Positions 1-64,000 of a stretch of DNA of 64,000 nucleotides are shown in pieces. The notes below the pieces were generated by a model. That model was not told the DNA's origin, searched no databases, and saw only the letters and a program-made list of their open reading frames with translations. Positions within the stretch are counted from its first letter, which is position 1. The number at the start of each line of letters is the position of its first letter. The position numbers and the translations under genes were made by a program. The DNA is from an uncultured Bacillota bacterium (GTDB lineage: Bacteria > Bacillota > Clostridia > Christensenellales > UBA1242), in the NCBI GenBank assembly GCA_946499835.1, contig CAMMTJ010000001.1:80879-144878 (forward strand). The letters are read 5' to 3'.

Positions 1-2030
1 AAAGAAAAAGTAAATTCATGCCAACCCGAAGATAGTGATGCCCATGATTTGGATGTGGTCACATATTTGTAACCAACTCCGCTGTCATACACAGGAACCT
101 TAATGTTGCCGTTACTGTCAGTTTCAAAATTCCATCCACCACCTTCTGTGCAAGAGATAAGGTGCATGTCTCTTGAAGAATACAAAGACCAATTGTCCAT
201 ATATGCAATGATTGAGACTGTGATTTTGTCAGTATGCATTTGCTCTCTTCCAATGGCAATATAATCGTCAACACCATCGAAAGATTGTTCTTCCCAAAGA
301 TATTGTGTTTCTGTCACGGTTGCGTCACCACTTGTCACCTGCCAACCTTTGAAGGTATAGCCCGTTCTTGTAGGAGTTGCAAGATTGATCATGTCTCGGT
401 ATGTTACCGTTTGAGTTGTGGTTGAAGAGCTTCCGTTTAACGTCCCACCATTTGGATTGACAGTGACGGTGTAATCTTCTCTTGTCATGCGGATGTTGAT
501 GACTGCATCCAAAGCCCCTCTTCCAGCTGGAGGGCGAGAGTAGTCGGCCTCATATGTATAAGTTCCATCCCCATTGTCAGTCAAAGTGCCATATGTTGCT
601 GAAATAGAATCCATGAGATACCCTTCTGCCGGTCTAATATTTGAAATTGTCCAACTTTCATAAACATACAATCCCTTAAAGGCTTGGTCGGAGCCTGTGT
701 AACTTTTTCCATTGTAAGTTTGTGTCATTGTTCCACTGCGATAATCTTGTGCATTTTCATGTGACCAAATATTGATATCAATCTCATAAAGACTGTTCAC
801 AAGATAAGGGAATCCTTCATTTGCTCTGCCATCAACACCCCAAATAGAAAAATCCCATTGATAAGACATATCAGCGTTTTCCCAATTTGAAGTGTCTTCA
901 AAAAATTCAAGTGTCTTGAAAGTGTTGATATTTAGAGATGCCCTATATTCAGCCTGTCCAGAAACATCTACACCTTCAATTCCACCAGTTGAAGAAGAAC
1001 AACTTCCACCATAATAATTATTTGTAGATTCCATTGAAGAATCTCCAATAATGCCACCCTTTGTTGTATTCAAAACTCGTGCAACTTCACCTGTATTATA
1101 ACAAAAACTTGCCCCACCATAACCACAAATGCCACCTAACTTTTGTGTCACAGTTATTCCATCATCGCCTGTATATAATTGTCCATTTATTGTGCCAGTA
1201 TTAAAACAACTTCGTATATCAGCAAGTTCAGCAGATCCACAAATTCCGCCAACATTTTCATATACTCCTTTGACCGTTCCTGTATTAAAACAATTATATG
1301 CTGGAGCAATAGTTTCGCTGCCTATAATTCCCCCAACATTTCTATAGCCTGAAACATTGCCTTTGTTATAGCAATTTTGAACTATTGCAGAAGTCCCAAT
1401 CCCAACTATTGCTCCAACATTTTCATAACCTTGAACAAAGGAATTTACTATGCCCAAATTTTCGACTGTGGCAACATGACCGGACAACAAATTTCCGCCA
1501 AGTACTCCAAATAAACCTGAGTCAGAATACTCCGCCGTATCTCCAGATGGTGTGAATAGACCTGAAATTGTGTAACCATTGCCGTCATAATGTCCTGAAA
1601 AATATACTGCTGGACTGCTTGTTCCAATAGGATCCCAATAATATGCTGACAGGTCAATGTGATTTGTCTGTCTAAAATATACATCGTCATAATAATACAT
1701 ACCTCTTTCTGCTGGTGCACTCTCTGAATTCACCATGTATGCCAGATATGCAAGTTGCTCAGCATTTGAGATGAGATAAGGATCACTTTCTGTCCCAGAA
1801 CCGCCACCAAAGGATGTGCCACGGCGTCCTGAATCTGTCCATGATCCAGAAGTGCTAACTGTTGGGCTTGTCGCAAAAGTTGTTCCGGTGTCACTATCTG
1901 GTTTGAGAGAAGGGTGTGAATTGTCTTTTTCACCAAAAAGTAGAATAGAGCCAACGCAAGCAAAACATACAAAAAAGGCTGAAAAAAGCACAGCCATAAT
2001 TTTGTATTTTTTCTTCCTTTGTTCTTCCAC
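1..2030 (-). CDS. Secreted cell-surface protein, partial (C-terminus runs off the window start). Contains a signal peptide, GLUG-motif repeats, a Listeria-Bacteroides-type repeat and a LamG/ConA-like lectin domain
   Basis: Hand translation of the minus strand is open from 2030 to base 1. With no stop in the window it is absent from the supplied ORF track. GTG at 2030 has AGGAGG (2039-2044) 8 nt upstream; an alternative ATG is at 1997. N-terminus MEEQRKKKYKIMAVLFSAFFVCFACVGSILLF looks like a signal peptide. Repeated N.G.V.G..NVGGI.G units occur (VGAIVG, VGGIIG, VGGICG, LGGICG, KGGIIG). Also YTVTVNPNGG...TRTGYTFKGW and an FDGVDDYI LamG-like motif. Confidence 0.8.
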   Translation of the reverse strand, partial: MEEQRKKKYKIMAVLFSAFFVCFACVGSILLFGEKDNSHPSLKPDSDTGTTFATSPTVSTSGSWTDSGRRGTSFGGGSGTESDPYLISNAEQLAYLAYMVNSESAPAERGMYYYDDVYFRQTNHIDLSAYYWDPIGTSSPAVYFSGHYDGNGYTISGLFTPSGDTAEYSDSGLFGVLGGNLLSGHVATVENLGIVNSFVQGYENVGAIVGIGTSAIVQNCYNKGNVSGYRNVGGIIGSETIAPAYNCFNTGTVKGVYENVGGICGSAELADIRSCFNTGTINGQLYTGDDGITVTQKLGGICGYGGASFCYNTGEVARVLNTTKGGIIGDSSMESTNNYYGGSCSSSTGGIEGVDVSGQAEYRASLNINTFKTLEFFEDTSNWENADMSYQWDFSIWGVDGRANEGFPYLVNSLYEIDINIWSHENAQDYRSGTMTQTYNGKSYTGSDQAFKGLYVYESWTISNIRPAEGYLMDSISATYGTLTDNGDGTYTYEADYSRPPAGRGALDAVINIRMTREDYTVTVNPNGGTLNGSSSTTTQTVTYRDMINLATPTRTGYTFKGWQVTSGDATVTETQYLWEEQSFDGVDDYIAIGREQMHTDKITVSIIAYMDNWSLYSSRDMHLISCTEGGGWNFETDSNGNIKVPVYDSGVGYKYVTTSKSWASLSSGWHEFTFS

Positions 2031-2279
2031 CTTTCGCCCCTCCTTCCTTTTATTATGTTTCAGTAGGCAGTAAAATAGTCAATATTCTTTTTGTAAAGTT
2101 TAGCACCCCCCTCCGCAAAAAATCAAGCAAATTTAATATATTGTCAATCACTTTTTCGCTTTATTTTCCATGACAACGAGACTGCTTTGTCGATAAAAGA
2201 CGATTGCGACATTCTTCGACAAAATTATTGTATCACAAAAGACTTCTTTCTATCAAACAAATCGTCAAAAATATGCAAC

Positions 2280-2306
2280 AAAAAAAAGGCTTATATTTCA
2301 AGCCTT
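2280..2306 (-). terminator. Rho-independent terminator after dnaJ
   Basis: On the minus strand, AAGGCTT-GAAATAT-AAGCCTT hairpin followed by a T-run, directly after the dnaJ stop. Confidence 0.6.
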
Positions 2307-3431
2307 TTATTTTGAATTTTTCAAGAAATTTGAATATTTTGGATAAGAATTTTCACCAAGTGCTGATGAAATTTCTTCAAGTTTTGCTTTTGTTTGTTTA
2401 TCCAGTGTTCTTGGCGCTTCCGCTTTGATCGTGACAAGCATGTCACCATAACTTTCACGATTAAGCACTTTGACGCCTCTGCCTTTAAGACGCATAACCG
2501 TTCCACTTGCAGTAAGTTCTGGAATTGTGAGCAAATATTTGCCTTTAAGAGTTGGAATTTCCACCTTTCCACCAAGGATGGTTGTTGTGAAAGGAAGATA
2601 GAGATCAAGCAGTATGTCTGTGCCACGCCTTACAAGCACCTTGTGAGGTTTGACAGAAATACGCACATTAAGATCGCCGTTGACACCTTCTCTCGTTGGA
2701 GCATTTCCCTCACCCCTCATGCGAAGAGTTTGTCCATCATCAATTCCAGCAGGCACTTTGACCTTGACTGTCTTTGTGCCTCTGTTGTAACCCTTTCCTC
2801 CACAATCAGGACATTTTTCCTTGATGATTTTTCCAGTTGCGTTACATTTTGGACAACCTGCTTCACGAATAGTTGTGCCAAACATGGTGTTTTGTTGAAA
2901 TCTGACCCTTCCTGTTCCACGACATTCAGGACAGGTGGTAAACTCTTTCCCATTTTTTGCACCTGTGCCTTTGCAAGATGAACAACTTTCTATCTTTGAA
3001 AGAGTTATGTTTTTCTCACAACCAAAACATGCTTCTTCAAAAGTCAAAGTCATATCGACAATGATATCTTGTCCACGTTCTTGCACTCTGGCAGATGTTC
3101 CACCGCCACCAAAAGCAGAAAAAATGTCAGAAAAAATATCAGAAAAGCCTCCGCCACCGCCAAAGAAATCACCAAAACCGCCACCAGCACTGCTTCCGCC
3201 ACCAAAAGGATTCCCTTCGGCAGAGCCAAACTGGTCATAGTTTGCTCTCTTTTTTGGATCGCCAAGCACCTCATAGGCTTCGTTGATTTCCTTAAACTTG
3301 CTTGCGGCCTCTTCTGTTTTGTTAAGATCTGGATGATATTTTTTTGCAAGCCTTCGGTATGCCGATTTTATCTCGTCCTCGCTTGCGCTCTTATCAACTC
3401 CCAAAATTTTATAATAATCTTTGTTTGCCAT
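2307..3431 (-). CDS. dnaJ: Molecular chaperone DnaJ
   Basis: J-domain HPD (KKYHPDLN), G/F-rich linker, four CxxCxGxG repeats ([32 protein letters not shown]). Follows dnaK. Confidence 0.97.
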
Positions 3432-3504
3432 AACTTTCCTTTTTATTTCTCAAAAGAGTATGAAGGGGCTGTTTTTAAGCCCCTACACAACTTCTGTAAA
3501 ATCA

Positions 3505-5334
3505 TTATTCAACATCAACTACTGGATCTTCCCCATTGTTTCCGTCATTTCCGTTTGGAGCAGAGCCGTCACCATTTGGAGTTGTTCCATTTGGGTTTTG
3601 AGATTGATACATCTTGCTTACAATGCCATTTGATGCATTTGTGAGTTCATCAATCGCCTTCTTGATCACTTCAATGTCTTCGCTCTCAAAATCTTTCTTT
3701 GCTTTTTCGATTGCTTCTTGAAGATTTTTCTTGTCTTCTTCGCTTATCTTGTCGCCATTGTCTTTGAGCATTTTTTCAAGCCCATAAACAAGGTTGTCTG
3801 CTTGATTTTTTGTTTCAACAAGTTCTTTTCTCTTCTTGTCTTCCTCAGCGTGAGCCTCAGCCTCTTTGATTGCTCTTTCGATATCTTCTTCTTTAAGGTT
3901 TGAAGAAGCAGTGATTGTGATGTTTTGTTCTTTGTTTGTGCCAAGGTCTTTTGCAGAAACTTTTACAATACCGTTTGCATCAATATCAAATGTTACTTCG
4001 ATTTGAGGAACGCCTCTTGGTGCAGGTGGAATATCTGTAAGTTGGAATCTTCCAAGAGTCTTGTTTTGAGCAGCAAATTCACGTTCACCTTGAAGAACAT
4101 GGATATCAACACCTGGTTGATTGTCAACTGCGGTTGAGAAGATTTGTGATTTTCTTGTAGGAATTGTTGTGTTTCTTTCAATAAGTTTTGTAAATACTCC
4201 GCCGAGTGTCTCAATACCAAGAGAAAGTGGAGTTACATCAAGAAGAAGCACGTCTTTTACTTCTCCGCCAAGAACGCCCGCTTGAATTGCGGCACCGATA
4301 GCAACACATTCATCTGGGTTAATGCCTTTGTATGGCTCTTTGCCTGTGAATGATTTAACTGCTTCTTGAACGGCAGGAATACGAGTTGAACCACCAACAA
4401 GAACGACTTTGTCAATTTGCTCTTTGTCAAGTTTAGCGTCAGCAAGTGCTCTTACTGTGCAATCGATTGTTTCCTTAACAAGATCTTCTGTGATTTGGTC
4501 AAATTTTGCACGAGTAAGTTCATATTCCATATGTTTTGGGCCAGTTGCATCAGCAGAAATGAAAGGAAGTGAAATTGTTGTTTTTGGTGTTGCTGAAAGG
4601 TCAATTTTTGCCTTTTCTGCGGCTTCTTTGAGTCTTTGCATTGCAAGTTTGTCTTGTGTAAGGTCAATGTTGTTTGTTGCCTTAAATTCTTCAACCAAGA
4701 GGTCAATGATACGATTGTCGAAGTCATCGCCACCAAGACGAGTGTTACCATTTGTTGAAAGAACTTCAAATACGCCATCACCAATTTCAAGGATAGAAAC
4801 GTCGAATGTTCCACCACCAAGGTCATAAACCAAAATCTTTTGGTTTGCATTTTCACCTTTGTCAAGTCCATAAGCAAGTGCAGCAGCGGTAGGCTCATTG
4901 ATAATTCTGAGCACTTCAAGACCAGCGATTTTGCCGGCATCTTTTGTTGCTTGACGTTGTGAGTCATTGAAGTATGCAGGAACTGTGATAACGGCTTGTG
5001 TTACCGCTCCGCCAAGGTAACTTTCAGCATCTGCTTTAAGTTTTGAAAGGATCATTGCAGAAATTTCTTGTGGAGTGTATTCCTTTCCGTTGAGTTTAAC
5101 CTTGTAGTTTGTTCCCATCTCTCTTTTGATAGATTGAACAGTGTTGTCAGCATTGACAATGGCTTGACGTTTTGCCACTTTGCCGACAAGTCTTTCGCCT
5201 TCCTTTGTGTAGGCTACAACAGAAGGAGTTGTTCTGTCCCCTTCTGCATTGGCAATAACGGTTGGTTTTCCGCCTTCCATAACTGCCACACATGAATTTG
5301 TTGTTCCTAAGTCAATTCCAATAATTTTTCCCAT
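3505..5334 (-). CDS. dnaK: Molecular chaperone DnaK (Hsp70)
   Basis: GIDLGTTNS and DLGGGTFD motifs, 609 aa, SD GGAGG upstream, grpE-dnaK-dnaJ synteny. Confidence 0.98.
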
Positions 5335-5338
5335 AATT

Positions 5339-6046
5339 TTAATCCTCCTTTTTATTGACTATGACTTTTGCGTAACGAATAACTTTACCGCCAAATGTGT
5401 ATCCTGCCTGATATTCATCTAGGATAACATCATTTTCTTTTTCTTCATCTCTCATAACGGCGATAACATTATGAAGATGTGGGTTGTAAATTTGTCCGAT
5501 TGACTCAATTTTTTCAACGCCGAGGCTTTCAAGTGCTTGAACAATTTTTTCTTCAATCATCTCAACGCCTTCCAAGATTTTTTCATCACTTATCATCTTT
5601 TTCGCCTCTTTGAAGGTGTCAAGACATGGCAAGAACACTTCTATCACTGACGCCTGACCTGCCACTCTTGCATTTTTGACATCTTCCCCAGCATGTCTGC
5701 GAAAGTTTTCAAAGTCGGCTTGAATTTGTTTTGCAAGAAGCAGATATTGTTCGCTCTTATCCTCAGTCTTTTTGATCTCTTCTTCATGCTCATCACAACC
5801 GCAACATTCAAACATCTCTTCCTTTTCATCATGGCAATGATCGCATTCGCATTCATCATCGCAGTGACAGTCTTCACAATCACATTCATGATCTTCGCCA
5901 TGGCAAGAGCAATGTCCTTCTTTGCAATGACAATCATCCTTGCATTTGTCATGTTCATCACAATGGCAATCTTTTTCGCAATGGCATTCGTCATCACAAT
6001 CATCGCAGTGGCAATGTTTTTTGAATTTCTCTTCTTCCTTTGACAA
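5339..6046 (-). CDS. grpE: Nucleotide exchange factor GrpE with an atypical Cys/His-rich N-terminal extension
   Basis: The C-terminal ~140 aa are GrpE-like ([12 protein letters not shown]..., [12 protein letters not shown]) and the gene sits between hrcA and dnaK. TTG start at 6046 with AAGGAGA 8 nt upstream, inside the hrcA 3' end. Confidence 0.9.
5786..6016 (-). other. Low-complexity coding segment: CxC/HCxC-repeat (metallothionein-like) region of GrpE
   Basis: GrpE residues 11-87 contain 22 Cys and 13 His; the rest is almost all D/E/K. The only hydrophobic residues in the stretch are M78 and F79. Units: HCHC, CHC, CSC, CDC, CEC, CCGC. Confidence 0.85.
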
Positions 6047-6050
6047 TGGC

Positions 6051-7049
6051 CTAATCTCCTTTTATATTTTTCAGTCCATCAACCACAACTTTAAGCGCAG
6101 AGGCTATGCCTGCATAGTCCATTCGCTGTGGACCAATCACACCAATGGAAGCAAGTTGTTTTCCTTGCACACAAATTGGTGCTCTCACCACAGAAACCTG
6201 TTCTCCCTCACCGACATCAACCTCAATGTTGCCTTGTTTGTTTTCAATCTTCAAAGCATCTTGAAGTTTTTCCTCGTCGTCAAGAATTGACAGAACCTTC
6301 TTCGCCTCTTCAATGTTGCCGTTGTTTTCAAGCAGTTTGGCACTGCCCTCACGGCGCACATCAAGCAGTTTTTGGTGATTGATTTTTTTAAGACCACCAA
6401 CAAGGGTGTCAACAATTTTTTGGAAGGCTTTGATTTCACCATGCATACCGCTTTTGAATTGGTCAATGTTTTCAATCATAAAGCCAATTGTTTCGCCCTT
6501 GAAATTTTTGGTGAGATAGTTTGACGCATCTTGGCAGTCGCTCGCATCGGCATGCAAGTCAATGGTGTCTGTGATGTAACCTGCGCTCGTGCCAATAAGC
6601 ACCATGATTTTCTCTTCCAAAAGAGGAATGATTTTGATATCTTGCAAGATAAGATCCTCAATGCTGTCAAGCATAACAACCGTTGGATAGTTTGTTGCTT
6701 TGCTGACAATTTTTGCAATGCCAGAAATGATATCAGTCAAACTCTTTGTCTTTGAAGATATCAAATCTTTGACCTCATCAAGTTCGCTATCCGTTGCCTC
6801 CACCCCTTGGAGCAGATTTTCAACATAATAACGATAACCTTGTGGCGTTGGCACCCTTCCACCAGAAGTGTGAAGTTGCCTTAGATAGCCCATTGCTTCC
6901 AAAGTGTTAAGTTCACTTCGCAAAGTGGCAGTTGAACACCCAAGGTCAGTGACATCTTTTATGCCACCACTTGTGATGGGTGCACAATCTTTGATATACT
7001 CTTCCACAGCCATGCAAAGTATCTTTTTTCTTCTTTCAGAAAGTTGCAT
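6051..7049 (-). CDS. hrcA: Heat-inducible transcription repressor HrcA
   Basis: Winged-helix N-terminus (MQLSERRKKILCMAVEEYI...) and HrcA C-domain, first gene of the hrcA-grpE-dnaK-dnaJ operon. Start moved to ATG 7049 (SD GGTGAG); the track start at 7079 would overlap the CIRCE element. Confidence 0.93.
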   Translation of the reverse strand: MQLSERRKKILCMAVEEYIKDCAPITSGGIKDVTDLGCSTATLRSELNTLEAMGYLRQLHTSGGRVPTPQGYRYYVENLLQGVEATDSELDEVKDLISSKTKSLTDIISGIAKIVSKATNYPTVVMLDSIEDLILQDIKIIPLLEEKIMVLIGTSAGYITDTIDLHADASDCQDASNYLTKNFKGETIGFMIENIDQFKSGMHGEIKAFQKIVDTLVGGLKKINHQKLLDVRREGSAKLLENNGNIEEAKKVLSILDDEEKLQDALKIENKQGNIEVDVGEGEQVSVVRAPICVQGKQLASIGVIGPQRMDYAGIASALKVVVDGLKNIKGD

Positions 7050-7072
7050 TTTCTCACCTTTTTTCGACTTTG

Positions 7073-7099
7073 TTGGCACTCTTTTGTTTTAAGTGCTAG
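7073..7099 (-). promoter_or_regulatory. CIRCE operator (HrcA binding site)
   Basis: The minus strand reads CTAGCACTT-N9-GAGTGCCAA against consensus TTAGCACTC-N9-GAGTGCTAA (15/18). It lies between the promoter and the hrcA start. Confidence 0.8.
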
Positions 7100-7103
7100 C
7101 ACT

Positions 7104-7132
7104 ATTATATGCAGTTTTGAAAAAATAGTCAA
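7104..7132 (-). promoter_or_regulatory. SigA-type promoter of the hrcA operon
   Basis: Minus strand TTGACT (7132-7127), N17, TATAAT (7109-7104), immediately upstream of CIRCE. Confidence 0.6.
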
Positions 7133-7237
7133 CATTTTTTGCCACTTTTTCAAATTTTTTTTGAAATTTTTTGTTGAAAAGCCAACTTTTATATATTGTT
7201 ATTTTTATATTGAAATATATTTAATAAAAAAAGACGC

Positions 7238-8425
7238 CTATTTTGCGTCTCTTCTCAAAATATCTCCTGCTTTCAAGTCATATGGGCAATTTATTGTGAC
7301 AATGTCTTGAACACGTTTGCAGTCATCAATTTCATTTCCTTTGCCGTCAACAATTTTTTCAATCTTAATTTTCTTTAAGAAAGCATCATTTGGCGATAAG
7401 ATTTCAAGCACGTCACCCTTTTTGAAGCGGTTTCTCATCTCAATTTTGACTGTGTCATCGTGACTGTCTTCCACCACTTTTGCAACAAACTCAGCCGTCT
7501 GGACTGGCATAGAGTCTTCAAGATATTCTTTGTCGTCACTGCCGAAATAAAAGCCTGTTGTATAGCGCCTATGACTGGTCTTTTCAAGTTCTTCTTGCAA
7601 AAGTGACATCTCATTTTTCTTGTCTAATGCTCTGCGATAGGCATTGACAACTGAGGCAACATAATAGTCCGACTTCATTCTTCCTTCTATTTTGAGTGAT
7701 ACCACACCTGCTTTTTCAAGTTCTTGCAAATGTTCTATCATGCAAAGGTCTTTGGAGTTGAGGATATATGTCCCTCGCTCGTCTTCCTCTATTGGAAGTT
7801 CGTCCTTCCTGCCAACCTCACGAATGGTATATTGCCATCTGCACGCTTGCACACATGCTCCTCTGTTTGAGTCACGCCCTGTCAAATAGTTTGAGAGCAG
7901 ACATCTTCCAGAATATGAAATGCACATTGCACCATGCACAAAGGCTTCAATTTCCACATTTTCTGGCAAATTTTTGCGTAACAAGGCAATTTCATCAACA
8001 GACATTTCTCTTGCAAGCACGATGCGTGTAACCCCCATATCTGCGAAAAACTTGGCAGAAAATGAATTGTTGACATTCGCCTGTGTTGACACGTGAACAT
8101 TAAGTGCTGGAAAGTTTTTGCGAAGGTAATATATCACTCCAACATCTGAAACTATCACTCCATCAACTTTTGCATCAACAAGAAGTTGAAGATATGGATC
8201 AATATTTTGAAAATCGCTATCTTTTGCCACAATATTGAGCGTCACATAACCTTTTTTGCCATGAGCATGCAAAAATTCCATTGCCTTGACAATTTCTTCA
8301 TCAGAAAAGTTGCCAGCAAAGGCACGAAGTCCAAATTGTTTTCCAGCAAAATATACCGCATCTGCTCCAAAATGAACAGCGGTAACAAGTTTGTCAAAAT
8401 TTCCTGCTGGTGCAAGAAGTTCCAT
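7238..8425 (-). CDS. Peptidase U32 family protein
   Basis: ELLAPAGN N-terminus and U32 signature EAFVHGAMCISYSGRC. Start set at ATG 8425 (AAGGAGA 9 nt upstream). Confidence 0.85.
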   Translation of the reverse strand: MELLAPAGNFDKLVTAVHFGADAVYFAGKQFGLRAFAGNFSDEEIVKAMEFLHAHGKKGYVTLNIVAKDSDFQNIDPYLQLLVDAKVDGVIVSDVGVIYYLRKNFPALNVHVSTQANVNNSFSAKFFADMGVTRIVLAREMSVDEIALLRKNLPENVEIEAFVHGAMCISYSGRCLLSNYLTGRDSNRGACVQACRWQYTIREVGRKDELPIEEDERGTYILNSKDLCMIEHLQELEKAGVVSLKIEGRMKSDYYVASVVNAYRRALDKKNEMSLLQEELEKTSHRRYTTGFYFGSDDKEYLEDSMPVQTAEFVAKVVEDSHDDTVKIEMRNRFKKGDVLEILSPNDAFLKKIKIEKIVDGKGNEIDDCKRVQDIVTINCPYDLKAGDILRRDAK

Positions 8426-8429
8426 AGAT

Positions 8430-9191
8430 TTATTTCTCCTTTTCACTATTTTCTGTTTCTGTGGTAAGAGTATTTTGTTTTTCCACTTTTGAAGAAGACT
8501 TGTTCCAGTTTATAAGTCCAAAAATGTTTGATATTGTGTAGATTATAAGCACAGCAAGCATTGGCATTGTTTCAAAGTTTGCACTCTGCCCTTCAACGAT
8601 AGGCAAAAGCCAAATAAGAAACATAAACACATTTGAAAACATAAAGCACACAAATGAAATAGGGCTTTTTCTCATAACAAGATAATTGGCCATCGTGGAA
8701 AAGAAACCACATATGCTGGCAAATAAGACGTAAGGGGTGTTAAAATAACGAAGAACAAAGAAAAATCCAATTCCAACTGCAAGAGAAACGCAAATCAAAA
8801 TTGTCCATTCTTTCCAGCCAATTTTGTGACTCTTGACAGTAAGCCCTTGTTCGCTTTTGCCACGAAACCAGTTGACGAGGGCAAGTATTAAAAGTGGCAA
8901 GACAATTGCAACATTGAGTATAAATTCGCCCCAGTTGTTGTAAAGAGCAGATTGAACGATATATAGGATACATTGAATAAGCCCAAAAATGATAGCAACT
9001 TTGAATTGTTCTGCCAAAAAACCTACATAAAGTATGGCAAAAATTGAAAAAATGATGGTCAAAGCCGAACTTTTTGCTATTATTGACAAAACAATCACTG
9101 CAACAAGTCCAATACTTATATAGGCAATTTCATACCACTTAAATCTTGCAAACATTTCTTGCAACTGCTTTGAAAAGTCAATCTTTTTCAT
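8430..9191 (-). CDS. Polytopic membrane protein, PnuC-like (nicotinamide riboside transporter family)
   Basis: About 7 predicted TM helices. W-containing loops (NWFRG, GLINWNK) and an MRK...N segment resemble PnuC; assignment is from motif memory only. Confidence 0.5.
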   Translation of the reverse strand: MKKIDFSKQLQEMFARFKWYEIAYISIGLVAVIVLSIIAKSSALTIIFSIFAILYVGFLAEQFKVAIIFGLIQCILYIVQSALYNNWGEFILNVAIVLPLLILALVNWFRGKSEQGLTVKSHKIGWKEWTILICVSLAVGIGFFFVLRYFNTPYVLFASICGFFSTMANYLVMRKSPISFVCFMFSNVFMFLIWLLPIVEGQSANFETMPMLAVLIIYTISNIFGLINWNKSSSKVEKQNTLTTETENSEKEK

Positions 9192-9197
9192 AATTCC

Positions 9198-10256
9198 TCA
9201 CAAATCAACATTTGGCTTTGCTGTCAGATCAAGTCCTGCAAATCCAAGTCCATTTTTCATCATATAATAGCCAGCCGAGCCTATCATTGCGGCATTGTCT
9301 GTGCAATAACGCAAAACTGGCGCATAAAAAGAAATTCCTTTTTCTTCACACGCAGTCTGCAATTTTTCTTTAAGCCTTGAATTTGCGCCTACACCACCTG
9401 CAACAACAAGTTTTCCTGTTCCTCCTTCTTGGCAGGCTCTGACTGCTTTTTCACATAACTCCTCTGTGACAGCCTCTTGAAAAGAACACGCCACATTTGC
9501 CTTGTCAAAAGTTTCTCCCTTTTGCTCTTTGTTATGCACAAAATTGACAACAGCAGTTTTAATGCCAGAAAAAGAAAAGTTGAAGGTATGCTTCAAACTG
9601 TTTGAAACTGTGAAATTATATTCATTTTTGCCACTTTTTGCAAGTTTATCAATTTCAGGCCCGCCAGGATAAGGCAGTCCAAGCACTCTTGCAACTTTGT
9701 CAAAACATTCTCCCACAGCGTCATCCACTGTGCTTCCCACCAAGCGAAATTTGCAATAGTCATCCACTTGCAAGATAGCACTATGCCCACCACTAACCAT
9801 AAGACAAGAAAATGGTGGAACAAGTTCTTTGTGAGAGATATAGTTTGCCGAGATATGACCATAGACATGGCTTACTGCAATAAGTGGAAGGGAAAGAGAA
9901 TAAGCAAGAGCCTTTGCAAAGTTTACTCCAACAAGAAGAGCGCCCATAAGTCCCGCACCATAAGTCACTGCAATGGCATCAAGATCATCTTTTTTCACAT
10001 TTGCCTCTTTCAAAGCCTCTTCAAAGATGTTTGAAATGGCAGTTATATGATTTCTTGACGCAACTTCTGGAACGACTCCGCCAAAACGCCTATGGATTTC
10101 AATTTGAGATGCAATAATGTTTGACAAAACTTCCCTTCCATTTTTTACAATCGCAACACTTGTTTCATCACAAGAGGATTCTATTGAAAGGATAAGCACA
10201 TCTTTTTTATTTTTCAACTTTTCAAACTTGTCTTTTGCTATTTCAGAATAAGTCAT
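9198..10256 (-). CDS. tsaD: tRNA N6-adenosine threonylcarbamoyltransferase TsaD
   Basis: SIESSCDETSVAIV and HVYGHISAN metal-binding motif, Kae1/TsaD length. Start set at ATG 10256. Confidence 0.9.
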   Translation of the reverse strand: MTYSEIAKDKFEKLKNKKDVLILSIESSCDETSVAIVKNGREVLSNIIASQIEIHRRFGGVVPEVASRNHITAISNIFEEALKEANVKKDDLDAIAVTYGAGLMGALLVGVNFAKALAYSLSLPLIAVSHVYGHISANYISHKELVPPFSCLMVSGGHSAILQVDDYCKFRLVGSTVDDAVGECFDKVARVLGLPYPGGPEIDKLAKSGKNEYNFTVSNSLKHTFNFSFSGIKTAVVNFVHNKEQKGETFDKANVACSFQEAVTEELCEKAVRACQEGGTGKLVVAGGVGANSRLKEKLQTACEEKGISFYAPVLRYCTDNAAMIGSAGYYMMKNGLGFAGLDLTAKPNVDL

Positions 10257-10262
10257 ACTGGC

Positions 10263-10291
10263 ATTATACCAAACATACAAAAAAAAGGCAA
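10263..10291 (-). promoter_or_regulatory. SigA-type promoter placed for a leaderless tsaD mRNA
   Basis: Minus strand TTGCCT-N17-TATAAT-N6-ATG. No SD precedes either candidate start. Confidence 0.45.
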
Positions 10292-10329
10292 TAAAATATA
10301 CTTTTACTGCCTATAAATTTGAAATATTA

Positions 10330-11425
10330 TCAAATTTTCTTCAAATATTCATTGATAAACTCTTGAATGTCGCCGTTCATAACACCTTGAATATCACTCG
10401 TTTCATATCCAGTCCTATGGTCTTTAACCATGGTATATGGACAAAAAACATAACTCCTTATCTGGCTTCCCCATTCAATTTTTTTGATGTCACCACGAAT
10501 CTGGGCAAGACGTTCAAGTTCTTCTCTCTCCTGCTTTTCAACAAGTTTTGAATAAAGCATCTGCATTGCCATCTCTTTGTTTTGCACCTGAGATCTCTCT
10601 GTCTGACAAGCGGTGATTATGCCTGTTGGCAAGTGCGTGATTCTTATTGCAGACTCCGTTTTGTTGACATGTTGTCCACCTGCACCTGATGAGCGGTATG
10701 TGTCAATCTTCAAATCCTCTGGTCTGATTTCAATTTCTGGTTTCTCTTCAATCTTTGGCACAACTTCCACACTGGCAAAAGATGTGTGTCTGCGTGCATT
10801 TGCATCAAATGGTGAAATTCGCACCAATCTATGCACGCCTTTTTCCGCTTTCAAATAGCCGTAAGCATTGTCACCACTCACCTCAAAAGTGATCGATTTG
10901 AGTCCTGCCTCATCACCATCAAGCACATCATAAACTTTCGTTTTGAACCCATTCTTTTCTGCATACATACAATACATACGGTAGAGCATTTCTGTCCAGT
11001 CTTGCGCCTCAGTCCCGCCAGCACCGGCATGAAGAGTTATGATTGCGTCATAGCTGTCATATTTTCCAGAAAGAAGAGTTCCCACTCTTGCATCTTCCAT
11101 ATTTTTTTCAAGCAAAGTCATCTCTTGTTCCAGTTCCTTTTCAAACGCAGGATCTGAACTCTCTTCAATAAGAGCAATCAGCGTTTCAATATCATCAATT
11201 TTTGAAGCAAGAGATCCAAGTTTTTCAAGTTTGTTTTCACAATGTTTGGCTTTTTTGCCCACTTCCAAAACTCTTTTTTGATCTGAATAAAAATCAGGAC
11301 TGTTTTGCTCTTCTTTCAGTCTTGCAAGTTCACTTTCAAGTTTAGCGGGGTCAAAGACACTCCTTTATAAAAGAAAAATCTTCCTTCATCTTTTCAAGTC
11401 TTGTCTTATAGTTATCAAGTATCAT
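10330..11425 (-). CDS. prfB: Peptide chain release factor 2, requires a programmed +1 frameshift
   Basis: ORF0 ATG 11425 (SD AAGGAGA) encodes MILDNYKTRLEKMKEDFSFIKECL, then TGA at 11353-11351. The +1 frame continues DPAKLESELARLKEEQ... into the tracked ORF, which carries the SPF and GGQ (SGAGGQHVNK) motifs. Confidence 0.92.
11350..11364 (-). other. prfB +1 frameshift site (internal SD plus CTT TGA C)
   Basis: The minus strand reads AGGAG-TGT-CTT-TGA-C, the classical RF2 autoregulatory slippery site. Confidence 0.9.
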
Positions 11426-11446
11426 AATTGTTTCTCCTTACACTTT

Positions 11447-11475
11447 ATTTTAACTTTTCAAAGCCTTATTGTCAA
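11447..11475 (-). promoter_or_regulatory. SigA-type promoter of prfB
   Basis: Minus strand TTGACA-N17-TAAAAT, about 20 nt upstream of the prfB SD. Confidence 0.55.
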
Positions 11476-11508
11476 TAAAAAATATGGCTTAAAAATGTGG
11501 AAAAAATC

Positions 11509-11536
11509 ACATTATCAAATATGCAATCATATCATA
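11509..11536 (+). promoter_or_regulatory. Candidate mother-cell (SigK/SigE-like) promoter of the 227-aa orphan gene
   Basis: AC (11509-11510), N17, CATATCATA (11528-11536) fits AC-N16/17-CATANNNTA. It lies 57 nt upstream of the ATG. Confidence 0.35.
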
Positions 11537-11592
11537 AAGTGTATCAAGGACGATAAAAGTCCTAATTACACATTTATTTTAGGAGGTTATAA

Positions 11593-12276
11593 ATGTCATT
11601 TTACATCAATAACACAAATCCAAACAGACCTGGCCCTATATGTGGAAATGGACTGAACGGAATTTGTGAAAAAGTCCTGATTGAAACCACAAAAGTCTTT
11701 GACGCCTGTGTTTCTCAATCAACAGAAAGCGGAATTGTGTTGCCACTTTCAAACTTTAACCCAGCAGGTCCTGCACTCCCACTTACTTATGTTTCAGCAC
11801 AAAACACACCAAACTCACCAGCCGTAATATCTGATCTTGTGATTGACAGAATTGATTGCACACCAAACTATGCAAATGTAAGTTTGAACGTCACAATTCC
11901 TATCACAGTAACATATCGTGACGCAAATGGCGTGCTTGGCACGGCTACGTCAAGTATAACTGTTCAAAAAAATGTTATGCTCTTCGTTCCACAACCATCG
12001 CTTAGTCCTGTAAACATCACGGCAACAGCCCTCTTTGCAAGCACAATTGGATCTTACACAGGCGAAAACACATTCACAGTTACAGGATGCATTCAAATCC
12101 TTTTGAAAGTGACCGCTGTTGTTGATATCCTCGTGCCATCATATGGCTACCCTGTTGTGCCACCTTGCCAACAAGCACAATCATCACAAAGTTGTCAAGC
12201 ACTTCAAGATCTGCCATTATACCCAACGGCAATCAACCCAAACGGCACAAGAGTGCAAGGAAATACAAATATATAA
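11593..12276 (+). CDS. Hypothetical Cys-bearing beta-rich protein, candidate spore coat/exosporium component
   Basis: ATG with AGGAGG 7 nt upstream and its own terminator. 227 aa, no signal peptide or TM helix, 7 Cys (17, 25, 39, 89, 166, 192, 201), N/T/V/P-rich strands. No family recognised. Confidence 0.8.
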   Translation: MSFYINNTNPNRPGPICGNGLNGICEKVLIETTKVFDACVSQSTESGIVLPLSNFNPAGPALPLTYVSAQNTPNSPAVISDLVIDRIDCTPNYANVSLNVTIPITVTYRDANGVLGTATSSITVQKNVMLFVPQPSLSPVNITATALFASTIGSYTGENTFTVTGCIQILLKVTAVVDILVPSYGYPVVPPCQQAQSSQSCQALQDLPLYPTAINPNGTRVQGNTNI

Positions 12277-12307
12277 AAAAGAAGTCTTACCTAGACTTCT
12301 TTTTTTG
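12275..12307. terminator. Bidirectional hairpin terminator between convergent genes
   Basis: AAGAAGTCT-TACC-TAGACTTCTT flanked by an A-run and a T-run. It overlaps the tlyA stop. Confidence 0.6.
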
Positions 12308-13082
12308 CGCTAACAAAGGCTTCATCCACAATTTTATCAATGTCAAAAGGTTTGTTTTGCCCGTTGATGTGGAAAAGATATTCAATATTTCCGCTCTTTC
12401 CCTTGATTGGTGAATAAGTAAGATTTGAAATATTTAGCCCATTTTCACTGACAAACTTTTCAAATTCTTTCAAAAGTCTTTTATGAAGAGCCTTATCCTT
12501 TATCACGCCCTTGCACTTTTTTGCAATGGCCATACCACATTCAAACTGAGGCTTGAAAAGCATACAAATCTCGATATTATTTCCAAAGAGCTCAATTATT
12601 CTCGGCAAAATGAGTTTAAGTGAAATGAAAGACAAGTCTCCTATGATCATATTTGCATCTTTGCATAAATTTTTATCTATCAAGCGAAAGTCTTGTCCTT
12701 CCAAGTTGACAACCCTTTCATCTTGCCTAAGAGAAGGCGCAAGTTCACCTTTGCCAACATCTATGGCATAAACTTTTTTTGCCCCATTTTTAAGCGCAAA
12801 GTCAGTGAAGCCACCAGTCGATGCACCAATATCAACAACCACCTTTCCTTCAAATGAGAGGTCAAACACTTGGTATGCCCTCTTGATCTTGAAGGCACCA
12901 CGCGAAACATATTCTTCTGCTGGCAGAACAGTTATCTCTTCTCCTTCCACCAAAAAAGAAGGCTTTGAAACAACCTTGCCTCGCACCAAAACACGTCCAC
13001 TTTTGATTGTCTGCACCGCCTTTTCTCTTGAAGAGCAATCGCCTCTTGCAACCAGAAATTGGTCAAGTCTAACTTTTTCCAT
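12291..13082 (-). CDS. tlyA: TlyA-family rRNA 2'-O-methyltransferase
   Basis: S4-like N-terminus (RLDQFLVARG) and FtsJ-type SAM motif VVDIGASTGGFTD. Confidence 0.85.
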   Translation of the reverse strand: MEKVRLDQFLVARGDCSSREKAVQTIKSGRVLVRGKVVSKPSFLVEGEEITVLPAEEYVSRGAFKIKRAYQVFDLSFEGKVVVDIGASTGGFTDFALKNGAKKVYAIDVGKGELAPSLRQDERVVNLEGQDFRLIDKNLCKDANMIIGDLSFISLKLILPRIIELFGNNIEICMLFKPQFECGMAIAKKCKGVIKDKALHKRLLKEFEKFVSENGLNISNLTYSPIKGKSGNIEYLFHINGQNKPFDIDKIVDEAFVSAKKEV

Positions 13083-13162
13083 GTTTTAATTTTAACATAA
13101 AAAAGTGGATAAAAAAAGAAAAAAGCCTGTTTTTTCAGGCTTTTTATTTGTTTTTTAGAAAA

Positions 13163-14797
13163 TTATTCCAAACTTACGAGATAGTAGTAAACTGGTTGTC
13201 CACCATATGCAGAAGTCACTTCGCAATCAGGATATTTTTGTGCAAGTTTTTCACAAAGGGCAACAGCCTCTTCTTCACGGATGTCCTCGCCATAGAAGAG
13301 TGTGATATTCATGGTGTCCTCAGTGATAAGTTTTTCAACAAGTTTTTCGGTAGTTTCAGAAACAAGTTTGCCTTTTGCCAGAATTGCTTTGTCGTCAAGA
13401 CCGATTATCTCACCAACGGCAAGGTCAAAGCCATCAACATGAGTGTCACGCACTGCATAAGTCACAGAGCCAGATTTGACACCTTTCATTGCATCGTTCA
13501 TAGCCTCAGTATTTTCTTCCACTGATGCGTCTGGATTGAAGGCAATGGCAGCAGAAATGCCCTCTGGAACACTTCTTGTTGGAATGATGACAAGGTTTTT
13601 GTTTGTAAGGTCATTTGCCTGTTGAGCAGCAAGCACGATGTTTTTGTTGTTTGGGAAAACAAAGACAGTCCTTGCAGGCACTTTATCGGCAGCAGCAGCG
13701 ATATCTTCTGCACTTGGGTTCATAGTCTGTCCACCAACGATGGTTTCATCAACTGAAAGATCTTTGAAGATTGCGCTAAGTCCATCACCAGGTGCAACAG
13801 CCACCATACCAACCTCTTTGATCTCTTCAAGCACATTGGCTTTCTTTTTGAGTTCACGGTTTTGTTCAAGCATGTTTTCAATCTTGATGTTGTAAATTTC
13901 TCCAAGTTCAAGAGCATATCCAAGTGCCTTGTTTGGTTCATTTGAGTGGACGTGCACTTTGACGAGATTAAGGTCTCCGATACAGATGACAGAGTCGCCA
14001 AGTTCCATAAGTTTTTCTCTAAGTTTGTCAATGTCTGCCTCTGTTGTCTTTTTCTTCATGTTGATGATCATGTATTCTGTGCAGTATCCAAATTGGATAT
14101 CTCCAAGATTGTTGATGTCTGCAATCACATCGTCAACCGTTTGAGGTTTCTTTTCATCGTCAAATGTAAACTCAAAATCTTCCTCACCCATTATGAGTTT
14201 GTAAAAACCTGTGAAGATGACAATAATACCTCTTCCGCCAGCGTCCACAACTCCCGCTTTTTTGAGCACAGGAAGCATTTCAGGTGTTTGCTTCAAAATT
14301 TCCTCACCAGTTTCAAGCACTTTTTTGAGGAAGACTTCAAAGTCATCACACTTCTTTGCCACATTGACAGCATTTTCTGCCATAACCCTGATGACAGTCA
14401 AAATCGTTCCTTCTTTTGGCTTTGTCACTGCCTTGTAAGCAACGTTTGCACCTTCTTGCATAGCCTTTGCAAAAACTTTGGTTGTCAGTTCAGTACACTT
14501 GCCAACCTCAGAACAAAAGCCCTTGAAGATTTGTGAGGTGATAACACCACTATTTCCCCTTGCACCTTTGAGTGCACCCTTTGCAAAAGCATCACTGAGT
14601 GCGTCAAAGTTGTTTGTGATGCACTTTGACACCTCATTGACAGCAGACTTCATTGTCAAATACATATTAGTTCCTGTGTCGCCATCTGGAACAGGAAAAA
14701 CGTTGAGCGAGTCAACGTATTTTTTATTTTGCTCTAAAAGGCCAGCGCCTGCCACAATCATCTTGCGGAAGGTGGCACCATTTATAGACTTAATCAT
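13163..14797 (-). CDS. yloV: DAK2 domain fusion protein (YloV family)
   Basis: DGDTGTNM Dak2 motif, 544 aa, asp23-yloV synteny opposite rpmB. Confidence 0.9.
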   Translation of the reverse strand: MIKSINGATFRKMIVAGAGLLEQNKKYVDSLNVFPVPDGDTGTNMYLTMKSAVNEVSKCITNNFDALSDAFAKGALKGARGNSGVITSQIFKGFCSEVGKCTELTTKVFAKAMQEGANVAYKAVTKPKEGTILTVIRVMAENAVNVAKKCDDFEVFLKKVLETGEEILKQTPEMLPVLKKAGVVDAGGRGIIVIFTGFYKLIMGEEDFEFTFDDEKKPQTVDDVIADINNLGDIQFGYCTEYMIINMKKKTTEADIDKLREKLMELGDSVICIGDLNLVKVHVHSNEPNKALGYALELGEIYNIKIENMLEQNRELKKKANVLEEIKEVGMVAVAPGDGLSAIFKDLSVDETIVGGQTMNPSAEDIAAAADKVPARTVFVFPNNKNIVLAAQQANDLTNKNLVIIPTRSVPEGISAAIAFNPDASVEENTEAMNDAMKGVKSGSVTYAVRDTHVDGFDLAVGEIIGLDDKAILAKGKLVSETTEKLVEKLITEDTMNITLFYGEDIREEEAVALCEKLAQKYPDCEVTSAYGGQPVYYYLVSLE

Positions 14798-14810
14798 AAA
14801 GTTTCACTCC

Positions 14811-15161
14811 CTATACTCTCACGCCAACGACATGGATATTGACGGCGTCAACAAGCATACCTGTGAAATTTTCAACGGTATATTTCACAGACTTACGCAA
14901 AGATTCTGCCACAGCAGAAACAGACACACCATATTTCAAAATACAGTAAACGTCAATAAAAATTCTATTGTCGATATGGCTTATTTTTATCCCTTTTGAA
15001 TAGTTTTCTTTTTTGAAAAGTTCTTTGGCACTATCAACAATCGATCTAGATACAAGGTCGACCACGCCATAGCAGTCGAGCACAGCATAACCTGCAACAA
15101 CTCTAATTGAATTGTCGCTGATCGATATGTTTCCATAATAGTTGTTGGTATCGACTGTCAA
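14811..15161 (-). CDS. Asp23/Gls24 family envelope stress protein (YloU-like)
   Basis: 116 aa Asp23-like sequence. TTG start with AGGAGG upstream. Conserved position upstream of yloV. Confidence 0.88.
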   Translation of the reverse strand: MTVDTNNYYGNISISDNSIRVVAGYAVLDCYGVVDLVSRSIVDSAKELFKKENYSKGIKISHIDNRIFIDVYCILKYGVSVSAVAESLRKSVKYTVENFTGMLVDAVNIHVVGVRV

Positions 15162-15295
15162 AGTGACCTCCTATAAAATATCTTTCGCCTTATATACTAT
15201 ACAATATAGACAAAAAAAAGACAACCAATTTGTGAAAAATTAAAGAAAATTTCTTGGTGAAATATTGGAAATATAAAAAACTTGTGAAAAAAGAG

Positions 15296-15324
15296 TTGAT
15301 TTTTCTGACAAAAAATGATATATT
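15296..15324 (+). promoter_or_regulatory. SigA-type promoter of rpmB (extended -10)
   Basis: TTGATT-N17-TATATT, with TG one base upstream of the -10. Confidence 0.55.
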
Positions 15325-15353
15325 AAAATGCAAATGTTATGGAGGTGAAAACA

Positions 15354-15536
15354 ATGAGCAGAGTTTGTGAAGTGTGCGGAAGAACAAAATCAGCCGGCAA
15401 ACAAGTAAGTTTCTCAAATCGCAAATCAAACAGAACATATGAGCTTAATTTGCAAAAAACAACCATCACAGTTGATGGCAAGGAGAAAAAAGTTAAAGCC
15501 TGCACAAGATGTATCAAAAAAGCCAAGGCAGAATAA
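15354..15536 (+). CDS. rpmB: 50S ribosomal protein L28
   Basis: MSRVCEVCGRTKSAGKQVSFSNRKSNR..., SD GGAGGTG. The track start at 15339 is an upstream extension. Confidence 0.93.
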   Translation: MSRVCEVCGRTKSAGKQVSFSNRKSNRTYELNLQKTTITVDGKEKKVKACTRCIKKAKAE

Positions 15537-15563
15537 TTTGTCTGTTTTTTTCATCGCCTAAAT

Positions 15564-15590
15564 GCAAGGGTGTCACCCCTTGCTTTTTTT
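15564..15590 (+). terminator. Terminator after rpmB
   Basis: GCAAGGG-TGTCAC-CCCTTGC followed by T7. Confidence 0.65.
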
Positions 15591-15753
15591 GTGCTTAAAG
15601 TTTTTTACTTTTGTTTTTTATGTAATCTGCGTAAAAAGAAGCTAAGCCATCGTGGCGCCTTAATGCAGATTATTGTGATTTTTCCTTCTTTCTGTTTTTC
15701 CATGGTATAATCTATTCTTCAAAAGCGCAATTTGTTAGCAAAAATTGAAAGAA

Positions 15754-15785
15754 AAAGCCGTTCAAGCATTTGCCTGAGCGACTTT
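15754..15785. terminator. Hairpin terminator downstream of spoIVA (bidirectional)
   Basis: 14-bp stem with 2 mismatches (AAAGCCGTTCAAGC/GCCTGAGCGACTTT), loop ATTT, T-runs on both strands. Confidence 0.5.
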
Positions 15786-15791
15786 CCTTTT

Positions 15792-17267
15792 TTAGAGCAG
15801 GATGCAAATCACTCCGCCCTTTCCTTCATTGACAATTCTTCCAAGAGTCTTTCTCATCTTCTTTTGAGCCTCAACTGGCATCATAACCAATTTTGAATTT
15901 ATATTGTCTCCTATCAGACTGTAAAGGCTTCTACCCAAGATGTTTGTATCCCAAATGGTTGAAGGATCGGCCTCAAATTGATCCATAAGATTTTTTGCAA
16001 GATCTTGACTTTGATCTTCTGTGCCAACAATAGGAGTGACTTCTGTCTGCACATCAACGCGCATAATGTGAAGGCTTGGTGCTGTGGCACGGATTTTGAC
16101 TCCAAACCTTCCACCCTGTTTGATAATTTCAGGTTCATCAAGTTCAAGGTCTTCTCTTCTAGGCTCAACCACGCCATATCCTGTTTGTCTGACTTCTTCA
16201 AGAGCCCCTTTGATCTTGTCATATTCACATTTTGCATGAGCAAGTTCTTTGATATAACCAACAAGTTCATAGTCATCATGGATTTCATAGTTGCACTCAC
16301 GACTAAGCACTTTATAGAAGAGGTTATCTTTTGGTATAACATCAAAGTTGACCACTCCCTCTCCCATTTCCATATTTGAGAAAGTGATAGGGTCAAAACA
16401 TTCACTTTCTGTGAAGGCAAGACTGCTCTTGTCAACTTGACTAAGTTTGTTCATCTTACTGCCAAGTCTTTTCACTTCGCTTGCAATCTCTGAGATAATG
16501 TCACTGTCAAAATCAAGTGCTCTGAGCCACTTTGGCATTTTGACATGAATTGATTTGACTGGAAATTCCATCAAGATATTTTCAACAATCTTGTCAACAT
16601 CACCCTCTTTCATTTCAAGTGCGTTCATGGCAATGACAGGAACTGCATATTTTTCTTCCAAAGACGCCGACAATTTTTTAGCCTCATTTGAGGATGGATT
16701 TTTGGTGTTAAGCACAATCACGAATGGCTTTTTCGCCTCTTTCATCTCAGCGACAACTCTTTCTTCTGCATCAACATAGTTTCCTCTTGCAAGTTCTGTA
16801 ACTGTGCCATCAGTCGTGACAACAATGCCGATTGTTGAATGCTCGTCAATGACCTTTTTTGTGCCAAGTTCTGCCGCCTCTTCAAACGGAAGTTCTTCTT
16901 CTGACCAAGGCGTTTTCACAAGTCTTGGTTTGTCATTTTCAATGTGACCCATCACGCCACTGACAAGATAACCCACACAGTCAATCATTCGAACTTTCAT
17001 ATCTGCATTTGCAATTCTGATTTTTACTGCCTCATTTGGCACAAATCTAGGTTGCGTGGTCATGATTGTTTTGCCATCGGCAGATTGAGGAAGTTCATCA
17101 ATCGTGCGTTCCTTTGCATTTTTTTCTGTGATGTTTGGCACAACGAGTTTTTGCATAAATTGAGTGATAAAAGTTGACTTTCCCACGCGAACAGGGCCAA
17201 CCACCCCAATATATATATCCCCGTTTGTGCGAGTTTTTATATCATCATAGATTTCATATTTTTCCAT
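15792..17267 (-). CDS. spoIVA: Stage IV sporulation protein A
   Basis: 491 aa, N-terminal Walker A (GPVRVGKSTFI), characteristic SpoIVA sequence throughout. der-plsY-spoIVA synteny. Confidence 0.95.
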   Translation of the reverse strand: MEKYEIYDDIKTRTNGDIYIGVVGPVRVGKSTFITQFMQKLVVPNITEKNAKERTIDELPQSADGKTIMTTQPRFVPNEAVKIRIANADMKVRMIDCVGYLVSGVMGHIENDKPRLVKTPWSEEELPFEEAAELGTKKVIDEHSTIGIVVTTDGTVTELARGNYVDAEERVVAEMKEAKKPFVIVLNTKNPSSNEAKKLSASLEEKYAVPVIAMNALEMKEGDVDKIVENILMEFPVKSIHVKMPKWLRALDFDSDIISEIASEVKRLGSKMNKLSQVDKSSLAFTESECFDPITFSNMEMGEGVVNFDVIPKDNLFYKVLSRECNYEIHDDYELVGYIKELAHAKCEYDKIKGALEEVRQTGYGVVEPRREDLELDEPEIIKQGGRFGVKIRATAPSLHIMRVDVQTEVTPIVGTEDQSQDLAKNLMDQFEADPSTIWDTNILGRSLYSLIGDNINSKLVMMPVEAQKKMRKTLGRIVNEGKGGVICILL

Positions 17268-17290
17268 AAGATACCTCCAAGGACATTTCT

Positions 17291-17319
17291 ATCATATGTG
17301 TCGCTTGTGGCAAATATAA
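17291..17319 (-). promoter_or_regulatory. Candidate SigE-type promoter of spoIVA
   Basis: Minus strand TTATATT-N14-CATATGAT against consensus kmATAww-N14-CATACAmT. Confidence 0.4.
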
Positions 17320-17351
17320 CCCTTTATTTCAAACTTTTTATCTCTTTTATA

Positions 17352-17378
17352 ACAAAAAAATGAGGACTTTCTCCTCAT
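17352..17378 (-). terminator. Terminator of plsY (hairpin begins at the stop codon)
   Basis: The minus strand reads aTGAGGA-GAAAG-TCCTCAt followed by T7. The TGA stop is part of the stem. Confidence 0.7.
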
Positions 17379-18154
17379 TCTTTTTTATCTTCTTTATCCT
17401 CTTGGCTTGAAGAATTTTCCTCTTCAATCACGATCTCTTGCTCAGGCTTTGTTTCTACTTGGTCTTCGCTTATAATCTCCTCACCTTTCTTATGGCAAAA
17501 ACATTCTTTAAGTTTTTGTTTGAAATCAATCTTGTTTTCACATTTGTGGAAAAGTCTATAAATATTTGCATGGTGTTTTGCAAATGTGAGTGCCACCAAA
17601 AACCAAATGATTGCAGTGACTGCCCATGCCAAAGGAAAAGTGGCAAACACCCATGTGTAAATTGTGTATGCAATGGCCATGCCTGTGATGAACATAAACG
17701 AGGCAACAGAACCATATCCAATAAAGTAGAAAATGGTCGCACAAAGAATAAGCCATATAAGTCCAACCCAGCCTATTTGACTGAAAAGAAAGATGCCCAC
17801 AAAACAAGCAACGCCTTTTCCACCCTTAAATTTTGACCAAACAGGGAAATCATTGCCAAGCATAAGAAAAAGCCCACTAAACCAATAAGCCACTTCTCCA
17901 TAACCCAAAGTATGATCCATCACAATCTTGACAATAAGTGCAGTAAGTCCTGCCTTTATAACTTCTGCAATCAAGGTAAAAAGTGCCAGTTTGAAACCAA
18001 AAGAGCGAAGCATATTCATTGTTCCAGGATTGCCACTGCCAACTTTGGTGATGTCCTTTCGTCTTGCGTTCCACGCTATAATTTTTGAAAAGTTGACCGT
18101 TCCAATCAAATATGAGATGATTGCTATCAAGACAAATGCCACTGCTATGCTCAT
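17375..18154 (-). CDS. plsY: Glycerol-3-phosphate acyltransferase PlsY with an acidic C-terminal extension
   Basis: GSGNPGTMN motif and PlsY TM pattern. About 60 extra C-terminal residues. ATGA overlap with the der stop. Confidence 0.9.
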   Translation of the reverse strand: MSIAVAFVLIAIISYLIGTVNFSKIIAWNARRKDITKVGSGNPGTMNMLRSFGFKLALFTLIAEVIKAGLTALIVKIVMDHTLGYGEVAYWFSGLFLMLGNDFPVWSKFKGGKGVACFVGIFLFSQIGWVGLIWLILCATIFYFIGYGSVASFMFITGMAIAYTIYTWVFATFPLAWAVTAIIWFLVALTFAKHHANIYRLFHKCENKIDFKQKLKECFCHKKGEEIISEDQVETKPEQEIVIEEENSSSQEDKEDKKE

Positions 18155-19467
18155 GACTTATCCTCCTTTCCTCTTAATATTATTTTTATTGGTGTGCCTA
18201 CAAGATCTATTCTTTCCCTGAAACGATTTTCAAGATATCTTGTGTAGGCAAAATTAAAAAGCCTTGCATCATTGACAAAAAAGACAAAGGTTGGTGGATT
18301 GGTTGAAGGTTGAGTCACATATTGTATCTTCCCCCTTCTGCCATTTCGAAATGGTGGCTCATAATTGAGAATAGCGTCATGCAAAATCTCATTGAGAAGC
18401 CCCGTCGTGATTCTTTTGCTGGCATTTGCATACACCTTCTCCACATTTTCCATAATCTGTCCAACGCCAGCGCCAGTGAGAGCAGACACGTAGATTGATT
18501 GGAAATAGTCCATGAAAGCAAGATCTCTTGCAAGCAACTTTTCAAAAGAATTTTTGTCATGCCCTTTTATATCCCACTTGTTGACAACAATCACCGATGG
18601 TTTGCCAGCCTCATGCACAAAGCCAGCAATTCTCACATCTTGCTCGGTGAGTTTTTCCGAACTTCCGTCAACCACAATAAGCACAACATCTGCCTCTTCA
18701 ATGGCGGACATAGTGCGGAGCACTGAATAGCCTTCAATCGATTCTCTTTCAACACCTCTTTGACGACGCAATCCTGCGGTATCAACAAGTGCAAAGTCCT
18801 TTTTGTTGTATTTGAAAGGGACAAGCACGCTGTCACGTGTTGTGCCTTCAACATTGCTCACAACCACACGTTCTTTGCCAAGAAGAGCATTGACGAGTGA
18901 TGATTTTCCCACATTTGGTCTTCCAACAATGGCAATTTTGACCTCTTTGTCATCTTCTGTCTTTTGCACTCTCTCCGGAAAAGAAGCCACAATTTTGTCA
19001 AGCACATCGCCAAGTCCCTTGCTTTGCATCACAGAAAGTGGCATTGGGTCGCCCAGTCCAAGGCTATAAAACTCATATGTGTTTTCAACCTCAAAATTGT
19101 CCAGTTTGTTGACAACCAGAACAACTGGTTTTTTCCTTCTTTTGAGAATAGATGCGACCTCCTCATCAGTCGAAGTGATCCCACTTTTTCCATCGACCAA
19201 GAACACGATAACATCGCTCTCTTGCATTGCAATTTCAGCCTGTTTTTTTATATCTGCTTGAAAAACATCCTCACTTTTTGGGTCAAGTCCACCGGTGTCA
19301 ACAAGCAAAAAGTCATGCCCACACCAATTTGCATCGGCATAAAGTCTATCTCTTGTAACGCCAGGTGTGTCATCGACAATGCTTATTCTTTTCCCACAAA
19401 TTTTGTTGAAAAAAGTGCTTTTGCCAACATTAGGTCTGCCAACGACAGCAACAATAGGTCTGTGCAT
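18151..19467 (-). CDS. der: Ribosome biogenesis GTPase Der (EngA)
   Basis: Two G domains (GRPNVGKST, GRPNVGKSS) and a KH-like C-terminus. Start set at ATG 19467 (SD AAAGGAG). Confidence 0.95.
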   Translation of the reverse strand: MHRPIVAVVGRPNVGKSTFFNKICGKRISIVDDTPGVTRDRLYADANWCGHDFLLVDTGGLDPKSEDVFQADIKKQAEIAMQESDVIVFLVDGKSGITSTDEEVASILKRRKKPVVLVVNKLDNFEVENTYEFYSLGLGDPMPLSVMQSKGLGDVLDKIVASFPERVQKTEDDKEVKIAIVGRPNVGKSSLVNALLGKERVVVSNVEGTTRDSVLVPFKYNKKDFALVDTAGLRRQRGVERESIEGYSVLRTMSAIEEADVVLIVVDGSSEKLTEQDVRIAGFVHEAGKPSVIVVNKWDIKGHDKNSFEKLLARDLAFMDYFQSIYVSALTGAGVGQIMENVEKVYANASKRITTGLLNEILHDAILNYEPPFRNGRRGKIQYVTQPSTNPPTFVFFVNDARLFNFAYTRYLENRFRERIDLVGTPIKIILRGKEDKS

Positions 19468-19574
19468 AAAACTCCTTTTGTTAAATATTAACATATTTGC
19501 CCATTTTTCACAAGCAAATAACTGACCTCAAATATATTTTTTTAACAAAAAAAAGAGGAAAAATATTCTCCTCT

Positions 19575-20075
19575 TTACACAAGTTTTTCTATAACATCAA
19601 GTCTATGTCTTCCCATTTTGCATTCATATCTTGCGAGCATAATATCAAGTGCAATATCACTGCTGTCATATGACCTGTCAAGGTCTGGCAGTTTGCCATC
19701 CTCTTCAAAAGTTTCCACCTCTGCTCTCAATCTTTTATATTCTTTGCGATTTGTTTTCAAAAGCCCAATTTCTTCTCTTATTGACTCTTTCACCTCGCCT
19801 GGCGACAACTCAAACCTTCTTAAATCTTTTATTTTTTCAAAAGAACTGTTTGCAACACTTTTTTGTGCACAATATTCACTATTGTCTTGCCTGAAAACTT
19901 TTATACCTTCTTTATAATTGTCTTCTTGACATCTCAAAAGATGAAAAAAGCGTGCTGACAAACCATATATATCATCTTTGTTTTGAGCATATCTGTCTTT
20001 AAGCCTAAAAACAATTTTTCTTAAATTTCTTGAATCGTTTGTAAATCTTAATGCAAATGACATCAATTTCAACAT
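19575..20075 (-). CDS. Hypothetical cytoplasmic protein (166 aa)
   Basis: ATG with GAGGT SD and its own consensus promoter. Charged and helical-looking; no recognised motif. Confidence 0.7.
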   Translation of the reverse strand: MLKLMSFALRFTNDSRNLRKIVFRLKDRYAQNKDDIYGLSARFFHLLRCQEDNYKEGIKVFRQDNSEYCAQKSVANSSFEKIKDLRRFELSPGEVKESIREEIGLLKTNRKEYKRLRAEVETFEEDGKLPDLDRSYDSSDIALDIMLARYECKMGRHRLDVIEKLV

Positions 20076-20096
20076 TTTTCTCTACCTCATTTGAAA

Positions 20097-20125
20097 ATTA
20101 TACCCCCAAAAAAGTCAAAAGTCAA
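20097..20125 (-). promoter_or_regulatory. SigA consensus-like promoter of the 166-aa gene (and probably der-plsY)
   Basis: Minus strand TTGACT-N17-TATAAT. A second TTGACT lies 7 nt downstream, within the spacer. Confidence 0.6.
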
Positions 20126-20139
20126 TACACAAAATCGCC

Positions 20140-22242
20140 TTATTTTTCATGACGATTACACTTTTTTCCGCATTTGTTTTTGTAGGGACAATACCTTTTC
20201 TTTTTTACCGACTTCCACACAAAAATGACAGAAAAGAGTATAAGCAAGATTGAGCCAACAAATATAAGCACACTCCACAGTCCAAACACTTCAAAAGCAC
20301 GTCCAAAATTGAAGACCACAAAGGCTAAAATATAGGCAACGACAAATTCTATAAGCGCTCCAATGCAAGCCCATTTTTTGCCTATTTCTTTGCACAAAAC
20401 TGAAAATGTGGCAAGGCAAGGAAAATAGAGAAGAGCAAAAACCAGAAAGGCAAGCACGGCAGATTGCGAAGAGAAATGTACAGGGTTTTGTGGATCAAAG
20501 AGTGAAAGCCCAATTGCCAAGCCTTCCACTCCATTGAACATACCAATTGAAGAGACAATGACTTCTTTCGCCACCAAGCCAGCAATAAGGGCAGAAACAA
20601 TCCCCCAACTTCCAAAGCCAAGTGGAGTGAAAATTGGTGCAAGCAACCTGCCAAATGTTTCAAGCATGCTCACTCCGCCACTTTTAGGCGTGTAAGAAAA
20701 AGTTATTGTAAAACTTGAAAGAACCCACACAATGATGTTCATTGCCACAATAAGCGTTCCCACACGTGACAGGAAAAGAAGACAGTTTTGCCAGAGGACA
20801 GAGAACACCCTTTTTGCATTCATCATTCTATAAGGTGGAAATTCTAAGATAAAAGTCTGACCCTTGCTTTTAAGAATAGTTTTTTCAAAAATATAACTAA
20901 GGACTATGGCAACAACAACTCCCAAGAGATAAAGCCCCATAATGACAAAGATGTTTTTTGCCCCAAAAAATGCACCGCCAATCACCGAATAAATTGGAAA
21001 CTTTGCACTGCAACTCATATATGGAGTCAAAAGTCCGGTCTTGATCTTTGCGTTTGGATCGTCCATATTTCTGGCAGTAAGCACGGCAGTCGTTGAGCAA
21101 CCAAACCCCATGAGAAGAGTATAAACACTTTTGCCTGAAAGTCCAATTTTGCCCAAAATATCTTCAAAAATGAAGGCGATGCGTGCAAGATAACCGCTAT
21201 CTTCAAGAAGTGAGAGGAAGAAAAACAGAAGTGCCACTTGTGGCAAAAAAGCAAGGATTGAGCCAAGTCCACCAACTATTGCAACGCTTGTCAGTCCAAC
21301 AATCCATGAGTCGGCACCAAACTGATTGGTCAGGAAAGAGACAAGCGGATCACCAACAAATTTTTCAAGCAGAAAGGATAACCCGTCACTCAACCACGCT
21401 CCGATTGAAAAAAATGTTAGATAAAAGGTAAGCCCAAGCAGTAATAGAAATATTGGAAGAGCAAGAAACTTGTTCATAAAAATCTTGTCAAGTTTGCTTT
21501 TGCCATAGACATTTTGTTTTGCCGAAATATTTTTGCCAAGCACTTTGTCAATAAAGTCAAACCTCGCCTTTGCAATCTCTTCCACTTTGTCAGGGATAGT
21601 TTTATTGTCAAGCCCAAACTTTTTTGCCACCTCGCCATCACCTTCCAAAAGTTTAAGCGTAAAAAACTCTCTCTCTTTCTCTGGAACTTTTTTCATCTCT
21701 TGCAAAGATGCAACCTTTCCTAAATCAAACTTTGCAAGATATGGCAACTTTTTCTTATCTTTCGCTTTGAAAGAAATGATTGCTTTTTTGAGAGGATCAA
21801 GTGCTTTCTTTTTGTCTGCCTGCAAAAGCACAATAGGACAACCCAGTTCTTTTTCAAGTGAAGAAAAGTTGATTTTGCATGCACCTCGCTTGCCCATACG
21901 ATTGACAGCCAAAATACAGTTGCACCCAGCCTCCAAAAGACAAAGGGTGAGATATAAATTTCTCTGCAAATTGTTTTCATCACAAATATTGACAATCAGC
22001 CTATCTCTGTCTTTTAAGATATAGTCTATTGCCACCTGCTCTTCATAACTCAAACTTGTCAGTGAATAAATTCCTGGCAAATCGGCTATCACAATCTCTT
22101 GCCCCTGAAACTTGAAAGAGCCAACTTTTTCCTCAACCGTCACGCCATGCCAGTTGCCCACATGCTCATGCGCACCAGTAAGAGAATTAAAAAGAGTGGT
22201 CTTGCCAGTATTGGGATTGCCAACCAAATTACACTTTATCAT
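20140..22242 (-). CDS. feoB: Ferrous iron transporter FeoB with a Cys-rich C-terminal tail
   Basis: G-domain GNPNTGKTTLFN and a polytopic C-domain. ATGA overlap with feoA. Tail is ...WKSVKKKRYCPYKNKCGKKCNRHEK. Confidence 0.95.
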   Translation of the reverse strand: MIKCNLVGNPNTGKTTLFNSLTGAHEHVGNWHGVTVEEKVGSFKFQGQEIVIADLPGIYSLTSLSYEEQVAIDYILKDRDRLIVNICDENNLQRNLYLTLCLLEAGCNCILAVNRMGKRGACKINFSSLEKELGCPIVLLQADKKKALDPLKKAIISFKAKDKKKLPYLAKFDLGKVASLQEMKKVPEKEREFFTLKLLEGDGEVAKKFGLDNKTIPDKVEEIAKARFDFIDKVLGKNISAKQNVYGKSKLDKIFMNKFLALPIFLLLLGLTFYLTFFSIGAWLSDGLSFLLEKFVGDPLVSFLTNQFGADSWIVGLTSVAIVGGLGSILAFLPQVALLFFFLSLLEDSGYLARIAFIFEDILGKIGLSGKSVYTLLMGFGCSTTAVLTARNMDDPNAKIKTGLLTPYMSCSAKFPIYSVIGGAFFGAKNIFVIMGLYLLGVVVAIVLSYIFEKTILKSKGQTFILEFPPYRMMNAKRVFSVLWQNCLLFLSRVGTLIVAMNIIVWVLSSFTITFSYTPKSGGVSMLETFGRLLAPIFTPLGFGSWGIVSALIAGLVAKEVIVSSIGMFNGVEGLAIGLSLFDPQNPVHFSSQSAVLAFLVFALLYFPCLATFSVLCKEIGKKWACIGALIEFVVAYILAFVVFNFGRAFEVFGLWSVLIFVGSILLILFSVIFVWKSVKKKRYCPYKNKCGKKCNRHEK

Positions 22243-22463
22243 TCAACCATCACCACCTTTGCCACATCACTGCGAAGAGACAAGCAATATCCTCTTATGT
22301 CAACAAGCAGTGCTTTGCCAAGCAGTGACTTTCTTGACAGCACAATTTTCTGTCCCTTTGTCAGCCCAAGTTCCAAAAGCCTGCGTCTGATTTTAACTGG
22401 CGCATTTTCAAACCCTGCGATTCTGTATGGTTTTCCTATTTTTGCTTGCAAAAGATTTTCCAT
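22239..22463 (-). CDS. feoA: FeoA family protein
   Basis: 74-aa SH3-like FeoA sequence, translationally coupled to feoB. Confidence 0.85.
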   Translation of the reverse strand: MENLLQAKIGKPYRIAGFENAPVKIRRRLLELGLTKGQKIVLSRKSLLGKALLVDIRGYCLSLRSDVAKVVMVE

Positions 22464-22509
22464 ACAAAAATGTTATTTTGCTTGTTTCAAGAAAATTCAC
22501 AAATTAAAC

Positions 22510-22535
22510 ATTTTGATTGCTTTGAAAATCAAAAT
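22510..22535. promoter_or_regulatory. 9-bp inverted repeat, candidate metalloregulator (Fur-like) operator of feoAB
   Basis: ATTTTGATT-N8-AATCAAAAT. It overlaps a minus-strand TTGATT-N18-TTTAAT promoter and lies upstream of the nrdR TGcTATAAT. Confidence 0.35.
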
Positions 22536-22564
22536 ATGCTATAATATGTCAAGGAGATAAACAA

Positions 22565-23008
22565 ATGAGATGTATATATTGTGGTTGTGAAGAAAGCAAG
22601 GTTCTTGATTCAAGAAGCACTGACGAATCAAATGCAATCAGAAGAAGAAGAGAATGCCTTAAATGTGGAAAGAGATTTACCACATATGAAACTATTGAAA
22701 CAACGCCTGTTTTGGTCATCAAATCAGACGGATCAAGACAAAGTTTTGACCCATCAAAGATCAAAAAAGGTATTATCAAGGCCTGTGAAAAACGCCCTGT
22801 AAGCGCCCTTCAAATTGAAATGATGGTGACAAATATTGAAAAGAAAATTCAAAACAGCATGCTTCAAGAAATCAGTTCTTCACAAATCGGTGAGATGGTG
22901 ATGGAAGAACTTAAAAAAGTTGATGACGTGGCTTTTGTCCGCTTTGCATCAGTTTACAGAAAGTTTGCAGACGTCACATCTTTCAAAAAACTTCTTGACG
23001 AAATGTAA
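22565..23008 (+). CDS. nrdR: Transcriptional repressor NrdR
   Basis: N-terminal zinc ribbon (CIYCG...CLKCG) and ATP-cone. Confidence 0.95.
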   Translation: MRCIYCGCEESKVLDSRSTDESNAIRRRRECLKCGKRFTTYETIETTPVLVIKSDGSRQSFDPSKIKKGIIKACEKRPVSALQIEMMVTNIEKKIQNSMLQEISSSQIGEMVMEELKKVDDVAFVRFASVYRKFADVTSFKKLLDEM

Positions 23009-23022
23009 AATATTTTAACCAC

Positions 23023-23056
23023 CAAAAAACGCAACATCGGTTGCGTTTTTTATTTT
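23023..23056. terminator. Bidirectional terminator (nrdR / ylmC)
   Basis: AACGCAAC-ATCG-GTTGCGTT flanked by A6 and a T-run. Confidence 0.7.
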
Positions 23057-23337
23057 TTCTTGCTTTGCGACAGTGCATACGGATTTTCTGGCACTCCCTG
23101 CCCACTCAGTTCAACCAAAATCGTGTCTTCACCAATTTTGGTGATACATCCAAATGGTATAAAAAGTTGAGTCGTGCCCTTGAATATATTCCAGCCCGAC
23201 TTTTCACCCGGCACAATGATGCCAAGCACACATGCACTTTGCAAATCAAAAGCGATGTCAACAATATGTCCAAGTCTACGACCATCAAGGACATTGACAA
23301 CTTCTTTGCATCTTAATTCCAAAAATGTTGCTTCCAC
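23050..23337 (-). CDS. ylmC: YlmC/YmxH family sporulation protein (PRC barrel)
   Basis: LRCKEVVNVLDGRRLGHIVD...IPFGCITKIGEDTILVE matches the family pattern. Lies next to sigG. Confidence 0.8.
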   Translation of the reverse strand: MEATFLELRCKEVVNVLDGRRLGHIVDIAFDLQSACVLGIIVPGEKSGWNIFKGTTQLFIPFGCITKIGEDTILVELSGQGVPENPYALSQSKKK

Positions 23338-23375
23338 ATATAAACGTTATGCATATAAAGACAGAATAATTCATT

Positions 23376-24149
23376 TTATGACAAAAAATCTTTTATAGAT
23401 TTTAGCGCATTTTTTTCAAGTCTTGACACCTGTGCTTGACTTATACCTATTTCTTCGCTCACCTCTACCTGAGTTTTGCCAACATAATATCTCATCAAAA
23501 GAATTTCTTTTTCTCTTCCAGAAAGAGTTTTGATTGCATCTTTTATTGACAAATTTTCTTCGATTGCCTCATCGGTATTTTTTGTGTCAGCAATCTGATC
23601 AAGCAGATGAATTGTGTCCACGCCATCTGAATAAATTGGCTCGCTAAGAGAAACTGTCTCACTTATTGCATCAAGTGCAAAAGTGACAGTTTTGAGAGGG
23701 ACATTGATATGCGAGGCAATTTGATCAAGGGTAGGCTCAGTTGCCAAAGATTTTGAAAGTTCTTCTTTTGCCTGCAAAGCCTTGTAAGCCACATCACGCA
23801 AACTTCTCGACACACGCACTGAATTGTTGTCTCGAAGATACCTCTTTATCTCACCCACAATCATAGGCACGGCATAAGTTGAAAAGCGAACATTCAAACT
23901 TTCATCAAAATTGTCGATGGCTTTCATAAGTCCCACGCATCCAACTTGAAACATATCATCAGCCTTATCCCCTCTTGCCCCAAAACGATGAAGGACAGAA
24001 AGCACCAAACGAAGGTTTGCCACAACAAAATAGTCTCTTGCTTTCAAGTCTCCACTTTTGACCTTTTTCATCATTTCCACAAGATCAGCATTTGACACCT
24101 TTGGCAATTTTGAGGTATCCACCCCTGCAATGACAACCTTTGAAGACAT
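23376..24149 (-). CDS. sigG: Sporulation sigma factor SigG
   Basis: Sigma-70 regions 2-4 (DMFQVGCVGLMKAIDNFD, RYYVGKTQVEVSEEIGISQAQVSRLEK). Position downstream of spoIIGA-sigE. Confidence 0.9.
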   Translation of the reverse strand: MSSKVVIAGVDTSKLPKVSNADLVEMMKKVKSGDLKARDYFVVANLRLVLSVLHRFGARGDKADDMFQVGCVGLMKAIDNFDESLNVRFSTYAVPMIVGEIKRYLRDNNSVRVSRSLRDVAYKALQAKEELSKSLATEPTLDQIASHINVPLKTVTFALDAISETVSLSEPIYSDGVDTIHLLDQIADTKNTDEAIEENLSIKDAIKTLSGREKEILLMRYYVGKTQVEVSEEIGISQAQVSRLEKNALKSIKDFLS

Positions 24150-24255
24150 TTCTCTCCCCTCCCATAAGTTTCAAAGACTATCTTTTACTAAGAGGCAAAC
24201 TTCTATTCTGTTATGACAAATTTAGACAAAAAAAGTTGATTAAATATTTTTACAC

Positions 24256-24298
24256 AATAAAAAATAAAAGTGCCAAAAAATATAATTATTGACACTTT
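24256..24298 (-). terminator. Terminator after sigE
   Basis: On minus-strand RNA, a 10-bp stem AAAGUGUCAA/UUGGCACUUU (one G-U pair), 12-nt loop, U-rich tail. Confidence 0.55.
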
Positions 24299-24329
24299 TT
24301 TCAGTTTTAATCAATTTTTTTCAAAAAAA

Positions 24330-25055
24330 TCAAAGTTTTTCGATTTGAACACGCATATCATCAAGAATTTTCTTTTCTATTCTTGAAATATAACTTTGGC
24401 TTATGCCAAGCCTGTCAGCCACTTCCTTTTGCGTGAACTCTTTGTCGCCAACCAGCCCATATCTCAAAAGCATAATCTCTTTTTCTCTTCCTTTAAGTTT
24501 GCTGATCAACGAGCGGACTGTGTGCATGTCAAAATCATCATCAATCATTTTTTCAGATGGATCATCCTCTTGCAAGATATCTGACAGAAGCAGTTTGTTA
24601 CCCTCTTTGTCAACATTGAGAGGCTTGTCAAAACTGACATTTTTTGTCAATTTTGCATCTTTTCTTATTTGCATCAAGATTTCATTTTCAATGCAACGGC
24701 AAGCGTATGTTGCAAGTTTGATGTTTTTCTCCAAACTAAAAGTCTTGACCGCCTTGATAAGTCCAAGCGAACCAATAGATATCAAATCTTCAAATTCAAT
24801 GTTGCAGTTTTTGAACTTCTTTGCAACAAAGACAACAAGCCTGAGGTTGTGCTCAATAAGAAGGTTGAGAGCATTGTCATCCCCTTGCGATTTTGCAGTA
24901 AGAAGTGATTGCTCTTCTTCGGAAGAGAGTGGCTCTGGAAGTTCTGTCGCACCATAAATATAGCAAACAATGCTTTTTGGATCTTGAAATGAAATTTTGT
25001 GAAAAATCTTGTAAAAGAAAAGTTTAATTTTGAAAATAACTTTTTTCATAATCAC
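24330..25055 (-). CDS. sigE: Sporulation sigma factor SigE (pro-sigma-E)
   Basis: N-terminal pro-sequence, YIYGATELPEPLS, and sigma-70 regions. Immediately downstream of spoIIGA. Confidence 0.9.
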   Translation of the reverse strand: MIMKKVIFKIKLFFYKIFHKISFQDPKSIVCYIYGATELPEPLSSEEEQSLLTAKSQGDDNALNLLIEHNLRLVVFVAKKFKNCNIEFEDLISIGSLGLIKAVKTFSLEKNIKLATYACRCIENEILMQIRKDAKLTKNVSFDKPLNVDKEGNKLLLSDILQEDDPSEKMIDDDFDMHTVRSLISKLKGREKEIMLLRYGLVGDKEFTQKEVADRLGISQSYISRIEKKILDDMRVQIEKL

Positions 25056-25058
25056 CTC

Positions 25059-25868
25059 CTATAACAACTCGCCATGAAGCAAAATCTTTTTGCCGAATGC
25101 TTTTTCAAAGCCAGAAAAGGAAAGCCCCAGCATGGCATGAGAAAAACTTTTTTTAAGGCCTTGACCGACAAGTTCCAGACTGCCAACTGAAAATACAAGG
25201 ATTTGCGTTCCACTTGCCACTGTGGAAAGTTTTATGTAGTGTGCGTTTTCAAGCTCTGACAAATCAATTTTTTTTAGCAGTGCGTTCAAGTAATCTATAT
25301 TCTCATACAACTTTGAAAATATGTCGAAATTTATAAGCACAACAGGCTTTTTTGTCACAGGATCATAAAGAAGGTTTCCGCTGTCGAGAAAGCCCTCTTC
25401 TTCAATCTCTTTATCTTTTGCTTTTATCTTGACTTTGAAAGAAAAATTTTCAATTATCTTTTGCCTGTTCCTATAAAAAATAACTGCTTTGAAAGCACAA
25501 AATATGACCACACTTGTTCCGACAACGGCAACAAGTGGCAAACTGCCAAGAGTGGATGAAAGCGCATAGCATCCTCCACCAAACAGAAAAGTCATTGCCA
25601 AAAAAGTGATATATCTATACACAAATTTTTTCAAAGGTTTGACATCAAAAGAGAGGCTCACCATGACAAGTGACAGAAAAACTTGTGCCAAGATTTTTGC
25701 ATATAAAGGCAAATAAAGCCCTGGCATAACAAGAGCAATCGTTGCACCGATCAAACTTGACAAAAACCATAACTTAGGTTTTTCTTTGAAAAAATAACCT
25801 GTAAGAAACAAAATAAACGAGTTCAAAACAAGATTAACAAAAAGCGACAACTCAATATCAATCGTCAT
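25059..25868 (-). CDS. spoIIGA: Sigma-E processing peptidase SpoIIGA
   Basis: Five N-terminal TM helices and the aspartic protease motif GFLDSGNLLYDPVT. Confidence 0.85.
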   Translation of the reverse strand: MTIDIELSLFVNLVLNSFILFLTGYFFKEKPKLWFLSSLIGATIALVMPGLYLPLYAKILAQVFLSLVMVSLSFDVKPLKKFVYRYITFLAMTFLFGGGCYALSSTLGSLPLVAVVGTSVVIFCAFKAVIFYRNRQKIIENFSFKVKIKAKDKEIEEEGFLDSGNLLYDPVTKKPVVLINFDIFSKLYENIDYLNALLKKIDLSELENAHYIKLSTVASGTQILVFSVGSLELVGQGLKKSFSHAMLGLSFSGFEKAFGKKILLHGELL

Positions 25869-25917
25869 TTCTCACCTCACAAAACAAGTATAAATGAGGC
25901 TGGAAAGATAGCAAAAG

Positions 25918-25950
25918 ATTATAAAGTCGAAAAATGTTCAATCATCGCAA
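25918..25950 (-). promoter_or_regulatory. spoIIG-type promoter with over-long spacer and a Spo0A-box-like site
   Basis: Minus strand TTGCGA-N21-TATAAT. TTCGACT (0A box complement, 6/7) lies inside the spacer. Confidence 0.4.
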
Positions 25951-25951
25951 A

Positions 25952-25979
25952 TAAAAAAGAAAGGCTTTTTTGCCTTTCC
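25952..25979 (-). terminator. Terminator after the ANT(6)-like gene
   Basis: GAAAGGC-loop-GCCTTTC followed by a T-run on the minus strand. Confidence 0.6.
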
Positions 25980-25983
25980 AATT

Positions 25984-26838
25984 TTAGTCAAATGATGGCA
26001 CTGGGTATGTGTCAATACCAAGAAGAAGTGCAACTTGTTCTGAAAAATATACAAACGCTTTGCAAAGAGCAAGATATGATTTGTAAATTCCTCTCAAATT
26101 GCCAGCATTATATGTCTTCAAAATGAGACTATATTGTGTTTCTGACAAATACTTTTTCAAAAACTTGTGATTTTTGCCAGTCGAAGGTTTGTCCTGCGTT
26201 GAAAGTGTCACATAATAATCTACCATTTTCATCAGTTCTTTTCTAAGCACGTTGTCAATATGTTCAAGACAATAAAGTTCTTGTTTTCTAAAATAGCCTT
26301 TCAAAACATACAGCGAAACCCACCAAAACTCGTTGCAACAAGCAAGATAGTCCTTCTTGCTCGGCTTTTTGCTCTTCCAAAAATCTTTCGCTTTGAGTTT
26401 TTTAAGCAATCCATTCTTGTCAAGCAAGACTATAAAAGGCTCTTCTTTCATATCGCCATCTTCAAGATGAGAAATTGTGACAAAGTTGAAGTCTATTCTA
26501 TGCCCTTCTTTGTATTGCACCAAGAAATGATATTGATTGGAAGAATTATCCTCACCACCAAAGATCTTGACATTGTCAGGCTCTTGCATGATCATGACTT
26601 TGCCAAAGGTCTCAATCCAAGATTTGTCTTTGATGACTTTTTTTGTGTTTTTGACCACAAAAACAACGTCAAAATCACTATATTTGTCAGTCTCCTTGTT
26701 TCCAGCACGAGAGCCAACCAAATATAACGCCAAAACGTTTTCGTCGTCACGTGCAAACTTTTTGAGTTTTTCTATCATTTCATCACAGAAGGTTTGATAA
26801 CTCTCATCATCTCTTCTTCTCTTGTCAAATATGTGCAT
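25984..26838 (-). CDS. Aminoglycoside 6-adenylyltransferase family protein (ANT(6)/AadK-like)
   Basis: Nucleotidyltransferase N-terminus (LVGSRAGN...SDFDVVFVV) and the strongly characteristic CCNEFWWVSLYVLKG...ELMKM segment of ANT(6) enzymes. Start set at ATG 26838 (SD GGGGTG). Confidence 0.8.
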   Translation of the reverse strand: MHIFDKRRRDDESYQTFCDEMIEKLKKFARDDENVLALYLVGSRAGNKETDKYSDFDVVFVVKNTKKVIKDKSWIETFGKVMIMQEPDNVKIFGGEDNSSNQYHFLVQYKEGHRIDFNFVTISHLEDGDMKEEPFIVLLDKNGLLKKLKAKDFWKSKKPSKKDYLACCNEFWWVSLYVLKGYFRKQELYCLEHIDNVLRKELMKMVDYYVTLSTQDKPSTGKNHKFLKKYLSETQYSLILKTYNAGNLRGIYKSYLALCKAFVYFSEQVALLLGIDTYPVPSFD

Positions 26839-26857
26839 ATTTTCACCCCTTGTCATA

Positions 26858-26892
26858 AGTAAAAAAGAAAAAATCCGCTTCAAAGCGGATTT
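26858..26892 (-). terminator. Terminator after ftsZ
   Basis: AAATCCGC-TTTGAA-GCGGATTT followed by TTTTTTCTTTTTT on the minus strand. Confidence 0.65.
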
Positions 26893-26895
26893 ATG

Positions 26896-28092
26896 CTATT
26901 TTTTGTTTCTTCTGAGTTTTTCAATCCATGGTGGCACAGAAGAAGGTCTTTCAACATCCACTCTTGATGATGCCATATCATTTTTTGGTGTGAGGTTAAC
27001 CTCAGGTTTTTCTTCTTCGGCTTTTGCCTTAGCGTATTGACTGAACATGCTTCTTGCAGAAGGCATTTCTTTTCTTTGTCCCATATCGCCAATATTTTTT
27101 GCATTTGCCACTGGGTTGTCTTTTTCCTCTTCTTTGCTCTCTTCTGGTGCTGGGAATCCAGTTGCAATAACTGTGATCTCAACAGCGTCTTGCATATCTT
27201 CTGCAATGCTTGTTCCAAGAATGATATTGCAAGATTCATCAACAACTTCTCTTACAAGAGCAGCAGCCTCTGCCAAATCGTCTTGTGTGAGATCTGCCCC
27301 ACCTTTGATATTGATCAAAAGACCGGTTGCACCTTCAATGGTTGTTTCAAGAAGTGGGCTGGCAACGGCTTGTTTGACAGCATCAAGTGCTTTGTTGTCA
27401 CCTGTGCCATAGCCAATGCCCATATGAGCAAGACCTTTATCTTTCATAATTGTTGAAACATCGGCAAAGTCAAGGTTGATAAGCCCAGGATAAACGATAA
27501 GGTCAGAAATACCTTGCACGCCTTGACGGAGAACATCGTCAGCAAAGCGGAAAGATTCTGCAAGAGGAGTTCTCTTTGGAACGATTTCCAAGAGTTTTTC
27601 GTTTGGAATAACAATAAGTGCATCAACATATTTGCGGAGTTTTTCAATGCCCGCTTTTGCGTTTGCCGCTCTTACAGGGCCTTCAAAGTTGAAAGGCTTT
27701 GTGATAACAGCAATCGTCAAAATTCCCATTTCTTTTGCGATCTGAGCAATAACAGGTGCTGCACCTGTTCCTGTTCCACCACCCATACCAGCGGTGATAA
27801 AGAGAAGGTTTGTCCCTTTAAGCATTTCGGTGATATGTGCCTTGCTCTCCTCTGCCGCCTTTTGTCCAATCTCTGGTTTAGCGCCAGCACCAAGTCCTTG
27901 GGTCAATCTTTCACCAATTTGAATTCTTGTTTCAGCCTTTGAAACCAAAAGTGTTTGACGATCGGTGTTGATCGCAACAAATTCGGCAGAACTTACCCCA
28001 GCATCAATCATACGATTGACAGCGTTGTTTCCGCCACCGCCGACACCGACAACTTTGATTTTTGCAACTGATGTAACCATATTGTTATCCAT
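26896..28092 (-). CDS. ftsZ: Cell division protein FtsZ
   Basis: [13 protein letters not shown] and [15 protein letters not shown] tubulin signature. Confidence 0.97.
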
Positions 28093-28124
28093 AAAAACAC
28101 TCCTTCAAGTAATTTTACAACTCT

Positions 28125-28153
28125 ATTGTAATACTTTTTTTATTTTTTTGCAA
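28125..28153 (-). promoter_or_regulatory. SigA-type promoter of ftsZ in the ftsA-ftsZ spacer
   Basis: Minus strand TTGCAA-N17-TACAAT. Confidence 0.5.
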
Positions 28154-28207
28154 TTAAACTACACATAATTTTTGAAAAAATGTATAAATTTTCATTTTTT
28201 TATGCTT

Positions 28208-29338
28208 TTATGCATTCTGTTCACCATTCAAAGCGGATGAGACTAGCGAATAAATGGATGCAAGTTCTGGCTTATCCTTGCCAGGCAATGGTGGAACGCC
28301 ATAAGAGATGTTTCTGCCAAGGCATTTTGCAAGGTAGTCTCGCCCGCCCTTGATCTTGCTCACCCCTGCTCCGCATAGATAAACTGGAAGATATGGGATA
28401 TATTGGCTTGAAAAGAGTTGCAAGCATTTTGAAATTGCACTGCCTATTGTATCAATGGTATATCCAACCACATCATTTGCTTGATTGAGAGGAATTTTGA
28501 CAACTGTGCCCACATCTGTGGTCAGTTCATAGAAATCTGACGCCTTGCCTTTCAATGAAAGCACAACCTGTCTTTTAAGCCTGTCCGCCTCTGTCAAAGA
28601 AAGGTCAAATGCCTCCGCCAGATCATTGGTAATAAATGCCCCACCTATTGAGAAAGAGGATAGATTGACAAGTCCTTCCCCTTTGACAACAGCAACAGAT
28701 GTTGTCAAGTCACCAATATCGACAAGCAAATTGAGATCTTCACGCCCTTCCTTTGTTATAACAAACAGCGCCTCAGCAAGTGGCTCAGATATGTATTCCA
28801 CACTTGAAAACCCAAGTCCTGCAATGATATTGTTGAAAAGATCAATAAATTCTTTCCCTCCATAGATGATTGAAAGTTGGCAACTGAGAGAATTTGCCAC
28901 TTCTCCAACAGGATTTGCCACCCAACGATTATCGTCGATTTTGAAAGAGATTGGATTGACACTGACAATCTCAACTCTCTCGCCTTTTGCTTTCTCACCA
29001 GCAGAATAGAACATTGAGTCTATGTCTGATTGTTTGATTTTTCTTCTTTCTCCAAAATTGATAAAAGCAGAAGTGGAAACGACAGATGAAAATTCAGAAG
29101 GCACACCGATATAGACCTTTTCCTCCCCTTTGCCGAGGGTATAATCAAGATCGGTCAGCATTTGTGAAAAGATAAGTGAAAGTTTTTCTCTGTCAAGAAA
29201 TCTGCCTTCATAAAAGCCATCATAATCGGTATCAACATGATTTTTGATGATAAATGTGTTGTTGACACCTTTTTTTGCCACCATTGCACGAATTTTTGAA
29301 GAGCCTATATCAAAGACAAGCATAAAATCGTTTTTCAT
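28208..29338 (-). CDS. ftsA: Cell division protein FtsA (actin-like ATPase)
   Basis: DIGSSKIRA and DIGDLTTS phosphate-binding motifs. Position between ftsQ and ftsZ. Confidence 0.85.
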   Translation of the reverse strand: MKNDFMLVFDIGSSKIRAMVAKKGVNNTFIIKNHVDTDYDGFYEGRFLDREKLSLIFSQMLTDLDYTLGKGEEKVYIGVPSEFSSVVSTSAFINFGERRKIKQSDIDSMFYSAGEKAKGERVEIVSVNPISFKIDDNRWVANPVGEVANSLSCQLSIIYGGKEFIDLFNNIIAGLGFSSVEYISEPLAEALFVITKEGREDLNLLVDIGDLTTSVAVVKGEGLVNLSSFSIGGAFITNDLAEAFDLSLTEADRLKRQVVLSLKGKASDFYELTTDVGTVVKIPLNQANDVVGYTIDTIGSAISKCLQLFSSQYIPYLPVYLCGAGVSKIKGGRDYLAKCLGRNISYGVPPLPGKDKPELASIYSLVSSALNGEQNA

Positions 29339-29386
29339 AATCCACCCATATATTTTTTAATAGTGTAATAAAAAAAAGAAAGTTTG

Positions 29387-30256
29387 TCAAACATTTGGCA
29401 TACTTTCTTGTGGCTTTATAACAGAGAAATAACAGTTTTCTTGGTCGAGATAATAATTGTTTATCTCAACAGTCGCATTTTGCAAAAGTTCTTCTGTCCA
29501 AACGCCAATGCTCTCATCACTTTGGTCAATAGGCTGACCTATCAAAGAAAAGATTTGAGAATACACCTGCATAAGAGTCGCCATCTTTTTGTTAAGGATG
29601 ATATCAGCGTTCAAAATGCGGTAAGTTTGACCATTGAACATATGCACACTTGCGACAAAAACATCTCTTTTTGAATTTTGATCATATTCGGTAGAATAAC
29701 TCACTCTTTCGATAATCGATTGTTGTTCAAAGAGCAGTCTATTGTTTTCAACAAGCGCAGAATAGATATCAATATAATTTTGCACCTGCAAAAAGTCTCC
29801 TGCCTCGGCATTTTGATTTTCAACAATCACATTTTGCAAAAGTATAGGGTTGTCCGTGGCAGAAGAAAATGTTTGCACTTTTTCAAGCACTTTGAGATCT
29901 TCATCACAGATGAAATAGCCACCCGCGCTCTCAACTGCATAGACCTGTTGTCTTTGTGCGCAGTTTATCACAAAAGTGTTTGGAAAAACTGTTTCTATAT
30001 TGACAATTTCAAGGCTTGGATATGCTTTTTCAAGACGTTCAACATATCCTTTTTTGCTGTGAAAAAAGACTGACCTTCCCATGCCGATTTCCCCTTTTTG
30101 AACAGCCTCCTCAGCTGTCAATGAAATTGTGTGCGAAGTCAAGAAATTGATTTGAACAGTTTTCAGCGAAAAAACAGTGAAAGACAACGTCACCAATATG
30201 CCGACAAGCGCAATAATCACTGCAAGGGCAATAGCCCATTTCTTTTTTCTGCTCAC
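29387..30256 (-). CDS. ftsQ: Cell division protein FtsQ/DivIB (TM plus POTRA)
   Basis: Short cytoplasmic tail, one TM helix (WAIALAVIIALVGILVTL), POTRA-like region, dcw position. Confidence 0.75.
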   Translation of the reverse strand: MSRKKKWAIALAVIIALVGILVTLSFTVFSLKTVQINFLTSHTISLTAEEAVQKGEIGMGRSVFFHSKKGYVERLEKAYPSLEIVNIETVFPNTFVINCAQRQQVYAVESAGGYFICDEDLKVLEKVQTFSSATDNPILLQNVIVENQNAEAGDFLQVQNYIDIYSALVENNRLLFEQQSIIERVSYSTEYDQNSKRDVFVASVHMFNGQTYRILNADIILNKKMATLMQVYSQIFSLIGQPIDQSDESIGVWTEELLQNATVEINNYYLDQENCYFSVIKPQESMPNV

Positions 30257-31509
30257 TCCTCAATCCTTTTTATATCTGCCCCGACCTGAGACAAGATTTT
30301 TTCGATCTGATAGTATCCCCTGTCAATATACTCCACTCCACTGACAGTCGTGTAGCCTTCTCCGCGAAGTCCAGCCATCACAAGTGCCATACCTCCTCGC
30401 AGATCAGCAGAGGACACCTCTGCTCCAAAGAGTTTATCCTTTCCGTGCACAATGCAAACATTGTTTTTGCATCTTATGTCTGCTCCCATTTTTTTGAGTT
30501 CACTCACATGCAAAAAACGAGACTCAAACAAGTTCTCCTCAATCAAAGTATAGCCCTCACACACAGAGGCAAGCGCCATTATTTGAGGTTGGAGATCTGT
30601 CGGAAAACCAGGATAGACAGCCGTTTCCACTTCTCCAAAAGTGGTAAGTTTGCCATCAGACCTTATTTTGATTTTATCATTTTTTATATCATAAAAGCAA
30701 GCAGTTTGTTTGATTTTTGAAAGAAGGGCTTGATTGTGATAAGGCAAAAAGTTTTCAATCTCAACATCACCACCACACATTGCCACAGTGAGAAGAAAAG
30801 ATCCTCCGCTTATGCGATCAGGTATTGTGCTGTAAAGACATCCATGCAGTTTGCTCACACCTTCAACTGTTATTTGGTTTGTGCCTGCACCCGATATTTT
30901 TGCCCCACACTTGTTTAGAAAATTTTGAAGATCGACTATCTCTGGCTCTTTTGCACTATTGAATATTCGCGTTATCCCTCGCGTCAAAACGGCACCCATC
31001 ATTGCGTTTTCAGTTGCCCCAACGCTTGGAAAATCAAGCACAATGTCAGCCCCTTCCATCGCACTTCCGTTTGCATAAATATACCCATTTTTTTCGACAA
31101 TTTTCGCTCCAAGCGTTCTCATCGCAGACAGGTGAATGTCTATTGGTCTTAGTCCAATTTCACACCCACCGGGATAGGCAATCTTTGCAATTTTTGCTCG
31201 TGACAAAAGAGGCCCAAGCGCAAATATGGATGATCGCAGTTTGCTTGCAAGAGGCGACAAAATATCATGTGCTGACAAATTTGTCATGTCAACCACGAGG
31301 TTGTTTTCTTGCCATACCACGCTTCCACCAAGACTTTGCAATATCTTGCACATATTGACAACATCGCTAAGAGGTGGCACATCTTCAAACACCACTTCTC
31401 CTTCCACCATAATTGCTCCTGCAAGCAAAGGCAAAATGGCGTTTTTAGACTTGTCAATTTTTATCTTTCCATAAAGTTTTTTCCCGCCATTTATAAAAAG
31501 TTTTTGCAT
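30253..31509 (-). CDS. murA: UDP-N-acetylglucosamine 1-carboxyvinyltransferase
   Basis: 418 aa, NAILPLLAGA N-terminus, catalytic Cys loop YPGGCEIGLRPID. Confidence 0.95.
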   Translation of the reverse strand: MQKLFINGGKKLYGKIKIDKSKNAILPLLAGAIMVEGEVVFEDVPPLSDVVNMCKILQSLGGSVVWQENNLVVDMTNLSAHDILSPLASKLRSSIFALGPLLSRAKIAKIAYPGGCEIGLRPIDIHLSAMRTLGAKIVEKNGYIYANGSAMEGADIVLDFPSVGATENAMMGAVLTRGITRIFNSAKEPEIVDLQNFLNKCGAKISGAGTNQITVEGVSKLHGCLYSTIPDRISGGSFLLTVAMCGGDVEIENFLPYHNQALLSKIKQTACFYDIKNDKIKIRSDGKLTTFGEVETAVYPGFPTDLQPQIMALASVCEGYTLIEENLFESRFLHVSELKKMGADIRCKNNVCIVHGKDKLFGAEVSSADLRGGMALVMAGLRGEGYTTVSGVEYIDRGYYQIEKILSQVGADIKRIEE

Positions 31510-31542
31510 AAAAAAGCCCCCACAACTTTTTATGTGTGGAGG
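31510..31542 (-). terminator. Hairpin plus U-tract abutting the murA AUG (terminator/attenuator that sequesters the G-rich SD)
   Basis: Minus-strand RNA CCUCCACA-loop-UGUGGGGG, then CUUUUUU, then AUG. The only SD-like purine run (GGGGG) is in the 3' arm. Confidence 0.5.
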
Positions 31543-31655
31543 AGATCAAATGTGCATAAGTGGAAAGAATGTCGTGCTTAACACATATTTTAAGCAAATT
31601 TTTGTTTGTTTTTTCACTTTTATTTAATTTTTCTTTTATCAAAAATGTGGATAAA

Positions 31656-32813
31656 TCATCTCGCCTTTTTTCTTTTTACTTTGAAAAATGAAATGTTGAA
31701 AATTTTTCCTTGCGATTTTCTACTTTGACGCAAAATGTTGAGACATATTCCAATGCCTGCCATAAACACCATAACGGAAGTTCCACCACTTGAAATAAAT
31801 GGAAGAGGAAGTCCTGTTGGTGGAATTGATCCAGTAACAACTGCAATATTGAGAAGGGTTTGCACGCCTATAATAAAAGCCACTCCGCAGGCAAGCAAAG
31901 CGCCAAAGCGATCAGGTGCATTAAGTCCAATTTTTATCAGCAAAATGACCAAAGTCAAAAAGACAATCATAAGTGCGATAAGCCCAAAGTAACCGATCTC
32001 TTCCCCTATTATTGAAAGAATGAAATCTGACTCTGCAAATGGCAAGAAAAGATATTTTTGCCTAGACTGAAAAAGTCCAACACCAAACCAACCACCCGAG
32101 CCAAGTGAGTAAAGCGATTGAATGAGTTGGAAGCCCTCACCTTGCGGAGACGCCCAAGGATCAAGAAAGGCAAGCAGTCGTTTTAAGCGGTAAGGCTCCA
32201 AAAAAATAAGGAGCGGAACAACGGCTATCGCAGGAATTGAAAACATCAAAGTGTGCTTTTTGCTCATTCCGCCGATTATAAGCATGAAAAGTGTGACAAA
32301 AGCAATGCACATAGTCACGCTCATGCTTGGTTCGAGCATAATAAGCAGGCATAAGCCTCCGCCCACCAATAAAACTGGCAAGATACCTTTAAGAGTTTTT
32401 GCTTTTTCATGATTGTCAGCAAGATGAGCAGCACAAAAAATGACAAGTGCAAATTTGGCTATCTCAGAGGGCTGAATAGAGAGTCCGAAGATAGATACCC
32501 ATCTCTTTGCACCATAACTTTCTACCCCTAGACCAGGGATAAAGACAAGCACCAACAAAATGGCAGAGCCTGCCACAATAACCCACTTATATTTTTTCAG
32601 TTTATGATAATCAAAAAAGGTGAAAAAGAGCATTGCACATATGCCCATAAGCACACCCATAATTTGTTTAACCAAAAAAAAGTATTGGTTGCCATAATGA
32701 TACTCGGCAGAATAACTGCTTGCGCTGTAAACCATCAAACAACCAAAAGAGGTGAGAAGAAGAACGATTCCCACAATGGAGATGCTATTTTTGTCAATAT
32801 TCAATCTTTTCAT
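31656..32813 (-). CDS. ftsW: SEDS-family lipid II polymerase FtsW/SpoVE
   Basis: About 10 TM helices with MVYSAS and FAESDFI motifs. Start set at ATG 32813 (MKRLNIDK...), overlapping the murD 3' end. Confidence 0.9.
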   Translation of the reverse strand: MKRLNIDKNSISIVGIVLLLTSFGCLMVYSASSYSAEYHYGNQYFFLVKQIMGVLMGICAMLFFTFFDYHKLKKYKWVIVAGSAILLVLVFIPGLGVESYGAKRWVSIFGLSIQPSEIAKFALVIFCAAHLADNHEKAKTLKGILPVLLVGGGLCLLIMLEPSMSVTMCIAFVTLFMLIIGGMSKKHTLMFSIPAIAVVPLLIFLEPYRLKRLLAFLDPWASPQGEGFQLIQSLYSLGSGGWFGVGLFQSRQKYLFLPFAESDFILSIIGEEIGYFGLIALMIVFLTLVILLIKIGLNAPDRFGALLACGVAFIIGVQTLLNIAVVTGSIPPTGLPLPFISSGGTSVMVFMAGIGICLNILRQSRKSQGKIFNISFFKVKRKKAR

Positions 32814-34098
32814 AACAATCAAACATGATCTCCTTAAAAACTTCACCACGGACGGCATAAGAGGCAAACTCATCAAAACTGGCACAGCCAGGAGAGAGCA
32901 AAATCACTTGTCCCTCTTCCAAATGGTCACGGACGAAATGAACACAGGCTTTCATAGTTTTGAAAAGTTGTGGGTTGTATCCAAATCGTTTGGCGCAGTT
33001 GTAAATCTCTTCACCTGCCTCGCCAAAGCAATAAAGTTTTTCAAATTCATATTTTTTTGAAAAAAAGTCATCAAAATTGATATTTTTGTTTTGTCCTCCC
33101 ATCAAGAGAACAAGCCTTGCTCCACCCAGTGCTTCAACAGCCATTTGTACAGAGGAAATATTTGTGGCTTTGCTGTCATCAAAGACGTGCGCCCCTTTTG
33201 TCTGTCCCACATATTCAAGCCTATGCGGTGGAAGTTTGTAGGACAAAATACCTTGTCTTATCACCTTTGCTTTAACTTTAAGTTTGACGCAAATTGCCAC
33301 AGCAGCCATGACATTTTCCAAATTTTTGAGTCCAAAAAATGGTATATCACTGCAAGAGATAATTTTCGTTTTGTTGAAATAAACTGCATTATTTTTCACA
33401 AAAACACCCCTGCTAAGCATTTTTTTTGAAAAATAAAGCACTTTTTTTGATATTTTGAAAGACCTTGCAATTTCATCGTCAAAGTTAAGCACAACCTTTT
33501 GGTGACGCTTTGCAATTATTTTTCGCTTTACGGCGATGTATTCTTGATAAGTCCCATGCCTGTCAATATGATCAGGTGCAATATTCAAAACGCAAGCAAG
33601 TCCTGCATGAAAATATCTTGAACTTTCAAGTTGAAAGTTGGAAACCTCACAAACATAAATGCTGTCTTTTCCGCCCTCTTCACAAACAGAAGAAAATGGC
33701 AAACCAATATTGCCACAGGAAAAAACCTTCTTTCCACTTTCCTTCAAAATTTGATAAACCATAGATGTGACAGTTGTCTTCCCGTTCGTTCCAGTAATGC
33801 CAATAATCTTTCCTTTACAAAAAAAGTAAGCAAGGTCAAGTTCGCTTATAATCGGTGTCCTCGTCAGTGTAAAATGAGAAATTATTTCATTGCCAAGTAT
33901 TTTTACGCCAGGGCTTAAAACCACAAAATCATATTTATGAAGTGTTGGATTTTTATCAAAGGCAAAAAATGAACCAAACTTGTCTTCATCGTCATAGAAA
34001 CTTACGCACGCCCCTTTTTTATGCAACAACTTGCAAGCAGACTGTCCGCTTGTTCCCATGCCATAAACCAAAACTTTTTTGCCTTTGAAATCTCTCAT
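32794..34098 (-). CDS. murD: UDP-N-acetylmuramoylalanine--D-glutamate ligase
   Basis: GMGTSG Rossmann-type motif and GITGTNGKTT P-loop. ATGA overlap with the mraY stop, so start set at 34098. Confidence 0.93.
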   Translation of the reverse strand: MRDFKGKKVLVYGMGTSGQSACKLLHKKGACVSFYDDEDKFGSFFAFDKNPTLHKYDFVVLSPGVKILGNEIISHFTLTRTPIISELDLAYFFCKGKIIGITGTNGKTTVTSMVYQILKESGKKVFSCGNIGLPFSSVCEEGGKDSIYVCEVSNFQLESSRYFHAGLACVLNIAPDHIDRHGTYQEYIAVKRKIIAKRHQKVVLNFDDEIARSFKISKKVLYFSKKMLSRGVFVKNNAVYFNKTKIISCSDIPFFGLKNLENVMAAVAICVKLKVKAKVIRQGILSYKLPPHRLEYVGQTKGAHVFDDSKATNISSVQMAVEALGGARLVLLMGGQNKNINFDDFFSKKYEFEKLYCFGEAGEEIYNCAKRFGYNPQLFKTMKACVHFVRDHLEEGQVILLSPGCASFDEFASYAVRGEVFKEIMFDCYEKIEY

Positions 34099-35060
34099 AT
34101 CACCCCTGCAACAAACATATAGCCAAGTGTGCAGCAAAGTCCGCACACAAGAGTTATTACTATATATATTGTCACAATTCGGTTTTCATGCACTCCAAGT
34201 TTTTCAAAATGATGGTGAAGCGGTGCCATTTTGAAAATACGCCTCTTTGTCCTTTTATAATGTGCCACTTGCAATATATCAGAAAGTACACTCATCACAA
34301 ACATTATTCCAATGATGGGCATAATTAGTTCAAGCCCAGAAAAAACGGCTATGCCTGCAATAAGCCCACCAAGTGCCAAAGAGCCTGTGTCACCCATAAA
34401 GATTTTTGCAGGGAAAGAATTTACGCACAAAAAGGCAAGAATTGCACCCACAAAAGCAAAGCAGATAAGTGCAAGACTATCAAACTCAGAAAGTAAAGCA
34501 AGAATTATGCCAAAAAAGAGCAGATAAACACCACTTACGCCACCTGCAAGTCCATCAAGCCCATCAGTCAGGTTGACAGCGTTGGTGACAGCCACAAAGA
34601 AAAGAATGATAAAAGGTATGATGAAAAGACCAAGTTCAATTTTCAGTCCAAACAAATCTATGCTTGTCCCCACTTTGAAATAAATGTATAGTGCCACAAT
34701 CAAAGAGATCCCAACCTGTCCAATAATTTTTTGATATGGCCTTAGTCCTTCATTTTGATGAAATTTAATTTTTATATAATCATCAAGAAAGCCAAGCAGT
34801 CCATATCCAAGCATGACAAGAAGGACAATCAGCGGAACAAAAAAATCTCCATCAAAAATAAAAATGAGGCTGACCGCCATTCCAGCCAAAATAAAAATCC
34901 AGCCACCCATTGTTGGCGTTCCACTCTTGTCCATATGCTTGTCCACATAATGCAAAATAGTTTGATTGATTTTCAACTTTTTGCATAGATGGATGACTGG
35001 AAATGTCAGCAGAAGGCCAAGGCCCAGTGCTGACAAAAATGCAATTATATAGTTTACCAT
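34095..35060 (-). CDS. mraY: Phospho-N-acetylmuramoyl-pentapeptide transferase
   Basis: 321-aa polytopic protein with NAVNLTDGLDGLA and GDTGSLALGG motifs. Confidence 0.95.
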   Translation of the reverse strand: MVNYIIAFLSALGLGLLLTFPVIHLCKKLKINQTILHYVDKHMDKSGTPTMGGWIFILAGMAVSLIFIFDGDFFVPLIVLLVMLGYGLLGFLDDYIKIKFHQNEGLRPYQKIIGQVGISLIVALYIYFKVGTSIDLFGLKIELGLFIIPFIILFFVAVTNAVNLTDGLDGLAGGVSGVYLLFFGIILALLSEFDSLALICFAFVGAILAFLCVNSFPAKIFMGDTGSLALGGLIAGIAVFSGLELIMPIIGIMFVMSVLSDILQVAHYKRTKRRIFKMAPLHHHFEKLGVHENRIVTIYIVITLVCGLCCTLGYMFVAGVI

Positions 35061-36511
35061 ATTCCTTGTTCTCCCTTCTTTGTTTGACCCAGTTGCTTTC
35101 GAAAATACTTGTAAACTGTGTCAAAGTCGTTGTAAGGAACCTTTTTCCCCATTATATCTTGATATTTTTCCCCACCTTTGCCTGCAATAATCAATGTGTC
35201 TCCTTTTTGGCATTTTGAAAGTGCATTTTCAATTGCAACCGTGCGACTCTCTTCCACTTCATAATCGCCGTGCATCCCCTTTTCAATTTCAGAAATAATA
35301 TCACGAGGATTTTCAAACCTAGGGTTGTCACTTGTCAGAAAAACATAGTCTGAATTGTCACTTGCAACCTTGCCCATGATTGGCCTTTTTTGTCTGTCAC
35401 GATTTCCGCCACAACCAAAAAGTGTCAAAACGCGACCCTTTGTAAGTTCTCTGGCAGTCGTTATCACCTTTTCAAGACCATCAGGCGTGTGAGCATAATC
35501 AACAACAACATTGAAACCTTTGCATCTTATCACATTGAAACGCCCCTCAACTGGCATAGCCGTGCAAAGAGAAAGTTGAATAAGATCTTTTGGCACACCA
35601 AGTGCTCTTGCAACAGTTATGCTTGCAAGGGCATTTTCCACATTATATTTGCCAATAAGGTTGGTTTTGATATTAAAAATATCATCAAGACAGTTGCAAA
35701 AAAATGTGGTATTGTCAAAGTTTGAATTTATTGAAACGGCAAATGTGTCCGCAGGGTTGTCAAGCCCATACCACAAAATAGGCACATCAACATTGTCAAT
35801 CAAGCACCTTGCAAGTTCATCATCAGAGCACACCACTCCAAGTTTGATATGCTTTTTGTCAAAAAAGTCCAGTTTGGCCTTGGCATAAGTTTTCATATCA
35901 CCAAAAAAGTCAAGATGATCTTCTGTGATATTTGTCAGCACACCCACTTCAAAGTTTATTCCATCAAGTTTATTAAGTGCAAGGGCATGTGCTGAGGCTT
36001 CCATAACAACATATTCAACGCCTTCCTCTTGCATCTTGGCAAAGAGTTTGTGAAGAAGATAAGGATCAGGCGTTGTCATGCCAGTATCAACAACTTTGCC
36101 ATTGAAATGAGCCCCCTCTGTTCCAATAACTCCAACATTGAGTCCAGCACCTTTCAAAATTTCCCCCAAAAGATGAGTTGTGGTGGTCTTGCCATTTGTG
36201 CCAGTCACTCCAACAATTTTCATCTTATCGCACTTCTTCCCAAAAAAATTTTTGCTTGAAAGAGCATAAGCCTTTCGAGCATTTTCAACTTGTATGCAAT
36301 TTTTAGTGTTTTTGCTATCTGAAACAACTGCCACTGCCCCCTTATCAAGTGCCTCTTGCACAAAGTCGTTTCCGTCTGAATTTATACCTTTAAGACAAAT
36401 GAAAAGGTCGCCCTCTTTGACACTCCTACTATCAATACAAACATCTCTGACCTCAACGTCAGAAAATTTATCTTCACTTGTCACCCCTTCCAAAACTTCA
36501 CTAAGCCTCAT
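35054..36511 (-). CDS. murE: UDP-N-acetylmuramoyl-L-alanyl-D-glutamate--2,6-diaminopimelate (or L-lysine) ligase
   Basis: GVTGTNGKTTT P-loop, TSDNPR motif, position upstream of mraY. Confidence 0.93.
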   Translation of the reverse strand: MRLSEVLEGVTSEDKFSDVEVRDVCIDSRSVKEGDLFICLKGINSDGNDFVQEALDKGAVAVVSDSKNTKNCIQVENARKAYALSSKNFFGKKCDKMKIVGVTGTNGKTTTTHLLGEILKGAGLNVGVIGTEGAHFNGKVVDTGMTTPDPYLLHKLFAKMQEEGVEYVVMEASAHALALNKLDGINFEVGVLTNITEDHLDFFGDMKTYAKAKLDFFDKKHIKLGVVCSDDELARCLIDNVDVPILWYGLDNPADTFAVSINSNFDNTTFFCNCLDDIFNIKTNLIGKYNVENALASITVARALGVPKDLIQLSLCTAMPVEGRFNVIRCKGFNVVVDYAHTPDGLEKVITTARELTKGRVLTLFGCGGNRDRQKRPIMGKVASDNSDYVFLTSDNPRFENPRDIISEIEKGMHGDYEVEESRTVAIENALSKCQKGDTLIIAGKGGEKYQDIMGKKVPYNDFDTVYKYFRKQLGQTKKGEQGIW

Positions 36512-36680
36512 CTTTCACCCCTTTATACCATTTTAGTTTGCTTTATTTCATTTATAACCTTTCATCTAAAAAAGGAAAATATAGCCCAAATTTGTTACTT
36601 TTTTACCATTTTTCTCAATACTAAAAGTATTTTTCACAAATTTCGATAATTTCCTTAAATTTTATGTGTATTTTTATTCA

Positions 36681-37802
36681 TTATTTTGCATATTTATTAT
36701 TTTTGCTTATTCTACAATACTGTTCAATCGCAGAAGAAGAAAACTTGTAAACTTGTTCTTGCTTATGCTCATATGCACATATTGCCTCATCAATAAGCAA
36801 GTCTATTTCATCTCGAAATGGTGAAGAAAAGAGGTTGAATGCAAGGGATCCGGGAATAGAGTTGACTTCATTGAGATAGAGTTTATTTTTGCCTTTGTCA
36901 TAAAGATAGTCAATCCTGACAACACCATCACATTCAAGTGCTTTATATGCACATATGCTCTCTTTTAAGATTTTGTTTTCAAGATCGTTGTCTATTTTTT
37001 TGTCAGATTTTTGTTTTGTGGCAAGATATTTTTCATCAAAAGAATAGATCTTTCCTTTGTCAACCTGCTCAACCTTGCTTGTAAGTGCATGCCCGTTGAC
37101 TTTTACCACGGCGCAACAAAATTCCTCAGCATTTTTCAAAAATTCTTCAACAAGGACTTTGTCATCAAAAGCGAATGCCTCTTGCAGTTTTGTTTGCAAC
37201 TCTTCAACATCGTCACATAAAGATATACCAACACTGCTTCCAAGTCTCGCTGGTTTTATAATCAGCGGAAATTTCAACTTTTCTTTTATCTTTTGAACCG
37301 TTTTGAATTTATTTGACAAAAAGTCGCCTTGAAAAACTTCTATAAATTTGACAGAGTCGATCTTAAAAGTTTTAAGCAGTCTTTTTGTAAGTGCCTTATC
37401 CATACAAATTGCACTTGATGCCACTTTGCAAGAGGTATAAGGCACAAAAGAAGATTCAAGCACCCCTTGCAATGAACCATCCTCACCGCCCTTCCCATGA
37501 GTGCAAAGAAGAGCGACATCAACTTTATCCTGTTTTTTGAATTTTCCATTGCTCTCACACATAAGCACTGGGCTTCCTGCCAAAAAAGTCACTCTCTTCT
37601 TTTTTATTGCCTTTTGCTCAAAGTTCAAAAAAGTTTGGCTTTCTCCAAGATTTTGTGCCGTCCACCAAACACCATTTATATCTATATATATAGGAATTAT
37701 GTTGTATAATTTGGACATATTTTTAAGCGTCTGCTGAGCAGTGATCACTGAAATATCATGCTCCACCGTTTTTCCACCAAAGATAACCGCTACTGTTTTC
37801 AT
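36681..37802 (-). CDS. ddl: D-alanine--D-alanine ligase
   Basis: VIFGGKTVEHDISV N-terminus, ATP-grasp core, LNEVNSIPG C-terminal motif. Confidence 0.92.
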   Translation of the reverse strand: MKTVAVIFGGKTVEHDISVITAQQTLKNMSKLYNIIPIYIDINGVWWTAQNLGESQTFLNFEQKAIKKKRVTFLAGSPVLMCESNGKFKKQDKVDVALLCTHGKGGEDGSLQGVLESSFVPYTSCKVASSAICMDKALTKRLLKTFKIDSVKFIEVFQGDFLSNKFKTVQKIKEKLKFPLIIKPARLGSSVGISLCDDVEELQTKLQEAFAFDDKVLVEEFLKNAEEFCCAVVKVNGHALTSKVEQVDKGKIYSFDEKYLATKQKSDKKIDNDLENKILKESICAYKALECDGVVRIDYLYDKGKNKLYLNEVNSIPGSLAFNLFSSPFRDEIDLLIDEAICAYEHKQEQVYKFSSSAIEQYCRISKNNKYAK

Positions 37803-37813
37803 TTTTTACCTCC

Positions 37814-39232
37814 TTATGAAAAGTTGTCTGGCAAGTCATTTTCAAAAAGCACAACACAGCCTGATGTTGTCAACTTTGCAAGAAGGGAGCGTTGTTCTTT
37901 TCGATTGTTTGCAAAAAATATTTTCTTTTTGTCAAAATTATGTGAGATTGCGCCTGATAAAAGATAATTTTTGTTTGTTTCATTCATTATGATGATATAA
38001 TCGGCAACATCTGCTATCTTTGCCCCCAGTTTGAAGTTTGCCTCAGAGCCTTCCCTCCCAAGTTCAACAAAGCCAGGCGTAACCACAATCTTTTGTCCAT
38101 CAAATGATGACAACACTTTGAGTGCCTCTTCTGCGCCGATTATGTTGGAGTTGTAACTATCATCCAAAATGACCACCTTGCCACTTCGCATAAGTTCAAG
38201 CCTGTGAGAAGTTGGTTCGAGATGTTTGATTGCCGAGCGAATATCTTCCATGCTTATTCCCAAAAGATAAGCAAGAGCAGAAGCAGTCACAATATTGTTG
38301 ATGTTTATCTGTCCAAGCAGTTTTGTTGAGACTTTGATTTGGTGAGAGTCTATAATAAGAAAGAAGGTTGAGCCATCGGCATTTATTTTGACATCTTTTG
38401 CATAGGCATACCCTTTCTCATCACACGTCAAATATTTTTCTTTGGGACATATGCTAAAAAGTTTTTTTGTGGAAGGGCTGTCACCATTGAAAACAATTAT
38501 TCCGTCCTCTTTCACTCCTTCAACAAGTTCATATTTGGTGTTTTCAATGTTTTTTAGCGAACCAAAAGTTTCAAGATGTTGGGCTCCGATTGTGGTGACA
38601 ATCGCATAGTCAGGTTTGACAAACTTTGCAATTTTTTCAATATCTCCTTTCTTTCTTGCTCCCATTTCAGCAATAAAGACATCTTCATCATCAAGTTTTT
38701 GCAGTATCGTTTTTGTCACTCCCATATCGGTGTTATAATTTTGTGGCGTCACACAAACTTTATACTGCTTTTCAAGAATTTGTGCCAAGATGTTTTTTGT
38801 CGAGGTTTTTCCATAACTTCCAGTTATGCCAATTTTTATACAATCTTTTTTTGCAAGGCGTTTGCCAGCCTTTTTTATATAAAAACTTTTGATTGCAATT
38901 TCAACCGGCAAAAGTAAGATATGCACAAGACAAACGATGACTGGCGTGAAAAGATATATAAGAGTGCAGTCGAGAATTTTGAGAAAAATGGAAAAAACAA
39001 AATTGTTGATAAGATAGAAAAATAAATAACAAAGCCCCACATAAACTATCAAAAAACGCCACATACGCTTTGTGAAGACAAGTTTGTTTTTATCGCCAAA
39101 AGCGAGTTTGAATTCCAAACTTTTTGAAAAGAATTTCACGATGTTATAACCGCAAAGTTGATAAGTTTTGAAATAAATATACGCCCAGCATATCATTATA
39201 AGCACACATGTGAGTGCATACACATGACTCAT
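37814..39232 (-). CDS. murF: MurF-family Mur ligase with a membrane-spanning N-terminal region
   Basis: GITGSYGKTSTK P-loop, DDSYNSN, HRLE. The first ~130 aa form 3 hydrophobic helices in place of the usual soluble N-domain. Start ATG 39232 forms an ATGA overlap with the upstream hydrolase stop. Confidence 0.8.
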   Translation of the reverse strand: MSHVYALTCVLIMICWAYIYFKTYQLCGYNIVKFFSKSLEFKLAFGDKNKLVFTKRMWRFLIVYVGLCYLFFYLINNFVFSIFLKILDCTLIYLFTPVIVCLVHILLLPVEIAIKSFYIKKAGKRLAKKDCIKIGITGSYGKTSTKNILAQILEKQYKVCVTPQNYNTDMGVTKTILQKLDDEDVFIAEMGARKKGDIEKIAKFVKPDYAIVTTIGAQHLETFGSLKNIENTKYELVEGVKEDGIIVFNGDSPSTKKLFSICPKEKYLTCDEKGYAYAKDVKINADGSTFFLIIDSHQIKVSTKLLGQININNIVTASALAYLLGISMEDIRSAIKHLEPTSHRLELMRSGKVVILDDSYNSNIIGAEEALKVLSSFDGQKIVVTPGFVELGREGSEANFKLGAKIADVADYIIIMNETNKNYLLSGAISHNFDKKKIFFANNRKEQRSLLAKLTTSGCVVLFENDLPDNFS

Positions 39233-39957
39233 TTTAACCCCTCCCAAAACAAACTTACCTCTCTTGCAAAAACAAGAGGGCTATCCAAAAAAGAAAAGTG
39301 ACCAGCATTTGGCAAAATGCACATATGCGAATTTTTGATAAGTTTATGAAATCTTTTTGCCATATATGGTGGCGTATCTTTGTCTTTTTGACCAAAAATA
39401 ATCTTTGTCGGACATTCAATAAGTGGACAATATTCATCAAGCATTTGCCCAACCACTTCAACAAAGACCTTCTTCATTTCGTCATCCAATTTTTGATAAT
39501 CAGAGGATCCATATCCTTGCACATTTAAGTGGAGTTTTTTTCGCAATTTGTATGACCAGACCTTTCTATAATATGAAAGTCCTCGTTTCGGTTTAAGCCC
39601 TGCGCTGTCGCATAAAACACAGGAAGAAACCTTTTGAGGACACAGGGCACAAAACAAAATTGCCACACGCCCACCGAAAGAGTGCGCCACTATGTCACAT
39701 TTATCTATTTTCAGATGCTCACATAAACTTATCACCATGCTTGCATATGTGAATATATTCCATCCGTTTGGAGTGCAATTTGTTTTGCCAAATGGTGGAA
39801 AATCAATCATAAGAAAACTTTTTTGCGGAAAATGTTTGATAAACTCATCAAATATTGTGCAATCACATCCCCAACCATGCAACAGCAAAACTGGGCGAAA
39901 AGATTTGCCTCCAACAAATTTATAAAACACCTTTACGCCTTGATAAGAAAAAGTCAT
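39229..39957 (-). CDS. Alpha/beta hydrolase
   Basis: HGWG oxyanion motif and nucleophile elbow AHSFGG, 242 aa. Confidence 0.8.
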   Translation of the reverse strand: MTFSYQGVKVFYKFVGGKSFRPVLLLHGWGCDCTIFDEFIKHFPQKSFLMIDFPPFGKTNCTPNGWNIFTYASMVISLCEHLKIDKCDIVAHSFGGRVAILFCALCPQKVSSCVLCDSAGLKPKRGLSYYRKVWSYKLRKKLHLNVQGYGSSDYQKLDDEMKKVFVEVVGQMLDEYCPLIECPTKIIFGQKDKDTPPYMAKRFHKLIKNSHMCILPNAGHFSFLDSPLVFAREVSLFWEGLK

Positions 39958-40117
39958 ATTCCTTTTTATGATTTGACAAAGAAAAAAGTTTGAGAAAAAA
40001 ATGAGAAAAGATAAAAATTGCTTAAAATGCTTAAAAATATTTGTTTTTTTCTTAAAAAAATAGTATTATATTTTTAACCAGAAATGGTAAAAAACAATAA
40101 AAGGAAGGTATACAGAC

Positions 40118-40384
40118 TTGAAAATTACAGACGTTAGAGTGAGAATGGTCACAAAAGAGGACACAAAGTTGAAGGCAGTTGCTTCAATCACAATCGATGA
40201 ATGCTTCGTTGTTCACGACATCAAAATTATTTCTGGCAGAGAAGGCCTTTTCATTCAAATGCCAAACAGAAAAACACCTGAGGGAGAATACAAAGATATC
40301 GTTCACCCAATCAACACAGAAACTCGTGAAATGATCAAAAACGCAATCATGGCTGAATACGAAAAAGCATCAGTTGAAGCGTAG
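40118..40384 (+). CDS. spoVG: Septation protein SpoVG
   Basis: (TTG)[10 protein letters not shown]...[27 protein letters not shown] upstream. Confidence 0.93.
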
Positions 40385-40513
40385 AAAATAAAAACATAGT
40401 CAAAGTTCGACTATGTTCTTGAAATTACTAGTTTTTAGTGGCAAGATATTTGTATTTTTGAATACAAAAGCGTTTTTTGGTGACCTTTCGCAAATTGCGA
40501 AAGGTTTTTTATT

Positions 40514-41911
40514 TTACATCAATTTGCTTCCATCATCAGTCTTGATAACTTTCAAAATATTCTCTTCTTCGCCAGTCTTTGCGTTGAAATAGAAATAATA
40601 TACGTCCTCTCCTCTCTCACATTCAAACTCCCAGCAAAGCACTTCTCGGTTATATTCAAGTGGCACAAGTGCAAGCCTTGAAAGAGTGATTTCAAAGCCT
40701 GATGGCACACCTTTTTGTGCGCTCTCTTTTGAAAAGAGGACAGCACCTAAATTTCTTTCAGTGTGGTTTGTGAAATAAGTTGTTCCGTCATAGCCAACTA
40801 CCGTCCCACTTGTGAGATCCACTTTGACCTTCACAAGATCAGGATAAATGACCACCCCATTTTCAACTGGTGCAATGTTGAAATATGTTTGATCATAAAT
40901 TGTGTCCGTCCAAACGACTTCCCCTTCTTCAATACCATTTGACTTTGCAAAGTCAAGGGCAATCTTTTTGGCTTGATCATAATTTACCTCCACTTCTCTG
41001 TCGCTGTTGCCGGCACCACTGACAGTCAAAATATGCCCGCCAATCTTGGTGACTTGAATATACAAATTCTCATCGTCAGAATTGGTTGCTCTGAAATTGA
41101 AAGTTTCAAATCTTCCGCTTGTCTGATTCTCAAATTCAACTGATGAAAGATTTTTGAAAGAAGAGTTTATTCTTTCAAGAGCCTCATCTTGATTTATATT
41201 TGCCCCGCTCAAACCTTTGATCTGGGCACTGACAACTGAATCAGAAAATGGGCCATCATAGATCATTGTTGGATAATCTACATCCACATCGTGCATTTTT
41301 TCAAGTTCCTGCGTCAGCATATTCATATCGCCATCAAAATCAAGACTTTCATCCATGAGATTGTAGCCATTTTCCATTTTTCTTGAAAGAGTGTTGAGTT
41401 CTTGTTTCATTTGCACGATATTTTGATGAATATCTGCAAGTGTGTCCATTTCACTTTCAGTCAAAGTGCCGCCAGTAGAAAGTTTTTCTGCCAAAGTTGA
41501 GGTATAACCTGAAATTTGATTGACCATTTTGACAGTTTCTTGAATGTCGCTTTGAGAAAGAGGAAGTGAGGAAATATATCCCTGTGCCTCATTGGTGTTT
41601 TTTGAAACTTCCAAAAGCATTTTTTTCTGATATGCCGATCCGTCAGAGGATAAAACTTTTGCCAGTTTTGTTTCTGTGTTATTGACACTGTCCACAAGTT
41701 CATACATGCTCTTTTGATATACCGATTCAAGATCACCCCTGTAACTCATTGCCTGTGACTGACTTATCGCCACGCCAACGCCAAGTCCGATTGTGCTCAG
41801 TGCAAGCACGCCTGTTGCGATAGAAAGTCCAATCACCGCTTTATTTTTCTTTTTTACCTCTTTTTTTTCACGTGAGAGGTCTTTTTTCACATCTAAAACA
41901 TCTTTTTTCAT
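40514..41911 (-). CDS. ypeB: Germination protein YpeB
   Basis: N-terminal TM anchor, YpeB N-domain and C-terminal PepSY-like repeats. Immediately downstream of sleB. Confidence 0.85.
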   Translation of the reverse strand: MKKDVLDVKKDLSREKKEVKKKNKAVIGLSIATGVLALSTIGLGVGVAISQSQAMSYRGDLESVYQKSMYELVDSVNNTETKLAKVLSSDGSAYQKKMLLEVSKNTNEAQGYISSLPLSQSDIQETVKMVNQISGYTSTLAEKLSTGGTLTESEMDTLADIHQNIVQMKQELNTLSRKMENGYNLMDESLDFDGDMNMLTQELEKMHDVDVDYPTMIYDGPFSDSVVSAQIKGLSGANINQDEALERINSSFKNLSSVEFENQTSGRFETFNFRATNSDDENLYIQVTKIGGHILTVSGAGNSDREVEVNYDQAKKIALDFAKSNGIEEGEVVWTDTIYDQTYFNIAPVENGVVIYPDLVKVKVDLTSGTVVGYDGTTYFTNHTERNLGAVLFSKESAQKGVPSGFEITLSRLALVPLEYNREVLCWEFECERGEDVYYFYFNAKTGEEENILKVIKTDDGSKLM

Positions 41912-41923
41912 TGATTTTCCTCC

Positions 41924-42610
41924 TTAAATCGCAAAGATATGATTGCCATAAGTTACAACAGTTTTTCTTGAATAAATCCATTTGCTTGTCGAAGTTGAAG
42001 CATTATAGAAATAAAGACAACCATATGTAGGATCCCAGCCATTGAGTGCATCTTGTGCTGCTTTGTAGGCGGTGTCATTTGGCGTTAAGTTGATTTGCCC
42101 ATCACTGACTGATGAAAAGGCATAAGGCTGATAAATCACACCCGCAATGGTATTTGGGAAAGATGCACTTTTCACCCTGTTCAAAATGACAGCAGCAACA
42201 GCCACTTGACCGATATAAGGCTCACCTCTTGCCTCAGCATACACGCAGTGTGCAAGAAGATTGAGATCTGACGAACTTTGTGATGAACTGCTTGAACTTC
42301 CGCTCAGCGTCATGCCAAGTGCAGCCGCCGTTTTAGGGCCAACAATACCATCAACTGAAAGCCCGTTCTTTCTTTGGAAATACTTCACCGCCTCTCTTGT
42401 CTTTGATCCATAAATGCCATCGACACTTCCTGTGTAATATCCCCATCTTTTCAATTTTTGTTGTATAACTTTGTTCTCCGCGGTCGTCGTAGCCATGACA
42501 GAATACTGCACTTCGCTTTGTGGCTTGAAATAATTTGTCAATCCCCCCGCCGTCAAAATTGAAGATATGGCAAGAAAAGCAGAGAGTGCTATCGTAAGTT
42601 TCTTTTTCAT
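41924..42610 (-). CDS. sleB: Spore cortex-lytic enzyme SleB
   Basis: Signal peptide, PG-binding repeat (LKRWGYYTGSVDGIYGSKT...), Hydrolase_2 core (AEARGEPYIGQVAVAAVILNR). Start set at ATG 42610 (SD GGAGGA). Confidence 0.9.
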   Translation of the reverse strand: MKKKLTIALSAFLAISSILTAGGLTNYFKPQSEVQYSVMATTTAENKVIQQKLKRWGYYTGSVDGIYGSKTREAVKYFQRKNGLSVDGIVGPKTAAALGMTLSGSSSSSSQSSSDLNLLAHCVYAEARGEPYIGQVAVAAVILNRVKSASFPNTIAGVIYQPYAFSSVSDGQINLTPNDTAYKAAQDALNGWDPTYGCLYFYNASTSTSKWIYSRKTVVTYGNHIFAI

Positions 42611-42621
42611 TTTATCCTCCA

Positions 42622-43149
42622 TTAACTATTTATTACACTTTTAAGTATTTCCCAAATTCGAGAAATATACACAATATTGTCGAAATTTTTTGTTTCTGTG
42701 AAGCAAAAAGCAGGAAAAACAACGCACCACCAGTTGTTGCCCTCACCACTTCCAAGGTCAACGATAAGTGCATCATAATAGCCTTCGTCAAGCGTTAGAT
42801 TTTGATAAGTCCTTGAAGGAAAATACTCATTGTCTATGCGAGCAGATGACTTGTATGAAAAGCCTTCACTTTTAAGCACGGCATCGGCAACATTTTCGAT
42901 ATAGTCAAAATTTTCAGTCATGACCTTTACAGCCTCGTCTTTGCTCTCCACCTCACTAAGCACAGGTATAAGAGCCTCAACTATGGCATCTTTGACCATA
43001 TATTTGACGCTTTGATCTATTTCTGAATTTGAGTTTGCACGAATATGTATTCTCAGATATTCCACCTCACCGCTTTGTCCACCACCTGCGCACAAGACAA
43101 GAACAATCACAAGAGCAATGGCACAGCAAACTGAAACAATATATTTCAT
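42622..43149 (-). CDS. spoIIR: Stage II sporulation protein R
   Basis: Signal/TM N-terminus followed by LRIHIRANSNSEIDQSVKYMVKDAIV, the SpoIIR hallmark. Confidence 0.85.
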   Translation of the reverse strand: MKYIVSVCCAIALVIVLVLCAGGGQSGEVEYLRIHIRANSNSEIDQSVKYMVKDAIVEALIPVLSEVESKDEAVKVMTENFDYIENVADAVLKSEGFSYKSSARIDNEYFPSRTYQNLTLDEGYYDALIVDLGSGEGNNWWCVVFPAFCFTETKNFDNIVYISRIWEILKSVINS

Positions 43150-43218
43150 AATTTCACCTCACAATCTTTTTTGACCGAAAAAGAGGTTTTAATTAAAAAA
43201 ATAATGTCTTTTTTGATA

Positions 43219-43250
43219 AAAAAAAGAAAAAACAAGCCTTTTTGCTTGTT
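43219..43250 (-). terminator. Terminator after the SipL-like gene
   Basis: AACAAGC-AAAAAG-GCTTGTT followed by a long T-run on the minus strand. Confidence 0.7.
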
Positions 43251-43278
43251 TTTTCTGGTAAAGGAGAAAATTCTTTTG

Positions 43279-44790
43279 TTAAATTTTTTGGTAGAAAAGT
43301 ATAAGCCCTGTGTCTTCCATAAGTGGAAAAACAACATCTGGGTTTTGAGCAACAATTTGCCCTTCTTTGACTTTTGCACTTTTTGCGATATCCCATGCAT
43401 CCTGTCCTTTTTGTGCATAAACAAGCTCCATCGCATATTCTCTTTCTGGATAAGCATCCAAAACAAGTGCTTCACTGATGACGCCTGAAACTTCGTCATA
43501 GCAGTAGTTTACGCAGGCTTTCACTTTGGCATCAAACAAAAGTTCTCTGCCTTTTTTAGCGACCACATCAACATCGCACAAAATCGCATCGACAACAAGA
43601 ATACCATCTGCATTGTCTTGTGAAAACTTATCACTGATGACAAAAGGCACTTCAATTTGCACGCTGTTGAGTGAATTTTCTTCATCATTGAGATAAACAA
43701 CATTTGCCTTGGCAATACCTTCAATGACAACTTCACCGTCTTTGAGATAACTATTGCTTACGCAAAGCGAATTGCCACCGACAAACAAGAGTTTGTCAAT
43801 TCTTGGCTTATCGTCTTCAATTGTCAGCGACCCGTCAATCTTGCCTTCAACGATTTCAGCCTTGCAAGTATGAGTCATATCAAAAGATTCTGTTGTCACT
43901 TTGATATCATTTGCCACACTGTAAAGATCACGAATGACATTGACGCTTGCCTGTTCATATGCCTTGACAGCAAATTCAACAGGGACTGTCAAATTGATTT
44001 TTGCACCTTTGTCACTTTCTTCAACTTGGACTGAAATATTGTCTCTTCGCACAGTGGCATAACCTTCAACAAGGCTGTCTTGATTTGTGCCAGCAAGTTC
44101 AACTTCTTGCTTGAAGGCATCGGTCACATAGGCACTTTCAAATTTATCTTCATCTGTCATATAAAGCACTCGTGAAACAATGTCTCCGCTTACTGAAACA
44201 AAGTTTACTCCTGCCTCAACATCCTTGACAATCACACTGCTCTCTGCCAAGAGAACCTTTTTGACATTGCCTCTTGCAGACAACTGACTTGAAAGCGAAG
44301 CGACTTCTGATGCCTCTCCAACGAATTTGATAACAGAAATTTGCTCATCTTTGAAACAGATGTCATCATCGTTTGCTCTGATTGAAGAAATTTCCTTCTC
44401 GCAAATAATTTCGCCTGATTGCTCCAAATTGATTGAAAGACGCACGCTGTCACCAGAAAATGCTGACACTTCGCAGTCGATGACCTTAACTTTGACAAGT
44501 GCCTTTTGACCTGCTGTGATGTTGTCTCCTTCAAACTTGGAAGAAAAGTTCACATTTTCCTCCGCCTTTTCAGTTTCACCCTCATCAGTCAAATATATGA
44601 CACACATTGTGACAACGCCAGAAAAATTGACTTGCCCTGCAAGCACTTCCATACTTGACACATAAGCATCTGCACAAACTGACAAAATCTTGCTAGGAGA
44701 TGTAAGCGCAACTCCTCCCTCAACAAGAAATTCTCCTCTGTTCAACTTTTCTTTTTTCACAACAGTAAAATTGTTACTTTCAAATGCCAT
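43279..44790 (-). CDS. DUF3794-repeat protein with a LysM-like C-terminus (SipL-like, candidate SpoIVA ligand)
   Basis: Repeated beta-sandwich-like units (e.g. ILSVCADAYVSSMEVLAGQVNFSGVVTMCVIYL). C-terminal YAQKGQDAWDIAKSAKVKEGQIVAQNP resembles LysM. Start set at ATG 44790 (SD GGAGGG). Confidence 0.7.
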   Translation of the reverse strand: MAFESNNFTVVKKEKLNRGEFLVEGGVALTSPSKILSVCADAYVSSMEVLAGQVNFSGVVTMCVIYLTDEGETEKAEENVNFSSKFEGDNITAGQKALVKVKVIDCEVSAFSGDSVRLSINLEQSGEIICEKEISSIRANDDDICFKDEQISVIKFVGEASEVASLSSQLSARGNVKKVLLAESSVIVKDVEAGVNFVSVSGDIVSRVLYMTDEDKFESAYVTDAFKQEVELAGTNQDSLVEGYATVRRDNISVQVEESDKGAKINLTVPVEFAVKAYEQASVNVIRDLYSVANDIKVTTESFDMTHTCKAEIVEGKIDGSLTIEDDKPRIDKLLFVGGNSLCVSNSYLKDGEVVIEGIAKANVVYLNDEENSLNSVQIEVPFVISDKFSQDNADGILVVDAILCDVDVVAKKGRELLFDAKVKACVNYCYDEVSGVISEALVLDAYPEREYAMELVYAQKGQDAWDIAKSAKVKEGQIVAQNPDVVFPLMEDTGLILFYQKI

Positions 44791-44906
44791 TTTCCCCTCC
44801 ATGTTCTACGCTAGTATATTTACTTGGAAAAACTGGAAAGTATGACTAAAATGTATAAAATTTTTTCAAGATGTCAAAAAAAAGATTGCGATTTAAGGAG
44901 AATTTT

Positions 44907-45137
44907 ATGAGAAAAGTTGGAATAGGTCTTGACGAAGTTAAGGCAAAAATATCTGCACTCAAAGGAAACAAGGTGGAAATGAATGTCAATCGTGGACGCA
45001 AAAAGATTGACACGATAAATGGAACGATCAAAGATGTTTATCCAAGCGTGTTCACTGTTTTGACAGACTCGCCAAACAAACAAATACAAACATTTTCCTA
45101 CTTTGATGTTTTGTGCGGAAACGTTGTGATACTATAA
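44907..45137 (+). CDS. veg: Veg family protein
   Basis: LDEVKAKISALKGNKVEMNVNRGRKKI...YPSVFTV pattern. SD AAGGAGA. The track start at 44871 is an extension. Confidence 0.85.
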   Translation: MRKVGIGLDEVKAKISALKGNKVEMNVNRGRKKIDTINGTIKDVYPSVFTVLTDSPNKQIQTFSYFDVLCGNVVIL

Positions 45138-45171
45138 ATATAGCATTTTATATAATAAATATATTAAATAT

Positions 45172-45203
45172 AAATAAAAAAAACGCAAAAATTTGTTTTG
45201 CGT
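45172..45203. terminator. Hairpin terminator between convergent veg and rpe
   Basis: ACGCAAAA-ATTTG-TTTTGCGT. T-run on the minus strand (rpe side), weak on the plus strand. Confidence 0.55.
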
Positions 45204-45213
45204 CTTTATGTTG

Positions 45214-45876
45214 TCAATTTTTTTTCAAACTTTCAATCGCCTTTTTTCTGTCGGTTGCGCCAAACACATAACTTCCACTGACCAAAATATCAACCCCTGC
45301 CTCTCGCAGTCCTTTTGCATTTTCCTCATTGACACCCCCGTCAACTTCTATCTTGAAATTAAGGTTGTTGTCATGCCTAAATTGGGCAATTTGTTTCACT
45401 TTCTCAAAGGTGTCACTGATAAATTTCTGACCGCTTTTTCCAGGCTCAACACTCATAACAAGCAACACATCAATGTTATAACAAAAAAGCCTAATCTCTT
45501 TGAAAGAAGTTTCTGGTTTTATAGAAAGCCCAACAAGAGTTTTCATGCTTTTGACAAGGTTTATTGCCTTGACAAGATCTTCTTTCTTTTTGAATGCCTC
45601 ATAATGAAGTGTGACAATGTTTGCGCCTGCTTTTATGTAGTTTTCTATTGACTGCAATGGCTCATCAACCATGAGGTGAACGTCAAGCATGAGTGCGGTG
45701 TTTTGGTTTAAGTTTTCAACCATTGCCCAGTCATAAGTCTTGCTTTGGACAAATTTGCCATCCATGACATCGCAATGCAAAAGGTCTGCCTTGTCTTGCA
45801 TTTCTTTTGCATATTCAACAATTTCTTCATAACTCTTGATTGGATCTGTTGAAACAGCCACATAGGTGTTTGACAT
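45214..45876 (-). CDS. rpe: Ribulose-phosphate 3-epimerase
   Basis: HCDVMDGKFV and DVHLMV motifs, 220 aa. Confidence 0.93.
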   Translation of the reverse strand: MSNTYVAVSTDPIKSYEEIVEYAKEMQDKADLLHCDVMDGKFVQSKTYDWAMVENLNQNTALMLDVHLMVDEPLQSIENYIKAGANIVTLHYEAFKKKEDLVKAINLVKSMKTLVGLSIKPETSFKEIRLFCYNIDVLLVMSVEPGKSGQKFISDTFEKVKQIAQFRHDNNLNFKIEVDGGVNEENAKGLREAGVDILVSGSYVFGATDRKKAIESLKKN

Positions 45877-45888
45877 TTTTTCTCCTCC

Positions 45889-46728
45889 TTAATATTTTCT
45901 CGATGCAGAAATCTCTGTCAGTATTTTGAGATAATTTTGATAGCGCTCCTGTGAAATACGCCCTTCTTTTACAGCCTCTATTATACCACACTCTTTTTCT
46001 TTTTGATGCAAACAAGAGCGAAATTTGCAATTTTTTTTGTAAGGCAGAAAATCAGGATAATATCCACCAAGTTCTGCCTCTTTGATTTTGGATATAAGTG
46101 GCAAACTTAACATTGAAAATCCAGCAGTATCAGCAATATAACCATTTTTTGTCTTATAAAGTTGAACTGTTCTGGTTGTTTGCTTTCCTCTTGCAATCTT
46201 CTTTGAAAGATCGCCCACAATAGCACTCTTTTCAAGTTTCAAGGCGTTTATCAGAGAAGATTTTCCAACCGCGCTTTGTCCTGCAAATGCACATATGCCA
46301 GAAATTTCTTTTTCCAAAGATTTTGTCTCCTCCTCTCTTGCACAGGTTGTGAGAACTGGCAAAACATTTTTATACAACTTTTTCACTTTACTGGCAAAGT
46401 CGTCAGAGGCCAAATCAGTTTTGTTTATCAAAAGATATGGCTTTATCTTTGACATTTGACAATAGACAATCATCTTGTCCACAAGCAAAAAGTCTGGTTT
46501 TGGAATTGGTGCAATGGTGATAAACATTTTGTCAACATTGGCAAGAGGAGGTCTTATCAAAAGGTTTTTTCTTGGCTCAATATTTTCAATAACTTCATCA
46601 AATTCAACATTATCACCAACAAAAATGCCATCATTTTTCATATTTTTTCTGCTTTTTACTTTTAAAACTCCACTTTCGCTTTGCACAGAAAAAAGGTCTG
46701 CATTTTTTTTGATAACCAGTCCCTTCAT
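45889..46728 (-). CDS. rsgA: Ribosome small subunit-dependent GTPase A
   Basis: OB N-terminus, circularly permuted G domain (NKTDL...GQSAVGKSSLINAL), C-terminal Zn knuckle CKFRSCLHQKEKEC. Confidence 0.9.
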   Translation of the reverse strand: MKGLVIKKNADLFSVQSESGVLKVKSRKNMKNDGIFVGDNVEFDEVIENIEPRKNLLIRPPLANVDKMFITIAPIPKPDFLLVDKMIVYCQMSKIKPYLLINKTDLASDDFASKVKKLYKNVLPVLTTCAREEETKSLEKEISGICAFAGQSAVGKSSLINALKLEKSAIVGDLSKKIARGKQTTRTVQLYKTKNGYIADTAGFSMLSLPLISKIKEAELGGYYPDFLPYKKNCKFRSCLHQKEKECGIIEAVKEGRISQERYQNYLKILTEISASRKY

Positions 46729-47756
46729 TTTTCACCTCCAAGCACCTTGTTGCGAAGTTGCCCACACGCACCGCCGATATCCTCACCCATAGTTCTACGC
46801 ACGGTGGCAGAAAGTCCAAGTTTTTCAAGTTTTTTTGCAAATTCATAACATTTTTCTCTGTTATCTCCCTTAATACTTCTTTCAGCAACCTTGTTGAGCG
46901 GAATGACATTTATATGCGATGGAAATCCTCGCAAGAGATAGGCAAGTTCTTGGGCATTTTCATCCTTGTCATTTTCACCGCTTATAAGCACATATTCAAA
47001 AATTATTCTTCGTCCAGTTTTTTCAAAATAATATTTGCAAGCATCAATTATCTCTTTGATAGAATATTTGTTTGCTATCGGCATTGACTTTCTTCTTGAC
47101 AAGTCGTTTGAAGCGTGCAAAGATATCGTCAAAGTTACAGAAAAACCATCATCTGCAAGACGATAAATATTTTCAACAATTCCGCACGTTGAAAGAGATA
47201 TATTTCTTTGGCTTATATTCAAGCCTTCTTTTGCACTCACAAGTTTCAAAAATGTGGTCACATTGTCATAATTATCAAGTGGCTCACCGCTTCCCATAAG
47301 CACAAGATTGGTTATCTTTCGCTCCTTTCCATTTCCGCCAAGATCTCGATTGACCAGCAAAACTTGGCCGAGCATTTCACCGGCAGACAAATTGCGAACA
47401 AGTCCATGCAAAGTTGAAGCACAAAACTTGCACCCCATTCGGCAACCAACTTGTGTGGACAAACAAAGGGTGTGCCCATATTTGTAACTCATAAGCACCC
47501 CTTCCACAATATTGCCATCATCAAATGCAAAAAGATATTTTATCGTGTCATCCTTGCTGACATATTTTCTATAAATTTTGTATTTTGGATAACTTTCCAC
47601 AATCTCTTGTGGCATATTTTTTGGAAGATTTGTCACTTCGTCAAAAGATTTTGCACTATAAATCGCATCAAAAAGTTGTTTGCCACGAAATGCTGGCAAA
47701 CCTTGACCTTTGACATAATCTTGCATCTGGGCAAGTGACAAATCAGACAAAATCAA
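46725..47756 (-). CDS. rlmN: 23S rRNA/tRNA (adenine-C2)-methyltransferase RlmN (radical SAM)
   Basis: CRMGCKFCAS radical SAM cluster motif and C-terminal GGACGQL. Confidence 0.93.
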   Translation of the reverse strand: MILSDLSLAQMQDYVKGQGLPAFRGKQLFDAIYSAKSFDEVTNLPKNMPQEIVESYPKYKIYRKYVSKDDTIKYLFAFDDGNIVEGVLMSYKYGHTLCLSTQVGCRMGCKFCASTLHGLVRNLSAGEMLGQVLLVNRDLGGNGKERKITNLVLMGSGEPLDNYDNVTTFLKLVSAKEGLNISQRNISLSTCGIVENIYRLADDGFSVTLTISLHASNDLSRRKSMPIANKYSIKEIIDACKYYFEKTGRRIIFEYVLISGENDKDENAQELAYLLRGFPSHINVIPLNKVAERSIKGDNREKCYEFAKKLEKLGLSATVRRTMGEDIGGACGQLRNKVLGGEK

Positions 47757-48667
47757 TTTATTTTCTTCCCCTCAAATGAAAATCCGTTCAAAAAATCTTT
47801 GGCAGGAACCATTTTCCCATTTTTTGATAAACATTTTCCTATCTCAACAGCACCATCACTGCATCCAAGAATTATTCTTCCCTTAACAGGAGCCACTTCT
47901 CCAATTTTCAAATTTTGAAAATCTTTGCTCACATTCTTGATCTCGGAAACCTTCAATCTTTGCCCATCAACAAGCAAAAAGACTCCCATTTCACAAAGGG
48001 CTCTGCTTTGATTGACAATTTCAGATGCCGTTTTGTTAAGATCCAAAAACGCGTCACTTTTTTCAAGTTTTCGGCAAAAGGTTGCCTTATCATCATCTTG
48101 CTTAAAAGTTTTAACTTGTCCTTTCTCAAACAAATCTAAAACTTCAACAAGCATATCTCCACCAACATCTGCAAGTTTTTCTTGCAAAGTTGTGTAATCA
48201 TCATCTTCTTCAATTTTGACTTGCTTTTGCGCAATCACATCGCCAGCGTCAACCGCCCTGACCACTTTCATAATACTCACGCCTGTCACCTTGTCGCCTG
48301 AAAGGAGTGCACTTTGAATTGGTGTTGCACCTCTATATTTTGGCAAAAGTGATGGATGAACATTGATACAAGGCGCAATAGACAGAAATTTCTCATTCAA
48401 TATTTGTCCAAATGAAGCGGTCACTGCAATGTCATAGTCAATCTTTTCAATTTCGTCAAGATGTTGTGAAAGTTTGTCAAAAGAAATGACTGGTATTCCT
48501 TTTTCGGTGGCAAACTGTTTGACCTGTGTTGGCATAAGTTTTTGTCCTCTTCCGCTTGGCTTATCACTTTGCGTAACAACAGCGACAACATTATGACTGC
48601 TTTGAAGAAGTCTTTTAAGAATTTTTACAGCAAAATAGGGACTGCCAAGAAACAATATCTTCATCAC
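47753..48667 (-). CDS. fmt: Methionyl-tRNA formyltransferase
   Basis: ILFLGSP N-terminus, HPSLLPKYRG motif, def-fmt synteny. Confidence 0.95.
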   Translation of the reverse strand: MMKILFLGSPYFAVKILKRLLQSSHNVVAVVTQSDKPSGRGQKLMPTQVKQFATEKGIPVISFDKLSQHLDEIEKIDYDIAVTASFGQILNEKFLSIAPCINVHPSLLPKYRGATPIQSALLSGDKVTGVSIMKVVRAVDAGDVIAQKQVKIEEDDDYTTLQEKLADVGGDMLVEVLDLFEKGQVKTFKQDDDKATFCRKLEKSDAFLDLNKTASEIVNQSRALCEMGVFLLVDGQRLKVSEIKNVSKDFQNLKIGEVAPVKGRIILGCSDGAVEIGKCLSKNGKMVPAKDFLNGFSFEGKKIN

Positions 48668-48672
48668 CCCTC

Positions 48673-49137
48673 CTATTTTTTGCCAAAGTATTTGTCTTTG
48701 TCAAGCGTCTTATCAATGAACAACACGCCGTCCAAATGATCAACTTCATGGCAAATACATCTTGCAAGATATTTCTCTCCTGTGAGAGTAAAAGGATAGC
48801 CATATCTATCACAAGCCTTAACAGTTATTTTATAAGGGCGCTTTACTCTGCCATGGAAAGATCCCACTGACAAACAGCCTTCCTCTTCAATATCCTCACC
48901 CTCCTGCGCAACAATGACTGGATTGATAAGTTCAGCAAACATCCCGTTGACATCAATCACGATTGCCCTGCGGAGAACTCCAACTTGTGGTGCAGCCAAA
49001 CCCATACCGTCATTTTTATACATACTCTCACGCATATCATCAAGCAGTTGCCACAAATCTTCATCAAAGTCTTTAACTGGCTTTGACTTTTTTCTGAGCA
49101 ATTCATCTCCCACTTGAACAATTTTTCTCGTTGCCAT
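48673..49137 (-). CDS. def: Peptide deformylase
   Basis: GLAAPQVG, EGCLS and HEVDHL motifs. Start set at ATG 49137 (MATRKIV..., SD GGAGAG). Confidence 0.93.
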   Translation of the reverse strand: MATRKIVQVGDELLRKKSKPVKDFDEDLWQLLDDMRESMYKNDGMGLAAPQVGVLRRAIVIDVNGMFAELINPVIVAQEGEDIEEEGCLSVGSFHGRVKRPYKITVKACDRYGYPFTLTGEKYLARCICHEVDHLDGVLFIDKTLDKDKYFGKK

Positions 49138-49148
49138 TTTCTCTCCTT

Positions 49149-51332
49149 TCATGACATATTTTGAGGATTAACCTCAAAAAATACACTTGTTTTTGACGCT
49201 TTGTCAACAATATCAAAAACCTCTTTTTCTATTTGGTCAGCCTTATCTAGTTTCATTCTTATGATGATTTGATATCGAAATTTATCTTGAATCCTCTTGA
49301 TAGGCGATTTCATAGCGTCAAGATAAAAGATCTCGCCCTCATATTTTTCTTTCAATTTTGCTATTTCATTATAGCATACTTTCAACAGGTCTCGCACATA
49401 ATTTTCATTTTTATCACTAAAAAGTATCCTTAAAATACGTGAAAAAGGTGGAAATTGTGCTGTTTGACGGATATTTTCTTCTTTTCTAAAAAATCCTTTA
49501 TAGTCATAGTTTGCCACAAACTTATAGACATAATGCCTTGGAGCATAAGTTTGCAAGACCACCTTGCCAGCAAGTGCACCTCTTCCTGCACGGCCTGCCA
49601 CCTGCGTGATAAGTTGAAAAGTCCTTTCTGTGCTCCTGTAATCTGCATGAAAAAGACTTTGGTCGGCATCAATAATTCCAACCAAGAGGACATTTTCAAA
49701 ATCGTGCCCTTTGGCTATCATCTGTGTGCCAACAAGGATTGCTGGAAGCGTGTTTTTGAACTCAGTCAAAATCTTTTGATGTGCATTTTTTGTTGAAGTT
49801 GTGTCGTTGTCCATACGCAAAATTTTTACGTCTGGAAAAAGTCTATGAAGTTCGTGGACGACCTGTTCTGTCCCAACCGCACCTTGCTTGATATTTTCAC
49901 TGCCACATTTTGGACATCTATCAAGCACCTTGAATTGCTTCCCACAATAGTGACATTTGAGACGATTGTCCTCTCTGTGATAAACCAATGAAACATCGCA
50001 ATCGGTGCATTTTGCAATATAGCCACAATCGCGACATCTCATAAAGGAAGAATAGCCACGTCTGTTGATAAACATCATCGCTTGCTTCTTTTGATTTATC
50101 ACATTTGCAAGGTCGGAAATAAGTTGACTTGAAAAGATAGTGCTGTTGCCTTTACGCAACTCTCCCACCATGTCAACAATTTGAATTTGTGGAAGTTCTT
50201 TCCCGTTTGCTCTTACAGGCATTTCAACAAGTTTGTATTTGCCCTGCTTTGCTTTTTCATAACTCTCAACACTTGGCGTTGCAGATCCAAGCACCAAAGG
50301 TGCTTTGTTTGCTCTTGCACGAAAGATAGCAACATCGTGAGTTGAAAATCTTGGATTTGACTCTGATATGTAACTTTGCTCATGCTCTTCATCAACAATT
50401 ATAACTCCAACATTTTCAACTGGTGCAAATATTGCCGATCTTGCACCAACTGCTATTGTTGCCTCGCCAGAAAAAAGTCTTTTCCATTCGTCAAATCGCT
50501 CACCAGCAGAAAGTCCACTGTGAAGAATAGCAACTCGTGAGCCAAAACGACTTTTGAAGTTTGAAAAGATTTGTGGAGTAAGTGAAATTTCAGGGACAAG
50601 CATAATCGCACTCTTCCCCTGACTGAGAGCACGCGAGATAAGACGCATATAGACCTCGGTTTTACCAGAACCGGTCACGCCGTGCAAAAGGTATGTTTCA
50701 TTTTCGCACATTGTCTCAACTGCCCTCTCTTGTGAAGGAGTGAGCGTAACTTTTTTGTCATCCTCTTCGACAAAAACTGGCTCCCTTCTTTTTGTTTTTT
50801 TCTCTTGACAAATTGCCCCTTTTTCAAGAAGTGAACTCAGCGCACTTCTTCCAAACTTTTCACAAAGTTCACTGGAAGAGGCACTTCTTTCACTCTTCAA
50901 ATATTCAAGCAGTGCCTGCTGTTTGTGCGCACTTTTGCCAACTGAAACTTCTGTGCCAGAGAGTGAATAAAAAGTTTCAAACAGTTCCCTTACCTTCCCC
51001 TCTCTCATCTCCGCTGGTAAAAAAAGTCTTATTATCGATGCAAGTTTCAAATGATTTTTTTCTGCCATATATTTCATAAGATTTAGCATTTCTTTTTTTA
51101 TGGCGGAAAAATCTTCAACTTTTTCTTTGATAGGTTTTATCTTTTGCTCATCATATTGACAATTCTCATTTAGTCCCACAACAAAGCCTTGAAGGTCGCG
51201 TTTGCCAAAAGGCACAATCACACGCATACCCTCTTTCACATCCATTCCGTCAGGCACTTTGTATTCAAAGACTTTGTCAAGTGCTTTCGCATCTTGGTCG
51301 ATTATAATCTGAGCAAACAATATTTTCTCCAA
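49149..51332 (-). CDS. priA: Primosomal protein N' (PriA helicase)
   Basis: Walker A GVTGSGKT, DEEH box (VDEEHE), Cys4 zinc insert (CRDCG...CTDC...CHYCG...CPKCG). Confidence 0.95.
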   Translation of the reverse strand: MEKILFAQIIIDQDAKALDKVFEYKVPDGMDVKEGMRVIVPFGKRDLQGFVVGLNENCQYDEQKIKPIKEKVEDFSAIKKEMLNLMKYMAEKNHLKLASIIRLFLPAEMREGKVRELFETFYSLSGTEVSVGKSAHKQQALLEYLKSERSASSSELCEKFGRSALSSLLEKGAICQEKKTKRREPVFVEEDDKKVTLTPSQERAVETMCENETYLLHGVTGSGKTEVYMRLISRALSQGKSAIMLVPEISLTPQIFSNFKSRFGSRVAILHSGLSAGERFDEWKRLFSGEATIAVGARSAIFAPVENVGVIIVDEEHEQSYISESNPRFSTHDVAIFRARANKAPLVLGSATPSVESYEKAKQGKYKLVEMPVRANGKELPQIQIVDMVGELRKGNSTIFSSQLISDLANVINQKKQAMMFINRRGYSSFMRCRDCGYIAKCTDCDVSLVYHREDNRLKCHYCGKQFKVLDRCPKCGSENIKQGAVGTEQVVHELHRLFPDVKILRMDNDTTSTKNAHQKILTEFKNTLPAILVGTQMIAKGHDFENVLLVGIIDADQSLFHADYRSTERTFQLITQVAGRAGRGALAGKVVLQTYAPRHYVYKFVANYDYKGFFRKEENIRQTAQFPPFSRILRILFSDKNENYVRDLLKVCYNEIAKLKEKYEGEIFYLDAMKSPIKRIQDKFRYQIIIRMKLDKADQIEKEVFDIVDKASKTSVFFEVNPQNMS

Positions 51333-51393
51333 AAAAAATTCTATCGTCTTTCGACAATAGAATTATAACACATTTTTTCTTGCCTGTCCACAA

Positions 51394-51588
51394 TTAGAAA
51401 TCGCTAGGCTTAACTTTTCCACTTGCAACTTCCTCGCAAGCCAAGGTAATAGATTTTTTGTCTTGGTCAGCAAGTTCAAGTCTTCTTACACTATCAATTT
51501 CTTTTGCTCTTTTTGTAACGATTGTGCAAAGCACATATTTGTTTTTCACTTTGGACAAAAGAGTATCAATAGAAGGATAAAGCATCAT
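51394..51588 (-). CDS. rpoZ: DNA-directed RNA polymerase subunit omega
   Basis: MMLYPSIDTLLSKVKNKYVLCTIVTKRAKEI. SD GAGGTGA. The track start at 51630 is an extension. Confidence 0.85.
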   Translation of the reverse strand: MMLYPSIDTLLSKVKNKYVLCTIVTKRAKEIDSVRRLELADQDKKSITLACEEVASGKVKPSDF

Positions 51589-51795
51589 AATAATCACCTC
51601 GAATAGTTTTTTACTCACAAAGTATATCACAAAAAATTGCCTTTGTAAAGAGAAAATTTGCCATTATACGCATATTTTGATGACGATTTGCCATAAATAT
51701 TCGACAATTAAATCAAATGCCCGACAAAAAAGTGCTCACACAATTTATCTCTTAGGTCATATAATATAACTTGCGCGCTATAAAAGGAATCAATA

Positions 51796-52269
51796 ATGAA
51801 AAAAGAAATTTTACTTACAAAAAACATTGTTCAAGACTCATTTAATGACTTTTTTGAACAAATTCAAACCACAAATCAACCTATATTTTCAAAAAATCTA
51901 TATCCATATGAAGCACCAACGTTTGAAAGATTTGTCACGAAATTTGCATATCTTCACTATACTTGCAATGCAACTCTTTCAACATTTGATGCAGTTGTCA
52001 CAGCAAAAGATGACAATGGGCTGGAAAACAAATTGTTAAGCGAATATTTGACTGCCACTCTTCAAAAATCATATTTTTCAAGCATGACGATTGAATATGG
52101 CAGGCCTTTCATTTCTCATATGCAAGATTGCTGGAAAAAACATTTTCAGACAAGACTTTTTGGGGCCGATGATAAAGAAGATCTTGATTTTTATAATATC
52201 TGCTTTGAACAAGAAGAAAAATTTTCCGAACTTGCAATGGTCGAAGAAATGCTTTGTGCTCTAAATTGA
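51796..52269 (+). CDS. Hypothetical protein (157 aa)
   Basis: Isolated plus-strand ORF with a shared bidirectional terminator. No motif recognised, and no convincing SD seen. Confidence 0.6.
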   Translation: MKKEILLTKNIVQDSFNDFFEQIQTTNQPIFSKNLYPYEAPTFERFVTKFAYLHYTCNATLSTFDAVVTAKDDNGLENKLLSEYLTATLQKSYFSSMTIEYGRPFISHMQDCWKKHFQTRLFGADDKEDLDFYNICFEQEEKFSELAMVEEMLCALN

Positions 52270-52306
52270 CAAAAATCAAAACTTTTCAATAATATCATGT
52301 TTGGCA

Positions 52307-52338
52307 TAAAAAAACACTGCAAAATGCAGTGTTTTTTG
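52307..52338. terminator. Bidirectional terminator (157-aa gene / ppdK)
   Basis: ACACTGCA-AAA-TGCAGTGT flanked by A7 and T6. Confidence 0.7.
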
Positions 52339-54963
52339 TTATTTTCTTGGATTTTTGATGTTTGCTTGTGCAGCAGCAAGTCTTGCGATTGGGACTCTGT
52401 ATGGTGAGCAAGAAACATAAGTAAGTCCAACATTGTGGCAGAATTCCACACTTGAAGGATCGCCACCATGCTCTCCACAAATTCCAAGTTTGATGTCTGG
52501 TCTTGTTTGTTTTCCAAGATCAGCAGCCATTTTTACAAGTTTGCCAACGCCGTTTTGGTCAAGTCTTGCGAATGGATCGCTTTCAAAGATTTTCTTTGTG
52601 TAATAAACATCAAGGAATTTTGCAGCATCGTCACGGCTGAATCCGTATGTCATTTGAGTGAGGTCGTTTGTTCCAAATGAGAAGAACTCAGCATATTTTG
52701 CAACTTCGTCTGCGGTCAAAGCAGCACGAGGGATCTCGATCATTGTTCCGATCTTGTATGTGAGTTTAGCGCCTTTCTTAGCGATGATTTCGTCTGCCTT
52801 GTTTGCAACGATATCACGAACATATTTGAATTCTTTTGCATCACAAGTAAGAGGGATCATGATTTCAGGAACAATCTTGTATCCTTTTTCTTTGTTTACT
52901 TCGATAGCGGCTTCAATAACAGCCTGAGTTTGCATTTCAGCAATTTCAGGATAAGTTACAGCCAAACGAAGTCCACGGTGTCCCATCATTGGGTTGAATT
53001 CATGAAGAGAAGCAACTGTTTGTTTAAGTTTTGCAAATGAAATTCCCATTTCTTTTGCAAGTGCTTTGATTTCGCTATCTTCGTGAGGAAGGAATTCGTG
53101 AAGTGGTGGGTCAAGGAATCTGATTGTCACAGCCTTGCCTTCCATTGCTTTGTAAATTCCTTTGAAGTCTTTCTTTTGCATTGGAAGAAGTTTTGCAAGA
53201 GCCTTCTTTCTTTCTTCTACTGTTGTAGAAACAATCATTTCTCTCACAGCAGGGATTCTGTCTGCTTCAAAGAACATGTGTTCTGTTCTGCAAAGACCAA
53301 CACCTTCTGCACCAAAGTTGAAAGCATTTTTTGCATCCTTTGGATTGTCAGCGTTTGTGCGCACTTGAAGTGCTCTATATTTGTCAGCCCATTTCATAAT
53401 GGTTGCAAATTCGCCAGAGATAGTTGCAGGCTCTGTTGCGATAGCGCCATCATAAATTTTTCCTGTTGATCCGTCAAATGAGATAACATCCCCTTCAACA
53501 TATTTCTTTCCAGCAAGTTCGAAAGATTTTTCATCTTCTGCAAATTTGATAGCACTGCATCCAGCAACGCAGGCAGTTCCCATACCACGAGCAACAACGG
53601 CAGCGTGAGATGTCATACCACCACGAGCGGTCAAGATACCTTGTGAAGCAGCCATACCTTCGATATCTTCTGGTGAAGTTTCAAGACGAACAAGAACAAC
53701 CTTTTCTTTCTTGCCCATTTCTTTTGCTTTTTCAGCAGTGAAGCAAATTTTTCCGCTTGCAGCGCCCGGAGAAGCAGGCAATGCCTCAGCAATAACTTTT
53801 GCCTTTTTAAGTGCTGCTGGGTCAAATTGTGGGTGCAAGAGAGCGTCAAGTTGTTTTGGATCAAGCATCATAAGTGCTTCTTGTTCTGTGATCATTTTTT
53901 CTTTTACAAGGTCAACGGCAACTTTGAGAGCGGCTTTTGCAGTTCTCTTACCATTTCTTGTTTGAAGCATATAGAGTTTTCCTTTTTCAATAGTAAACTC
54001 CATATCTTGCATATCTCTGTTATGTTTTTCAAGAGTTTTTGCGATATTTTCAAATTCAGCATAAACTTTTGGATTTTGTTTTTTAAGTGTTGAAATTGGA
54101 AGAGGTGTTCTGATACCAGCAACAACGTCTTCGCCTTGTGCGTTCATAAGATATTCGCCATAAAGTTTGTTTTCACCAGTAGCAGGGTTACGAGAGAAAG
54201 CAACACCTGTTCCTGAATCTTCGCCCATGTTACCGAAAACCATAGATTGAACGTTGACAGCAGTTCCCCATTCATAAGGAATGTCGTGCATTCTTCTGTA
54301 AACGTTTGCTCTGTCGTTATCCCAAGAACGGAACACAGCCTTAACAGCCTCGATAAGTTGAACCTGTGGATCTTGTGGGAACTCTTCCCCTTGTGCCTTT
54401 TTGTAAAGGTCTTTGAACATTTTTACGATTTCTTTAAGGTCATCAGCAGTGAGGTCTTTGTCGAATTGAACACCCTTTTTCTCTTTAACTTTGTCAAGGA
54501 TTCTCTCATATTTTGATTTTTCTTGTTGCATAACAACGTCACTGAACATCTGAATAAATCTTCTGTATGAGTCATAAGCAAAACGAGGGTTGTTTGTAAG
54601 AGCAGCAAGTCCTTCAACCACTTGATCGTTAAGACCGAGGTTAAGAATTGTGTCCATCATACCAGGCATAGAAACGCGTGCACCTGAACGAACAGAAACA
54701 AGCAAAGGATTTTTCACATCTCCAAATTTCTTGCCAGTCATTTTTTCAAGTTCGGCAAGTTTTTCTTTGATTTGAGCAAGAATATCTTTGTTGATTTTTC
54801 TGCCGTCTTGATAATATTGTGTGCAGGCCTCAGTTGTAACAGTGAAGCCTTGTGGCACAGGCATTCCAAGGCTTGTCATTTCAGCGAGGTTTGCACCTTT
54901 TCCACCGAAAAGCGCTTTGTTTTTGCCATCTGCTTCTTTGAATAAGTAAACAAATTTCTTCAT
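52339..54963 (-). CDS. ppdK: Pyruvate, phosphate dikinase
   Basis: 874 aa, phosphohistidine motif GGMTSHAAVVARG, PEP-utilising C-terminal TIM-barrel motifs. Confidence 0.97.
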   Translation of the reverse strand: MKKFVYLFKEADGKNKALFGGKGANLAEMTSLGMPVPQGFTVTTEACTQYYQDGRKINKDILAQIKEKLAELEKMTGKKFGDVKNPLLVSVRSGARVSMPGMMDTILNLGLNDQVVEGLAALTNNPRFAYDSYRRFIQMFSDVVMQQEKSKYERILDKVKEKKGVQFDKDLTADDLKEIVKMFKDLYKKAQGEEFPQDPQVQLIEAVKAVFRSWDNDRANVYRRMHDIPYEWGTAVNVQSMVFGNMGEDSGTGVAFSRNPATGENKLYGEYLMNAQGEDVVAGIRTPLPISTLKKQNPKVYAEFENIAKTLEKHNRDMQDMEFTIEKGKLYMLQTRNGKRTAKAALKVAVDLVKEKMITEQEALMMLDPKQLDALLHPQFDPAALKKAKVIAEALPASPGAASGKICFTAEKAKEMGKKEKVVLVRLETSPEDIEGMAASQGILTARGGMTSHAAVVARGMGTACVAGCSAIKFAEDEKSFELAGKKYVEGDVISFDGSTGKIYDGAIATEPATISGEFATIMKWADKYRALQVRTNADNPKDAKNAFNFGAEGVGLCRTEHMFFEADRIPAVREMIVSTTVEERKKALAKLLPMQKKDFKGIYKAMEGKAVTIRFLDPPLHEFLPHEDSEIKALAKEMGISFAKLKQTVASLHEFNPMMGHRGLRLAVTYPEIAEMQTQAVIEAAIEVNKEKGYKIVPEIMIPLTCDAKEFKYVRDIVANKADEIIAKKGAKLTYKIGTMIEIPRAALTADEVAKYAEFFSFGTNDLTQMTYGFSRDDAAKFLDVYYTKKIFESDPFARLDQNGVGKLVKMAADLGKQTRPDIKLGICGEHGGDPSSVEFCHNVGLTYVSCSPYRVPIARLAAAQANIKNPRK

Positions 54964-54992
54964 AAATTTCTTCTCCTTTTTTTACCAAACAT

Positions 54993-55021
54993 ATTATAAT
55001 AAAAAGAAAAAAAATAGGCAA
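54993..55021 (-). promoter_or_regulatory. SigA-type promoter of ppdK
   Basis: Minus strand TTGCCT-N17-TATAAT, followed by SD AAGGAGAAG. Confidence 0.6.
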
Positions 55022-55058
55022 ATATTTTAGCGTTTATTTTGAAAATATTTTTGAAAAA

Positions 55059-55316
55059 CTAACTTTCAAAATCATGCCTATCAAACAACTCTTCACAATA
55101 AAAGTCTGACAGATACAAGCCGAATGCTTTTGATATTTTTAATATAATGTTAATATCTATATCATTAGAATCAGTTAAAATATCATGTATAACATACAAA
55201 GATAAACCTGCTTTTTTTTTGCAAGCATCTTTTCATCCCAACCTTTTTCATCCATCAAGATTTTTATCCTTAATCTAATAACTTCAATTATATCTTTTAT
55301 GATTATATGATACCAT
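55059..55316 (-). pseudogene. Frameshifted XRE-family HTH gene remnant
   Basis: The minus strand reads ...IRLRIKILMDEKGWDEKMLAKK, then an A9 run (plus-strand T9 at 55212-55220), then in another frame AGLSLYVIHDILTDSNDIDINIILKISKAFGLYLSDFYCEELFDRHDFES*. The only upstream ATG (55316) is in a third frame, separated by an A4 run. Confidence 0.6.
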
Positions 55317-55364
55317 ATCTAAATAAATTTTTTAATCATTTATAACATTGCATTTACAGTTGTA

Positions 55365-55393
55365 TAAAAATAAGGCTTACAAACCAAGCCTTA
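55365..55393 (-). terminator. Terminator after the 189-aa gene
   Basis: TAAGGCTT-loop-AAGCCTTA followed by a T-run on the minus strand. Confidence 0.65.
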
Positions 55394-55395
55394 TC

Positions 55396-55965
55396 TTAAT
55401 AATCTGTTCTAATTTCTACTATCACAACATTTTCTTTGTTTATTCCAACCTTGCAGTCATAAACAATAAACTCTATGATCATGTTGTAAAGTTCATGTTC
55501 ACTGATATATGCCATAAGTTTTGAAAAGCCTGGAATACGCCATACTTTGTCGTCATCTAGGCTGGTGTGAATATTGTATTTTGGATTGTCATAAACATTG
55601 CGATTTGTCCCCTCTTCATCATCACGAGCAATGAGGTCAATCATTTCGCGGTAGCCGTCACGCGTTACCTTAACATCGCCGACCAAAACAATATCTTCTT
55701 TATATTCATTGTAAGATACATCCACAGTCACCCTTTTGCCAAACTTTGACAAAAGTGGCAAAGCCTCTTCAAAAGAAGTTACAAAAAAGAAGTCTCCATC
55801 AGGCTTGTCAGTGTTGCGCAAAACATATTCTTTTGCAGGATACTTTTTGAAAAATTTTTTTATACCTTCAATGTCATCTGTTGCAAAAACATCAAGAGGG
55901 AAATAATTTAAGCGAAGTTCTTTCATTTTTGCAACGGCATCTTTTTTATCTCGTATTTTTATCAT
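55396..55965 (-). CDS. Hypothetical cytoplasmic protein (189 aa), vaguely ATP-grasp-like
   Basis: Clean ORF with terminator. The pattern YVLRNTDKPDGDFFFVTSFEEA...IVLVGDVKV...IVEIR is reminiscent of small ATP-grasp folds. No firm motif. Confidence 0.65.
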   Translation of the reverse strand: MIKIRDKKDAVAKMKELRLNYFPLDVFATDDIEGIKKFFKKYPAKEYVLRNTDKPDGDFFFVTSFEEALPLLSKFGKRVTVDVSYNEYKEDIVLVGDVKVTRDGYREMIDLIARDDEEGTNRNVYDNPKYNIHTSLDDDKVWRIPGFSKLMAYISEHELYNMIIEFIVYDCKVGINKENVVIVEIRTDY

Positions 55966-56010
55966 AATTTTATCCTCATGATATTATGATAACACATTTT
56001 TGTTTTTATT

Positions 56011-56691
56011 TCAAAGCGTTTGTGCATAATCAAAATTAAGTGCTACCCCAACATTGACAACGTTTGCTTGCCCAGTAGAAAAATCTAAAAGCGTTGTCAC
56101 ATATCCAACATTATTTGCGGTATAGTCGACATAAACTTTTTGATAGACAAGCATTTGATAACGATCAAACGCTGTGTTATATAGTGGCAAAATTGTGTTA
56201 ATAGGACTGACAGTCACCTCTCTTGCACCTGACAAATCATTTTTGGAAGCGTCAAGAAGCAAGGTTTGCCCCAAATATTCTATGTTGATAATATCGCCTT
56301 GTATTGTGGCAGAAAGGTTTTGATTAAAATTTTGGCTGTCAAAAATTGAAGATATTTCACCATTTTCACCTGAATAAAGTTGATAAAAACTGTAATCTCC
56401 ACTGCCACCGCTCTCCACTGAATAAAATATTTGATTCAAGCCATTGCCCAAAAAGTCGCCCAAGAAAACACTTGGATTATAACCACTGTTTGCATTTGGA
56501 ACAACCTCTTTTTCTTCCCCACCAGTGACAATCTTCAAAGAAATATTTTCTTGAAAGGCACTTTGTGCTGATGAGCAGATATATATTTGACTTAATTTCC
56601 ATTGGTCAAACACAAACCCACTTCCTGCAAAAGAACAAGAACTGGAAATGGCAAGTGCACAAGCAAATATTGATGATACAATTCCTTTCAT
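56011..56691 (-). CDS. Secreted protein or lipoprotein with an FG-GAP/VCBS-like segment (226 aa)
   Basis: N-terminal signal peptide MKGIVSSIFACALAISSSC(SFAG). GDFLGNGLNQIFYSVESGGSGDY resembles an FG-GAP/VCBS repeat. Confidence 0.65.
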   Translation of the reverse strand: MKGIVSSIFACALAISSSCSFAGSGFVFDQWKLSQIYICSSAQSAFQENISLKIVTGGEEKEVVPNANSGYNPSVFLGDFLGNGLNQIFYSVESGGSGDYSFYQLYSGENGEISSIFDSQNFNQNLSATIQGDIINIEYLGQTLLLDASKNDLSGAREVTVSPINTILPLYNTAFDRYQMLVYQKVYVDYTANNVGYVTTLLDFSTGQANVVNVGVALNFDYAQTL

Positions 56692-56724
56692 ACACTTATG
56701 ATGCTATTTTTACAAAAAATTATT

Positions 56725-56925
56725 CTATTTTTCAATACCTAATAAATAATCGCTTGTCACATTAAAGATTTTTGTCAATTTTACAACCGTTTCAATATCA
56801 GGCAAACTTTTCCCACACTCCCACAAAGAAACCGTGTCTTGACTTATGAACAAAAGAGACGCAAGTTGTGTTTGCGACATTCCATATTCTTTGCGAAGTT
56901 CTTTTATTGTCTGCCCAATTTTCAT
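56725..56925 (-). CDS. XRE-family helix-turn-helix transcriptional regulator (66 aa)
   Basis: MKIGQTIKELRKEYGMSQTQLASLLFISQDTVSLWECGKSLPDIETVVKLTKIF is a classic HTH_3 domain. Start set at ATG 56925; the 161-aa track ORF is an upstream extension through the promoter region. Confidence 0.85.
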   Translation of the reverse strand: MKIGQTIKELRKEYGMSQTQLASLLFISQDTVSLWECGKSLPDIETVVKLTKIFNVTSDYLLGIEK

Positions 56926-56931
56926 AAAATT

Positions 56932-56987
56932 ATTATACGAACTATTTTCGTTTTTTAGTTGACATACGAAAAATTCTCGTATATAAT
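56932..56987. promoter_or_regulatory. Divergent promoter/operator region of the XRE gene and the zinc-ribbon operon
   Basis: Plus strand: TTGACA (56959-56964), N17, TATAAT (56982-56987), with the palindrome ATACGA-N7-TCGTAT filling the spacer. Minus strand: TATAAT (56937-56932) lies 6 nt from the XRE ATG. A second palindrome ACGAA-N5-TTCGT is at 56937-56951. Confidence 0.55.
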
Positions 56988-57009
56988 AAAGTCGATAAAA
57001 GGAGAAGAA

Positions 57010-57333
57010 ATGTTTTGCAGAAAATGTGGAAAAGAAATTCCAGAAGAATCTAACTTTTGCCCAAATTGTGGATACAACAAGACAAATAAAGGATACCCTT
57101 CTATAAGTCGCAAATTTTCGGTTATCAAAGGGTTTATTATATTTCATATGATTTGTGGCGTGTTTATGTTTTTTATTCCCACGATTGTTGGTGCATGTGC
57201 TCTTGGCCAACTTGGAAGTGTAAAAAAAGTGGAAGAACTCACAACAGTGGCCATTCTATGTATTATTTTCGGTTGCACAATTGCAGGTCTTTTGATGTTT
57301 ACTTTGCATGATGAAGATTTGAGGAGGATATAA
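57010..57333 (+). CDS. Zinc-ribbon membrane protein (107 aa)
   Basis: MFCRKCGKEIPEESNFCPNCG zinc ribbon, then two TM helices. SD AAGGAGA. Confidence 0.75.
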   Translation: MFCRKCGKEIPEESNFCPNCGYNKTNKGYPSISRKFSVIKGFIIFHMICGVFMFFIPTIVGACALGQLGSVKKVEELTTVAILCIIFGCTIAGLLMFTLHDEDLRRI

Positions 57334-57335
57334 AA

Positions 57336-57527
57336 ATGTTTTGTGAAAAATGCGGTAAGGAAATAAGCGAAAACGAAACAATTTGCTCAAACTGCGGAAA
57401 CAAGGTCGAAACCATTGATCCCCCACAAGAGGTTGAAAAAAAAGAATTAGGCATTCTTAGTATTTTAGGTTTGATCTTTGTGTGTGTTCCTGCAATAATT
57501 GTTTTTATTTTAACTTTTGTTTTTTAA
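57336..57527 (+). CDS. Zinc-ribbon membrane protein (63 aa)
   Basis: MFCEKCGKEISENETICSNCG zinc ribbon, then one TM helix. SD AGGAGG. Starts 2 nt after the previous stop. Confidence 0.75.
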   Translation: MFCEKCGKEISENETICSNCGNKVETIDPPQEVEKKELGILSILGLIFVCVPAIIVFILTFVF

Positions 57528-57540
57528 GCCTGAGGTGAAT

Positions 57541-57744
57541 ATGAGTTTTATACAAATTTTAATATCTTTGCTTTTAACACTTCTACCTGTTGTTGGATGT
57601 ATCCTTGCAGGGATTTCTCTTGTGATTTATAAAAAGCCTATACACAAAATTATTGCTATTATAACTTTGATTTTATATGTTTTTTATAGTTTTCATGACC
57701 TCACAAATTTCTTTAATTTATTTTATTGGATTGGATCTTTTTAA
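57541..57744 (+). CDS. Small two-TM membrane protein (67 aa)
   Basis: ATG 57541 with SD GAGGTGA. Two hydrophobic helices. Last gene before the terminator. Confidence 0.6.
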   Translation: MSFIQILISLLLTLLPVVGCILAGISLVIYKKPIHKIIAIITLILYVFYSFHDLTNFFNLFYWIGSF

Positions 57745-57753
57745 CCTTATAAT

Positions 57754-57781
57754 AAACTGCCGCTTTAGTGCAGTTTTTTTA
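57754..57781 (+). terminator. Terminator of the zinc-ribbon operon
   Basis: AAACTGC-loop-GCAGTTT followed by T7. Confidence 0.6.
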
Positions 57782-57873
57782 TTTCACTTTAATTATGACT
57801 TATACTTGAAACTATTCACGGTTTCGACAACAAAGTTTGCACCAAGATTGAAAATCTTTGCAAGCCCCGGATA

Positions 57874-57903
57874 ACAAAAAAAGACTGCTTTTGCAGTCTT
57901 TTT
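57874..57903 (-). terminator. Terminator of the tRNA operon
   Basis: AAGACTGC-AAAA-GCAGTCTT followed by T7 on the minus strand, directly after tRNA-Lys. Confidence 0.65.
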
Positions 57904-57979
57904 TGGTGGCCTACCCGGGGCTCGAACCCGGGACCCCTTGATTAAAAGTCAAGTGCTCTACCAACTGAGCTAGTAGACC
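57904..57979 (-). tRNA. tRNA-Lys (anticodon UUU)
   Basis: Minus strand GGTCTACTAGCTCAGTTGGTAGAGCACTTGACTTTTAATCAAG...GGTTCGAGCCC...CCA. Cloverleaf checked by hand; CCA encoded. Confidence 0.93.
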
Positions 57980-58008
57980 AAATTTTTTCGCTTTTTTCAA
58001 AAGCGATA

Positions 58009-58083
58009 TGGCTGGGGTGGCAGGATTTGAACCTACGCATGCAAGAATCAAAATCTTGTGCCTTACCGCTTGGCGACACCCCA
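58009..58083 (-). tRNA. tRNA-Gln (anticodon UUG)
   Basis: TGGGGTGTCGCCAAGCGGTAAGGCACAAGATTTTGATTCTTG...GGTTCAAATCC...CCA. Anticodon loop TTTTGAT. Confidence 0.92.
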
Positions 58084-58143
58084 TCACGGCAAACCTTTAT
58101 GTCAGAAACAAAGCAGTAAGGACAACCCACTCATCCAGCAAAT

Positions 58144-58219
58144 TGGCTGGGGTGGTAGGATTCGAACCTACGCAATGTTGGAGTCAGAGTCCAATGCCTT
58201 ACCGCTTGGCGACACCCCA
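58144..58219 (-). tRNA. tRNA-Gln (anticodon CUG)
   Basis: Same acceptor and D arm as the UUG copy. Anticodon stem-loop TTGGA-CTCTGAC-TCCAA. Confidence 0.92.
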
Positions 58220-58276
58220 ATGAAGATAAGCAGATTTTCAGGGCGCACTGACAAACTCGAAAAGAGTTTAAGTTTC

Positions 58277-58353
58277 TGGGGTGATCGAAGAGGATCGAAC
58301 TCTTGACCTCCAGAGCCACAATCTGGCGTTCTGCCAACTGAACTACGACCACC
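58277..58353 (-). tRNA. tRNA-His (anticodon GUG)
   Basis: Extra 5' G(-1). Anticodon stem-loop CCAGA-TTGTGGC-TCTGG. GGTTCGATCC T-arm. CCA encoded. Confidence 0.92.
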
Positions 58354-58364
58354 ATAAGACTTTG

Positions 58365-58441
<77 letters not shown>

Positions 58442-58445
58442 TTAG

Positions 58446-58519
58446 TGGAGCAGGTGAAGGGAATCGGACCCTCGCGACCAGCTTGGAAGGCTGGGGTTCT
58501 ACCACTGAACTACACCTGC
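58446..58519 (-). tRNA. tRNA-Gly (anticodon UCC)
   Basis: GCAGGTGTAGTTCAGTGGTAGAAC..., anticodon stem-loop CCAGC-CTTCCAA-GCTGG, CCA encoded. Confidence 0.92.
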
Positions 58520-58535
58520 ATATGTTGACTATGCA

Positions 58536-58564
58536 ATTTTATCATAGCCACACATTATTGTCAA
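58536..58564 (-). promoter_or_regulatory. SigA-type promoter of the tRNA operon
   Basis: Minus strand TTGACA-N17-TAAAAT, 16 nt upstream of tRNA-Gly. Confidence 0.6.
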
Positions 58565-58616
58565 GAATTTTGGCAAAAAAACTAAATTTTTCTGCCATGC
58601 TTTTCCCTTTTTTAGC

Positions 58617-59483
58617 CTACTGAGCCAGAATTTTTCCATTTACACTGACAACAGCAGAAGGCAACCCCTTTTTGCGAATAACTTTTATTGTTTGCTTTGC
58701 AAAAGCGTCTGCCATTGCTCTTTCAACTTTTGTTGGCTTAAACCCTCTCTGAAAGTGCCCTATCCTCAGTCCAACAATGTCAACTTTTGGGCAGGCATTT
58801 TTAAGTTTGCTCACAAACTCTGAAAGCGGGAGAATGTTTTCGCGAACTACTATCATTGACGAATGTTCCCTTTTGGCATTTTCCTTGACCACTTTTGCCA
58901 TTTTGCCAAAGTCAACATCATCTTCATTGCAAATGACGAAATCGCTTTCAAGTGCCAGCGCTGTGCTTTGGGCTATTGCACCATGATGACGCCCCATAAC
59001 CTCAAAAAAGCAACATCGGTTGAATGCCTCCATGCTCGGCATTGTGTTTTTGATATACTGGCAACATGCTTTCACCGCGCTATGAAAACCAAGGCTGTAT
59101 TCACTGTTGTCAACGTCATTGTCGATAGTCGCTGGCACAAAGATAGTCTTCACACCATTGTCAGAAAGTTGACATGCACCTCGGTATGAGCCATTGCCTC
59201 CAAGCACAATCACCCAGTCAAACTCTTTTGCGTTTGCAAGTCCTTTCTTAAAACCTTTGACTGTGGCAAACTCAGGACATCTGGCACTTTTTATGCAACT
59301 GCCCGCCTGATTTCTGTTTTTGAATGGCTCAAAGTTTTTAAGTGGTTCAAAGTTGCCATCAATAAGTCCACGAAAACCATATTTGCAAGCATAAACTTTT
59401 TTGCCAAATTTTTTGTAAATTTGGTATAAAAATCTATTCATACCTTGGGCATCACCGCCACTTGTTAAAACCAATATTTTCAT
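58617..59483 (-). CDS. pfkA: 6-phosphofructokinase family protein, short and divergent
   Basis: LTSGGDAQGMN, ATIDND, FEVMGR and GHFQRG motifs. Only 288 aa, with several substitutions at canonical positions. Confidence 0.8.
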   Translation of the reverse strand: MKILVLTSGGDAQGMNRFLYQIYKKFGKKVYACKYGFRGLIDGNFEPLKNFEPFKNRNQAGSCIKSARCPEFATVKGFKKGLANAKEFDWVIVLGGNGSYRGACQLSDNGVKTIFVPATIDNDVDNSEYSLGFHSAVKACCQYIKNTMPSMEAFNRCCFFEVMGRHHGAIAQSTALALESDFVICNEDDVDFGKMAKVVKENAKREHSSMIVVRENILPLSEFVSKLKNACPKVDIVGLRIGHFQRGFKPTKVERAMADAFAKQTIKVIRKKGLPSAVVSVNGKILAQ

Positions 59484-59490
59484 ATTTTCC

Positions 59491-62400
59491 TCATTTTATA
59501 ACAACATTTTTTTCACCAAGAAGCCCAACAAGTTCATTTTCAAGATAGTTGTTTGCATCAACTTTTGCACTAAATGAAAAAGCCTTGTTGCTCGACGAAC
59601 ACTTGATAACCACAGGCATTTTCCCTGGATAGGAAGAAATGATATCCTTCACTTTTTGATAAATGTCAATATCCTTTGTGTCAAATCTCAAATATACTTT
59701 CTTTTCTTTGACTTCCTCCGCCTTTTCCCATGGTGTCAAACTCTCTGCAATCACAACAGGGCTTTTCCCCGGTCTTATTGAAAGACGCCCTCTGATTGTG
59801 AACATCTTGTCCTCGGCAACTATGTCCTTGTATCGATTGTATAGTTTTGCAAAAAGCATAACATCAAATGTTCCATTAAGGTCTTCCACTGTGAGAAATG
59901 CCATATTGCCAGATTTTGAAGGAATTTTTTTGATAGCAGTCACCACACCGCCACAGACAACACTTTGCCCGTCTTTAACTTGGTCATAAACCTTTTCTTC
60001 TTCAACCCCTTCTTCACTCTCTTCAAACTCACCCTCATCTTCACTTGCAATCATGTCAGATGTGAAATCAAAGTCATCAAATTTGTCGAGATAATCATCA
60101 AGCGGATGACCAGAAAGATAAATTCCCACAATTTCTTTTTCGTATTTGAGCAACGTCTCTTTGTTAAACTCTTTTATCTTTGGATATTCAACTGTGTTGA
60201 CGCTTTGTGTTTCCGCTTCAAACACATCAAAGATTGACGTTTGTCCGTTTGCTTTGCTCTTTTTGTCGTGGTTTGCCCTATCCATAACAAGAGTATATAC
60301 TGCCATAAGTTGTGAGCGATAAACTCCAAATTGATCAAAGGCTCCACTCAAAATCAAACTCTCAACCGTTCTTTTGTTGATTGTTCCATATGGAGTCATA
60401 CGAGATATGAAATCTTCAAACGATTTGAAAAGTCCATTTTTCTCTCTTTCAGAGATAATTTGGTCAACAACGTTTGTTCCAACATTTTTAAGTCCACCAA
60501 GACCAAATCTTGTGTTGCCATCTTCCACACGGAACTCAGTTCGTGATTTGTTGATGTCAGGAGGCAAAACTTTGAAACCTTCCTTGCGGACATAGTTTGT
60601 GTATCTTTTCACAAGATCGGCGTTTGTGATACGGTTGTTGAGCACCGCTGTCAAAAATTCTATTTCATAGTGTGCTTTCAAATAGCCTGTTTGATAAGCC
60701 ACATAGGCGTATGCAGCCGCGTGCGATTTGTTGAAGGCATAACCTGCAAACTTTGCCATTTGATCAAAGACCTTGATTGCGACATCTTCTTTATGACCAA
60801 GTGCAAGTGCTCCTGGGATATCCTTTTTCTTCCCTTCTGGATCTTTCCAGCCATGCAAAAATTTCTCTTTTTCTGGTGGAAGTTTTTCAGGCTTTTTCTT
60901 TCCCATAATTCTTCGCACATTGTCTGCTCCACCGAGAGAAAATCCTGCCATAACTTGGAAGATTTTCATAACCTGTTCTTGATAAACAATACAGCCATAA
61001 GTGGTTGAAAGAATTGGTTCAAGGCAAGGGTCATCATACTCGATCTCTTCTGGATTTTTCTTACCTTTGATGAACTTTGGAATGAAGTCCATAGGCCCTG
61101 GTCTGTAAAGAGAAATACCCGCGATAACGTCTTCAAGAGATGATGGTTGAAGGTCTTTCATGAATCGTTTCATACCACCACTTTCAAGTTGGAAAACGGC
61201 GTCAGTGTTGCCAGAACTGATAAGTTCAAAAACGGCTGGATCGTTGTATTCCATTTTTGTGAAATCAATCTCCACGCCATAGTCTTCTTTGACATAATCT
61301 ATTGCTTTTTTGATGTCAGTCAAAGTGCGAAGTCCAAGGAAGTCCATTTTGAGAAGACCAAGGTGTTCAAGTTCTGTCATATCATGTTGAGTGATGACAT
61401 CCTCCCCACTTTTTGCCATTGGCACGTGGTCATAAACTGGATCAGGTGAAATGAGCACACCAGCGGCGTGCATGGAAATATTTCTTGGCACACCTTCAAG
61501 TTTCATAGCCATGTTGACAATTTTTTGAATCATATCATCTTCATCATACATGGCTTTGAGTTCAGGGACAATAAATTTGCTGTTTTCCTCTTTCCCTGTT
61601 TGACCAAAATAATATTGAAGCACAGGTGGTTTTTTAAGAGGTTTATTTGGAATTTCCTTTGTGATTTTATCAACTTCTGAAAGAGGAAAACGAAGCACTC
61701 TTGCAACGTCGCGAATGGCGTTTTTGGCTTGCATATTTCCAAAAGTCACAATGTTTGACACATGATCATAGCCATATCTACGCTTTGCATATTCAATAAC
61801 TTCTCCACGTCTATCCATGCAGAAGTCAACGTCAAAGTCAGGCATTGACACACGTTCTGGATTGATGAAGCGGTCAAAGAAGAGTTCATATTTTATTGGG
61901 TCAACCTGAGTGATACCTGTGCAATAGGCAACCAAACTTCCCGCACCCGATCCTCTTCCAGGTCCAACAGGAATGCCATTTTTTCTTGCAAAGTTGATAT
62001 AATCCCAAACAATCAAAAAGTATTCCACAAAGCCAAGTTTATGAATTGTGGTAAGTTCCATATTCATTCGATCTTCAAGTTCTTTTGTGATTGGGTTATA
62101 ACGCTCTTTCAGTCCTTCCCAAGCCAGTCTTGTCAAATATTCATAAGGCTCTTCGCCAGTATCTGGCACATACTTTGGAATAAAGTTTTCATTTGCACCC
62201 AATTGGTCTTCCTTTGGAATGTTTGGATTTCCACCCTCCGCCGTTTCACGCAAAGATTTTGTTTTGATTGTAACATTGCATTTATCGGCAATTTCAAGCG
62301 TGCGGTCAAGCGCCTCAGAAAATCCAGGAAGTGCCTCTTCCATTTCTTCGTAAGTTTTGAGATAAAACTCTTCGGTTGACATTTTCATGCGGTTTGGATC

Positions 62401-63081
62401 GTCATAAGTCTTTCCAGTTTGCACGCAAAGGAGCACGTCTTGCAATTCGGCGTCTTCTTTATAAAGATAGTGCACATCATTTGTGGCGACGAGAGGAATA
62501 TCAAGCCTTTGCGACATATCGGCAAGGTGAACAAGCACTTCCTTTTGTTCAGGTATGCCATGATATTGCACTTCAAGATAGAAATCATCTTTGAAAACAC
62601 GCTTAAACCAAAGAGCCAGTTTGTCGGCCTCGTCATATTGTCTTTTCAAAATATATTGGGGTATGTGTCCACCAAGACAAGCAGACAGACAGATTATCCC
62701 TTCGCTATATTTTTCGAGAAGTTCATAATCAATCCTTGGATTGTAATAATATCCTTCAAGATAAGCCATGGAAGAGAGTTTTAAGAGGTTGCGATATCCT
62801 GTGTTGTTTTTGGCAAGCAAAATGAGATGCCCAGTATCTTCACGATTTGAGCGAGATTTTCTGTCATGGCAAATATAAAATTCTTCACCTATAATTGGTT
62901 TTATGCCATTAGAAACGCAGGCCTCAAAAAATTTGAGCGTGCCATACATGTTTCCGTGGTCGGTAATTGCGATTGATTTCCAACCTCTCTCTTTGACAAT
63001 TTTCACAAGTTTGTCAATTCGTGCCAGACCATCAAGCAAACTATATTCAGTGTGAACATGCAAATGCACAAACTCTTTCAT
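59491..63081 (-). CDS. dnaE: DNA polymerase III subunit alpha (DnaE type)
   Basis: 1196 aa, PHP domain HLHVHTEYSLLDG, polymerase core motifs, OB fold near the C-terminus. Confidence 0.97.
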   Translation of the reverse strand: MKEFVHLHVHTEYSLLDGLARIDKLVKIVKERGWKSIAITDHGNMYGTLKFFEACVSNGIKPIIGEEFYICHDRKSRSNREDTGHLILLAKNNTGYRNLLKLSSMAYLEGYYYNPRIDYELLEKYSEGIICLSACLGGHIPQYILKRQYDEADKLALWFKRVFKDDFYLEVQYHGIPEQKEVLVHLADMSQRLDIPLVATNDVHYLYKEDAELQDVLLCVQTGKTYDDPNRMKMSTEEFYLKTYEEMEEALPGFSEALDRTLEIADKCNVTIKTKSLRETAEGGNPNIPKEDQLGANENFIPKYVPDTGEEPYEYLTRLAWEGLKERYNPITKELEDRMNMELTTIHKLGFVEYFLIVWDYINFARKNGIPVGPGRGSGAGSLVAYCTGITQVDPIKYELFFDRFINPERVSMPDFDVDFCMDRRGEVIEYAKRRYGYDHVSNIVTFGNMQAKNAIRDVARVLRFPLSEVDKITKEIPNKPLKKPPVLQYYFGQTGKEENSKFIVPELKAMYDEDDMIQKIVNMAMKLEGVPRNISMHAAGVLISPDPVYDHVPMAKSGEDVITQHDMTELEHLGLLKMDFLGLRTLTDIKKAIDYVKEDYGVEIDFTKMEYNDPAVFELISSGNTDAVFQLESGGMKRFMKDLQPSSLEDVIAGISLYRPGPMDFIPKFIKGKKNPEEIEYDDPCLEPILSTTYGCIVYQEQVMKIFQVMAGFSLGGADNVRRIMGKKKPEKLPPEKEKFLHGWKDPEGKKKDIPGALALGHKEDVAIKVFDQMAKFAGYAFNKSHAAAYAYVAYQTGYLKAHYEIEFLTAVLNNRITNADLVKRYTNYVRKEGFKVLPPDINKSRTEFRVEDGNTRFGLGGLKNVGTNVVDQIISEREKNGLFKSFEDFISRMTPYGTINKRTVESLILSGAFDQFGVYRSQLMAVYTLVMDRANHDKKSKANGQTSIFDVFEAETQSVNTVEYPKIKEFNKETLLKYEKEIVGIYLSGHPLDDYLDKFDDFDFTSDMIASEDEGEFEESEEGVEEEKVYDQVKDGQSVVCGGVVTAIKKIPSKSGNMAFLTVEDLNGTFDVMLFAKLYNRYKDIVAEDKMFTIRGRLSIRPGKSPVVIAESLTPWEKAEEVKEKKVYLRFDTKDIDIYQKVKDIISSYPGKMPVVIKCSSSNKAFSFSAKVDANNYLENELVGLLGEKNVVIK

Positions 63082-63090
63082 TTCTCCTCC

Positions 63091-64000
63091 CTATTTGTCT
63101 TTGAGTAATTGGGCTATACGCAAAATTTTTCTAAATCTATGGTTCAGCCCACTTTTTGTAAGTTTTATTGTGGAGAGTTTGAGAAGTTCCTCCATGCTCT
63201 CCTGCTGGTTTGCAAGCCTTAACACTGCAACCTCTTGCAAATCTTCTGGCAGTGCGTCCAGCCCTATTTTTTTGTTGATAAGTTCGATCGCCTCAATTTG
63301 CTTAAAAGAAGCATTGAGGGTTTTGTTGATATTTGCATTGATGCAGTTGACTTGCCTATTGACTGTGTTGCGAAGTCCTCGCGTTGCCATTTCATTGGAC
63401 AAGGTCATCACGCTCTCACTGGCTCCAACAAGTGCCAACAAGTCTTTTATTGCCTCTGAATCTTTGAGATAAAGCACAAAGATCCTCTTTCTTTCCACCA
63501 ATTTTGAAACAATTCCATATTCTTGCAATATGGCTTGCAATCCTTCCAAAAACTCTTTGGTATGTGAAGAAAATTCAACATGATATCCAGTCGTTGCATT
63601 TTGAGAGCCAAGTTCTGAGAGTTTTATGCTCGATGTTGCACATCCAACATAAGCACCTTTGATAAACCATTTCTTTGCCTCTTCATCAACGATCAAGTTT
63701 TGATCGATTTCCTTTTGAATGTGCATTCCTTCCACATCAAAAGTGATTATTCCGCAGTCTTGAAGCACCCTCTGTGAAATATCTACTGGAAACATAATTC
63801 GATAATAAACAGTTTTGTTTATTATATAATCATCACTTATTTCAAGTTTAAGTTCGCCTCCATACAAAGTTTTGGCGATATCGTTTGCAAAATCAAAAAT
63901 TTCCTTTATGTCAGTGACAATGTCCGCTCTTAGGCCTTCGCTGTTTTTTGTCAGTTGACCACATGCATGAAACAAACCTGACAAAAAGGCAAGGGCGCAA
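63091..64000 (-). CDS. whiA: Sporulation/cell-division regulator WhiA, N-terminus beyond the window end
   Basis: LAGLIDADG-like middle domain and C-terminal HTH (LRLANQQESMEELLKLS...LTKSGLNHRFRKI). The frame stays open upstream of the track's TTG (63984) to base 64000 (…CALAFLSGLFHACG), so the gene is 5'-truncated here. Confidence 0.9.
   Translation of the reverse strand, partial: CALAFLSGLFHACGQLTKNSEGLRADIVTDIKEIFDFANDIAKTLYGGELKLEISDDYIINKTVYYRIMFPVDISQRVLQDCGIITFDVEGMHIQKEIDQNLIVDEEAKKWFIKGAYVGCATSSIKLSELGSQNATTGYHVEFSSHTKEFLEGLQAILQEYGIVSKLVERKRIFVLYLKDSEAIKDLLALVGASESVMTLSNEMATRGLRNTVNRQVNCINANINKTLNASFKQIEAIELINKKIGLDALPEDLQEVAVLRLANQQESMEELLKLSTIKLTKSGLNHRFRKILRIAQLLKDK

Follow-up and report, generated by a model that had tools for sequence, protein, structure and literature searches.

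Does the grpE gene of an uncultured Clostridia bacterium encode a GrpE whose N-terminal tail is a dense array of cysteines, and if so, what would such an array do on a protein that works with DnaK? The question arises from a 64,000-nucleotide stretch of one contig, here called the window, in which an earlier note made from the sequence alone had pointed to a metallothionein-like Cys/His-rich domain at the start of GrpE. The gene lies on the minus strand in an operon ordered promoter-CIRCE-hrcA-grpE-dnaK-dnaJ, and the features on which the argument draws are these:

2284..2308, minus strand: terminator-like hairpin and T-run, 3' of dnaJ
2307..3431, minus strand: dnaJ; its CXXCXGXG zinc-finger domain is normal (Pfam DnaJ, DnaJ_C, DnaJ_CXXCXGXG)
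3505..5334, minus strand: dnaK (Pfam HSP70, E=2e-253)
5339..6046, minus strand: grpE, TTG start, 235 codons and stop (ORF list, Pfam GrpE, same-start orthologues)
5342..5785, minus strand: canonical GrpE body from residue 88 on, with long helix, helical bundle and beta domain (AF2, Foldseek)
5786..6016, minus strand: metallothionein-like Cys/His/Asp/Glu array, residues 11-87 (22 Cys, 13 His)
5810..5815, minus strand: Met78-Phe79 pair (KEEMFECC), also an internal ATG; MF or IF in close relatives
5955..6000, no strand: weak 18-bp (6-codon) periodicity in the array (TRF: 2.6 copies, 71% matches, score 57)
6017..6046, minus strand: leader of GrpE, residues 1-10 (translated sequence)
6055..6061, minus strand: Shine-Dalgarno sequence AAGGAGA of grpE, within the final hrcA codons (…GGA GAT TAG)
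6051..7079 (ORF as listed), minus strand: hrcA (Pfam HrcA, E=3e-29)
7073..7099, no strand: CIRCE-like inverted repeat TTGGCACTC-N9-AAGTGCTAG, HrcA operator, 3 mismatches from the consensus
7104..7132, minus strand: candidate sigma-70-like promoter (TTGACT-17-TATAAT), a consensus match from a consensus scan, 11/12 positions

The CIRCE-like repeat, scored against the reference consensus TTAGCACTC-N9-GAGTGCTAA, sits between the promoter and an ATG at 7049 that is probably the true start of hrcA; a control search found at least one match in 5 of 100 shuffles. Orthologues of hrcA encode proteins of 332-333 aa. The order hrcA-grpE-dnaK-dnaJ is repeated in the loci of relatives (L009, L131-L138).

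The GrpE body and its cysteine-rich extension

The protein is a member of the GrpE family by Pfam profile, predicted fold and its place in an hrcA-grpE-dnaK-dnaJ context. Pfam GrpE (PF01025) matches residues 77-232 with 117.8 bits, where the gathering score is 25.8, and the AF2 model of the core consists of a helix at residues 88-151, a second helix at 155-175 and six strands, with a pLDDT of about 70 over residues 91-100 that rises to about 90 or higher from residue 101 onward. Foldseek returned 13 GrpE/GrpEL1 chains (E 6e-13 to 5e-5, TM by target up to 0.82). The best NCBIfam match, NF010738, scores 102.5 bits and so falls under its equivalog cut-off of 137; because the PRK models are lineage-specific, this indicates divergence from the modelled lineages and does not speak against GrpE identity. 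Residues 1-87, in turn, are modelled with pLDDT below 50 and no secondary structure, as would be expected of an apo-metallothionein.

Besides its 22 Cys and 13 His, the array at residues 11-87 contains 17 Asp, 14 Glu, 5 Lys, 3 Gly, 1 Ser, 1 Met and 1 Phe, so that Cys makes up 28.6% (22/77) of it and M78 and F79 are its sole hydrophobic residues. These counts reproduce those of the earlier note. The cysteines form nine CxC units (CHC five times, including HCHC, then CSC, CDC, CEC and the CGC within CCGC), four CxxC and one CC. Against the background of the window's 49 large ORFs (1.8% Cys, 1.36% His), the chance of at least 22 Cys in 77 residues is about 2e-20, and that of at least 13 His about 4e-11.

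Translation of the array depends on where grpE starts. The TTG at 6046-6044 lies 8 nt (TTAGGCCA) from its Shine-Dalgarno sequence, an in-frame TAA stands five codons 5' of it, and the only in-frame starts before the core are this TTG (codon 1) and the ATG of codon 78. The start, the ribosome-binding site inside the end of hrcA and the spacer, as proposed earlier, all agree with the sequence.

Conservation and distribution of the extension

The plainest objection is that the extension has no specific function: translation might begin at Met78 with the upstream part untranslated, or the region might be a drifting low-complexity spacer or an artefact of assembly or slippage. TTG is a weak start codon, the purine-rich AAGGAAGAG precedes ATG78, the region is of low complexity with all frames open, and a frameshifted assembly of it exists (P0121). 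The alignment of orthologues that the earlier note had called for tells against this. Relative to L009, omega is 0.046 in the extension (0.12 for its non-Cys codons) and 0.135 in the core, and 22 of 23 Cys columns are kept, with a synonymous TGT/TGC change in 9; set against a single non-synonymous change, this gives P<=3e-4 under a generous neutral expectation. The TTG and its Shine-Dalgarno sequence are unchanged in L009 and L010, the same extension opens at ATG with a strong Shine-Dalgarno sequence in many other lineages, and Met78 is replaced by Ile in P0002, an 86%-identical relative. The trait also recurs in independent assemblies, in more than 200 clusters. We therefore regard the extension, on this comparative evidence, as a conserved and translated part of GrpE, a real coding sequence that is neither a slippage artefact nor a mis-called start; the idea that it does nothing is already contradicted by the sequences of relatives, and we consider it very improbable.

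Several narrower candidates were rejected along the way. Met78 does not serve as a general start, although a minor short isoform may begin there in this strain. Recent DNA slippage was discarded since the 18-bp periodicity, a single weak array, is the sole DNA-level repeat that TRF finds. Antisense or alternative-frame ORFs over the array (5644-6003 on the minus strand, 5693-6043 on the plus strand) were set aside because it is the grpE frame that is under selection; they arise incidentally from codons of low complexity.

The two ligands are not conserved alike. In an 83%-identical relative, His is replaced or deleted at 5 of 13 positions, against 1 of 23 for Cys, so the module is defined by Cys and not by Cys and His together.

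Across related GrpE proteins the trait is widespread. Between 6 and 33 Cys occur in the tail of 221 of 226 cluster representatives (115/120 + 106/106), all of these from assemblies of uncultured Clostridia (Eubacteriales or Catabacter-like), and one of the related proteins (P0004) alone occurs in 133 blocks of the sequence collection. The tails are 46-135 residues long and the arrays 15 to 121. Among 115 homologues the repeat consensus is C-x-C-[GDS]-[ED]-[DEN]-C-x-C, with CxC dominant (Cys-to-Cys gaps of 1 occur 897 times and of 3, 441 times), and the array averages 28.3% Cys, 7% His, 30% Asp+Glu and 1.5% hydrophobic residues. Variants such as P0142-P0145 are rich in His, with 10-16 residues, and in P0142 and P0143 His outnumbers Cys. 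At the other extreme, a small sub-clade (P0102, P0103, P0108, P0116) has a Cys-free acidic tail, and P0083 has one Cys. Because this sub-clade lost the cysteines yet kept the acidic tail, the module is dispensable in some lineages.

Is the module found anywhere else? Residues 1-99 gave no Pfam or NCBIfam match at E<=1. Metallothio_PEC, _2, _Euk and _5 each matched 1 of 91 relatives at sub-threshold E-values of 0.015-0.03, and phmmer against the PDB yielded only chance matches to LDL-receptor class A repeats and no family match for the module. Searched with phmmer against 1.84 billion representatives, residues 1-99 recovered P0121 only, which is a 56-aa frameshifted assembly of the same grpE gene; this search is uninformative because composition correction masks real relatives. 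Equally uninformative was a homologue search with the array alone (E<=10), which gave seven candidates and again P0121 as the sole match. Since HMMER searches with the isolated module turn up no relatives, its assignment rests on composition and motif. A scan of metagenome DNA for back-translated CxCGxxCxCGxxCxC returned 120 stretches, nearly all of them (GC)n/(TG)n repeats and none from GrpE. The same scan yielded a few real Cys-rich ORFs (L015, L038, L067).

In the 64-kb window and some 205 kb from relatives, no other real gene with a Cys-dense segment was found, nor was a stand-alone copy of the module in the sampled loci; in all 221 Cys-rich representatives it lies covalently within GrpE (235 aa in the window). 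The earlier suggestion that this organism uses such appendages repeatedly does not survive: FeoB has 3 Cys in a basic tail, and in PlsY an acidic tail comes after 3 Cys, unlike the GrpE array. The view that such a GrpE was undescribed fared better, as our literature search found no paper describing a Cys-rich metallothionein-like GrpE extension. In a 2025 review of GrpE-like factors, neither metal nor zinc is mentioned (PMC12987570).

What the extension may do

Metallothioneins may be recognized operationally by Cys content (about 15-33%), by CxC, CC and CxxC motifs, by few aromatic or hydrophobic residues, by a free-standing size below 10 kDa and by homology to metallothionein families. The metallothionein hallmark claimed for this domain holds in its Cys content, motifs and scarce hydrophobics, and fails in that the array is not free-standing and has no homology to a metallothionein family. 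We hypothesize, with about an even chance of being right, that the array is a metallothionein-type metal-thiolate domain, a stress-inducible metal buffer fused to GrpE; that it binds metal, which metal it prefers and that it buffers are things we infer from sequence.

On this hypothesis, the N-terminal tail of GrpE, ordinarily acidic and disordered, would have turned into a metallothionein-type module in this clade of uncultured Clostridia. The module, some 80 residues of C-x-C-x3-C-x-C repeats amid Asp, Glu and His, would be translated from the TTG as part of GrpE and be unstructured on its own. It would most likely wrap around several thiophilic ions, Zn(II) and/or Cu(I), and Cd if present. 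If the stoichiometry of known metallothioneins applies, each chain, with its 22 Cys and its His, would take up roughly 6-8 M(II) or roughly 10-12 Cu(I), and a GrpE dimer double that number. Because grpE belongs to the promoter-CIRCE-hrcA-grpE-dnaK-dnaJ operon, the module would be produced each time the chaperones are induced by proteotoxic stress, including that of metal-induced misfolding and of zinc released from damaged proteins. It would then be a stress-inducible metal buffer physically tied to the DnaK machine. The His-rich variants point to metal ligation rather than disulfide chemistry alone. One point against the buffer is its attachment: buffering alone gives no reason for joining the module to GrpE instead of producing it as a separate protein.

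That attachment is where a regulatory switch does better, and we hold it to be a possible though less probable account. Here the Cys array would fold conditionally and gate GrpE, making substrate release or nucleotide exchange on DnaK dependent on metal or redox state. Metal loading, or metal loss on oxidation, could alter the length or freedom of the tail and so hide or expose a motif that binds the DnaK substrate-binding domain (SBD); alternatively, the array could act as a clamp on the dimer's pair of parallel helices and shift the thermosensor transition. The tails of E. coli GrpE bind the substrate site of DnaK through an acid-flanked hydrophobic motif (PMC12915176), and the same pattern (KEEMFE) occurs within the window array, where M78-F79, with MF or IF in close relatives, lies between the Cys clusters 66/68/71 and 81/82/84 and is a candidate counterpart of that motif. 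Because the module replaces the tail in which the substrate-release function resides, a switch would explain both the fusion and why GrpE alone carries it. Redox-sensitive GrpE-like factors also exist (GrpEL2 Cys87; PMC12987570). However, the MF pair is not clade-wide: a hydrophobic residue lies between array and helix in only 43 of 116 relatives, while the leader (median 10 residues) has one in 91 of 116, and the observed range of array lengths is loose for a precise switch. Were gating to operate, the tail would fold around metal and unfold or cross-link on metal loss or thiol oxidation, and its state would set the displacement of substrate from DnaK or the tightness of the thermosensing coiled-coil clamp. 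In that tentative scenario the Hsp70 cycle of a large clade of gut Clostridia could be wired directly to metal or redox status through the GrpE tail.

Metal-independent thiol chemistry, in which the array would be a sacrificial antioxidant or a disulfide-forming sensor of oxygen or reactive oxygen species in a strict anaerobe, follows an Hsp33-like logic with no defined zinc centre; Cys density is very high, the hosts are judged gut anaerobes from the records of relatives, and mitochondria are known to have nucleotide exchange factors that are sensitive to oxidation (PMC12987570). We consider it unlikely, as the array bears the signature of metal ligation in its CxC spacing, in the enrichment of His, Asp and Glu alongside Cys and in its His-rich variants, whereas disulfide switches usually use CxxC. 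Vicinal CxC disulfides are, moreover, strained. Less probable again is a metallochaperone or storage tail for Ni, Co or Fe that would feed hydrogenase, CODH or other metalloenzymes, or a tail that binds Fe-S. The nickel-binding His/Cys tail of a heat-shock co-chaperone, H. pylori HspA, is a precedent, His is abundant in the window variant and in P0142-P0145, and feoB lies in the same window, though 14 kb away. Yet His is minor (7%) and poorly conserved across the clade, Cys being the ligand that is kept, and the 10 kb around grpE, in L131-L138 as in the window neighbourhood, contain no Ni-enzyme or maturation genes. We know of no Fe-S motif with the spacing of this array.

Bacterial metallothioneins are considered rare and mostly confined to cyanobacteria, pseudomonads and mycobacteria, according to one report (PMC13578184). 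Here a heat-shock protein that is both essential and highly expressed has a metallothionein-like module as a fixed part in over 200 clusters from abundant uncultured gut Clostridia, and public databases name these proteins just 'nucleotide exchange factor GrpE'. What the GrpE tail does is under active study, displacement of substrate from DnaK having been tied to the hydrophobic motif only in 2026 (PMC12915176). Because the tail is rebuilt as a putative metal array in this clade, and the cysteines are gone from a sister sub-clade, the clade is a natural experiment in which the role of the tail is directly testable. If metal binding is confirmed, proteostasis would be linked with Zn/Cu handling in gut anaerobes, and the module might serve biotechnology as a compact, acidic tag for binding metal. 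If gating is true, these proteins would be ligand-gated nucleotide exchange factors of a new class and would form by far the largest metallothionein-type domain family known in Firmicutes. The Hsp70 chaperone machine would then be tied to metal or redox chemistry.

Comparison with known systems

Metallothioneins are an operational class that includes plant types 1 and 2 (CxCGxxCxC), fungal Cu-metallothioneins, bacterial SmtA/BmtA and MymT. The repeat CxC-G-x-x-CxC of the module is one that we take to resemble the plant and fungal motifs. Like these proteins the module has about 28% Cys, CxC, CC and CxxC motifs, near-zero aromatic and hydrophobic content, a mass of about 8-10 kDa and no predicted apo structure; unlike them it is an N-terminal domain of GrpE, is far more acidic (about 30% Asp+Glu) and matches none of the Pfam metallothionein families significantly, and its metal binding is putative.

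Metal-binding tails on chaperones have other precedents. SlyD, a PPIase and chaperone, has a disordered acidic C-terminal metal-binding tail rich in His, Cys, Asp and Glu and has been linked to Ni insertion into hydrogenase; it belongs to another protein family, and its tail is at the opposite end. A His-dominated tail of the HspA/SlyD/HypB type is not what the window GrpE has, with 13 His against 22 Cys. Cysteine and zinc chemistry also controls chaperone or exchange-factor activity in Hsp33, through its Zn-Cys4 switch, and in yeast Mge1. No HSP33 Pfam match was found in the window GrpE or its relatives, GrpE being the sole domain detected, and the array has neither similarity to Hsp33 nor a CxC...CxxC zinc-centre domain of its type. 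GrpEL2, redox-sensitive at Cys87, is a further GrpE-like case (PMC12987570). Hsp33, GrpEL2 and Mge1 each have one defined site, whereas the GrpE described here has a multi-cluster array.

HspA, the GroES of H. pylori, is reported to be a heat-shock co-chaperone with a His/Cys-rich nickel-binding C-terminal tail (PMC5116745, PMC7585873). It shares with our GrpE the appending of a His/Cys-rich tail to a heat-shock co-chaperone; its tail is on GroES, C-terminal, short, His-dominated, Ni-specific and restricted to Helicobacter, whereas the GrpE module is N-terminal, 46-135 residues long, Cys-dominated and spread across a large Clostridia clade. TrxMt, a thioredoxin-metallothionein chimera of Runella aurantiaca, likewise joins a bacterial metallothionein-type domain to a proteostasis or redox protein, and it is reported to bind heavy metals in recombinant form and to raise the metal tolerance of E. 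coli (PMC13578184). Its partner is thioredoxin, it comes from another phylum and it is a single characterised protein, while the GrpE module is clade-wide.

A further comparison is with the canonical GrpE tail itself. In E. coli a hydrophobic motif (IIM) flanked by acidic residues in this tail promotes substrate release (PMC12915176), and the extension has the same position, the same acidity and a short Glu-flanked hydrophobic patch (EEMFE here, IIM in E. coli). Canonical tails, however, are about 30-40 residues long and Cys-free, whereas the tail described here runs to about 87 residues and holds 22 Cys.

Operon context and the start of grpE

In the window, grpE sits on the minus strand among the following elements:

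7132-7104, minus strand, promoter-like site (11/12 consensus matches)
7073-7099, CIRCE-like palindrome (3 mismatches)
minus strand, genes in the order hrcA, grpE, dnaK, dnaJ
5339-6046, minus strand, grpE ORF, 235 residues from TTG
2308-2284, minus strand, terminator-like hairpin, last element in the order

The gene order is kept in the related loci L009 and L131-L138. Together with the promoter-like, CIRCE-like and terminator-like context, this conservation makes the predicted co-expression of grpE with the heat-shock regulon well supported. The zinc-finger domain of the window's dnaJ is normal. In two relatives dnaK and dnaJ are separated by an extra gene, which codes for an inorganic pyrophosphatase in L009 (8603-8938) and belongs to the isochorismatase family in L131 (12595-13098); the window is without one. 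The mechanical start of hrcA, GTG 7079, falls inside the palindrome, and the real start is probably ATG 7049 (MQLSERRKK…), which gives 332 residues, as in the orthologues.

The earlier note placed the grpE start at TTG 6046 behind a Shine-Dalgarno (SD) sequence in the end of hrcA, and the sequence bears this out: AAGGAGA lies 8 nt upstream, within the last hrcA codons (…GGA GAT TAG), with 4 bases between the hrcA stop and the TTG. Because an in-frame TAA stands five codons upstream, the only start candidates before the GrpE core are this TTG (codon 1) and an ATG (codon 78). The TTG and the 30 bases upstream are the same in the window and in both close relatives with DNA recovered, L010 (protein 97% identical) and L009 (83%), and in the more distant L002, L006 and L007 a similar extension opens with ATG behind a strong SD. 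In the cluster representative P0002, Met78 is Ile, so the start at the internal ATG is not conserved.

Composition, selection and distribution of the Cys array

Residues 11-87 contain 22 Cys and 13 His, exactly as previously counted, with 17 Asp, 14 Glu, 5 Lys, 3 Gly, 1 Ser, 1 Met and 1 Phe, and hold nine CxC units. Against the window background (1.8% Cys and 1.36% His, mean of 49 large ORFs), the chance of such enrichment is ~2e-20 for Cys and ~4e-11 for His. The body of the protein is an ordinary GrpE: the Pfam match to GrpE covers residues 77-232, with no match in residues 1-99, and an AlphaFold2 model built on a 91-sequence alignment matches 13 solved GrpE/GrpEL1 chains in Foldseek. In this model residues 1-87 have pLDDT <50 and no secondary structure, and the GrpE fold begins at residue 88 (pLDDT ~70 at 91-100, ~90 or more from 101). 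A short leader (median length 10 residues, with a hydrophobic residue in 91/116) opens the module, followed by an array of 15-121 residues across relatives and a short link to the helix. Among 115 homologues, consecutive Cys are separated by 1 residue 897 times and by 3 residues 441 times, and the unit has the consensus C-x-C-[G/D/S]-[E/D]-[D/E/N]-C-x-C. Cys accounts for 28% of the Cys span, Asp+Glu for 30%, His for 7% and hydrophobic or aromatic residues for 1.5%.

Alignment with orthologues indicates that the extension is conserved under purifying selection, one of the outcomes on which the earlier note had staked its reading. Between the window and L009, 94 codons of the tail (window residues 1-100) are alignable, with 50 identical, 23 differing synonymously only and 21 changing the amino acid. 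By the Nei-Gojobori method, the extension has an omega of 0.046 (0.12 without Cys codons) and the core one of 0.135, and 22 of 23 Cys columns are kept. Nine conserved Cys columns show a TGT/TGC difference versus one non-synonymous change at a Cys codon, a pattern that would be very unlikely without selection for Cys (P 2e-8 to 3e-4 by neutral expectation). Five of the 13 His in the array are replaced or deleted. At conserved two-fold-degenerate residues, third positions differ more often in the extension than in the core (34% versus 15%; Fisher P=0.02), and NG86 dS is 2.2 for the array versus 0.42 for the core; this higher synonymous divergence may reflect weaker constraint on codons, turnover tied to the repeats or an artefact of the method.

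Slippage as the origin of an artefactual extension was ruled out, as Tandem Repeats Finder sees only a single weak 18-bp array (5955-6000); the extension is therefore an old, diverged 6-codon repeat. One public gene call, P0121 (ENA contig, 56 aa), blends two reading frames of the same grpE region, which indicates that in some datasets the low-complexity array leads to errors of assembly or frame.

With the module alone as query, composition filtering masks its relatives. A whole-protein search gave 909 matches, and among the best 120 cluster representatives 115 have at least 6 Cys (median 18) ahead of the core. Starting from L007, which at 45% identity is the furthest Cys-rich relative recovered from genomes, a second search added 106 new representatives with 10-33 Cys in every one, so that 221/226 carry the array. 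Tails span 46-135 residues, and core identity to the window protein is 91-99% in P0001-P0003 and 62-82% in more distant relatives. All seven Clostridia genome records with relatives are metagenome-assembled ('uncultured Eubacteriales bacterium' from a mouse gut catalogue, 'uncultured Clostridia bacterium', 'uncultured Firmicutes bacterium' and 'uncultured Catabacter sp.'), and no cultured isolate was found among the relatives' records. The eighth locus, L008 (Bdellovibrionales MAG, 30% identity), has an N-terminal region without Cys. One identical protein, P0004, recurs in 133 blocks of the assembly collection.

Five representatives (P0102, P0103, P0108, P0116 and P0083) carry an acidic tail of equal length but without Cys, save for a single Cys in P0103 and P0083. 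Their cores, 72-78% identical to the window protein, are no closer to it than Cys-rich ones, and a neighbour-joining tree of the core groups the first four and sets P0083 apart. Because these few tails stay acidic, and given this placement, they read as secondary loss of Cys, and they offer a natural loss-of-module control group. Some relatives of L007 (P0142-P0145) have His-dominated tails with 10-16 His and fewer Cys, e.g. HEHEHGEHCKHNHEH, which suggests lineage-specific shifts in metal preference.

Possible roles of the array

The heat-shock operon yields a translated, selected, clade-wide, Cys-defined, acidic and intrinsically unstructured array at the GrpE N-terminus. The most economical inference is that it would form metal-thiolate clusters with Zn(II) and/or Cu(I). 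We rank first, at about even chances, a metal buffer that is induced by stress and physically tied to the chaperone, in which heat-shock induction of GrpE would supply the module. Thiol-only redox sensing appears improbable, since both the CxC spacing and the His-rich variants fit metal ligation better than disulfide chemistry alone. A Ni/Co/Fe metallochaperone tail like that of H. pylori HspA we consider more doubtful still, and a sequence that is untranslated or has no function very improbable, given the selection described.

A regulatory switch ranks second, as a possible but rather unlikely role. In E. coli, a hydrophobic patch with acidic residues on either side lets the GrpE tail bind where DnaK holds its substrate, and the tail accelerates release of that substrate (PMC12915176). 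The only such patch in the window protein, KEEMFE, has Cys clusters 66/68/71 and 81/82/84 on its two sides and could be buried or displayed as clusters form; metal could also bridge the two parallel dimer tails, clamping the thermosensing coiled coil. Two points speak against a precise switch: the clade as a whole does not conserve the patch, and arrays differ greatly in length.

Relation to known metal-binding modules

The earlier note also pointed to Cys-containing tails on two further proteins and suggested that the organism may use such appendages repeatedly:

20140-22242, FeoB, basic C-terminal tail with 3 Cys, KKKRYCPYKNKCGKKCNRHEK
17375-18154, PlsY, ~55-residue C-terminal extension, CENK…ECFCHK (3 Cys), then a strongly acidic tail

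With three Cys each, these are neither comparable to the GrpE array nor metallothionein-like. No real gene other than grpE has a Cys-dense segment in the window or in ~205 kb from relatives (DNA centred on grpE). When metagenomes were scanned with a back-translated DNA pattern, most of the matches were simple repeats. One scanned contig, L015 (JGI Ga0163151_10000179), has a minus-strand ORF from 281 that encodes a lipoprotein-type signal peptide, then an acidic, CxC-rich stretch of ~70 residues (CGDNCPCGDDCQCGDNCDC…) and a thioredoxin/redoxin-like part (…NCPYCNDNAP…). It is a further bacterial case of a metallothionein-like module joined to a Trx-like domain and recalls the published TrxMt chimera. 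A marine contig, L038, may encode a stand-alone 28-residue metallothionein-like peptide (4101-4217, minus strand; MPKCECGPDCNCGDNCQCTDCECKKEEK).

The earlier note knew of no GrpE with such a module, and full-text literature searches likewise turned up no GrpE described as Cys-rich or metal-binding. A 2025 review of GrpE-like factors lacks the words 'metal' and 'zinc' and mentions cysteine only for GrpEL2 (PMC12987570). Array-bearing sequences are already public, annotated only as GrpE. Cys content, CxC motifs and lack of aromatics agree with the operational description of metallothionein-type domains, the hallmark invoked earlier. Pfam metallothionein families gave no significant similarity (zero matches for the window protein, four sub-threshold among 91 relatives), and no NCBIfam model or solved structure matched the module; we therefore call it metallothionein-like and not a member of a metallothionein family. 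Metallothionein is a free small protein, whereas the GrpE module is part of a larger one. The precedents closest to it are the His/Cys tail of H. pylori GroES and the thioredoxin-metallothionein chimera (2026, PMC13578184).
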